DNA from: a virus
Lineage: Duplodnaviria; Caudoviricetes
IMG/VR virus record: IMGVR_UViG_3300033493_000005
Coordinates: 1-40,117 of that record
Strand: one strand, 5' to 3'
Length of the DNA: 40,117 bases
Made by a program: the position numbers and the translations under genes. The notes below the pieces were generated by a model. It was not told the DNA's origin. It did no database searches and saw nothing but the letters and a program-made list of their open reading frames with translations. The stretch's first letter is position 1. The number at the start of each line of letters is the position of its first letter. Of this stretch, positions 1 to 40,117 are shown piece by piece.

Positions 1-127
1 TACTAATGGCACTTCAGCCGCAAAGGATGTCAATCCCGATTGTGGGCGGACAAGAGCAGTCGATTGCGTCTGAATTGGTTGATCCGCCACTGCTCACCGT
101 TGCGCAGAACGTCATCTACGAACGTCA
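1..127. repeat. Terminal direct repeat (identical to 39991-40117); circular assembly overlap
   Basis: 127 nt exact match at both ends; the ORF ending at 39996 runs by TAATG overlap into the ORF at 6. Confidence 0.97.
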
Positions 128-3100
128 GGGCGAGCTGAAAAAGCGACGCGGCTGGGTCCGCTCCTACGAGACGTTGAACGGGCTGACTTATCTCCCGCAC
201 TGCGAGCGGTTGGCCACCAGAGGAAACGAAATCGTTTGGATTGGTGAGCAAGTCGTAGATCAATGCGAACCTCGAGAAGAGCTCGGGATTAGCTCAAGGC
301 TCCCTGCGGAGACGAACGAAGTCTTTGAGCGCCCGGTGTGGACGCGCAAAGGGGATATTGCGCGTTGGAACGTGTCGACGCTTGCCGAGATCTCGTCCCC
401 TGAACACGGGGCACGTGTGCTGTCGTTCGACTGCGCGTTTGCTGGAGACCTGTTAGCAGAGGTCGGGAACAGTGGGGTGATTGGAGTTGTCTGGCAATGC
501 TACGACGTCGAGAAGTTATTTTTCGCCGCTATCGACGTAGCCACGGGTGCAATTCTTGTTTCGCGATCGTTAGCGGTGTCGGTCGCTACGGACGAGCCTA
601 TTCGCATCGTGGCGATGCGCGGATCCGGTGGACTGTGGTACTTCCATGTCTATTACACGAGCACGGAACTTGGCGAAAGCTGCCACCTGTACTATCTATC
701 AATCCCTGCAGCGAACCCGTTTACCACTACCGCGTCAACTCTAATTTCCGATGACGTTCAGGCGTGGGATGTTTGCTGCACTGGGCCAACTGGTTTGGGG
801 ATAGATCCGACCTGGACACATGAGCGACGGCTGTTCGTTTGCTATGCGATGTTTTCGACAGCAAATGTATATTTGAACCTGTACATTCCAGACTCAACCG
901 GAACGTTGATTTACAAGGAAAACAATACGGTATCCATGGGAAGGCATGTTGCCATGCGAACCATCGCTGGTCAGCTCGGTTGCTGTTGCGACCCCGATGG
1001 CAGGTTCGTTTGGGCTCATGTGGCCACGTCCTGGACTGGTCCGGGATACTCCAACGAGGCCATCAGATGGCAGCTAAATGAAGGACCATGGGCGGCGCCT
1101 GGAATAATCTACTTCGATTCATCGGCGGAGATAACGACTGCAAACGCTTCGCACGGGAATCCAATCGGGGTGCATGCTGGTTGGCGCGGGACTTCAGTGG
1201 TCGCAGCGGTGACGCGTTATGACAATGTGATATTCACGTGGTCAAGGGACGCGACCGGAAGAACCGACGTTGCCGAGTATACTGCCAATTCAACCGCGGG
1301 CTCGATGGGTAACATATCGTCTAGCTACTCTTGCGCCTACAGCCCTTGGGGCCGCCACTGGAACTACCATGGCAGGGACTACTGGCCTGTGGTGCGCGGT
1401 CATTCTCCTGATGCGAAGTGTGTCGAATTCGTAGCAGCGGGACAACCGATCGTTGACGCTGGCGAGATCCATGTGTCGACGGGTAGAGCGGTGCAGGGAT
1501 TGATCGCTTACCCGACGGCAGCTGCAGCGAGCCGCGTGTTGCTATCGGGAGGCAGGAATTCAACTGTTGAATCATGGTATCAGCGCGGACGTTTCTTTTC
1601 GGTGTACCCGACGATGGGTCTAGACAGTACCGAAATGAAGCTGACCGTTCTGGACATTTCAGCAGTTGAAAAGGAAATGTTCGGGTGGGCAGATACGCCT
1701 GCCGGGTTGTATTTTAGCGGATCGATTCCGTGGTGCTATGATGGCGGGCCTGGTCATGAGCTTGGGTTTGTTCATCGGCCGCAATCGACAATAACACCAG
1801 ACGGCGAGATAGTAACCGGGATTCAAGTTGCCGTTGGTACGCCGTGGCCTATCGCCACGTATTGGCTGGCACTGTGCTGGGAGCATACCGATCAGCTTGG
1901 GCGGGTTTCTAGATCAGCGCCCAGTATCCGTTCGGTCGAAATAACAGCAGCGAACCAGTCGGCTTTCATTCAGTACCAGACGTTGGGATTCACCTCGCAT
2001 TCGCAGCTCAGGCCGGTGCTTTATGCTGCGGACGCCAATGGACTAAACTACTTTCGAAGCACGCAGGTCATACCCAACGATCCGTCGCCTACAACCGAAT
2101 CCATTCAGGTGAACATCGCATGGGGAAACCTATTCGTGGCCGGGGCCCCCACGCTTTACACGTCGCAGGGGATCCTGGAAAACAGCCCACCTCCGCAGGC
2201 TAGGGTGATTTGTTATTGGGGCAATCGCATTTGGTACGCGAATCAGCGAAGTGTTTGGTTCTCTCGCGAGATTATTGATGCCGAGGAACCGTCATTCAAC
2301 GAGGCGCTGTCATTTCAAGTCCCGATGAACGTTACGGCGCTGGCGTCACTCGACGATCGAATGGTGATATTCGGTGAGAACGAGATCTATGTCATCTCTG
2401 GCGACGGCCCGACTGATACCGGTGAAGGTGGAACATTCACGACGCCGCAGCGGATCCGCGGTGAGGTGGGATGCGTCGATCCTAGATCGGTCGTTCGCGT
2501 AGGGAACAATGTCCTGTTTCAAAGCAAGCGCGGAATTGAATCTTTTGACGGAATGCAGTCTAAGGTGATTTCGAGCGGTGTCGACTGGACGATGAAGGAC
2601 GGTGGTTATACCGAGATAGTTTCCGCTTCGTATGATTCAACCAATCAGATTGCCAGGTTCCTGGCAAAGTCAGGCTTCAGCTATTTGGTGTTTTGTTGGC
2701 ATAGCGCTTTCGAGCTTTGGACCACGGCCACGATTCCGAGGATATCAACAAGCCCAAACACCACCGTTGTTCCAGTTGGGATCGTGTCAGCATTCGATCG
2801 CAACTGGATGAGTATCAACGATTCGACCCGGGCTACTGCCCCGATCCCGAAAAACGCTATTGCTAGAGAAATTGGTCGAACTGAAAACTATGCATACGGT
2901 CAATTTGTTGACGGGTATCCCGACATTGACGGCTACGAAGCACTTTTTTGGTACCAGTCCACCGTTGAATTCGCTGACATCAAGTTTGATGGCCTCCAGG
3001 GATTCCAACGTATTTGGCGGTTCTATCTTCAATTACGAGACTCGGGAGCAGAAACCGGTATTGAGCTATCCTACATCTGCGACTACAGCAGCCCTAGGAT

Positions 3101-3353
3101 AACCAAGACATGGACGACGGTACCCGAGATAGCTACCGGGATTGCTGCGCCGGCATTGTTTAGGCGCTATGCTGTGCATGTGGCAAAGCAGCAGTCTTCA
3201 GCAATCCGCGTCAGGTTTAGAGACTTGCTTAGGACCGACGGCGGCGTGGATGAAGACATCAGCAAGAACACTGGATTCACTCTGATTTCTCTTGGGCTCG
3301 AGTACGGAATCAAGCCGGGAACCGGTAGAGGTTCTTCAGGGAGCAAAAAATAA
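6..3353 (+). CDS. Tail nozzle / tail tubular protein B (P22 gp10 / T7 gp12-like)
   Basis: 1115 aa, beta-rich; propeller-like C-terminal motifs VTALASLDDRMVIFGENEIYVISG and GCVDPRSVVRVGNNVLFQSKRGI; follows the adaptor gene. Confidence 0.7.
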   Translation: MALQPQRMSIPIVGGQEQSIASELVDPPLLTVAQNVIYERQGELKKRRGWVRSYETLNGLTYLPHCERLATRGNEIVWIGEQVVDQCEPREELGISSRLPAETNEVFERPVWTRKGDIARWNVSTLAEISSPEHGARVLSFDCAFAGDLLAEVGNSGVIGVVWQCYDVEKLFFAAIDVATGAILVSRSLAVSVATDEPIRIVAMRGSGGLWYFHVYYTSTELGESCHLYYLSIPAANPFTTTASTLISDDVQAWDVCCTGPTGLGIDPTWTHERRLFVCYAMFSTANVYLNLYIPDSTGTLIYKENNTVSMGRHVAMRTIAGQLGCCCDPDGRFVWAHVATSWTGPGYSNEAIRWQLNEGPWAAPGIIYFDSSAEITTANASHGNPIGVHAGWRGTSVVAAVTRYDNVIFTWSRDATGRTDVAEYTANSTAGSMGNISSSYSCAYSPWGRHWNYHGRDYWPVVRGHSPDAKCVEFVAAGQPIVDAGEIHVSTGRAVQGLIAYPTAAAASRVLLSGGRNSTVESWYQRGRFFSVYPTMGLDSTEMKLTVLDISAVEKEMFGWADTPAGLYFSGSIPWCYDGGPGHELGFVHRPQSTITPDGEIVTGIQVAVGTPWPIATYWLALCWEHTDQLGRVSRSAPSIRSVEITAANQSAFIQYQTLGFTSHSQLRPVLYAADANGLNYFRSTQVIPNDPSPTTESIQVNIAWGNLFVAGAPTLYTSQGILENSPPPQARVICYWGNRIWYANQRSVWFSREIIDAEEPSFNEALSFQVPMNVTALASLDDRMVIFGENEIYVISGDGPTDTGEGGTFTTPQRIRGEVGCVDPRSVVRVGNNVLFQSKRGIESFDGMQSKVISSGVDWTMKDGGYTEIVSASYDSTNQIARFLAKSGFSYLVFCWHSAFELWTTATIPRISTSPNTTVVPVGIVSAFDRNWMSINDSTRATAPIPKNAIAREIGRTENYAYGQFVDGYPDIDGYEALFWYQSTVEFADIKFDGLQGFQRIWRFYLQLRDSGAETGIELSYICDYSSPRITKTWTTVPEIATGIAAPALFRRYAVHVAKQQSSAIRVRFRDLLRTDGGVDEDISKNTGFTLISLGLEYGIKPGTGRGSSGSKK

Positions 3354-4765
3354 TGGCATGGTATGACTACGCGTCTCTGGGGATCATCCCGGCAGCAAAA
3401 TACATCGGTCGCGGAGTAGCGCAGACAATTGGTGGTCAGAATTACTATGACCCGAAGGCTGCTGTGCTGAATCAGGACCAGGCGAACCAAGACCTTAGAG
3501 CTGACTACGGAGCCCGAAATCAGCAGAACGTTTTGCTTGGCAGACTCAATCAGCAGATGGATGGTCAAGGCCCAACGGTAGCCGGTCTGCAGGCGCAACA
3601 GGGAATCGCTCAAGCGCTGTCCAACGCTGGGACGCAGGCGGCAAACGCACGCGGGGTTTCTCGTGGGCTTGCGCTGCGGTCCGCTATCTACGGTGGTCAG
3701 CAGGCACAGCAGGCGGCGAATCGTGACGCCTCGTTGCTGCGGGCACAAGAGCAGCTGTCCGCACAACAGCAGGCGGGGGGCGTGCTGCAGGCGATGCGCG
3801 GCGGGGACATCCAGACTCGGCAAGCGTCGATTGACGCGGCCAAGGCTGATCAGACAGCTCAAATGCAGCGTGAAGAGCTCAAGACCCGCCTGACCGAAGG
3901 CAATGCTGGACGCGCGCAGAAGGCATCAGGGGCCGTACTGAGCGCAGTTGGCGGGGCCATCAAAGGGTTGAGCGATATCCGAGCAAAGGAAAACATTGCT
4001 CCGGCGCCGATGTCATTTGCCGAGCGACTAAGCCAGCAGCTGCGTGTTGACGACGCCGAACTGCAACGACGTCAAGAGGCCGAGTCCAACGCTCAAATCA
4101 GCGCGGCTCTAGCATCGCCAAACGCTAGCTACGGCGCGCAACAAGCAGGCGTGGCGCAAGGTGACGCTGCTGGGCTTTCTCCCGATGGAACCAGTCCGGT
4201 AACGGGCGGCGGAGTTGGCGGGGCAATTGGCGGGGGGATGGAGGAGATGGGCCAAGGGCTCATGAGTGATCGTCACTCGAAGGAGCGAATCCGTTTCCTT
4301 GAGGCCCAGCTATACGGCGAACAGCCGCGAGCAATCGATCGCTTAGATCCGAATTCGCTCAATTCGATGACGCGGCGCGAGCGTTCGATGGCTGAGCTGC
4401 CGGAAGAAATGCGCCCGTTAGATACGGCGAATCCATACGTCGACTCGAAAGCCAACCTGAAGAACGTGCGCCCCTACGAGTACAGCTATCGACCAGAGTA
4501 CGCTCGTCTCATTGCTCAGGACACCGCTCGAAGGGTAGCTCCCGATGCGCAGCCAGCAGCAGCAGCAGCGGCCTACGGGGATGCGCGCGCGCCCCGTATG
4601 GGCGTCATGGCCCAAGACCTCGAGAAATCCCCCGACGGTAAAGACGTTGTTGAGGACACCCCGGTCGGCAAAGTGCTCGACATGAAACGCTCGGTCGCGT
4701 TTGCTCTCGCGAATCAAGCCGACCTAAACCGTAGACTTTCGAAGGTTGAGAGGGCTCGCCGATGA
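3353..4765 (+). CDS. Ejection/pilot-type virion protein with C-terminal peptidase S74 (intramolecular chaperone) domain
   Basis: Gln/Ala/Gly-rich helical N-terminus; SDIRAKENI, SDRHSKERI, VRPYEYSY, GVMAQDLEK and a terminal coiled coil. Confidence 0.72.
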   Translation: MAWYDYASLGIIPAAKYIGRGVAQTIGGQNYYDPKAAVLNQDQANQDLRADYGARNQQNVLLGRLNQQMDGQGPTVAGLQAQQGIAQALSNAGTQAANARGVSRGLALRSAIYGGQQAQQAANRDASLLRAQEQLSAQQQAGGVLQAMRGGDIQTRQASIDAAKADQTAQMQREELKTRLTEGNAGRAQKASGAVLSAVGGAIKGLSDIRAKENIAPAPMSFAERLSQQLRVDDAELQRRQEAESNAQISAALASPNASYGAQQAGVAQGDAAGLSPDGTSPVTGGGVGGAIGGGMEEMGQGLMSDRHSKERIRFLEAQLYGEQPRAIDRLDPNSLNSMTRRERSMAELPEEMRPLDTANPYVDSKANLKNVRPYEYSYRPEYARLIAQDTARRVAPDAQPAAAAAAYGDARAPRMGVMAQDLEKSPDGKDVVEDTPVGKVLDMKRSVAFALANQADLNRRLSKVERARR

Positions 4766-6870
4766 TTCCGGATTACCTACTGCAGGCCGCCATGGATTCC
4801 CAGTACGGGCAGGCCCAGCCGGGGGCAGCCTGGACGGCTCCTCAGGCACCCGTTTCGCTCGGCGGGCAACCGATGCAGCCCGTTTCTTTGGGATCTGTAG
4901 GCGAGGCTGTGGGCGCAGCTGCGCCCTATGCGCAGACCGTTTGGGACAAGCTCAGGGGCGCCCTGAACGCTCCACAGCAGCCGGTCACGATTGTGAGTCC
5001 ACAGGCATCACAGGCGCCACAGGCTGCCCCTGTTATCGCCCCTCCGGCTCCCGCCGCTCTGCCCCCGGAACCCGCCGTCGAGCCCCAGCTGGAGGCAGCT
5101 CCCGCGCCTACGGGACCATCCCCGATGTCGTTGGTTCTCGATCGCGCGATAGCCGGAACCCAGCAAGTTGTGCCCGGTGGGTTCCGCCGCACCGGGTACC
5201 AGGTGGCGCAAGAGGGACCTGTTGCGATGCCCGGCGCCGACGTCGAGCGGCAGGGGCCGACAATTTCAACCGGGGTCCCGGACATCGATGCGGCCACATT
5301 TCGCGCATTGTCACCGCAGCAAAAGCAAGAGTATCTCAGCCGTCTATCGACGCAGGAAACCAAGCCTCTGCGAGTCGGTCCCGAACCGATTGACATGGAC
5401 TTGATCGATGCGCTGAACCCAGACCAGCAGCAAGAGTATCAGCGCCGGTTGGACGCACAGACATCCATGATTAGCACGGGACCAAAGTCATTGGCGCCAA
5501 CAGGCGAGCCAATTCGTCCGCAGTCACCGCACGGGCGTGCTTCTGCCGATCTCGGCATGTCTCAAGACATTGCCAGGCTAGGAGAAGAGCAGACGATTGA
5601 AGACCGTGCCGCTAACCTGGAACTACAGGGGCGAGCATATGCAATGCAGCAGGCTCGGTATGAGGCCGACGCGAAACGAATTGAAGACGACCAATCAAAG
5701 CGAGCTGCGTTTATCGCCAATGAGCTCCCGCGTCTCGAACAGTACATTGACCAAAGAGCAAAAGTTCAGTCAATGAATCCTGTCGATTCGTACAACCAAA
5801 AGATCGGATTCTCAGGGCGTCTGCTGAACGGAATTGCACTCGGATTGTCAACGCTCGGTTCCGGTTTGACCGGTGCGCCTAACGTCGTCTGGGAAATGAT
5901 CCAGAAGGAGATTGACGGCGAGGTTTACAAGCAACGTCAGATCACGGAATCGTTAGGCCATCAATACATGGCAAGACGCCAGCTTTATGCCGATATGCTC
6001 GGTCAATTTCTGACCCCAGAAGCAGCGGAAGCGGCCACGCGCTACGCTCTGCAGTCTGCAGCTGTTGCTGAGATCAATAAACTCGGAGCTCGCTCCAGCT
6101 CCGACGATATGAAAAATGCTGCCGGTATGTTGTCGTCCTACGCTCAGGTGGAAGCCGACAAGCAAAAGAAAGCGGCGCTGGAAGGAGTGCAGCGCACGCT
6201 ATGGCAAGACGTGCCTGCTAAGGTTGTTGGGGATCAGGGTGGTATCGCTGGTCTCGTAAAGCAGCTGAAGCAGATTGGGATTCAAGACAAGGATATGGCT
6301 CCGATCATTTCGATGATCGTGAACAAGGGGACCGGAGCCGGGGCGGAGCTAATCGGAACGCAGAAACCCACGAAGTCACGCGACGAAATGCGAGAGGTCC
6401 AGTATGAGGGCGAAACATCAGTCCCGGTTCCGGATCGGTTCGCTGGTTTCCTTGGAAGCAAGAATCTAAGAGCTGTTGATCATTCTGATGCGGTAAAGAA
6501 ACGCGAAGCTCTAAATGATGGGGATCGGCTGCTTGAGAGCTATGACCGTTTAGAAAAACTAATCAAAACAGGTTCAACGCTGAACCCGACGCAACGAGCG
6601 GAAGTGGAACAGATTTCTGCCACCACGATGGGTTCATGGCGAACGCTCTTGGGGCTAGGTGTATTGTCCGAGTCGGATAAAGAATTGCTGGTTCCGATTT
6701 CCGGAATCTTTGCAAACGATATACTAACCCTACGTGACAAGAAAAAGATGGTCGACAACCTGAAGTCCCTGGTGTTCCGGACAATCAAAACCGTAGGACA
6801 GACGGCGAGTAAAAGCGATAGCTCATTTATCCCGGCGGTAAAGCCAATCGTCGCAAAGGACATCAAATAA
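4762..6870 (+). CDS. Putative internal virion (DNA ejection) protein
   Basis: 702 aa; Pro/Gln-rich N-terminus, helical core with a hydrophobic Gly-rich segment; position after nozzle; ATGA coupling. Confidence 0.55.
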   Translation: MIPDYLLQAAMDSQYGQAQPGAAWTAPQAPVSLGGQPMQPVSLGSVGEAVGAAAPYAQTVWDKLRGALNAPQQPVTIVSPQASQAPQAAPVIAPPAPAALPPEPAVEPQLEAAPAPTGPSPMSLVLDRAIAGTQQVVPGGFRRTGYQVAQEGPVAMPGADVERQGPTISTGVPDIDAATFRALSPQQKQEYLSRLSTQETKPLRVGPEPIDMDLIDALNPDQQQEYQRRLDAQTSMISTGPKSLAPTGEPIRPQSPHGRASADLGMSQDIARLGEEQTIEDRAANLELQGRAYAMQQARYEADAKRIEDDQSKRAAFIANELPRLEQYIDQRAKVQSMNPVDSYNQKIGFSGRLLNGIALGLSTLGSGLTGAPNVVWEMIQKEIDGEVYKQRQITESLGHQYMARRQLYADMLGQFLTPEAAEAATRYALQSAAVAEINKLGARSSSDDMKNAAGMLSSYAQVEADKQKKAALEGVQRTLWQDVPAKVVGDQGGIAGLVKQLKQIGIQDKDMAPIISMIVNKGTGAGAELIGTQKPTKSRDEMREVQYEGETSVPVPDRFAGFLGSKNLRAVDHSDAVKKREALNDGDRLLESYDRLEKLIKTGSTLNPTQRAEVEQISATTMGSWRTLLGLGVLSESDKELLVPISGIFANDILTLRDKKKMVDNLKSLVFRTIKTVGQTASKSDSSFIPAVKPIVAKDIK

Positions 6871-9491
6871 TGGCCAAATGGGTGCGAATGGTAAATCCGG
6901 AGGGCGTTGTAAAGGACGTCCGGGTGGATACCGTTCCTTCCGCTACTGAGCAGGAGTGGCAAATTGACACCCCCGAGCAAGCCAAGCTTCGAGAGTACCA
7001 AACAACTCAAGGATCATCCGTTACCGAGTCGCTAAAGGCCGCCGGGGAGCACGCCGCTGATACCCTGACTTTTGGGGGCTCGACGGCAGCGCTGTCGCAG
7101 ATACCTGGCTACAGTAAACAGCGGCAACGGAGAGATGAGACCTTCCCTATCTCTGGTGCTGTTGGCACCATTGGGGCATCGGTTGTTCCCATGCTCGGGC
7201 AAGCCTCGAAGCTGGGAGCTGTTGGCAAAGTCGCTCGGGTAGCTGGTGAGCCATTGGCCGCGGTGTCACGAGGTTCGCTGGCGCTAGGTGGCGCAGTTGA
7301 GCGAGCGATTGCAGGCGAGGCTCCAAGCGTTGCTAGACGGATGCTGGCAAAGGGAATTGGCGGAGCCACAGCAGGCGCCACCGAAGGAGCCACAATCGGA
7401 GCTGGCCAGGCTCTCTCTGAGTCATCAATTCAGAACAAGGATCTAACTGCTGAATTGCTACTGGCTCGCATGGGTGAGGGGGCGTCCGTGGGCGGAGTTT
7501 TAGGCGGCGCGCTTGGCGGAGCCGGAGAGCTGTTCGGGCTCGTCGGTAAGGGCGCAAAAGGAGCCGTCAGATACGTTCCCGGCGTTGGGGAAATCGTTGG
7601 GCAAGATGCTCAACAGCTGGCGCACTCGAAGGCCCTGGCCGCGCTCGGATTCCAGCGTTCGAACATGAACGCGCTGATCAAAAAGTATGGCGTTGGCGCC
7701 GTCGACGAAATGGGCAAGGAGGCTTTCAACATTCTTGAGATGGGAAAGCCCGGCGCATTCAAACGAGCGCTCAGCTATGAAATGGGCGAGGGAGCGAACC
7801 GCGTTGCCGTCACCAAGAGCGAGCTAACCGACAAGCTCAAAGGGCTATATCGTACACTGGACGAAACAGGCGAGCACTTCCCCATATCTTCGGTAGTCTC
7901 CAGAGTTGATAACGAACTGCTGGCCCCGCTCCGAAACTCGCTTTCCGGGAGCGATGAAGCGGTGATTCGTGAAATCAAGAAAGAGCTCAAGCCGCTCTAT
8001 CGTTCACTCGAAAGAGCGGACAAGTTCGAGACTGCAGCACGAGCCGTTCCTGAAGTAAAGACCAGATTGACCGAGCTAGGTAATTTTGCTGCTCGCGGCG
8101 AGTATGAAGAGCTGTCGGCAGCTGCTAAATTGATGCGTTCTGAATTGGACGGACTAAGAGAGTCATACCGATCGATGGGAATGCACGAAGCGGCCAATCG
8201 CGTACGCGGCGTATCGAGAGCACTTGGTGCGGTAGAAAAAACCGACGGTAGGGATATCTTCACGAAGATGTCTAAGGTGCGTGACGCCTACAACTTGCTG
8301 GACGATTCCGTTGCGTCCGCGGTAGCGAAACACGGCTCTGCCGATGTGTCGTATTCCCGGCTCTGGGAGCTCGCGCGCAAACAGGCTGAAAAGGTAAAGA
8401 ATTTTACGATTCAGAGGGATCCGCGAGAGACTGCGTACCGCCAGTACTGGGGGATACTAAAAGATGAACTTGCAAAGCAAGCGGAAAAGTCCGGAGTCGG
8501 ACCACAGCTGCAAGCAGTGAATCAGCGACTGAAGCGAGTTATTGCGCTCGACGAAGTGTCTTCAAAGGCTGCTGGGTTCGCTGGCAACCGATCGGTATCG
8601 TTGACGGACACCATCGCCGGAGCCGGGGGGTTTACCGCTGCTGGGCCTCTTGGTGGGCTCGCCTCCGGAATGGCAAATCGCTTCATCCGCTCCGCAGCGG
8701 GAGATGAGTTACTGGGCGTTGCAGCCAATCGATATGCGACCTTTCGAAAGACCGTTGACGCCGCGGACGCTGCTGCTGCATCGATTAGCAAAAGCGTCAA
8801 GGATGCAATTACTCCGGCTCGAGTAAAGCAACACGTGACCGGGGTAGCGGCACGCCTAGCGGGGCAGTTTGAAGGCCAACGTCAGCTTGTTGTTTCGCGT
8901 AATGCGGAGCAAGAGAGATTGCTGGGCGAGCTGAATTCGCGGATGGCCGAAGCTCAAGGGGTTGCTCCGGAGCTGTCAGGGGCGATAACAGCGGCCGTGG
9001 CCAGGGGGAGCGGCGTGCTTACCGCCGATATGCCGAAACCCATCGGGACCGGAGATATCCGTGACCGTTCGTCCTATCCGGATATTCCAGATTCGGAAAA
9101 AGCCGCATGGCTTCGGAAGCTTGGGGTGGTTCGCGATCCAGTGTCGGTGATTGGGTCGTTGAAAAAAGGCGAACTTACGGGCGAGGAAATCAGCACGCTC
9201 CAGCGTTCGCATCCTGAATTGTATGGTCGTATGAGGTCAGAGCTTCTGCAACATCTGGAACAGAACGCCATCGACGGCAATATGCCGAGCTATCAGCAGC
9301 GGGCGCAGGCTTCGGTGTTTACCGGGTCGCCGGTAGATGCTACATATTCACCGGACATGATCCAAGCGTTTCAGCAGCGATACGCGCAAGCGCCACAAGA
9401 ACAGCAGCAGTCCCAGGCTCCGCGACGAAGCCTAACCAGGGCATCAAAACTAGCAGAGCGGCGCATGCCGCAGATCGACAGGGAAGCATGA
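6870..9491 (+). CDS. Putative large internal virion (DNA ejection) protein
   Basis: 873 aa; Gly/Ala-rich membrane-like stretches, helical; synteny. Confidence 0.55.
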   Translation: MAKWVRMVNPEGVVKDVRVDTVPSATEQEWQIDTPEQAKLREYQTTQGSSVTESLKAAGEHAADTLTFGGSTAALSQIPGYSKQRQRRDETFPISGAVGTIGASVVPMLGQASKLGAVGKVARVAGEPLAAVSRGSLALGGAVERAIAGEAPSVARRMLAKGIGGATAGATEGATIGAGQALSESSIQNKDLTAELLLARMGEGASVGGVLGGALGGAGELFGLVGKGAKGAVRYVPGVGEIVGQDAQQLAHSKALAALGFQRSNMNALIKKYGVGAVDEMGKEAFNILEMGKPGAFKRALSYEMGEGANRVAVTKSELTDKLKGLYRTLDETGEHFPISSVVSRVDNELLAPLRNSLSGSDEAVIREIKKELKPLYRSLERADKFETAARAVPEVKTRLTELGNFAARGEYEELSAAAKLMRSELDGLRESYRSMGMHEAANRVRGVSRALGAVEKTDGRDIFTKMSKVRDAYNLLDDSVASAVAKHGSADVSYSRLWELARKQAEKVKNFTIQRDPRETAYRQYWGILKDELAKQAEKSGVGPQLQAVNQRLKRVIALDEVSSKAAGFAGNRSVSLTDTIAGAGGFTAAGPLGGLASGMANRFIRSAAGDELLGVAANRYATFRKTVDAADAAAASISKSVKDAITPARVKQHVTGVAARLAGQFEGQRQLVVSRNAEQERLLGELNSRMAEAQGVAPELSGAITAAVARGSGVLTADMPKPIGTGDIRDRSSYPDIPDSEKAAWLRKLGVVRDPVSVIGSLKKGELTGEEISTLQRSHPELYGRMRSELLQHLEQNAIDGNMPSYQQRAQASVFTGSPVDATYSPDMIQAFQQRYAQAPQEQQQSQAPRRSLTRASKLAERRMPQIDREA

Positions 9492-9793
9492 AATCTACCC
9501 CATGGTATGTCGGATACGCAAACCTGGCAGCGCCGATCGACTGCAGGGCAGCCGATCCGTATCGAGCCGGTTCGGACGGCGCGCAAGCGTTGAACGCCCG
9601 ACGTGCGAGCGCTTGTGGGATCATGGCAGCCAATGCCGGCGGGACTGCGGTAGTGCGTCCGCCGTGGGGCGCCGGAGCAGGGACGAACGACGTGACGCTA
9701 ACCCTTGCAGTTGGCATACCGATATACCTCGATTTCGATGAAGTGATTTCGGGGACCGCAACAGGCGTCACCATTTTCTGGCCGCGGGACTAA
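9488..9793 (+). CDS. Hypothetical small virion protein
   Basis: ATGA-coupled, beta-rich, 101 aa. Confidence 0.55.
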   Translation: MKSTPWYVGYANLAAPIDCRAADPYRAGSDGAQALNARRASACGIMAANAGGTAVVRPPWGAGAGTNDVTLTLAVGIPIYLDFDEVISGTATGVTIFWPRD

Positions 9794-9807
9794 GAGGAGA
9801 ATTGATC

Positions 9808-10821
9808 ATGAATATCCCTGGAAACAAAAGAGTTCAGCTCGCGGATTTGCCGCTAATAGACGCCGATGTCGGTACGGTTGTTTGGGTTGAAAATCTAGGT
9901 GTCAAGTATGAAGCTGTTCCGCGAAGTGCAAAGTCTACGGGAGCGGTAGATGGACCAGCTGACGCATTGACCCCAATTTCGTGGCAGCCTTCTGGAGTTC
10001 TCGTCACGACCACCGGCGGTACCTTCGCGGCTAGCGGGATACAGGTAGAGGGCTCAGTCGGCACCGTGACAAATGGCGTGCTGACAATTGACCTCGACAA
10101 CTCACTGCCGGGCTATCCTGCATTGATGGCACTGCAACCTAGACGACTGATTATGCCGTGTCGACGTTCTGGGCGCACGCATTTGATCGATACGGGCACC
10201 AAAATCAAGCAGATTTCCGACCTGTCCGGATATGGATTGCACCAACAGCAAGCAACGTCTACGCGAATGCCACCGCTCGGACTGGGCGGTCTGGATCCGG
10301 GCCCCTCGTTCGTTTATGCGAGCCAGTCGTACACATTCGGCACGTCACCTGTCGGCGCGGGCGGGCAGACACAGTGGACCAGGTGCTACGCGTTCTATTC
10401 GACGTCCACATCTACACTCGGGGATACCACCGGCTCTAGCAAAGCGTTTTATGTTGGCGCTTGCTCCGGTTCGAGTGACGTATATCAAATAGGCTCGTGC
10501 CCGCGCACGTTTCCGAGCATTTCAACCAACGCTGTGCACCTTCTGGTGCTTGTTTTCGACGCATCTCAGTCGACGGATGCGCTAAAGTGTCAGGTTTATT
10601 TAGACGGGTCCGACACTCCGCTTGTTACGTCTCCGTATTCGGGCAGTATGCCCGCGTCGCTGCCCGCCGCTGCAGTTGATTCGTTTGGCTGGAACTATCA
10701 AACCAGCAACTCGCAGCTGAATGGTGTGATGCTTGGCCAAGCCGACTTTGCATTTGCTGCTTCCGGGGCGACCCTAACAGCGTTGCATACCGCGTGGCTT
10801 GCGGCGCTGGAGTCGATCTAA
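9808..10821 (+). CDS. Putative tail fibre/receptor-binding protein with ConA/LamG-like lectin domain
   Basis: GAGGAG RBS 8 nt upstream of ATG 9808; Ser/Thr/Gly-rich; HLLVLVFD...VYLDG LamG-like strands. Confidence 0.5.
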   Translation: MNIPGNKRVQLADLPLIDADVGTVVWVENLGVKYEAVPRSAKSTGAVDGPADALTPISWQPSGVLVTTTGGTFAASGIQVEGSVGTVTNGVLTIDLDNSLPGYPALMALQPRRLIMPCRRSGRTHLIDTGTKIKQISDLSGYGLHQQQATSTRMPPLGLGGLDPGPSFVYASQSYTFGTSPVGAGGQTQWTRCYAFYSTSTSTLGDTTGSSKAFYVGACSGSSDVYQIGSCPRTFPSISTNAVHLLVLVFDASQSTDALKCQVYLDGSDTPLVTSPYSGSMPASLPAAAVDSFGWNYQTSNSQLNGVMLGQADFAFAASGATLTALHTAWLAALESI

Positions 10822-11879
10822 TGGCCACCGCGTGGTTAGTCTGCAACGCAGACGGGTTTGCGCTGAACCGCATGCTCCGATGCGTGCACGACGTGATCCG
10901 GGTCAACACAGGTCACGGTTATCCGCGCGGCTCCCGTAACGACTTGTTGGCCCTGCAGCACAACGATATCACAGCGACGCATATCCGTGTTGATGACGAC
11001 GTGCAGGCCATGATCGCCGCTGAGATAGCCGCACCGAGTGGAGCCATTGGCCCGGGAGAACTAGCAACACTCACGTATGTATACGACCACAGGATCGCAT
11101 CTCCGCCGGATGGTGTCGTGCAGCCCATTCGACTCGATTGGACCGGCGGAGACTATATGCTGGTGGTCCTAATTGGTCAAAGCAACTCATGCGCGCAGCA
11201 CGAATACACGATCACGGACGCGCCAACAGAGGAGCGCGGCGAGCTGTTGGGTAGTCTAGGGAATTGGTTCGTCTTCAATGGTGGCTTAGCATCAACCCCA
11301 GGATGGCGGCGCACGCAGCCCCCGCTGTTCAACGACACAGGGTTGCGAGCTGGATCGTGTGGGGTTGCGATGGTGGCGCACCTGTTGCAGACGATTCCGC
11401 GCGTGGCATACCTGCACTACGGCGCTGGCGGTACAGCAGTGGGAACCGATTGGGTTCCAGGCGGCAGCACCAGGTCAGAGTTTGACGCATTTTTGCGATC
11501 TGGTGTCGCATCTTTTCCGCATCCGATCACTAGCGCTGCGATAGTGATGGGCAATGGGGAATCAGATTGCGCAACGACGGCGCTAGCGAACGCGCATCAG
11601 GCAAATCTAACAGAACTGACGGCTAGCATTAGATCCGCGATCGGTTTCCCGACTGCGCGATTGGTGATTCATGGGCTCGATCCGAACCTAGCCTCGGGAG
11701 GATCGTGGCCGTATACATCAGAAGTGATGGCGGCACAATCCGCGATGGTAGCCGCTGATATAAACGCTCGACTAGTGAGCGGAGTCGGATTTCTCGACGG
11801 CGGTGTGATCCCCCACGCGACGTTCGCAGAGGCCCGCGCTTTCGGCATCGCTGCCGCCGACGCAATCACTGGAACCTAA
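10821..11879 (+). CDS. SGNH hydrolase, sialate O-acetylesterase/CE6-like
   Basis: LIGQSN (block I), GGT..W (block II), GNGESD (block III), C-terminal D..H; TAATG overlap gives start 10821. Confidence 0.75.
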   Translation: MATAWLVCNADGFALNRMLRCVHDVIRVNTGHGYPRGSRNDLLALQHNDITATHIRVDDDVQAMIAAEIAAPSGAIGPGELATLTYVYDHRIASPPDGVVQPIRLDWTGGDYMLVVLIGQSNSCAQHEYTITDAPTEERGELLGSLGNWFVFNGGLASTPGWRRTQPPLFNDTGLRAGSCGVAMVAHLLQTIPRVAYLHYGAGGTAVGTDWVPGGSTRSEFDAFLRSGVASFPHPITSAAIVMGNGESDCATTALANAHQANLTELTASIRSAIGFPTARLVIHGLDPNLASGGSWPYTSEVMAAQSAMVAADINARLVSGVGFLDGGVIPHATFAEARAFGIAAADAITGT

Positions 11880-11948
11880 CCCATGCCTCACCCCCTCACC
11901 CCGACCATTGACGCCGCAGCAGGCGGAATGAAAGAAAGAAAAATCCCA

Positions 11949-12137
11949 ATGAAACTAATTCAAATCTCTCTATTGATCCTCACCGTTGCTAGCTGCGCCG
12001 CATGGGTTCCGACGCCTACGCACCCGTGTCCAAATCTGTATTGCGCGGAATGGACAGTCGCGGGAACCGATGTTATGATTTGCGCTGAGACCAAGGAAGC
12101 ATTGCAGCTCAAGATCAGGAGTTTGAAAGCACAATGA
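11949..12137 (+). CDS. Small putative lipoprotein
   Basis: MKLIQISLLILTVAS-C signal peptide/lipobox; Cys-containing mature part. Confidence 0.5.
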   Translation: MKLIQISLLILTVASCAAWVPTPTHPCPNLYCAEWTVAGTDVMICAETKEALQLKIRSLKAQ

Positions 12138-13066
12138 TCCGAATTCTTACACTTCTTATTTCGCTGCTGCTTGTCGGTTGGAGTTGCGGACCAAAGCCAC
12201 AACCGGTTCCGCCGGCACCCATTGCCTCCGGAGGCTCGGTATCGACGGGCGGTTCGCTCGCAATTGGCGGCATCGTTGCCGCTGCTGGAATGCCAACCCC
12301 ATGGACAGCGGCGGGGACGGCTCCCATTGCAGAGGACTGGCCGGCGTGCGAACCGCCGACGAAGAAAGCACGCCCCGTTGTGCGGCACAAGCTGGGCAGA
12401 CACCGCGGAGCGATCACCAAACGAGCCAAGGCTAGCTACACTGTACTATCGCTTCCTGATGCCGCATGGCCTCCGCTGCTAGATTCGTTGAATCAGCGTG
12501 ACGTTGGAGCATGCACCGGATTTGCCGTACTGCAATGCAGGCTGACTACTCGATGGCTGTGGTCAGGCACATCCGACCTAGAGGCTCTAGATTTGATAGC
12601 TCTTGGGATCTACGCCGGGGCAACAAAACGCGATTCGTTCGCCGGTTCGTGGCCTCCGAATGACACGGGTTCCACCGGAGAATTCGCGCTCGATGAAGCC
12701 GTGGCCCAAGGGTACTTTTCTGGCTACGCTGCGGTGACTTCGTTTGAAGAGCTGCAATACGCATTGCAGCATCAACCGTGCATTACCGGTACCGATTGGC
12801 CTGAGGGGTTTTTCGCTCCTGACCGCTGCGGCGCTGTCAAGAGAACCGGTGCTATTGCTGGCGGCCATGAATGGGTAATTGAGGGCATTCGATACGAGAC
12901 CAAGCAAATATTGGGACGCACTTCGTGGGGTGATTTCGGCGCGAAGTGGCGCAAGAAGTCTGGGTTCTTTTGGGTTACGTTCGGCGACTTCAACGCGCTA
13001 CTTGACGCCGGAGGAGACATCCATTGTCCACGAACCTCGGAAGCAGAGATGACGTATGGACCATAA
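12134..13066 (+). CDS. Papain-like (C1) cysteine peptidase with putative lipoprotein signal
   Basis: LNQRDVGACTGFA (Gln/Cys), GGHEWVI (His), RTSWG (NSWG position); N-terminal hydrophobic stretch ending VGWSC then a Pro-rich linker. Confidence 0.75.
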   Translation: MIRILTLLISLLLVGWSCGPKPQPVPPAPIASGGSVSTGGSLAIGGIVAAAGMPTPWTAAGTAPIAEDWPACEPPTKKARPVVRHKLGRHRGAITKRAKASYTVLSLPDAAWPPLLDSLNQRDVGACTGFAVLQCRLTTRWLWSGTSDLEALDLIALGIYAGATKRDSFAGSWPPNDTGSTGEFALDEAVAQGYFSGYAAVTSFEELQYALQHQPCITGTDWPEGFFAPDRCGAVKRTGAIAGGHEWVIEGIRYETKQILGRTSWGDFGAKWRKKSGFFWVTFGDFNALLDAGGDIHCPRTSEAEMTYGP

Positions 13067-13337
13067 AATGCGCTCAGCCATCCACGACACTTGGCCGTGT
13101 CCGGCAAACGGAGTTGAGGAAAGTGAGCTAAGCGAACGCCAGTCGCTATCGCTCCTTCATCTCAAACTAGACGTGTTGGGGCGCGAGTCATTCCAGCAAT
13201 CGAATGAGATTAGAGAGATCAAGGCAGATCTCTCTTTGGTTCAGCACGAAGTAAATCGCCACGGATGCAGACTTGGGCTGACAGAGGTTCCAACGGAAAC
13301 CGTTCCGGAGTCAGAACTCAAATACGTGAAGTACTAA
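13056..13337 (+). CDS. Hypothetical coiled-coil protein (lysis region)
   Basis: Overlap-coupled ORF with a heptad pattern. Confidence 0.5.
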   Translation: MDHKMRSAIHDTWPCPANGVEESELSERQSLSLLHLKLDVLGRESFQQSNEIREIKADLSLVQHEVNRHGCRLGLTEVPTETVPESELKYVKY

Positions 13338-13822
13338 TGACAACTTCAGCTGAACTACGACAAGCGCTATGCTCGCTAGCCGCGTCTCAAGAGGGGACCA
13401 AGGGAGCTGATAAGTACTGGAAAGAAGTGCTGCAAAAAGATTGGCAGGGCCCATATCCGCGTCACTGGTGCGGCGGATTCGCCCTGTGGTGCCTGCACAT
13501 TTCTATTGGGTGCGATTGGTTGTGGGGGTTCGGTAAACATTCCGGTTTTCTATGGAGATTACAGAAGACCAAAGATCCGCAGCCGGGGGATATCTGTTAT
13601 CAGGCTGAACCGTACCAACACCATGCCGTACTGCTTGCTCGCGGAATTGATGGATCCACTACATCGCAAGATGGAAACCAAGGCGCTGCCCCGGGCGAAT
13701 GCAAACGAGTGTATCGAGCGCACCCTAGATGGACAGCGCACTATTCGATTCAGCCGCTGATAGATGCTGAGATAGCGAGATTAGGAGCAGCAAATGCAGG
13801 AACGCCCACCGTCGATAGCTGA
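13337..13822 (+). CDS. CHAP-family amidase/peptidase, probable endolysin
   Basis: HWCGGFALW, PQPGDI, HHAVL and QDGNQ motifs; TAATG start. Confidence 0.75.
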   Translation: MTTSAELRQALCSLAASQEGTKGADKYWKEVLQKDWQGPYPRHWCGGFALWCLHISIGCDWLWGFGKHSGFLWRLQKTKDPQPGDICYQAEPYQHHAVLLARGIDGSTTSQDGNQGAAPGECKRVYRAHPRWTAHYSIQPLIDAEIARLGAANAGTPTVDS

Positions 13823-14129
13823 TCACCGAGATGATGGCGGAGTGGTGAGCCCGCTAGAATTCGCGGTGCTGCAAGCGGCTGCAAAAGATCAAGAGGATCG
13901 AATCAAGAGACTAGAAAGCGTGCTGCTCGGGAGTGATCCGCCGCCCGCGTCGAGCTCTCTGGACGTGACCGTGAGTCGAGAGAAGGGCGTTCGTTTGCGT
14001 GGTAGCTCATTCGCTATCGCAATGCTGCTCGCCGCTCTCGGTGGGCTGGCGGCTATCACTTACGCGGCCACGAAGTGGGGACCGCCGGCACGATGGCAGC
14101 AGGCGGCCGAGGGGGCTGGAGGGCACTAG
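13794..14129 (+). CDS. Membrane protein, possible holin/lysis accessory
   Basis: Coiled coil followed by one hydrophobic segment (FAIAMLLAALGGLAAITYAA); adjacent to the CHAP gene. Confidence 0.45.
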   Translation: MQERPPSIADHRDDGGVVSPLEFAVLQAAAKDQEDRIKRLESVLLGSDPPPASSSLDVTVSREKGVRLRGSSFAIAMLLAALGGLAAITYAATKWGPPARWQQAAEGAGGH

Positions 14130-14150
14130 TCTGGCCCCGGCGCGCACTCA

Positions 14151-14234
14151 TTATCGAACAGATAAATCGGTAGTGACGGCGGATCGTTATCGGTGAGATT
14201 AGCTGGCGGGTTTTCGTCATAATCGGGCCGATAC
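14151..14234. promoter_or_regulatory. Three related 15-bp imperfect palindromes (TWATC-N5-GATWM)
   Basis: TTATCGAACAGATAA 14151-65, TTATCGGTGAGATTA 14187-201, TAATCGGGCCGATAC 14220-34. Confidence 0.45.
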
Positions 14235-14283
14235 ACAGGCTTGGTTTTCATCCATCTACTGTGCGCCACGTTGTCATGTCTTT

Positions 14284-14505
14284 TCATTCTGCTCTCCGTT
14301 TCCGCGACCTGGTATCAGGCCTACCCTTGCGTCGCGAGGTGCATGCTCTGCAGATGCTAGCGTAGCCGTCAGGAGACCATTTTGCGCGGTGATAGTCAGA
14401 CGGAGGCAGCCATTCGCCGCACCCCGACGAGCCCTCGTAGCGTCCGCAACGACGCAGGCGATCGGGAGGGCATTCGAGGCGCGGCAGGGCGACTCGGCCG
14501 GTCAT
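14284..14505 (-). CDS. Small Cys-rich Zn-binding protein (resembles HNH-associated Zn module)
   Basis: RRC...CGEWLPPSDY....SPDGYASICRAC; ATGA-coupled start at 14505. Confidence 0.55.
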   Translation of the reverse strand: MTGRVALPRLECPPDRLRRCGRYEGSSGCGEWLPPSDYHRAKWSPDGYASICRACTSRRKGRPDTRSRKRRAE

Positions 14506-14759
14506 GATTTCCCTGGTGGCCTGAGCGGCTTCGTTGAGATGATCCGATCTAGGTTTTCGGCCTCGCGCGAACGTGTATCCTTGCGCAATTGATTTTCCCT
14601 CGCAGCCTTTTTGGCTGGGCGGATTAGCTTGGAGCACGCCCGATTCGCTCCGTAGTGCGTGCCACCCATTGCCGCGGCTGTGCGCTCTTCAATGGCTGCA
14701 TGAGCGCCGTGCGGATCGCGTCGTATCGGGGAATTCCAGACTCGGGAAGATTTCCTCAT
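14502..14759 (-). CDS. Hypothetical basic protein
   Basis: ATGA overlaps at both ends in the leftward operon. Confidence 0.4.
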   Translation of the reverse strand: MRKSSRVWNSPIRRDPHGAHAAIEERTAAAMGGTHYGANRACSKLIRPAKKAARENQLRKDTRSREAENLDRIISTKPLRPPGKS

Positions 14760-15034
14760 TTCCCAGTCCTCTCATGCCACCGCTTCCACTTCACTTCAAT
14801 CTCAGCGGTCGTCCGGTAGATTTCTCGCTCGGACCGTCCGCAGCTATCGGTCGCCCAATCACCGTGGGCGGCGCGGAGCTCTCGTAGAGCGGAGAGCGCG
14901 GACCGCGCGTCACCGAGGTGCACGGCAGCGTCCAGCATTGTCTGTGAGCCCTCGGCCATGGTCAGGGAGTGAGCTACGGTGCCGAGCAGGCGGGCTCGTT
15001 GGGCGCCGACTGATGGGGCGAGATGGGTACTCAC
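14756..15034 (-). CDS. Hypothetical protein
   Basis: Coupled ORF in the leftward early operon. Confidence 0.5.
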   Translation of the reverse strand: MSTHLAPSVGAQRARLLGTVAHSLTMAEGSQTMLDAAVHLGDARSALSALRELRAAHGDWATDSCGRSEREIYRTTAEIEVKWKRWHERTGK

Positions 15035-15333
15035 TAGCTGCAGTATTCATGGACTAGCTCCGTGGGCGCACCTGCGACGGGCTCCGTGCGCGCCAGCACA
15101 TACCGAGGGTGTGACGTGCGAGACACCAGCACCACGCGCGCTGGCTGACGATGCGTCCGTACGATGCGACGATAGGACGGGGTGAGCATCAGGTCTCCCA
15201 CTGAGGTGTACCTAGCCTCTCCCACGCACTCCGGCGCCGTGTAAAATGTGCCGCGCCAGTCGCGCGGAGGGCAGCAGACGCGGACTCGGACATCACCAGA
15301 TGCTGTCGATAGTGTTCGGTAGGTGTGCGTCAT
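15034..15333 (-). CDS. Hypothetical protein
   Basis: Preceded by a hairpin and GAGAGGA RBS. Confidence 0.55.
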   Translation of the reverse strand: MTHTYRTLSTASGDVRVRVCCPPRDWRGTFYTAPECVGEARYTSVGDLMLTPSYRRIVRTHRQPARVVLVSRTSHPRYVLARTEPVAGAPTELVHEYCS

Positions 15334-15340
15334 GATGTAT

Positions 15341-15390
15341 ATTTCCTCTCAACGCCCCAAGCCCCTCGGCCAGCGAAGGCGGAGGGGCGG
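15341..15390 (-). repeat. Hairpin+RBS intergenic cassette, leftward copy
   Basis: Reverse complement CCGCCCCTCCG..CCGAGGGGCTTGGGGCGTTGAGAGGAAAT resembles the copy at 16750. Confidence 0.7.
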
Positions 15391-15402
15391 AATGCGGGAA
15401 CG

Positions 15403-15657
15403 TCAGGTGGCTTCCACGGCCGCGATCAAATCGGCAGGAACGCTGTCATCCCACTCGCCTAGCGTCCAGGTGCCATCAGTATCCCAGCACACCGGCACCG
15501 GTACCATACCGTCATCTACGACAGCATAGACCCGGGCGTGTTGTGATCTGAGGCTGTGCGCTTTTTTTGCGGCCGCATCTAGCGAGCGGTGATTGCTGAC
15601 GATGCCGCTAATGTAGGTACTGCGGACTACGTATTGGACTCTGCTGGTTTTGGTCAT
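15403..15657 (-). CDS. Hypothetical protein, first gene of the leftward operon
   Basis: GAGAGGA RBS directly downstream of a sigma54-like promoter. Confidence 0.6.
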   Translation of the reverse strand: MTKTSRVQYVVRSTYISGIVSNHRSLDAAAKKAHSLRSQHARVYAVVDDGMVPVPVCWDTDGTWTLGEWDDSVPADLIAAVEAT

Positions 15658-15686
15658 GATGTTGTGTCCTCTCGAGTCCTAGCTAT

Positions 15687-15703
15687 TGCATCCCTCATGC
15701 CAA
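15687..15703 (-). promoter_or_regulatory. sigma54 (-24/-12) promoter, leftward
   Basis: TTGGCATGAGGGATGCA: GG-N10-GC spacing, close to the YTGGCACG-N4-TTGCW consensus. Confidence 0.6.
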
Positions 15704-15722
15704 CTTGGCCCAAATCCTGATT

Positions 15723-15739
15723 TTGGCACGCCGTGCGCA
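15723..15739 (+). promoter_or_regulatory. Possible additional sigma54 site
   Basis: TTGGCACGCCGTGCGCA: perfect -24 box, GG-N10-GC, weak -12. Confidence 0.35.
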
Positions 15740-15871
15740 AACATCCGTAAATAGTGAGAGACCCCCTACAGAGCGACCTGGACCGAGCCCTCGGAGCCCT
15801 CCGAATCTGCGAGATTTCGCCAAGCCTGCTGGCCGAGGTGTCCCAGTTATCGGAGCTAGTTCGTTCAGGTA

Positions 15872-15990
15872 TGACAGAAATGTCGTGCGAAAACCCCGCT
15901 GATTTAGAATCGGTTGAAAACCGCGACACCAATGTCATAGGGAAACCTCGTGGGATTGGGAAGGGGACCGAAACCGCGACACGTAAGTCA
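15872..15990. promoter_or_regulatory. Three phased YGACA-N4-WGTCR palindromes (operator/enhancer array)
   Basis: 15872-85, 15924-37, 15977-90; spacing 52 and 53 bp; copies 2 and 3 share flanks AAACCG and TA. Confidence 0.65.
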
Positions 15991-16043
15991 TACCCTAAGA
16001 ATCCAGCGGCCCGCGCGGTCCGCTAAATCGTCGACAAATGATG

Positions 16044-16060
16044 TTGGCACGCTCCTCGCA
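16044..16060 (+). promoter_or_regulatory. sigma54 (-24/-12) promoter, rightward
   Basis: TTGGCACGCTCCTCGCA, one mismatch to consensus; shares GTTGGCA...GCAATA with the leftward promoter. Confidence 0.65.
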
Positions 16061-16185
16061 ATACATCTAATCGTCGGACGCAACGAGACCTGGGACCCCG
16101 AGAGCCCGAGACAGACAGCAGCCGATCACCCTTGGGGGTCAGGAAGGTAGAGAGGGCCCCACCCGAGCTAACAGGACGAAAGCAA

Positions 16186-16252
16186 ACCCCGACCGCTCCG
16201 CACCCGAAAGGGCCGGGGCTTTCGGGGTGTCAGTAGAGAGGAAATCACAATG
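16186..16252 (+). repeat. Hairpin+RBS intergenic cassette
   Basis: 16215-16252 is 37/38 identical to 16779-16816; ACCCCGA/TCGGGGT and GCTCCG/CGGGGC stems with a GAAA loop. Confidence 0.8.
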
Positions 16253-16444
16253 GCAAAACTAGACGCCTCCGATTTTTGCACGCTCGAGACCATGCCGGAT
16301 TGTCACCGTGCGTCGCATCGCGCTGCCGGCAACTGGGGGATCTACCCGGTCAATGGTGCAGTCCGTGAGCGCATGCTCCGGAGCGAGGCCGAGGAAATCG
16401 TCGAGGCGGATGCAGACGGCTATGACCATATCGTCAATGACTAG
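16250..16444 (+). CDS. Hypothetical early protein
   Basis: Strong RBS from the cassette; 64 aa. Confidence 0.65.
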   Translation: MAKLDASDFCTLETMPDCHRASHRAAGNWGIYPVNGAVRERMLRSEAEEIVEADADGYDHIVND

Positions 16445-16459
16445 ACAGGAGGCTGATTC

Positions 16460-16514
16460 TGCCCCGCCCCGGTAGGCCTAGAGCCCCGGGGCATAGGGCA
16501 TTGAGGACAGCATC
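16460..16514 (+). repeat. Hairpin+RBS intergenic cassette, diverged copy
   Basis: TGCCC/GGGCA and GCCCCGG/CCGGGGC stems, then GAGGA RBS. Confidence 0.6.
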
Positions 16515-16736
16515 ATGGCAAGTCGAATATTCGCGACAGATGATCAATGGGTAGAGCGGGTTACGGACGGAGCCGATCCCGGGGTGCGCTACTACGATGG
16601 CGTTCAGCGCGGATTTGTGCCCGCGCACCCTCGTACGCGCATCGGTGTGGCAACGGAAGCGGAAATGGCCGAGGCGATGGCAGAGGCTAAGAAGCGACTC
16701 CGAGATCGGCGTGAGTGGTGCTTGTCACGGTCATAG
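16515..16736 (+). CDS. Hypothetical early protein
   Basis: GAGGA RBS; 73 aa. Confidence 0.65.
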   Translation: MASRIFATDDQWVERVTDGADPGVRYYDGVQRGFVPAHPRTRIGVATEAEMAEAMAEAKKRLRDRREWCLSRS

Positions 16737-16749
16737 TAGGCATACGGAT

Positions 16750-16816
16750 ACACCCCCGCCCCTCCGACTCCGGTCCGAGGGGCTTTCGGGGTGTCAGCAG
16801 AGAGGAAATCACAATG
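16750..16816 (+). repeat. Hairpin+RBS intergenic cassette
   Basis: ACACCCC/GGGGTGT and GCCCCTC/GAGGGGC stems, then GAGAGGAAATCACAATG. Confidence 0.8.
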
Positions 16817-17005
16817 AAAGAATTACTGGACGCGTGCAGTCGGCTACGCGCAGCACGGTCAGGAATCGACGAAGCGTCATATCTAGTCGACCATATAGAC
16901 TTCCCTCGAGAGTACGCGTTGATCATCGCCGCGGCGGACGCGGTGAACGCGGCTCACAACGCAATCGTTATGCGTTGCACGCTAAGTGGCCCGACTCGAC
17001 ATTAG
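16814..17005 (+). CDS. Hypothetical early protein
   Basis: Cassette RBS defines ATG 16814; helical, 63 aa. Confidence 0.6.
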   Translation: MKELLDACSRLRAARSGIDEASYLVDHIDFPREYALIIAAADAVNAAHNAIVMRCTLSGPTRH

Positions 17006-17013
17006 GTGAAGCA

Positions 17014-17277
17014 ATGAGCCCGCAAACCCGCGAAGCAATCGAACGCGCTGTCATCAATGACCGCAATGAGCAGGCGTCAAAAATCCTGTACATGCTAGAC
17101 GACCTGCTGCCCGTGTATTCGGATGCGACGATCACAATGGCTCGCGACTTGTCGTCTGGATTGACGGTCGTGAGACACTCTGAATACGGATCATTTCGCG
17201 GAGTGACCGCGCGAGACGCATTCGCGCAACTCACTCAGCGTGCTGATTTGGCGCCGGAAACTGAGAGGTCAAAATGA
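17014..17277 (+). CDS. Hypothetical early protein
   Basis: AGGTG RBS before ATG 17014 (C-terminal part of track ORF 16597-17277). Confidence 0.55.
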   Translation: MSPQTREAIERAVINDRNEQASKILYMLDDLLPVYSDATITMARDLSSGLTVVRHSEYGSFRGVTARDAFAQLTQRADLAPETERSK

Positions 17278-17474
17278 AACTTGACCCGCTAATTTCCGGC
17301 GACCGCTCGAAAGCACTACGTAATCTCGAATCGATCCAACGCAATAGACCGCTCAAGCCACCTGTAAATTCCGCGCTACGACGGGACGAAGGTGCCGTGC
17401 TGCCGCAGCACCATGGTCCCGTCCTAGGGCGGAATTTCCCGCTCAAAAAACGCAAGAAAGAAAGCTTCGAGTGA
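17274..17474 (+). CDS. Hypothetical basic protein
   Basis: ATGA coupling, GAGG RBS. Confidence 0.45.
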   Translation: MKLDPLISGDRSKALRNLESIQRNRPLKPPVNSALRRDEGAVLPQHHGPVLGRNFPLKKRKKESFE

Positions 17475-17718
17475 TTCGCTAGGATAACCCTATCGTCAAA
17501 TATCGCAGCAAAGCCCGTCCCGTCGGATTGTTACGGGAATCCGGCGGGGCATTAGGGGATCCATTGAGTGACACCGGAAGCCACGTCAGCGCAGGCTCAT
17601 GACCTAGGATCTCCACTGGATCGGTCGGAGTGTTTCCGACGCAAGGATCGCCGCACCGGAAACCGGTTCCTTCTTCCAATGTGCTTCGACCGACCAACTA
17701 CTCACATAAACAACCGAC

Positions 17719-18633
17719 ATGTCACGACACCTCAACATTATTACCAATTCATCCGCAGGCCGTTACCAAACGTGCCCAATGTCGTACTACTATCGGCACA
17801 TCGTAAAGATAGCGCCAAAAGAATCAGCGCTAGCGCTATCGTTCGGCAGTTGCGCCCATGACTGGCTACAACATTTTTGGCTCGAAAGGGTGAAGCCACC
17901 AGACTATTCGCAGCTAGATCCGTTCGAGCAAGCGCGACTCCGCGCAATGCTACGTGGGTACGACCTCAGGTGGCGCGAATTCGTTTTCGATTGCGAGGTC
18001 ATTGGAACAGAAATCGAAGGCAAGGTTCCGCTGGTAAATCCTGAAACAGGAGCGAAGTCGACTTACTGGGAGGTTGCATTCAAGATCGATGCCCTGTATC
18101 GACTAGCAGGCGAACTGATCATCGAGGAGCATAAGACCAGTCGCGACACTTCCGACGGCTACTTCGAGCGGCTGCGAATGGACTCGCAGATTTCGACATA
18201 TCTGATGGCCACGAAATCGAAAGGCTATGGCGAGCCGGATGGCGTTGAGTACGACGTGCTCAAGAAACCCGCGCTCCGTCCGTACGAGGTAGGCAAGAAA
18301 CGAACTGTCGCCGAAACTCCCAACGAATTCGAAGCTCGATGTTTCGATGCGATTTCGGAAGCTCCGGACGAATACTATCAGCACTATCGCGTGGTGCGGC
18401 TAGAGTCGGAGGTCGTCAAGGCGGCGAAGTCTATCTGGGCAGTCGCAAAGCAGATCAGAGAATCGATCAATGACGACTGCTGGCCGCAGAACTCGCGAGC
18501 TTGCCGAAACGAGTACGGAAGATTCTGCGAGTACTGGCCGATATGCTCGGGTCGCTCGAATCCAGAAGACTCGATGATTTATGAAAACAGAGAACCGTTT
18601 GAAGAGATTTCAAGAGAGGTGATTGAACAGTGA
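17719..18633 (+). CDS. PD-(D/E)XK Cas4/RecB-like exonuclease
   Basis: S.S...YQTCP, KIDAL...IIEEHKT, Q...Y, and three C-terminal Cys (Fe-S-type arrangement). Confidence 0.82.
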   Translation: MSRHLNIITNSSAGRYQTCPMSYYYRHIVKIAPKESALALSFGSCAHDWLQHFWLERVKPPDYSQLDPFEQARLRAMLRGYDLRWREFVFDCEVIGTEIEGKVPLVNPETGAKSTYWEVAFKIDALYRLAGELIIEEHKTSRDTSDGYFERLRMDSQISTYLMATKSKGYGEPDGVEYDVLKKPALRPYEVGKKRTVAETPNEFEARCFDAISEAPDEYYQHYRVVRLESEVVKAAKSIWAVAKQIRESINDDCWPQNSRACRNEYGRFCEYWPICSGRSNPEDSMIYENREPFEEISREVIEQ

Positions 18634-19553
18634 AACCATCGTTATCAGATGTAGTTAGAGGCAAGCAGGACAAGCCGGTAAATGTACTGGTCTATGGAAA
18701 GGACGGCATCGGAAAATCTAGTTTTGCTGCTGATGCCCCCGGGGTAATCTTTCTTGATGTTGAAGGCTCAACGGTCGAGCTCGATGTTGAGCGATTGCCA
18801 CATGCCGAAACACTAGAAGAGGTGAATGACCGGATCGATTTGCTGCTAAACGACAAGCACTCATACCGATCGCTGGCGATCGACACGTGGGACTGGTTCG
18901 AGCCGATGATTTGGCGTGACGTAATCCGATCGCGTCCCGGTAAGGACGTCCAGTCAATCGAAGACTTCGGTTATGGCAAGGGGTACGTTTACGCGGTTGA
19001 CACGTGGCGCGCACTGCTAGCTCGACTCGAGAGGCTCAAGCGAGAGAAGAGCATGAACATAATATCTCTCGCCCATGGTGCCGTCCGAACGTTCATCAAT
19101 CCCGAAGGTGAGGACTATGATCGCTATGAACTCAAGGTCCATAAGTCGATCGCGGGCGTGCTTCGTGAGTGGCCTGATGCGGTTCTGTTCGCGACTTACG
19201 AAACGTTTGCAATCAAGAGCAAGACAGCGCGCAAAGCCAAGGGTGCAGGTGACGGCAAGCGCGTTCTGTATACCGAAGAGCGCCCGGCATTTCATGCCAA
19301 GAACCGCTACGGTCTTCCGTTTGAACTTTCGCTTTCTTGGGAGGAATTCTGGAAGCACGCTCGCGGAGCCGGCGCCGAAACCGCGGACGCGGTTATCGCT
19401 CGCATCCGCGAGCGGTTCGCTCCGACCGAGCTCGCAACGAAAGCCGAGAACGGTATCACGAAGATTGGAAACGACCTACGCAAGCTGCGCGGGTTCGAGA
19501 ACTACTTGGCAACACAACTGAAGGCAAAGGAAACTGAAGAATGCGAAACGTAA
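18630..19553 (+). CDS. Sak4-like ssDNA annealing ATPase (AAA_24)
   Basis: YGKDGIGKS Walker A, LDVEGS, LAIDT, GYGKGY, AKNRYGLP. Confidence 0.85.
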   Translation: MKPSLSDVVRGKQDKPVNVLVYGKDGIGKSSFAADAPGVIFLDVEGSTVELDVERLPHAETLEEVNDRIDLLLNDKHSYRSLAIDTWDWFEPMIWRDVIRSRPGKDVQSIEDFGYGKGYVYAVDTWRALLARLERLKREKSMNIISLAHGAVRTFINPEGEDYDRYELKVHKSIAGVLREWPDAVLFATYETFAIKSKTARKAKGAGDGKRVLYTEERPAFHAKNRYGLPFELSLSWEEFWKHARGAGAETADAVIARIRERFAPTELATKAENGITKIGNDLRKLRGFENYLATQLKAKETEECET

Positions 19554-20014
19554 GAGCGAAAGCGATCAAGTCGATCATCGACTTGATCGGACAGAATGAA
19601 ACACCGGCCGTCGTTGTAATGTTCGAGCTACAGGACGGAACTAGCGATAACCGACGATGGACAGGCTGGCTCACGGACGCCGCGCTAGAGCGCACCATCG
19701 AGTCATTGCGTCATATGGGATTCACTGGGAACGACGTGACCACGCTCGATGGCTGCGACTGCGCGGGGTTGCTTCCGAGCGAAGTCAATCTCGTTCTCGA
19801 GGATGAGGTAAATCCGTCCAACGGCAAGACCTACGAAACGATCAAGTGGGTCAACGCTCGCGGTGGCACAGTCGAAGCCAAAAACTCCCCCAAGGGACAA
19901 GCGCTCGCAGAACTCAAGATGCGTTTCAAGGCTGCCGCTGCAGCAACCGCGGCCGCACCGGTGAAACCGGAGCCCGAACCAGAATTCGACGAAGACGAAT
20001 TCGAGAACATGTAA
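19541..20014 (+). CDS. Single-stranded DNA-binding protein
   Basis: Follows Sak4-like gene; beta-rich core and acidic tail EPEFDEDEFENM. Confidence 0.65.
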   Translation: MRNVRAKAIKSIIDLIGQNETPAVVVMFELQDGTSDNRRWTGWLTDAALERTIESLRHMGFTGNDVTTLDGCDCAGLLPSEVNLVLEDEVNPSNGKTYETIKWVNARGGTVEAKNSPKGQALAELKMRFKAAAAATAAAPVKPEPEPEFDEDEFENM

Positions 20015-20140
20015 CTTCGGGGAACCAGCTTGACGTTGGCGCCAGCCTCTCGGCGCTTGCTATCAAAGTCCCGATAGCGTCCCCTCGTACGGAAGTCGTG
20101 AGCCGTGCGAGGGGAAACGGCGGGGCGATTAGGAATAGAT

Positions 20141-20650
20141 ATGATTCAAATAACAAGAAAACTGCTGCGCGAGTGGCAAGCCTGCTACTCGAATGAGAAA
20201 CTGGACGCTACGGTACCAGGATCCGGGTTGACGCCTCTGCAAATACTGGATCTCAATATCCCTGCAGAAGACCGGATGTGGGTGGTGCTGCGAGAACCAG
20301 TGATCCCGGCGTGCGAGTTGCGCCTACTCGCGTGCAAATGGGCCCGCGAGGCTCTAGTTGTTGTCGGCAATCCAGATCCGCGATCTGTTGCTGCCGTCGA
20401 TTGCGCGGAGCGATTTGCTAGAGGAGAATCAACGACGGAAGAACTGGCCGCAGCCTGGTCCGCAGCCAGGGCCGCAGCCTGGTCCGCAGCCGGGTTCGCG
20501 GCCTGGTCCGCAGCCGGGGCCGCAGCCAGGGACGCAGCCGGGGCCGCAGCCAGGGACGCAGCCGGGGCCGCAGTCAGGGCCGCAGCCGGGGCCGCAGCCA
20601 GGGCCGCACAGATCGAGGACTGCAAATCTGTAATCGAGAATCTATCATGA
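20141..20650 (+). CDS. Conserved phage protein with Ala-rich AAxx tetrapeptide repeats
   Basis: LRLLAC..A...L....DPRS..A...A.RFA.GE....EL.AA followed by repeats; AGGA RBS. Confidence 0.7.
   Translation: MIQITRKLLREWQACYSNEKLDATVPGSGLTPLQILDLNIPAEDRMWVVLREPVIPACELRLLACKWAREALVVVGNPDPRSVAAVDCAERFARGESTTEELAAAWSAARAAAWSAAGFAAWSAAGAAARDAAGAAARDAAGAAVRAAAGAAARAAQIEDCKSVIENLS
20447..20608 (+). repeat. 12-bp coding tandem repeat (about 13 units, GCCGCAGCCNGG-like)
   Basis: Directly visible; encodes AAWS/AARA/AAGA/AARD. Confidence 0.85.
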
Positions 20651-20967
20651 TAACCCACAAGCAAATCCTCCTAGCAATCTCACGTATCATTCGGCGCAAG
20701 CGAGAGAAAAATGAAGCGCTCAAGAATGAACAGAAACAACCAAGGTTTGCGCTCGTCGCGGTATTCGGTGAAATCCAAAAGGAACTCGATAAGACGCTAG
20801 GTCCGATAGCTGTTCCGGAGTATGAATTAAATCAGAACTTGTTAGAGATGGTTCGCTCGAGAAGTGTCGTCCCTGCCATCGGCGGATTTACGCTACCGGC
20901 TATCATGAGTAACGATTCCAAGAAAATCACCAACGACTGGAAACTACCCATAACCGATCGCGGCTAA
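20647..20967 (+). CDS. Hypothetical protein
   Basis: ATGA-coupled. Confidence 0.55.
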   Translation: MITHKQILLAISRIIRRKREKNEALKNEQKQPRFALVAVFGEIQKELDKTLGPIAVPEYELNQNLLEMVRSRSVVPAIGGFTLPAIMSNDSKKITNDWKLPITDRG

Positions 20968-20971
20968 CGTC

Positions 20972-22411
20972 ATGGTTATCTCACTACGCCCCTTCCAGTC
21001 GCGCGCATGCAAAGCCGCCTGGCTCGCATTGCAGCGCGTTCGCTCAGTCTGCCTAGTGGCGCCGACAGGGGCTGGCAAAACGGTCATGGGAACATCAATG
21101 GTAGCGGCACACTACCGTCGGTCACTTCGGACGCTATGGGTTGCGCATCGAACCGAATTGATAACACAGTCCGCGGCGAAACTGAGAGAGTCGACGATCG
21201 GGAAACACGCCATCGGAGTTATTGCTCCGCACCACCCGAGCACGCCATCGTTGCCCGTGCAAGTGGCGTCTATCCAGACTTTGACGTCGCGCGGTTTTCC
21301 GCCGAGCGTCGACTTCGTGGTGCTAGACGAGTGTCACCATTATCGCGCGGACGATTGGGGACAGGTCCATACCGTATATCCGGACGCGAAATTCCTAGGC
21401 CTGACCGCTACCCCAGAACGTCGCGACGGGCGTGCTCTCGGGGATATGTTCGACGAGCTGATCGTTGCCGCGCAACACTCTGAGTTACTCGCGGACGGTT
21501 ACCTCGTTCCGTGTGATGTTTATCAGCCAGAGAGAGGCATGGGTTCGAATGAAGTCGCGCAAGACCCGTTGCTGGCCTATCAATCGCTCGCCAACGGTCA
21601 ACGGTGTTTTATTTTTGCCAGCCGTGTCGAGCAATGTGAAATTCTTGCTGCTCGATTCTCCGATGCCGGTATTCCGGCTAGAGTTGTCGAGGCGAAAAGT
21701 CCTAAGCCCGAACGGGATGCGAATCTCCGTGCGTTTCGACAGGGCTCGGTCAAGGTACTAGTCAATGTCTACGCCCTAACCGAAGGTGTCGACGTGCCGG
21801 AGGCGTCGTGCGTAATTATCGCGCGCAAAATGGACCACGTAGGGATGTACCTGCAATGCTGCGGACGTGTGCTTCGACCTGCGTCGTGTAAGACTAAAGC
21901 GACGATTATCGATCTATCTGGAGCAACGCTGCTCCATGGGTTTCCAACAGAAGACCGCGAATACTCACTTGACGGCGACGCAATCAAACGCACGTCGCCG
22001 GAACCGTTGCGAGTCTGTCCGGCGTGCGGAGCGACGTCAGCTGCTTGGCGCTCGTCGTGTCCGGAGTGCGGATTCGTTCCTCCGCTTGTAGAGGCTCCGA
22101 AGCTCAAGATATTTTCTCAGGAATTGCGGCGCGTGTTCGCTGGAATGCAAACGCCAGATGACGCGAAGCGAGCGGAGTACCTACGGCTTAGGGATGAGGG
22201 TCGCAAGCGTGGATGGAATTTATACTTCGTGCAAAAGGAATACGCAAAGCTGTTCAGGGAGAAGCCGGTGATTGATGATGCGAGCGACGAGGAGAAGCAC
22301 GCCGTTCTTGCGTTGTTGCGAGAGACCGCACTAGCAAAGGGTTACTCGCCGAACTGGGCGAGCATGAGATACAAGCAGACCTTCGGCCGATGGCCAGCTA
22401 GGAGCGCGTGA
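20972..22411 (+). CDS. Superfamily 2 helicase (RadD/YejH-like) with Zn ribbon
   Basis: LRPFQ, APTGAGKT, DECHH, LTATP, TEGVDVP, Q..GRVLR, CPAC...CPEC. Confidence 0.92.
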   Translation: MVISLRPFQSRACKAAWLALQRVRSVCLVAPTGAGKTVMGTSMVAAHYRRSLRTLWVAHRTELITQSAAKLRESTIGKHAIGVIAPHHPSTPSLPVQVASIQTLTSRGFPPSVDFVVLDECHHYRADDWGQVHTVYPDAKFLGLTATPERRDGRALGDMFDELIVAAQHSELLADGYLVPCDVYQPERGMGSNEVAQDPLLAYQSLANGQRCFIFASRVEQCEILAARFSDAGIPARVVEAKSPKPERDANLRAFRQGSVKVLVNVYALTEGVDVPEASCVIIARKMDHVGMYLQCCGRVLRPASCKTKATIIDLSGATLLHGFPTEDREYSLDGDAIKRTSPEPLRVCPACGATSAAWRSSCPECGFVPPLVEAPKLKIFSQELRRVFAGMQTPDDAKRAEYLRLRDEGRKRGWNLYFVQKEYAKLFREKPVIDDASDEEKHAVLALLRETALAKGYSPNWASMRYKQTFGRWPARSA

Positions 22412-22797
22412 TGTCTGAAGCGATCATAAAAAACGAAATCCGCAAACGACTCTCCTCGCTAGGGATTGTCATCTGGCAGCAGGCTACCGGTCACGGAATG
22501 ACCGAAACCGGATCACAGATATCGTTCGGTCTATGTCGAGGCTCGAGCGACCTAATCGGAATTCGAAAGTCAGACGGGAAGTTCGTAGCGATTGAGTGCA
22601 AGACTGAATCCGGGATGAGAGCACACGAGAACGCAATCAATCGGTGCGCTCGAAAGATGCAAAATAAGGAGCCGTTGACAACTGAAGAACGGCGCGCGTT
22701 TGAGCAGCATACTTTCGTTGCGTTGATCAAAGCGTCTAATGGGCTTGCCGGGTTCGCTACATCAGCAGACGAGGCGGAAAGGATTGTGACGAGATGA
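22408..22797 (+). CDS. VRR-NUC domain nuclease
   Basis: MSEA.I...I, GSSDLIG, FVAIECK. Confidence 0.8.
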   Translation: MMSEAIIKNEIRKRLSSLGIVIWQQATGHGMTETGSQISFGLCRGSSDLIGIRKSDGKFVAIECKTESGMRAHENAINRCARKMQNKEPLTTEERRAFEQHTFVALIKASNGLAGFATSADEAERIVTR

Positions 22798-23396
22798 CAA
22801 CTGAAGCATTCATAGAGGCGGTGAAAGAACCAGAGCAATGGGAGGCGTTCGACCCATGCGAAGGTGACCGTGGGGAATGGTTCGGGTCATCCGAATGGAC
22901 TAACTGGTCCGCGTATCAACTAAGCGGAACCAAGTTTCGTCGCATACCAGCGCCCGCCGCCGACTCACCCACGGAGATGGATGCAGAGCAGGCGACGGAA
23001 TGGCTAAAAACGCCGGGGCGAGCCGTTTTCAGTATAAAGACCGGAGTCTTTTACGGCTCCGGTGCAAGCCTAGCTGGCGATTTCCACTTCCGTCCTTTCG
23101 CCCCCCTAACCCGCGGGCAGCTGGCGGAGATTGAAAGGCTCAAGGAAGCGCTCAATGCAGAGTCGCGACTGAACCTGAAAATAGGTCTCGAGCTGAACGC
23201 GACCAAGGAACAACTAGAGTCCGCCCTCGGCTCACAGAAAGCGGCGCTGGCGGCGCTGGAGCAGGAACGGAACGAGAACGCGCGACTGGTCCACAAAGTG
23301 AACGCACTGGTCCGGTGCCACGAAAAGACCAAGAGCGCAATCCGAGAGTACGAGATAGCACCGATCGAAACCGCAGGGAAGGAGTCGGGAGGATGA
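22794..23396 (+). CDS. Hypothetical protein with C-terminal coiled coil
   Basis: ATGA-coupled. Confidence 0.6.
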   Translation: MTTEAFIEAVKEPEQWEAFDPCEGDRGEWFGSSEWTNWSAYQLSGTKFRRIPAPAADSPTEMDAEQATEWLKTPGRAVFSIKTGVFYGSGASLAGDFHFRPFAPLTRGQLAEIERLKEALNAESRLNLKIGLELNATKEQLESALGSQKAALAALEQERNENARLVHKVNALVRCHEKTKSAIREYEIAPIETAGKESGG

Positions 23397-23836
23397 AACG
23401 CTACGTTGTTGGATTCCATTTTGCGCGTCACGGAAACCTGGTTACGCTAATCCGCAAGGACCACCCGGAGTGGCAAGCTGGGAAACTGAACGGAGTCGGA
23501 GGAGAAATTGTTGACGGTGAGACGTCGGAATGCGCCATGCGTCGAGAGTTCCGGGAGGAGACGGGGGCCGACATTGACAGCTGGAAACTGTTCGCCACGC
23601 TGACCGACAAGGACAAGTCACGGTTCCTGGTAGACTTCTACTGGTCCACTATCGAGGCTTCGGTCGAGTCAAAAACCAACGAAGAGGTGAGCCGTTACGC
23701 AACGCAAGACGTGATCATTGGTGACGAGAAAACCATAGCGAACCTACCATGGATGCTTCTGATGGCCCTGAACGACATGAACGGAGTAGACAACTGCGCC
23801 AGGTTTGAGATCACGGAAATGGAATGGTACCGATGA
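23393..23836 (+). CDS. Nudix hydrolase
   Basis: Nudix box GGEIVDGETSECAMRREFREETG; ATGA start at 23393. Confidence 0.88.
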   Translation: MKRYVVGFHFARHGNLVTLIRKDHPEWQAGKLNGVGGEIVDGETSECAMRREFREETGADIDSWKLFATLTDKDKSRFLVDFYWSTIEASVESKTNEEVSRYATQDVIIGDEKTIANLPWMLLMALNDMNGVDNCARFEITEMEWYR

Positions 23837-24090
23837 CCCTCCCCATCCCCCGCGCCGTCCGGGAGACTCGATTTGACTCGTACGGATACCGCATCAAACG
23901 GCGCCGCTGGCATTCCAAGTGCAATTGCGAAGAGCCGTGCCAGGGTAGGTACAACTGCACCTGTAAAGCCCATAAGGGGCACCGCTCGACGCCATGGTGC
24001 TGCGGAGCGGACGACGACATCGAAAGGAAGCACGGCCCAACGTGTGATGACTGCGCGATGCTGATTCGCCAATCGGAAGGTGCGTCATGA
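23833..24090 (+). CDS. Cys/His-rich hypothetical protein
   Basis: ATGA coupling at both ends; many Cys. Confidence 0.55.
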   Translation: MTLPIPRAVRETRFDSYGYRIKRRRWHSKCNCEEPCQGRYNCTCKAHKGHRSTPWCCGADDDIERKHGPTCDDCAMLIRQSEGAS

Positions 24091-24566
24091 AGGTTCTATT
24101 CCCCCGCGCCGTCCGGGAGTTCCTGAACGGCCTGAACGAATGCGCGTCAGCTGGTCGAGAACTGCTCAATATGCGCCAGGGTGACTTGCATGCGGCGATG
24201 AGTTGCATGGTAGAGCGAGCGCAAAATGAGCTCAAATCCGAACGTGCGGTGCATGAGGAAGAGGTGCGCAGGCTTTCGTCTAAGCTAGAGTTTTCCAGCG
24301 CTCGAGTGCAATCGTTGAAAGAACAGCTCTCCGCCGAAACCGCCGCACGCAAGGAAGCCGAGCGGAAGCTGGGAGCGTTGACACTTGCGATCGTTGAGTA
24401 TCGCGAGAACATCAACACGTTTGCCGACGATCTACGCGAGGACAAGGCCAGCGCGAATCACGTGGACGCGTGCGACTACTCGATTGGTATCCTGGACATG
24501 ATACTGCGACGAGACGGAATCACTATCCCCGAGTCCCTCGACGCGACGGAGAAAGCCGATGTTTGA
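24087..24566 (+). CDS. Hypothetical coiled-coil protein
   Basis: ATGA-coupled. Confidence 0.6.
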   Translation: MKVLFPRAVREFLNGLNECASAGRELLNMRQGDLHAAMSCMVERAQNELKSERAVHEEEVRRLSSKLEFSSARVQSLKEQLSAETAARKEAERKLGALTLAIVEYRENINTFADDLREDKASANHVDACDYSIGILDMILRRDGITIPESLDATEKADV

Positions 24567-24816
24567 ACGATTTACGAGGTGGCTTTGCAGTGTCGGAGTT
24601 CATTCATGGGAATACATCCTATGCGAAAGCGGCCACGAATATCCAAGATGTAGACGGTGCGGGGCGTGGGATTTTTACGGGATCGAATACCCATCGAAGG
24701 ACTGGCCACCTCCGTATCCTGGAATGGAACTTACGTGGCGCAGCATCCACGGGTTCCATGGAGACGACATGAGAAACCGAGATACAGCGGAGAAAGCGGG
24801 AAGCGATGGCAAGTGA
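24559..24816 (+). CDS. Small Zn-finger-like protein
   Basis: WLC..G.H.W...RCRRCG. Confidence 0.55.
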   Translation: MFERFTRWLCSVGVHSWEYILCESGHEYPRCRRCGAWDFYGIEYPSKDWPPPYPGMELTWRSIHGFHGDDMRNRDTAEKAGSDGK

Positions 24817-25165
24817 ACCAACGTCAATCCAATGCGAAGAATGCGGCGGGGTGCGCCAAGAATGCGACTGCCCGGACCCTACGGAGTGGCCAGCAGGACC
24901 GCCGACGGTCAGCGAAATGGAGCGCATCGTTGAAGAGGACGATCGAATCTACGCCGAGTTAGGCACATCAGAGAAACGCGGTCTGCATGACGCGGTGGTA
25001 GACGGCATCTGGGCCAAGGTGACTATCCCAGCGCATGTGACAGTGCAACTTACTGATGAAGAACTGAGGGGCGCGATAAGCAGAATAGGAAGAGGCCTAG
25101 CGCGAGAGAACCCGTCGGTACTCATGCGTCTAGGACGGCACGACGAAGGAGCGAAGAATGGCTAA
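24806..25165 (+). CDS. Hypothetical protein
   Basis: N-terminal CEEC..ECDC; overlap-coupled. Confidence 0.55.
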   Translation: MASEPTSIQCEECGGVRQECDCPDPTEWPAGPPTVSEMERIVEEDDRIYAELGTSEKRGLHDAVVDGIWAKVTIPAHVTVQLTDEELRGAISRIGRGLARENPSVLMRLGRHDEGAKNG

Positions 25166-25604
25166 CCGTAGGACGAAACTTGCGAAAGGGAATCTACATG
25201 AAGGAAGCCGTCGCATCGGCGAAACCACGATCGCCAATGACTGCGGAACAGTGATCACGTTCGATGCGCAAGACGATCACGTCCTGGTCACTCTTGAGGA
25301 AGACGAGAACGACGACGAATTTTGCATATACGCTCAAGATGTGAGAGAGCTACTCGGCGTGACAATCCCGTGCGGAACCTGCGCAACCGGGCCATTCAAC
25401 GGATCGCAACGAAATCCTGGAGCGTGCGCCAGGTACACTCCTATTGCCGCTGGACCCGACAAGGTTAGGGCTGCGGCGAGGGAACTGCGGGAAGCGTGGG
25501 ATCGTAAGCTGAGAAAAGGGCGAGGCATGCTTGACGTTATTGCGCGAATAGATGCACTTTGCTGCGTACTCGACGATGAAACAGAAGAGGTAGACGGACA
25601 ATGA
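25158..25604 (+). CDS. Hypothetical protein (apparent paralog of next gene)
   Basis: AAGGAG RBS; KLAKG motif. Confidence 0.6.
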   Translation: MANRRTKLAKGNLHEGSRRIGETTIANDCGTVITFDAQDDHVLVTLEEDENDDEFCIYAQDVRELLGVTIPCGTCATGPFNGSQRNPGACARYTPIAAGPDKVRAAARELREAWDRKLRKGRGMLDVIARIDALCCVLDDETEEVDGQ

Positions 25605-25921
25605 AACCAAAACTAGCAAAAGGCAGCGAGTGGGGCGCGTGCGACATCGTAGACGCGGACGGAACGATTGTCGATATCGACAGAACAGATGCGGTCATAG
25701 CGATAAACGATGAACCGGCGTACGTTGCCGACCTGTTGGCGATTGTTCGGGTAACTAAGAGCATTGACGGTAAGCCGCTAGACCCGGTTTGGGATGCAGC
25801 GGTGTCGGCGCGAGAATGGTGGGATGCGCTTGGACCAGGGCGTCAAGACTTGCTGCCCGGAGACATTGCCGATGTGATTCGCGCCATTTGCCGGGCAGTG
25901 GAGGGGGCAAGCGATGGATGA
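25601..25921 (+). CDS. Hypothetical protein (apparent paralog of previous gene)
   Basis: ATGA-coupled; KLAKG motif. Confidence 0.6.
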   Translation: MKPKLAKGSEWGACDIVDADGTIVDIDRTDAVIAINDEPAYVADLLAIVRVTKSIDGKPLDPVWDAAVSAREWWDALGPGRQDLLPGDIADVIRAICRAVEGASDG

Positions 25922-26522
25922 CGAGAAGAGAGACGATGTGAACTACAGACGGATACATATTGGCGAAAGAGTGCGCGCTGCGAGCCGATCGTGCGGTATA
26001 ACAATGGGCGACATGGCGCGCCTTCTGGGTTGCGACGTTTCCCGCGTTTACGGGATCGAACGGGGCGAGCTGGTTCCGAGCGATGCAGAGGCGGCTCGCA
26101 TTGAGAAGTTGACCGGGGTCCCGTCGACTCTAATCCTGTCTGCCGCTGAGCATCGAGACGAGTCGATGGTGCCGCATGTGTGGATTGACATCGTACGTGT
26201 CCGCGAGGTCGCCCTAGAAGGCTGTGACTGCGTGGGTCACATGTCAGCTAAGAAAGTCCTGCCTAACGATGTCGAATACATCCCCGCCTCCGAGCTCGAA
26301 TCGTCCGAATCGGCGCGCAAACTTGCAGTGGAAGAGACAGCCGAGTCCCGGCACGCTGCGGACGCGATGCGCGAAAAGCTCGAAGCAGCGCAGAGGCGGG
26401 TTGCGGAGTTGGAATTGCTACTAGACGCGGCACGGGCAAACGTCGAGGGTCAACGAAAGGCTGCAGAGTACTGGCACGCAAACTATCAGTCCCTACTCAC
26501 GGAGAAACCCGCCGATGGCTGA
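25914..26522 (+). CDS. XRE/Cro-type HTH protein with C-terminal coiled coil
   Basis: IGERVR.....GITMGDMARLLG.DVSRVYGIERGELVPS. Confidence 0.8.
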   Translation: MDDEKRDDVNYRRIHIGERVRAASRSCGITMGDMARLLGCDVSRVYGIERGELVPSDAEAARIEKLTGVPSTLILSAAEHRDESMVPHVWIDIVRVREVALEGCDCVGHMSAKKVLPNDVEYIPASELESSESARKLAVEETAESRHAADAMREKLEAAQRRVAELELLLDAARANVEGQRKAAEYWHANYQSLLTEKPADG

Positions 26523-26709
26523 ACCCAAAACAACACCCGGAACCAGATTCAAAATTCACGAGAGCAGATACCCTGGCCGCGTATATGAGATAACGTACGC
26601 CGACGAAAACTGGGTCCGCGCTAGAGTTGTAGTTCGTGACCCGAATGAATTCGTAGACGTTGTGGCTATAGACGCTGGTAGATTCGCTTCGAAAGCGGAG
26701 ATCATATGA
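26515..26709 (+). CDS. Hypothetical protein
   Basis: Coupled, 64 aa, beta-rich. Confidence 0.5.
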   Translation: MAEPKTTPGTRFKIHESRYPGRVYEITYADENWVRARVVVRDPNEFVDVVAIDAGRFASKAEII

Positions 26710-27002
26710 AGACAGCTGGTCCGCCGCATTATTCAGGCAGGCATGCTGCTTCAACACGCAACACCGGTCGACCAAAGAAACCTGGAGTATGCCAATGTGG
26801 AAGCACGAAGATTCATCTTCACGGGATGTGCCGAATGTGCGATTCGAAAGCGAACCACCAGCGCTACCTGAACCGGAAAGCGTCATTGGCGAGCTCATGC
26901 GAATGCTCGCCGGAAGACACGAGGTCTATGCAGAACCATTGTCAAGCCGATGGCTGCTCGACAACGGATATTGTGCATCAGTCGGAAACGACTTCGAGCT
27001 AA
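26706..27002 (+). CDS. Hypothetical Cys-rich protein (overlaps 26789-27076; boundaries uncertain)
   Basis: ATGA start; CQC...HGMCRMC. Confidence 0.4.
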   Translation: MKTAGPPHYSGRHAASTRNTGRPKKPGVCQCGSTKIHLHGMCRMCDSKANHQRYLNRKASLASSCECSPEDTRSMQNHCQADGCSTTDIVHQSETTSS

Positions 27003-27065
27003 CCGAAAAAGGAGAACGGTTTGCAGAGTCAGTGGTTTCGAAATCTGGAATTCGAGGTATAATCC

Positions 27066-27314
27066 ATGACGACTAAATCATCGCTGCCTAAACCAGAAGA
27101 CATATTAATTGCAGGCCCGCGCACATTTGCCGAGGCTGTCATTGTGCACTCGGAGTTCTCTGTTTGCGCGCAACGTGCGCTCTTAGATCTGTCGGAGTTC
27201 ATACCGAAAGCGATCGAAGAACTGAATGCATGGGCGAGATGGCTTCCTGATGCTAGGGTATTGATTGATCACGAGATAGAGCAAAGAAAGCGCACATACC
27301 GTGACACGTACTGA
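27066..27314 (+). CDS. Hypothetical protein
   Basis: GAGGT RBS; helical. Confidence 0.55.
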   Translation: MTTKSSLPKPEDILIAGPRTFAEAVIVHSEFSVCAQRALLDLSEFIPKAIEELNAWARWLPDARVLIDHEIEQRKRTYRDTY

Positions 27315-27669
27315 GCAGATCAATCTAGCACTCAAACTCAAACGCGGAGGGAAGGGGCAGGGGCCTTCACCGCGTGAAGTCAAGCTAGCGGATGCTCTGG
27401 GTTTGAGAGTTCATGTTTTGATTGTAACCGCAAAGCCAAGACCGTACCCGCCGCACTACACGATAGACTGCGGGTGCATTCGTCGTGGTATAGCGATTGA
27501 GATAGACGGGCCATCGCATCGGGTTCTTGAAGTTCAAAAATCCGACAGGAGAAAAACCAGATTCTTGAGGGCTCACGGATGGCGTGTATTTCGGGTAACG
27601 AATGATGACGTCGATAAGCGGTTTATGGAAACAGTCAGGCTACTGCAATCGAGAATCAATCGCATATGA
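27301..27669 (+). CDS. DUF559/Vsr-like endonuclease
   Basis: YTID....GIAIEIDGPSH...DRRKTRFL..HGWRVFRVTN. Confidence 0.8.
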   Translation: MTRTEQINLALKLKRGGKGQGPSPREVKLADALGLRVHVLIVTAKPRPYPPHYTIDCGCIRRGIAIEIDGPSHRVLEVQKSDRRKTRFLRAHGWRVFRVTNDDVDKRFMETVRLLQSRINRI

Positions 27670-29882
27670 CATTACTGTCGCCATCCGCTGCAACTCCCAT
27701 CATGGTCACTTTCGCTCTCGAATACGCGCGTCGCGGATGGTACGTATTCCCGCTGCATTCGGTGAACCCGGATACCAAGCGGTGTACATGCGGAGATCAA
27801 AAGTGCGAGCGAACGGCAAAGCATCCGCGAACGAAACATGGAGTAGACGATGCAACGATTGACGCGACGAAAATCAGTAAGTGGTGGAAGACCTGGCCAA
27901 ACGCAAACATCGGACTCGCGTGCGGCAAGTCCGGGGTTGTGGTCGTTGACGTGGATCCGCGCAATGGCGGCGATGAAACATTTCAAGAATTGGAAAAAGC
28001 CAACGGTAACCTGCCTAGGACTCCGATGCAGCTCACCGGGGGAGGAGGCGTTCATTACTTACTTAGACGACCCATCTCAAGTGATACCTTTCGAGGTCGC
28101 AAACTCCCCGGCGGAATCGATATCAAAGCAGACGGAGGATACATCGTACTGGCACCATCATCTCATGCGTCCGGGACTCCCTATCGCTGGGACGCCGGAC
28201 GCCACCCCGATGACGAGCCAATCGCCAATATCCCAGAGCGATGGCTTTCAATACTAGTTGTCCCCGCTGGTGGTGAGCAATCTGAAATACTGCCTGAGGA
28301 TGGCCTACTAGGCGCAGCATTCAAGGCGGCAGGGTGGGCAGGGCAATCGATAACGCTCGGTCGACTCAAGGTCCAATGCCCGTGGGAATCGGAGCACACT
28401 TCGGGCAATCGATTCGACGGCTCGACGGTGGTGTTCGCCCCGAACGAAGGCAAAACGACCGGGCACTTTCACTGTGCGCACTCTCATTGTTCGAACCGAA
28501 CGCTCAAAGACGTGCTCACAATCCTTCCGCCCAAGGCTCTCGCGGAAGCCAGGTCCCATTGCAAGCTCCCCGTCAACCACCAGCCGCCGCCCGAGACCGA
28601 GCCGTCGCCGGACACCGGGGAACCTTGGACAGAATCGCTCCATTTGACGTCTGAAGGGAACCTGACGAAGGCCCCGGGCAATGCCGCCCTACTGCTCGCG
28701 AACCTGCCAGATTGGCGCGGAGCCGTCCGTTACGACTCGTTTGCGGACCGGATCCGATGGTGCCGTCCAGCCCCAACGCTCGAGGGGATGCGGGGACCGG
28801 TGATTGGAGAGTGCCTAGCAGAGCACCATGTGACCTATGCGCAAGCCTGGCTGGCGCGGCACAGGCGCGTCGTTTTCTCGGACCAGGCTGTACGTCAGGG
28901 TCTAGAATCAGCGGCCCGCAAATACGCCTACAACCCGCTCCAGGACTACTTGCGGACGTTGCAATGGGACGGAACCAAGCGGATTGATCGGTGGCTCGCT
29001 ACCTACATTGGGGCCGAAGATAACGAGACCAACCGAATCATCGGTAGGTGGTGGTTGATCTCGGCCGTGGCCAGGGCAATGGAGCCGGGCTGCAAGGTGG
29101 ACCACGTTCTAGTCCTCAAGGGCAGTCAAGGGATGAAAAAATCCAGTGCTTTCATTGCATTAGCTGGCGCAGTGTGGGGGTTAGAATCGGTTCCATCGTT
29201 ACGGGACAAGGATGCAATGCAAACACTTAGGGGTAAGTGGATTGCGATCTTCAGTGAGCTAGAGACGATTCGAGGGGCCGCGCTAACCCTGGTGAAGGAC
29301 TACATTACCCGGCAAAACGATACGTTTCGAAAGTCATACGGGCGCGAACCGATTGATGTTCCCCGGGGCTGCGTGTTCGGAGCAACCGCCAATGAGCTCT
29401 ATTGTCTTCCGCAGGATGAAGAGAATCGCCGATGGTGGGCGGTTGCGGTTGGCTTCGTTTTGACTGAGGAAATCGAAAGGGACCGTGACCAACTGTGGGC
29501 TGAAGCATATCACGAGTGGGCTAACGGTGAGCGATGGTGGCCAGAAACCGCCGAGCATATCGAGCTCTTGAAGGAAGCCCAGCGAGAATCTACTGAAGAA
29601 GACGATTGGTTATCTCCGATTACCCGCTGGCTCTCGGAGATATGTGACGACCAGCGCGAGAACGGGGTAAGCACTCGGGAGGTCGCGCACCGGGCAATCT
29701 TGATTCCGTTCGACCGTATCTCGCGGTCCGACAATACCCGAATCGGTCGCATCCTGAGGTCGCTCGGATACGAGCCGCGGCAGCTGAGAGCGTCGGGCGT
29801 TAGGGAGCGCAGGTACTTTCCGAACGTCACTACTGTCACAATGCGTCCCAACCAAAAACCGGATACATGTGACGAATCGTAA
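27666..29882 (+). CDS. Prim-Pol primase/polymerase fused to VapE-like P-loop helicase
   Basis: GWYVFPL, KHP, ANIG, VVVDVD, TGGGGVH, APSSH; C-terminal PGCKVDHVLVLKGSQGMKKS, GATAN, ENRRWW. Confidence 0.9.
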   Translation: MTLLSPSAATPIMVTFALEYARRGWYVFPLHSVNPDTKRCTCGDQKCERTAKHPRTKHGVDDATIDATKISKWWKTWPNANIGLACGKSGVVVVDVDPRNGGDETFQELEKANGNLPRTPMQLTGGGGVHYLLRRPISSDTFRGRKLPGGIDIKADGGYIVLAPSSHASGTPYRWDAGRHPDDEPIANIPERWLSILVVPAGGEQSEILPEDGLLGAAFKAAGWAGQSITLGRLKVQCPWESEHTSGNRFDGSTVVFAPNEGKTTGHFHCAHSHCSNRTLKDVLTILPPKALAEARSHCKLPVNHQPPPETEPSPDTGEPWTESLHLTSEGNLTKAPGNAALLLANLPDWRGAVRYDSFADRIRWCRPAPTLEGMRGPVIGECLAEHHVTYAQAWLARHRRVVFSDQAVRQGLESAARKYAYNPLQDYLRTLQWDGTKRIDRWLATYIGAEDNETNRIIGRWWLISAVARAMEPGCKVDHVLVLKGSQGMKKSSAFIALAGAVWGLESVPSLRDKDAMQTLRGKWIAIFSELETIRGAALTLVKDYITRQNDTFRKSYGREPIDVPRGCVFGATANELYCLPQDEENRRWWAVAVGFVLTEEIERDRDQLWAEAYHEWANGERWWPETAEHIELLKEAQRESTEEDDWLSPITRWLSEICDDQRENGVSTREVAHRAILIPFDRISRSDNTRIGRILRSLGYEPRQLRASGVRERRYFPNVTTVTMRPNQKPDTCDES

Positions 29883-30030
29883 ACCATTGAATTTACTTAT
29901 CTTATGTTCTGCTGTCACTACTGTCACAACCTATATGAGTATAGAGATATATATGATAGTAGTACTAGGAGCACGTACCCATTTTGGGAACTCCTAGGAA
30001 ATCGGTTGTGTCAATGTGACATTGTGACGG
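29826..30030. other. Putative replication origin: convergent GTCAC/GTGAC iterons around an AT-rich core
   Basis: GTCACTACTGTCACAA at 29826 and 29914, AT-rich 29932-29965, inverted TGTGACATTGTGAC at about 30015-30028. Confidence 0.6.
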
Positions 30031-30069
30031 CCCGTCGTTCAAACAACAGCCAAGGAAAACAGAATCAAT

Positions 30070-30558
30070 ATGTCGATATCATTACAGAAACTGCAAGAAT
30101 TATTCAACAGCCGCCTGGATTTATCCAATGAGCTTGCACAGGTCGAACAGCGGATTCGTGAAATGATGGGTGAGTCGGCCCAGACCGAAGCCGCAGGTGC
30201 GCAAGATTCTACGCGCCCCAGGAGAGGTCGCAAACCGCGTGCCTCGACGGTCGATGGGCCAGGGACCGGTGACACGAATCAGGTCGATAGTGCTACCGCA
30301 GTAGAGGCACCTAGCTCGCCCGCTGGCGAGTCTTCGGGTCCCACAGCTGTAGGGGTCGTGCTGCTGTCAGCAATCAATCCTGGCACGCAATACAGCGGCG
30401 CAGAGATATATCAGGCCACCCTGGACTCGAGCTCTCCCGATACCGACCCGACCGAACTGAAAGCAGCCGTGAAATCGGAGATACGTTCGTTGGTAGAATC
30501 AGGTCACCTGGCCAAATCAGGTGAAGGCCCGGCCACCCGGTATACTAAGACGTGCTAA
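30070..30558 (+). CDS. Hypothetical protein, possible C-terminal winged helix
   Basis: N-terminal coiled coil, RRGRKPR, C-terminal LVESGHL.KSGEGPATRY. Confidence 0.6.
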   Translation: MSISLQKLQELFNSRLDLSNELAQVEQRIREMMGESAQTEAAGAQDSTRPRRGRKPRASTVDGPGTGDTNQVDSATAVEAPSSPAGESSGPTAVGVVLLSAINPGTQYSGAEIYQATLDSSSPDTDPTELKAAVKSEIRSLVESGHLAKSGEGPATRYTKTC

Positions 30559-30567
30559 TCTAAGGGT

Positions 30568-30591
30568 GGGGCCCGGGTAATTCTGGGCCCC
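30568..30591 (+). terminator. GC-rich hairpin after 30558
   Basis: GGGGCCCGGG-TAAT-TCTGGGCCCC; no clear U-tract. Confidence 0.45.
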
Positions 30592-30601
30592 GCAATTACC
30601 A

Positions 30602-30781
30602 ATGGCAATTCGAGACGATATCGAAAAGTGCTTGGTTATTACCAGAATGTACCACCCAGATGGATATTTCTTGAGTCAAGAGGACTCCGATGAAATCAGG
30701 AGATATCGCGACCCTAAGGCCCCATTGGTATCTGGATTGTCCGATCATGTATTGGTCCAGATGGGAATCAAAACCGAATGA
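30602..30781 (+). CDS. Hypothetical 59-aa protein (absent from the ORF track)
   Basis: Hand-translated MAIRDDIEKC...MGIKTE; ATGA overlap with 30778. Confidence 0.5.
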   Translation: MAIRDDIEKCLVITRMYHPDGYFLSQEDSDEIRRYRDPKAPLVSGLSDHVLVQMGIKTE

Positions 30782-30978
30782 ACAACTCACAATTAGCCTT
30801 CGAACTACTGAGAATTCACCTGGGAAAACATGACGTTCCGCCAGATGTTGAAAGCCTTAGGTCAGCTATTGATTCGGGGCTTGTTGTGTGTAACGGGATG
30901 CTGCCATCGCTTACCTACGCTGGAATTGCGGCTATAGACAGAATCACTGTGGGATTGAATGAGACGGTGGTATCATGA
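30778..30978 (+). CDS. Hypothetical protein
   Basis: ATGA-coupled chain. Confidence 0.5.
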   Translation: MNNSQLAFELLRIHLGKHDVPPDVESLRSAIDSGLVVCNGMLPSLTYAGIAAIDRITVGLNETVVS

Positions 30979-31067
30979 GGACGCGAGTTACAGAAATCCA
31001 ATGGCACATTCGATTGCGTATAATGGTTGGTGGGTGGCTGATCGAGTTGGGGGAAAGGATTTACTGA
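30975..31067 (+). CDS. Hypothetical 30-aa protein
   Basis: ATGA start overlap and TGATG stop overlap link the flanking ORFs. Confidence 0.35.
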   Translation: MRTRVTEIQWHIRLRIMVGGWLIELGERIY

Positions 31068-31288
31068 TGAACCCACGGCAACGACGGATAATTATCGCTA
31101 GAGTGCTGGATCCGAAATATGAGCATCCAAAATCGATGCGGTGGGAGATCAGAGTCAAGCGCATTTATAAGCGAATCTATCCCGATGGAATCGAGGCGCT
31201 GGTACTTAGTCCAAGTCCGATATTGGGGTTGGTGAAACGTGACAATCCTGGCGACTTATTGTTTTTGAGAGGCGATTATGGTGGCTAG
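31067..31288 (+). CDS. Small protein containing a copy of the major capsid N-terminal segment
   Basis: AAGGA RBS; IYKRIYPDGIEALVLSPSPILGLVKRD versus MCP IYNRLYPDGIESLILGTSPTLGLVGKD. Confidence 0.7.
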   Translation: MNPRQRRIIIARVLDPKYEHPKSMRWEIRVKRIYKRIYPDGIEALVLSPSPILGLVKRDNPGDLLFLRGDYGG

Positions 31289-31877
31289 AGACGCCCAAAC
31301 CACTACTCCCTCGCGCCCGCGAGCTCGATCAATAGAGATTGATGCCGTGGCTTCCCCAGCTCACGTATGGGAGGTAGTAATCCCTCCTTATGCAGCATCG
31401 AAACCGAAGTCGCGCGGTGATGCTGTCAAAGCAATCGCCAGAATGATGGCAGAGGGCGAATGGCGCACCGGGGTTTCGGCGCGGCTGCTTTCTCCCCGCT
31501 GGAAGATGACGGTTGGAAGCATCCAGAACGTGTCGGCGGAAGCGTCTAGGATGGTCAAGTGCGTCGTCGACCCTAGTCTGCTGCTTCGCACGGTGTCAGA
31601 GTCAATCGAACGACTCATGGAGAACGGTTACGCCGCTCGCGAAGACGACAACATCAACGGGTCTACCGTTGCATTTACCAAAGCCGCTGAGCTTTGCCTC
31701 ACGCTCGCAAAGGACGCAAACCCATCAGACGATCGCTCGCAAGAGGATGTTCACCGGGCACTTGTTGCCGCTGGTTGGACCCCGCCGCCAACATTACTCG
31801 GACTGCCAGCGCCGTCTGTGATGCTACCGGCAGAACGCACTGCGAAGGAAGCAAATGATGACGACGACGATACCTAG
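31278..31877 (+). CDS. Putative terminase small subunit
   Basis: Position near terL; HTH-like then helical region; inference only. Confidence 0.4.
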   Translation: MVARDAQTTTPSRPRARSIEIDAVASPAHVWEVVIPPYAASKPKSRGDAVKAIARMMAEGEWRTGVSARLLSPRWKMTVGSIQNVSAEASRMVKCVVDPSLLLRTVSESIERLMENGYAAREDDNINGSTVAFTKAAELCLTLAKDANPSDDRSQEDVHRALVAAGWTPPPTLLGLPAPSVMLPAERTAKEANDDDDDT

Positions 31878-31976
31878 AAATACAACCATGAGGCGAAGCA
31901 TAGCTCGCAATTGGTCAGCTGTCGAAACCGATTGGTTGCGATGGTTGACGCTTTACGTCCACTTGAGGATCATAGG

Positions 31977-32306
31977 ATGAAGACTTTCAAAGCAATTTCG
32001 GTAAGGTTGTCTGAATGCATTCATGGCGACGGAGCCCGGACATACGAGCGAGGAAAGGTTGGGGTCCTGCTTGTAATCCCGGAATCAAAGCAAGCTATTG
32101 TGTCGATGAAAAACGGGCGTGCTTTCGTCGCTGGCTATGAGAGTGCTGAGCTTGCCGAAGGTGAACTCGACAGATTGCTCGAAGTACCATGGTGCGATAA
32201 GTGCGGACAGACGTTCGAGACTGGGCAAGCGCTTGGATCGCACAAGGCGTTCGTGCATGCTGCGGAGAAAATCAATCCTCTGCAGGCGAAGCCGATCAAG
32301 CGCTAG
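31977..32306 (+). CDS. Protein with C-terminal C2H2 zinc finger
   Basis: CDKCGQTFETGQALGSHKAFVH; GAGGA RBS before ATG 31977. Confidence 0.65.
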   Translation: MKTFKAISVRLSECIHGDGARTYERGKVGVLLVIPESKQAIVSMKNGRAFVAGYESAELAEGELDRLLEVPWCDKCGQTFETGQALGSHKAFVHAAEKINPLQAKPIKR

Positions 32307-33751
32307 CGATACCATTCAGGCAATCGCATCCCGAGCTTATTCGACTGCCTTAGGTTCTGGTTCCTCGCCGTGACCAACTTCAGCTCAATGTCATCCATTC
32401 CGGCGATCGTTTCGTCTTTGGACTCGTGCGAATAGTGGTGAGCCCTGCGCCAGTCGTATAGCCACGCGTCGCACGAGTGGTTTCGCATGCCGGGCTTTTC
32501 TTCTTTCTGTTGCGCATCCTTCCAGAGCAATGCTTTCGATTGCTCGTCAAGCGTGTCGCATGCTCCGTCAACGATGACAGCCATTCCGTTTGCGTAAGCG
32601 CCGTCAAGCAGCTTGATATAGCCGGCTTTATCGTTCTTTTCTGCGTTGATGATCGGAATTTGAAACCACTTGCGCATTTCGTTTAGATATCCCTTGCCCA
32701 ACGCTCCGTGGTCACCGACGATGAATTCGTAATGGTCGCGAGAGTCTAGTAGCTTTATCTGGTTTGCGAGGTCTCGCGGAGTATCGAGTCCGGTTGGTTC
32801 ACTTGTCCATTCGCAGAATGTTTCTGGCAAGTCAGGGCACCAAGCGGCACAGGCTAACGCACAGTTGTTCGACGCTCCGATGTCGACTGATAGACCGCGC
32901 GACCATTGGTGTCCTTCTGGCAACCGCGGAACGCGTCTCGCTTTCTCATAGTTCGGGTAGCATCGGCCGTCGGTGTCTTGGATCCAGATGCCATCCTCCC
33001 ATTGCATGCGAGTGATCGGTGGCAGCTCAGCAAGCGATCGTTGGTACTCTTCCCAGATACATCCCGGATTGTCTTTGGGATGCGCAGGGAAGAAAACTCG
33101 GTAGTCACCTTCAGCGGTATCAATGAACTTCGCTGGCGAGCCCTCAGGAAAGCGATCGGTTTCCTCGATGCCATAGCGCTTGCGAAGAAAGTCATGCGCT
33201 GGTCCACCGGGGTTAGTTCCGATGCGAAAACGAAGCGGCAACGACTTTGGGAAGTCTCGAGTTCTTCGAAGTCGTCCGAACATTTTGCGAATGTGATCGG
33301 GCTCGAATTCGGAGCCCTCCTCGATTGCAATGTACTGAAACTCACTCGACTTGTATTGACCGAAATCATCATCGCAATCGAAGTAGCCAAAGCAGATCGA
33401 TGCTCCGCTAGGAAAAACGAACGAGGAACTCTCGTCGTGCCATCGAGCTGGAGAATTCAAGAACCATGAGCGAGCACGATGCAGCAGAGCCCCAGGCTTC
33501 GTGAGTTCCTTATATGTGCGCCGTAGAATCAGTGCGGAGTACGTCGGAACCGATATCCCTTGGAGCGCTCCCATTAGCAAGACGTCGGACTTGCCGCAGT
33601 TCGCGCGGCCGCCGTACATCGCCTCAAGGACTCCAAGCGAAAGAAATTCGCGCTGCCTAGGTGATGGAGTATGCGGGCAATATAGGGACAATTTCTCGTT
33701 GCTGGCACCTGAGGGTAGCCTTAGGGTTTTGCTTTTCATGGATTGGTTCAT
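32303..33751 (-). CDS. terL: Terminase large subunit
   Basis: PSPRQ, YGGRANCGKS (Walker A), ILRRT, IAIEE (Walker B), GTNPGG, SVDIG and NHSCDAWLY nuclease motifs. Confidence 0.88.
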   Translation of the reverse strand: MNQSMKSKTLRLPSGASNEKLSLYCPHTPSPRQREFLSLGVLEAMYGGRANCGKSDVLLMGALQGISVPTYSALILRRTYKELTKPGALLHRARSWFLNSPARWHDESSSFVFPSGASICFGYFDCDDDFGQYKSSEFQYIAIEEGSEFEPDHIRKMFGRLRRTRDFPKSLPLRFRIGTNPGGPAHDFLRKRYGIEETDRFPEGSPAKFIDTAEGDYRVFFPAHPKDNPGCIWEEYQRSLAELPPITRMQWEDGIWIQDTDGRCYPNYEKARRVPRLPEGHQWSRGLSVDIGASNNCALACAAWCPDLPETFCEWTSEPTGLDTPRDLANQIKLLDSRDHYEFIVGDHGALGKGYLNEMRKWFQIPIINAEKNDKAGYIKLLDGAYANGMAVIVDGACDTLDEQSKALLWKDAQQKEEKPGMRNHSCDAWLYDWRRAHHYSHESKDETIAGMDDIELKLVTARNQNLRQSNKLGMRLPEWYR

Positions 33752-33763
33752 GTTTCGAACAGC

Positions 33764-34018
33764 ATGTCAGCTAATGACCTAGGAGACCAATCGGAATGTT
33801 CGTCCAGTAAGGCCCTAGCCGATGTACTCGATGTACTTGAGCCATACATGGCTCGCGTCACTCGCATTGACGTAACCGAGTCGAGAGTGTCCATCGATAT
33901 CGCTCCATTGTGGCACGATGAGAAGGGAAACACGATTGACTCGAGCTCGAAGCCTGAACGAGTCGAGACACTGCGACAACACCTGCCAGGGGCCGTGTTC
34001 CCGACGAGGCCCAAATGA
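33764..34018 (+). CDS. Hypothetical protein upstream of portal
   Basis: ATGA-coupled to the portal gene. Confidence 0.55.
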   Translation: MSANDLGDQSECSSSKALADVLDVLEPYMARVTRIDVTESRVSIDIAPLWHDEKGNTIDSSSKPERVETLRQHLPGAVFPTRPK

Positions 34019-35931
34019 TTCTAGATACCGTATGGCACGAGGATGCTGAGGCTCGCGAGACTTCGGATGAATTTCTAAAGTGCTTTGATGCGTTGAAAGA
34101 ACAGCAGTCACTGCGTGTTCAGTTCGATCGGTTCTGGTGCTCGCTCTATTACGATCGGGCTTACCAGGGTTTCTGTGATGGTCGCGACTGGGGTGACATC
34201 TTCACCGAACTGCTGGAGCCCAATTCTGGGCGACTCAACGAGAACGTAATTCTCCGAATCGTCGCTACGCTCGCAGCTCGATTTGCAAAGCAGAAGTCAA
34301 AGCCGCAGTGCCTAACGACGCTCGGCGACTGGGCCCTGCAACGGCGTGCTGATCGTTACTCGAGACTATTCGAAGGTGCGATGCACGAGATAAAAGTTTA
34401 CGAGCTGCAACGCCAGTCAGACCTGACTGACATCATTTGTGGAACCGGAGCAATCTACTGCACGAGCCGCAAGTCTAAGCTCATAGGTCAAGCGGTTCCA
34501 TGTTGGGAGCTTTATACCGAGATTGCCGACTCGCGCCGGATGATCCCGAATCGAATCTATTGGCGACGCATTCTTGGGCGTCGTCGATTGATGAAGCTAT
34601 ATCCGGAGCGCGCCAAAGAAATAGAAGGTGCACAGTCGGTAGAGACTCGGGAGGCCTTCGATGCATTCGGGGCTTATGATGTCGACGTCGTTGAAGTCGT
34701 GACCGGTTGGAGTTTGCCGACTGACGAGGACTCTGATGACGGTCGAGTAATGACCGCTATTCGCGGAGTAGTTCTCGACGATGCAGAGTGGAATCGTCCT
34801 AGGCTTCCTTTTGCTTTTTCTCGCTACATGCTCCCGCCTGACGGCATGTGGGGGATCGGTGTTGTTTCCGGTTTAGTTGGCGCGCAAGCGGAGCTCAACC
34901 GGAGCCTGGCTAATCGGCAGACTGCGCTTGAAATGTGCTCCGCCCCGTTCATCGCGGTTGAGCGTGGATCGCAAATCGTCGACTCACACATGAGCGACCA
35001 GATCGGTCGTATCGTCGAGTATACGGGAACGATGCCCAGTGTGGTTGCCCCCGGTACTCTGCATCCCGAACAGATGCAGCATACTGACCGTGTACGTGGC
35101 TCAATGTTCTCAGCTTCGGGGCTGTCGGAGCTCGCTGCTACTTCTCTCAAGCCGGCGGGGCTCGACTCTGGTAAAGCCCTGCGCGTTTACGCTGACATGA
35201 TGGACGATGCATTTCACGACGCGATGCTCCGTCGTGATCAGCAGATTCTAGATCTTGCTGAAATCATTCTCGACGAAATCGAATCGATCGCAGAAGACAC
35301 CGGCAGCTACAAGACTAAGTACGTCGGGCCGTTTGGGATCGAGAAGATCGAATATTCAGACATCTGCATCGATCGCGACTCGATGTACCTCAAGGTACTT
35401 TCAACATCTTCGCTTTCATCGACGATTGCCGGTCGTTTAGAAGACGTGGTGAGTATGCAAGAGGCAGGCGTTGAGCTGTCACCAGACGAACGCGAACACT
35501 TGCTGAACATTCCGGATTTGAGCGAGTCAAGCGAACGACGCAACTCGATGCCTAATTTGCTGCGCCAGCTCGTCGAAGAAGAAATGCTCGGCGAGGGCAA
35601 ATGGACAACCCCCGAGCCCCGGTGGAATTTGCAGAAGGCACTAGATATCGTCTCGCAAACGATTCTCATGGCCCAGATTCGGAAGGCGCCAGCTGATAGA
35701 ATCGATATGTTGCGCAAGTTTGAAGTCGAGTGCATGCGGCTTGACGCGCTGGCAAAGTCTGCGGTCTCCGTCTCTCAGCCACCACCAGAACCACAGGCAG
35801 CAGCAATGCCGCCAGCAGTGGCCCCAGAAATGGGTCCAGAACAAGCGCCTGTCCCAGTGGAGGGACAGAGCCCCATCGTAGGCGGGGAACAGCTTACAGG
35901 GCCCGATATGGGCCAGGGAATGATGCAATGA
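34015..35931 (+). CDS. Portal protein
   Basis: 638 aa; ..RLPF.F......GMWGIG....L...Q.ELN, SGKA pattern; synteny before scaffold and capsid. Confidence 0.8.
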   Translation: MILDTVWHEDAEARETSDEFLKCFDALKEQQSLRVQFDRFWCSLYYDRAYQGFCDGRDWGDIFTELLEPNSGRLNENVILRIVATLAARFAKQKSKPQCLTTLGDWALQRRADRYSRLFEGAMHEIKVYELQRQSDLTDIICGTGAIYCTSRKSKLIGQAVPCWELYTEIADSRRMIPNRIYWRRILGRRRLMKLYPERAKEIEGAQSVETREAFDAFGAYDVDVVEVVTGWSLPTDEDSDDGRVMTAIRGVVLDDAEWNRPRLPFAFSRYMLPPDGMWGIGVVSGLVGAQAELNRSLANRQTALEMCSAPFIAVERGSQIVDSHMSDQIGRIVEYTGTMPSVVAPGTLHPEQMQHTDRVRGSMFSASGLSELAATSLKPAGLDSGKALRVYADMMDDAFHDAMLRRDQQILDLAEIILDEIESIAEDTGSYKTKYVGPFGIEKIEYSDICIDRDSMYLKVLSTSSLSSTIAGRLEDVVSMQEAGVELSPDEREHLLNIPDLSESSERRNSMPNLLRQLVEEEMLGEGKWTTPEPRWNLQKALDIVSQTILMAQIRKAPADRIDMLRKFEVECMRLDALAKSAVSVSQPPPEPQAAAMPPAVAPEMGPEQAPVPVEGQSPIVGGEQLTGPDMGQGMMQ

Positions 35932-36800
35932 GCGAAATCGCAACCACTGGAAATACAGTTGAAGCAGTAGACGGCGAAAGTGCCGCGATTGAATTCGCAC
36001 AGGGTGAGCAAGAGACGGAGACCCCGGCAGTAGAAGAAAAGAAACCGGAGCCCGTCGTTGAGACTAAAACACCCGAGACGATTCTTGCGGAAGCTGCGGC
36101 AGAAAAGAAAGCCGCTTCCGAGCGGCTCGAGAAGGTGAATTCGCAGATTGCGTCGTTCGAGCGACAGAAGTCCAAGTTCGCTGAGCGTGAAGCGCGTCTC
36201 ATCGAACGTGAGAAGGCAGTGGAATCACTTTCATCGGTGTCTGACATTACCGCGCACTTGGCCAAGCTGCGCGGGGTCACTGCTGATGAAATCTGGCAAG
36301 AGTGGGCTGAGGAGATCAAGGGCGGCGGTAAGCCTTCCGAAGCTACGATTGCCAAGCGGGAGCGCGACAAGTTGCGTCGCGAACTCGAAGAGTCGAAGGA
36401 ACTCGCAACCAAGCGCGAGCAGGAACAATCGCAGGCAGTTGTCAGTCAATGGGGAACTGAGATGGATGGCATTCTGGCAGCAGAAACATTCAAGACCTCA
36501 TACCCTCGACTGGCAGCGATCCCTAGCGTGATTCTCGTTGACGCTTTGGTTTCGAAGACGAAAGAATTTCAAGCAGAACATTCCGGTAAGCTGCCTCAGC
36601 ACGCCGATTTACTCGCGTGGCTGGAGTCGCAGTGTCCCGAGGCCGAGCCGCCAAAGCCGGTAGTTACAACGACTGAAGCGAAAGCTAAAACCAAACCACG
36701 GATCCCCAACGATAGTGACGCTTCCGCGTCCATCGGTGCGCGGAACCTATCGGAAGCAGAACGAGAAGAGCTGGCAATCGAATACGCAAGCTCTCTCTAA
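35928..36800 (+). CDS. Capsid scaffolding protein
   Basis: Acidic, highly helical; between portal and MCP. Confidence 0.65.
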   Translation: MSEIATTGNTVEAVDGESAAIEFAQGEQETETPAVEEKKPEPVVETKTPETILAEAAAEKKAASERLEKVNSQIASFERQKSKFAEREARLIEREKAVESLSSVSDITAHLAKLRGVTADEIWQEWAEEIKGGGKPSEATIAKRERDKLRRELEESKELATKREQEQSQAVVSQWGTEMDGILAAETFKTSYPRLAAIPSVILVDALVSKTKEFQAEHSGKLPQHADLLAWLESQCPEAEPPKPVVTTTEAKAKTKPRIPNDSDASASIGARNLSEAEREELAIEYASSL

Positions 36801-36809
36801 GGAGAAGTC

Positions 36810-38075
36810 ATGGCGGAACTCAATCTAACTACCGTTGCGGGCATCTACAATCGGCTGTACCCGGACGGAATCGAATCACTCATCCTTGGCACCAGTCCAA
36901 CCCTTGGCCTGGTAGGCAAGGACATCAAAGTTTTTGACGGCCTAGGCGGCTCTGGTAAAGAGCTGCTGTGGGAAGTCAACGCCGGCACGGGCGCAAGCGG
37001 CTCTTACGCCGTTGCGTACGCGCAGCCTGGCAATGAGACGTTCGCGAAGCCCTTCGTGACTCGTGGACGCCTGTTTGCTACGCGTCAGCTCAGCCACGAA
37101 GCGTGGCGTGCTGCCAAGGGCAACGGTCGTGCGTTGACCGATTTGGTCAAGCAGGCAGTCAAGGGCGCTACTTACGAGCTCAAACATCGTGCGTCGAGCG
37201 TGTTGACTGGTGGGCTCGGTGGCTCTATCGGTCGTATCAGCGCAACGTCGAATGTTGGCACGGCCACTATCACGCTGAGCGATCCGAGCGAATGCGTCAA
37301 ATTCAAGCCGAATCAGCGACTGCAAGCATTTACCACGGTAGCTGGCGGCCCACTCAACGCCGGGGCTGTCGTTACGTTGACTGCCGCTGGCGTCAACTAT
37401 GACACTGGTCAATTGACGGCTACCGGAAACTGGTCAGCTGCCATCGGAGCGATTGCCGCATCTGACTATCTCATTCCTGAAGGTGACTTCGGAACCGTGC
37501 CAGTCGGCATGGATGCTTGGAATCCAACGACCCTGATTGCAGCGGGTGCCGGCGACAACTTCTTCGGGGTTGACCGTGGCGGATCGGTTCCGATGCAAGG
37601 GACGCGCATGGTCGTCACCGCCGGGACAATCGATGAAGCAATCGTGCAAGCGGCTGCTCGTCATTACTCAATTGGTGGTGTACACGACACCGCGCTTTGC
37701 AATCCTCTCGATTTCGCGACGATGAAGCAGGACCAGTTCTCGGTCATCGTCAAGAACGCGATTGGATCGAACAAGAAGGAGATTGCATCGGTGTCCTACA
37801 AGGGCCTTGAAATCCAAGGGCCTCAAGGACCAATCGCCGCGTTCGCCGATCCGTTCATCAAGCGCGGTCGCGTTCGGTTGACTCGCATTTCTTCGTGGAC
37901 CCTCTGGTCCCTCGGAGAGATGTTTGGTCGGATGACGGAGGGCATGGGAAGCGACGGCGTGCTTCGTCTCGCCGGGCAGGATGCGTCCTACATGGTGTTT
38001 GGCGGGTACGGAAACTTCGTTTGTGAACGTCCGCTAGACTCGATGATTATCACCCTGCCGAACGCGCCGGCATAA
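36810..38075 (+). CDS. Major capsid protein
   Basis: 421 aa; strong AAGGAG RBS; synteny; downstream hairpin. Confidence 0.75.
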   Translation: MAELNLTTVAGIYNRLYPDGIESLILGTSPTLGLVGKDIKVFDGLGGSGKELLWEVNAGTGASGSYAVAYAQPGNETFAKPFVTRGRLFATRQLSHEAWRAAKGNGRALTDLVKQAVKGATYELKHRASSVLTGGLGGSIGRISATSNVGTATITLSDPSECVKFKPNQRLQAFTTVAGGPLNAGAVVTLTAAGVNYDTGQLTATGNWSAAIGAIAASDYLIPEGDFGTVPVGMDAWNPTTLIAAGAGDNFFGVDRGGSVPMQGTRMVVTAGTIDEAIVQAAARHYSIGGVHDTALCNPLDFATMKQDQFSVIVKNAIGSNKKEIASVSYKGLEIQGPQGPIAAFADPFIKRGRVRLTRISSWTLWSLGEMFGRMTEGMGSDGVLRLAGQDASYMVFGGYGNFVCERPLDSMIITLPNAPA

Positions 38076-38086
38076 GTGGAATGGTA

Positions 38087-38112
38087 GGGGCTCTGTCTTT
38101 GGACGGGGCCCC
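38087..38112 (+). terminator. Hairpin after MCP
   Basis: GGGGCTCTGTC-TTTG-GACGGGGCCCC; no U-tract. Confidence 0.5.
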
Positions 38113-38149
38113 AGTCAACCGCACCTCAACAGCAAAGGAATTCAGAAGA

Positions 38150-38503
38150 ATGCAACATCCACTTATGGCGGCCGCTCGAAAGCGAACGTTCGTTTGCGGC
38201 TCGTGGGAATCAGACGGCGCCTCGGCCGTGGTAAATATTCGCGGGGACGGAACTACACTCCGAACTGGCGTCGGCGTCGTAACCGTTACCTTCGAAAAGG
38301 ACATGGGAACGCTCATTAGTGCGCATGCCAGTATGGACGCGAATACCGGGGATCAAATCGTTCGTGATCCGGTGGCAACTGTCGTTGCCGGCGTTACTGT
38401 TCTGACAATCACAACGATTGATATCAGCGGTGCCGCTGCCGCAGATACCAACGGACCGCGCGTGAACTGGTCTGCAGTATTCAGCGGACAGTTCACCGAG
38501 TAA
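38150..38503 (+). CDS. Putative capsid decoration/virion protein
   Basis: AAAGGA RBS; beta-rich, Thr/Val-rich; follows MCP. Confidence 0.5.
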   Translation: MQHPLMAAARKRTFVCGSWESDGASAVVNIRGDGTTLRTGVGVVTVTFEKDMGTLISAHASMDANTGDQIVRDPVATVVAGVTVLTITTIDISGAAAADTNGPRVNWSAVFSGQFTE

Positions 38504-38507
38504 TCAG

Positions 38508-38720
38508 ATGGACTCCAACCTGTACATTGACGAGCTTGAAAGCGCATTGGGGCTCAAGATCAAAGATCGCAAAGCCTTTATGATTGCTTTTAGCGGACTC
38601 GTTTCATCGTGCGGAGAGAATGAAAATGGCGAAGACGAAAACGAAGACCAAGGGCAAGGGAAAGGGGTGCCGAGCGTAGCTGTTATGCTCGGTAAACCCG
38701 GACTCAAGAAAGCGAAGTAA
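38508..38720 (+). CDS. Hypothetical protein
   Basis: 70 aa within the head operon. Confidence 0.5.
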   Translation: MDSNLYIDELESALGLKIKDRKAFMIAFSGLVSSCGENENGEDENEDQGQGKGVPSVAVMLGKPGLKKAK

Positions 38721-38725
38721 CCCCC

Positions 38726-39694
38726 ATGAATCGTGCAGATTTGCGGCTGAGAATCCGTCAACAAGCGGACATGGTGGACTCAACGTTCATCGATGACACC
38801 ACGGAACTAAACCCGTGGATTGAATCTGCAACTGCAGATCTGTACGATTTTTTGGTGTCTCGATTTGGCGCTGCAAGATTCGCAAAAAACGCATGGATAA
38901 ACGTTCGACACGACTGGGCAGAAGGAGCTGGCTACACGACAGATCCGTCCGTAGCGTGGCCGAATAATGTTCAGTCATGCACTGCGGTCGCCGGAACCAA
39001 CGAAGACGTGGTTCCTTTGGTGTCTGTTACTCCGTCGCCCGGACACGGGATAGCTAGCGGATACCTGCTGCCTGCTGACTTCCGACGCTTAGTGCGAATC
39101 CACTTTACCCCTGGATATGTAGCCCAGGTTCAGACGACCAGAAACGTTCCACTTCCGGTTGTGACGTACAATAATCCAGTTTGGAGACTGGTCACCACGG
39201 GCGATGGTTCTTACTACCCGATGCGACCGCTGGATCTCGAAGGCGGAGTTATCGACACGAAGCAGCGGTCATGGACGGAGTTCGTTCCGGAGTATCGGCT
39301 TGTGCATGGCCCACACAACTTCGGATTTGGCGCGCCGACACAAGCATGGTTGCTCTGGACCAATGCGACCATCATCCAGTTCTTGCCACCGCCAGCAGCA
39401 CGCTACGCTGTCCAGCTGTTCTACGTTCCAAAGGTTCGGGTTCTCCCGGATGACATTGAAGAGTTTGGGTACGACTTCCCAGAATGGATCATTTTCGAAT
39501 GCGCTGCGCAGTGCCTGGAGAAGCAAGAAAGCGACGCGCGTCCCCTTAGGGCAAAACTCGAGTCGGTAAAGAACCGAATCCAAAACGACGCACGCACTAT
39601 TGACGTCGCGAACCCAAAGACCGTTTCAATGTCGAGCGGATATCACGCCCAGGTAGGGCAGAACCGAAGGCGCGGTGCTCCTTGGCCGCGGTAG
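38726..39694 (+). CDS. Head-tail adaptor (tail tubular protein A-like)
   Basis: LR.RIRQ.ADM....F....EL..WI......LYD, YLLPADF, C-terminal helices. Confidence 0.65.
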   Translation: MNRADLRLRIRQQADMVDSTFIDDTTELNPWIESATADLYDFLVSRFGAARFAKNAWINVRHDWAEGAGYTTDPSVAWPNNVQSCTAVAGTNEDVVPLVSVTPSPGHGIASGYLLPADFRRLVRIHFTPGYVAQVQTTRNVPLPVVTYNNPVWRLVTTGDGSYYPMRPLDLEGGVIDTKQRSWTEFVPEYRLVHGPHNFGFGAPTQAWLLWTNATIIQFLPPPAARYAVQLFYVPKVRVLPDDIEEFGYDFPEWIIFECAAQCLEKQESDARPLRAKLESVKNRIQNDARTIDVANPKTVSMSSGYHAQVGQNRRRGAPWPR

Positions 39695-39996
39695 CTCGGC
39701 GCCCGGTTCGCAGCGGGGCGCCACTGTCATCCAACGCGGGCACGGATGACATTGCTCGGCGCGTCAAGGATCTCGAGATCCGGAGAAATCCGTTCTCATT
39801 TGGAAAAGTGCTGGAGTTGTCTTCAACTGGTTCTGGAGCTCAAACAGTGAAGCACGGGCTCGGTAGAAGGATTGAAGGTTGGTTGGTGGTGGATTTGACA
39901 GCCCCGGTTACCGTCCATCGAATGACCGGCGATGATGACGTCATGGTGAGTTTTTTTCTGGGCGGAGCATGCTCAGCAAAGGTCCTGGTGTACTAA
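39682..39996 (+). CDS. Hypothetical tail protein
   Basis: TVKHGLGR...GW motif; coupled to the nozzle gene across the circular join. Confidence 0.55.
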   Translation: MAAVARRPVRSGAPLSSNAGTDDIARRVKDLEIRRNPFSFGKVLELSSTGSGAQTVKHGLGRRIEGWLVVDLTAPVTVHRMTGDDDVMVSFFLGGACSAKVLVY

Positions 39997-40117
39997 TGGC
40001 ACTTCAGCCGCAAAGGATGTCAATCCCGATTGTGGGCGGACAAGAGCAGTCGATTGCGTCTGAATTGGTTGATCCGCCACTGCTCACCGTTGCGCAGAAC
40101 GTCATCTACGAACGTCA
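39991..40117. repeat. Terminal direct repeat (copy of 1-127)
   Basis: Exact sequence identity to 1-127. Confidence 0.97.

Follow-up and report, generated by a model that had tools for sequence, protein, structure and literature searches.

Locus

The window (the whole stretch of DNA analysed) is a phage record of 40,117 bp, complete and with direct repeats at its termini. Its plus strand carries replication genes, then a run of small open reading frames (ORFs) and a 199-aa putative small terminase, after which come the large terminase on the minus strand, the portal, the scaffold and a 421-aa capsid protein (Table 1). Of interest is a mini-gene at the end of the small-ORF run, part of which reproduces a segment of the phage's own capsid protein.

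Table 1. Positions in the window of the mini-gene, its parts and the genes around it
Feature	Position	Strand	Remarks
30-aa upstream ORF	30975..31067	+	TGA overlaps mini-gene ATG; L001 and L026 have longer homologues
AAGGA, ribosome-binding-like site	31055..31059	+	recognised by sequence; 7 nt before ATG, inside the 30-aa upstream ORF
73-aa mini-gene	31067..31288	+	net charge +7; unannotated family of 55-80 aa
Basic N-half, codons 1-32	31067..31162	+	conserved; helices predicted at 3-14 and 21-37, the latter reaching into the copy
Copy of capsid N-arm residues 12-38	31163..31243	+	from 31154 if V30 is counted
14-codon tail	31244..31288	+	this member only; holds GAGAGG (31267-31272) and the next gene's start
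Putative small terminase, 199 aa	31278..31877	+	label from position only; start overlapped by mini-gene stop
Large terminase	32303..33751	-	phrog_979, E 7e-41; antisense to neighbours
Putative scaffolding protein	35928..36800	+	inferred from position and size; conserved acidic C-terminal motif
Major capsid protein, HK97 fold, 421 aa	36810..38075	+	source segment of the copy 36843-36923

The first-pass annotation had placed the mini-gene among coupled mini-ORFs ahead of the packaging genes and given it a ribosome-binding site of its own. Both points hold: the gene overlaps its neighbours at either end, and purine-rich sites resembling the AAGGA precede the mini-gene in all five related loci. 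The AT-richer run that it also described is present in the window, where region 30559-31290 has a GC content of 0.477 against 0.56 and falls among the lowest 0.1% of 732-bp segments (the region having been chosen post hoc), but AT-richness is no trait of the mini-gene family, as the gene has a GC content of 0.51-0.57 in four relatives. Small ORFs upstream of the mini-gene vary among relatives by gain, loss and truncation (window 30559-31067; L001:1714-2222; L026:618-824; L027:562-753), which marks the stretch from replication to packaging genes as a variable slot. A scan for promoters and terminators gave nothing useful near the mini-gene, and in RNA run X3 four short contigs fell on neighbouring genes at <95% likeness and none on the mini-gene.

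The putative small terminase is kept before the large terminase gene (terL) in 11 loci, the window included, and has no family match in PHROGs, Pfam, NCBIfam or further searches. The inverted large terminase between it and the portal is also seen in nine related loci and is missing from three more distant ones (L018, L020 and L022). The portal is so labelled from its position and size, with a weak phrog_332 match. The C-termini of the putative scaffolds have invariant E, R and A residues in 10 of 10 cases, and the last 20 aa carry a net charge of -3. This acidic helix motif (36750-36797 in the window, and nine related loci) is opposite in charge to the basic tip of the P22 scaffold. The putative scaffold is a natural candidate partner of the capsid N-arm.

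Other features of the record are an exact 16-bp direct repeat found by eye (29826-29841 and 29914-29929), with one copy at the primase gene's end and the other in the AT-rich gap that follows, a possible replication origin; a repeated stretch at about 16200-16260 and 16770-16820, detected as self-matches in several frames and ending in a ribosome-binding-like site and a start, possibly a repeated early promoter or leader; and a 181-aa protein (20105-20650) with an alanine-rich repeat tail, matching phrog_18326, whose function PHROGs lists as unknown. As to the host, GTDB genomes and cultured phages contained no relative of the capsid protein, and terL matches were all <50% and scattered over phyla.

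Capsid protein and its N-arm

By its predicted model (pLDDT 82.5; helices 8-16, 22-26 and 30-34) the 421-aa protein is an HK97-fold capsid protein of the SU10 type, the best structural match in Foldseek being the SU10 capsid (E 1.3e-12) and the next HK97 (E 3e-8). The protein has no PHROG or Pfam match of its own and does not reach the PF17236 cut-off; PF17236 is present in seven of 57 capsid homologues, P0023 among those passing. The copied residues 12-38, or 9-38 with an extra valine, span the predicted helices ahead of the E-loop strands, i.e. the N-arm, a name that follows established HK97 topology and the description in PMC9965877. In the procapsids of 80alpha, P22 and phi29, the N-arm helix is described as the scaffold-binding site (for 80alpha, PMC5644958).

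The copied segment

A recount agrees with the gap-free match first reported, 18 of 27 residues between codons 33-59 of the mini-gene and capsid residues 12-38; the match stretches to 19 of 30 when V30 is aligned with capsid V9. When 960 six-frame segments were compared with one another by blastp, it reached an E-value of 7e-9 and, the terminal repeat aside, was the only protein-level repeat of that strength. Thirteen of the 18 identical residues are written with other codons, as had been noted, and the DNA agrees at 48 of 81 positions (18, 24 and 6 of 27 at the three codon positions). Such poor agreement at third positions, with a pS of 0.94 and a pN of 0.23 to the phage's own capsid gene, sustains the original view of an old copy kept as protein rather than a recent DNA duplication.

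Residues 30-59 are the sole part of the mini-protein that matches the capsid, and its model shows no full HK97 fold. The basic N-terminus had been called unrelated to the capsid, and so it appears, with 627 of 1000 and 876 of 1000 shuffles scoring as well; against the other window proteins, 90 of 300 and 111 of 500 shuffles do as well as the constant N-half. A likeness between residues 2-18 and terL residues 30-46 was rejected: only 2 of 500 shuffles equalled it in a hand-picked segment, as against 90 of 300 for the whole N-half and 373 of 500 for the L024 type. Also rejected was the tail, residues 60-73, as a copy of capsid motif 216-229 (6-96 of 1000 shuffles in four tests on the family profile; 337 of 500 and 167 of 300 on the window's own proteome); its end is fixed by the GAGAGG and start of the next gene, and it matches an endolysin in L002 as well. 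That unrelated endolysin (L002:10001-10063) has eight residues in common with the tail, which is taken as chance.

The model of the mini-protein predicts helices at 3-14 and 21-37, with pLDDT 76-82 over residues 1-40 and a pTM of 0.36. The remainder after helix 2 is of low confidence, and the part that corresponds to the loop and second helix of the arm has a pLDDT under 50. The predicted helix 21-37 runs directly into the copied capsid helix; mini-protein helix 21-38 has a charge of +6, and the first 17 residues of the capsid protein a charge of 0. Searches of PHROGs, Pfam, NCBIfam and PADLOC returned no match to the mini-protein. For its fold there was no BFVD match at E <= 0.001, the best PDB match had E 0.48, and the first match in the Atlas, at 0.90, was unnamed. 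When parts of the mini-protein were compared with the 49 window proteins, the scaffold was among the top matches of none of them. A co-fold of mini-protein residues 1-59 (5-row alignment) with the C-terminal 45 aa of the scaffold (10 rows) scored 0.01, against a mark of 0.32, and is given no weight for or against binding.

Distribution of the mini-gene family

Does the mini-gene have relatives? The first-pass annotation had proposed a search for homologous mini-ORFs, and they exist: a profile search limited to proteins of 30-140 aa gave 49 candidates, eight clusters of which belong to the family if that of the window is counted. A phmmer search over 1.84 billion representatives, with no length limit, gave five matches, of which three are real; among matches of any length there were no capsid proteins or fusions. 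Left out were P0062 and P0064 (repeat proteins, two of the five phmmer matches), L002 and L108 (chance matches, the latter off-frame) and L023, which is the window itself. DNA context was available for five other loci, L001, L024, L025, L026 and L027, with L024 and L025 near-identical. In all six loci the putative small terminase follows the mini-gene immediately, its start overlapped by the mini-gene stop. No member of the family turned up in any of five more distant phage records, four of which are 90% or more complete.

The conserved part is not the 27-aa block, as had been supposed, but the basic N-half. All 10 invariant columns of the family lie in residues 1-29, and the N-half has a pN of 0.18-0.34 and a pS of 0.76-0.88 against four relatives. 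The capsid copy is strong in two of the eight clusters, weak in one and replaced or absent in five. In fixed register on the capsid profile, the C-halves of the window protein, of P0061, P0066 and P0067 and, weakly, of P0060 beat shuffled sequences (0 of 2000 each), whereas those of P0063, P0089, P0091, P0002 and L001 do not rise above them (175-461 of 2000). Identities to capsid residues 12-38 form a graded series of 18, 15, 8 and 2-4, and the hydrophobic helix pattern persists in members without the block.

Close relatives, too, have lost the block. L001 is close to the window (terL 94%, portal 88%), yet has lost it. P0089 also lacks the block; its longest contig, of 38,960, equals that of capsid P0069, which has a nearly identical arm, and from this equality the two probably sit side by side on one contig. 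The replacement tails are themselves constrained (L001 against L026, pS 0.34 and pN 0.04 over 20 codons), and those of the five clusters match no phage protein compared. Further copies of the N-arm were found neither in 18 capsid loci nor in five of five whole records, and a motif scan of IMG/VR gave five matches, four capsid genes and one chance match.

Age and selection

The phage of L024 stands far from that of the window (putative small terminase about 50%, terL C-terminus 65%). Its block has 14 of 27 residues identical to the window's, at pS 0.77 and pN 0.37, a conservation on a par with that of the N-half and of the following gene. Both blocks lie a little closer to the window's capsid (18 identities for the window, 15 for L024) than to one another (14). 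In simulations of neutral drift to a third-position identity of at most 9 of 27, four identical residues remained on average, and 18 or more in 0 of 3000 runs. On a profile of 16 distant capsids the window block scores 56.0 bits and the phage's own capsid 64.2; nine random changes give 26.5 +/- 6.8 bits, and the observed fit was reached in 0 of 3000 runs, as it was for the blocks of P0066, P0061 and P0060. The tendency of changes to avoid conserved columns, a weaker test, is significant in one block of the four (permutation p 0.21 for the window; 0.03, 0.09 and 0.30 for the other three blocks). Taken together, the substitution patterns and simulations show the block to be preserved at the protein level in two lineages.

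A neutral recombination scar was considered and rejected in view of the simulations, the saturated synonymous change and the low DNA identity, 35-48 of 81 nt, to all 10 capsid genes compared (donors outside those 10 being possible); the near-identity in DNA that the first-pass annotation had named as a sign of such a scar is thus missing. The register is the same and gap-free in all carriers. In a tree of 30 columns, short and unrooted, the four blocks separate from 20 capsid arms with 86% bootstrap, moderate support for a single old origin of the copy in the clade. All four blocks carry R in place of the invariant capsid K37, possibly shaped by the gene overlap, and three of the four have G33 changed. 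The N-half tree, likewise short and unrooted, places the L024 type as outlier and the window next, and groups six block-poor sequences at 74%. Among 58 capsids the window's own is the best match to its block (18 of 27; next 17 and 16), and at positions 14 and 25 the block carries the capsid family consensus and not the residue of its own capsid. From these comparisons, the simplest history would be one old partial duplication within the clade, which persisted in two lineages and elsewhere wore away or gave way to other sequence.

A possible second piece from the phage's own proteins

P0002 carries a 25-aa insert (L026:980-1054, residues 54-78), flanked by a short direct repeat and absent from the close allele L001. 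The insert resembles residues 19-33 of the putative small terminase of the same contig, with 10 of 16 residues identical and eight of these 10 recoded. This is its best non-self match among 5538 segments (E 0.033), better than that to the window's orthologue, and against 50 proteins one of 300 shuffles was as good. The evidence for a terminase piece is moderate, as it comes from a single sequence and from one test among about 20 short ones. A likeness of the P0063 tail to the portal C-terminus (10 of 500 and 24 of 300 shuffles) was not accepted.

Possible roles

What might a free copy of the N-arm do? The mini-protein most likely presents the arm to a partner that binds arms, since helix 2 is predicted to run into the copied helix and the N-arm helix is, in better-studied phages, the site bound by scaffold and by CpmB. 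The reading preferred here, tentatively, is that of a helical carrier with a swappable self-derived peptide, which would serve as an optional decoy for foreign N-arm binders. The mini-gene would be translated, linking the conserved basic N-half with a copy, under selection, of the phage's own arm, and helix 1 may prop the copied helix in a procapsid-like form (predicted helices only, in a model of low pTM). The C-half would act as a swappable payload, a term that holds for two pieces only, as in five clusters the tails that stand in for the block resemble no phage protein compared. The partner would be either a sensor of the host or a satellite protein that hijacks assembly, and the decoy would soak up a binder that otherwise seizes the arm on newly made capsid protein. 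Preference for the decoy comes from the constant carrier, the variable tail, the patchy presence and the second piece, taken from a protein relevant to satellites and defence. A foreign partner is favoured over the phage's own scaffold because the block is lost in close relatives, where a self-partner would predict its retention. The turnover of the block, replaced in five of eight clusters in a family absent from distant records, would be typical of conflict genes.

Satellite CpmB is described as binding capsid as scaffold does, at the N-arm helix (PMC5644958), and satellite Rpp as binding TerS (PMC6739421). CapRel-type sensing was brought up in the first-pass annotation, and it stands that several host systems are reported to sense capsid protein (Avs7/8/10, Dsr1, CapRel SJ46 and Thoeris), which gives a capsid decoy a reason to exist. 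The analogy is loose, however, as the contacts described lie on capsid surfaces other than the N-arm: the folded A/P domains and E-loop for Avs7, the E- and P-loops for Thoeris and, from escape mutations, residues 114-115 for CapRel. Further sources drawn on are 10.64898/2026.01.04.697583, PMC13728456, PMC11922011, PMC9712102, PMC12578639 and PMC9509320. Against the decoy, a faithful copy of the N-arm should also bind the phage's own scaffold, at a cost; an assembly role is equally in keeping with a gene that lies among the packaging genes and is coupled to the putative small terminase; and variable columns hold no significant excess of the changes in the window block (p 0.21). Coupling to the small terminase may keep protein copies few, which would suit a sensor that is itself scarce more than a satellite protein in plentiful supply.

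Next in rank after the decoy comes a possible, if somewhat unlikely, role as an optional adaptor in head assembly or packaging, the copied arm docking on the phage's own scaffold at its C-terminal helix or on the arm's site in the capsid; in variants of this, the basic N-half is carried into the prohead like a targeting tag, or scaffold release is tuned. The use of the N-arm helix as scaffold-binding site in 80alpha, P22 and phi29 accords with such a role, as do the opposite charges of the acidic scaffold tip (-3) and of mini-protein helix 21-38 (+6), the stop-start overlap in six of six loci, the rank of the phage's own capsid as best match among 58 and the short capsid-targeting tag described for T4 internal proteins (PMC3012670). 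But the block is absent in five of eight clusters, P0089 with its probable nearly identical capsid neighbour included, the own capsid leads by one or two residues only, positions 14 and 25 follow the family consensus, and the blocks change the invariant K37 in four of four cases and G33 in three of four. The consensus at positions 14 and 25, and a fit to the clade-wide capsid profile, would suit a poison for co-infecting related phages, a free arm jamming their capsid assembly; this ranks last and is very improbable, for the closest target is the phage's own capsid and no immunity factor is evident. Nor is there an evident resident state to defend, as the 48 window proteins scanned in PHROGs include no integrase match.

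Between adaptor and poison in rank stands an old partial capsid duplication co-opted to provide helix 2 of a small protein whose job is unrelated, or to act as a coupling leader for the next gene, its likeness to the capsid decaying and functionless. The graded series of identities, the helix pattern that outlives the block and the confinement of invariant columns to the N-half all lean that way. This reading is nonetheless held to be quite unlikely: P18, G20, E22, P30 and L32, of the loop and second helix, are kept in two lineages whose synonymous sites are saturated, and the fit to the capsid profile is far above that of random change (0 of 3000). Folding alone does not explain these residues, since that part is not predicted to fold. 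Two other ideas were dropped. An arrest peptide, in which the block senses capsid or scaffold and controls the next gene, would in 59-aa members still have its block in the ribosome tunnel at the stop; and splicing or recombination between the two copies would involve terL, portal and scaffold, which lie between them.

A more general form of the decoy reading is that phages keep a carrier gene that swaps protein-selected copies of head proteins, the capsid N-arm and the small-terminase piece, as self-epitope decoys against satellites and host sensors. It is regarded as doubtful, and unlikely as a whole.

Comparison with known systems

On the strength of its sequence comparisons, the mini-gene belongs to a real, selected and undescribed small family with a self-derived copy of the capsid arm. 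The literature searched, mostly open full text, contained no capsid-fragment decoy and no phage gene that copies its own capsid N-arm. By position and predicted helices the copied element is the N-arm of HK97-fold capsids (P22 gp5, 80alpha, phi29; SU10 type, PF17236), but in the mini-protein it is free-standing, placed behind an unrelated basic helix and without capsid residues 1-8. A phage that keeps such a copy implies either a counter-measure or a step in building the head that is so far undescribed. Copies of this kind would flag, from sequence, the capsid and terminase surfaces that serve for docking or come under attack. Natural alleles that carry the block in full, in half or not at all, together with the capsid and scaffold genes, constitute a ready test set that needs no host.

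The T4 internal proteins with a capsid targeting sequence, as described in PMC3012670, are likewise small, have a constant and a variable part and are linked to counter-defence. In T4, however, the tag stays constant and the payload is what changes, whereas in the mini-protein the capsid-like part is C-terminal and variable. Ccm of SaPIbov5 (PMC8569155) is capsid-derived and acts on assembly, as the mini-protein may do in one of its readings, but is described as a satellite's capsid homologue, while only 27-30 residues of the mini-protein derive from the capsid.

A further likeness is to CpmB of SaPI1 (72 aa; PMC5644958) and Rcm of SaPIpT1028 (PMC12409344), small helical proteins, as the 73-aa mini-protein is predicted to be, which are reported to copy a short head-assembly motif and to compete at the interface of scaffold and N-arm. 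Mimicry at this interface is thus already known from satellites that parasitise phages. These are genes of satellites without head genes of their own, and they copy the scaffold side; the window is a complete phage with direct terminal repeats and its own terminase and capsid, and its mini-gene copies the capsid side of its own interface. Nor, in the comparison with 49 window proteins, does the mini-protein show the scaffold's C-terminal capsid-binding motif that CpmB and Rcm share. By analogy, it may work like a mirror image of their mimicry, yet by origin and motif it stands outside their class. If the more general form of the decoy reading is true, the mini-gene would be a self-epitope decoy cassette, the phage's own counterpart to satellite scaffold mimics such as CpmB.
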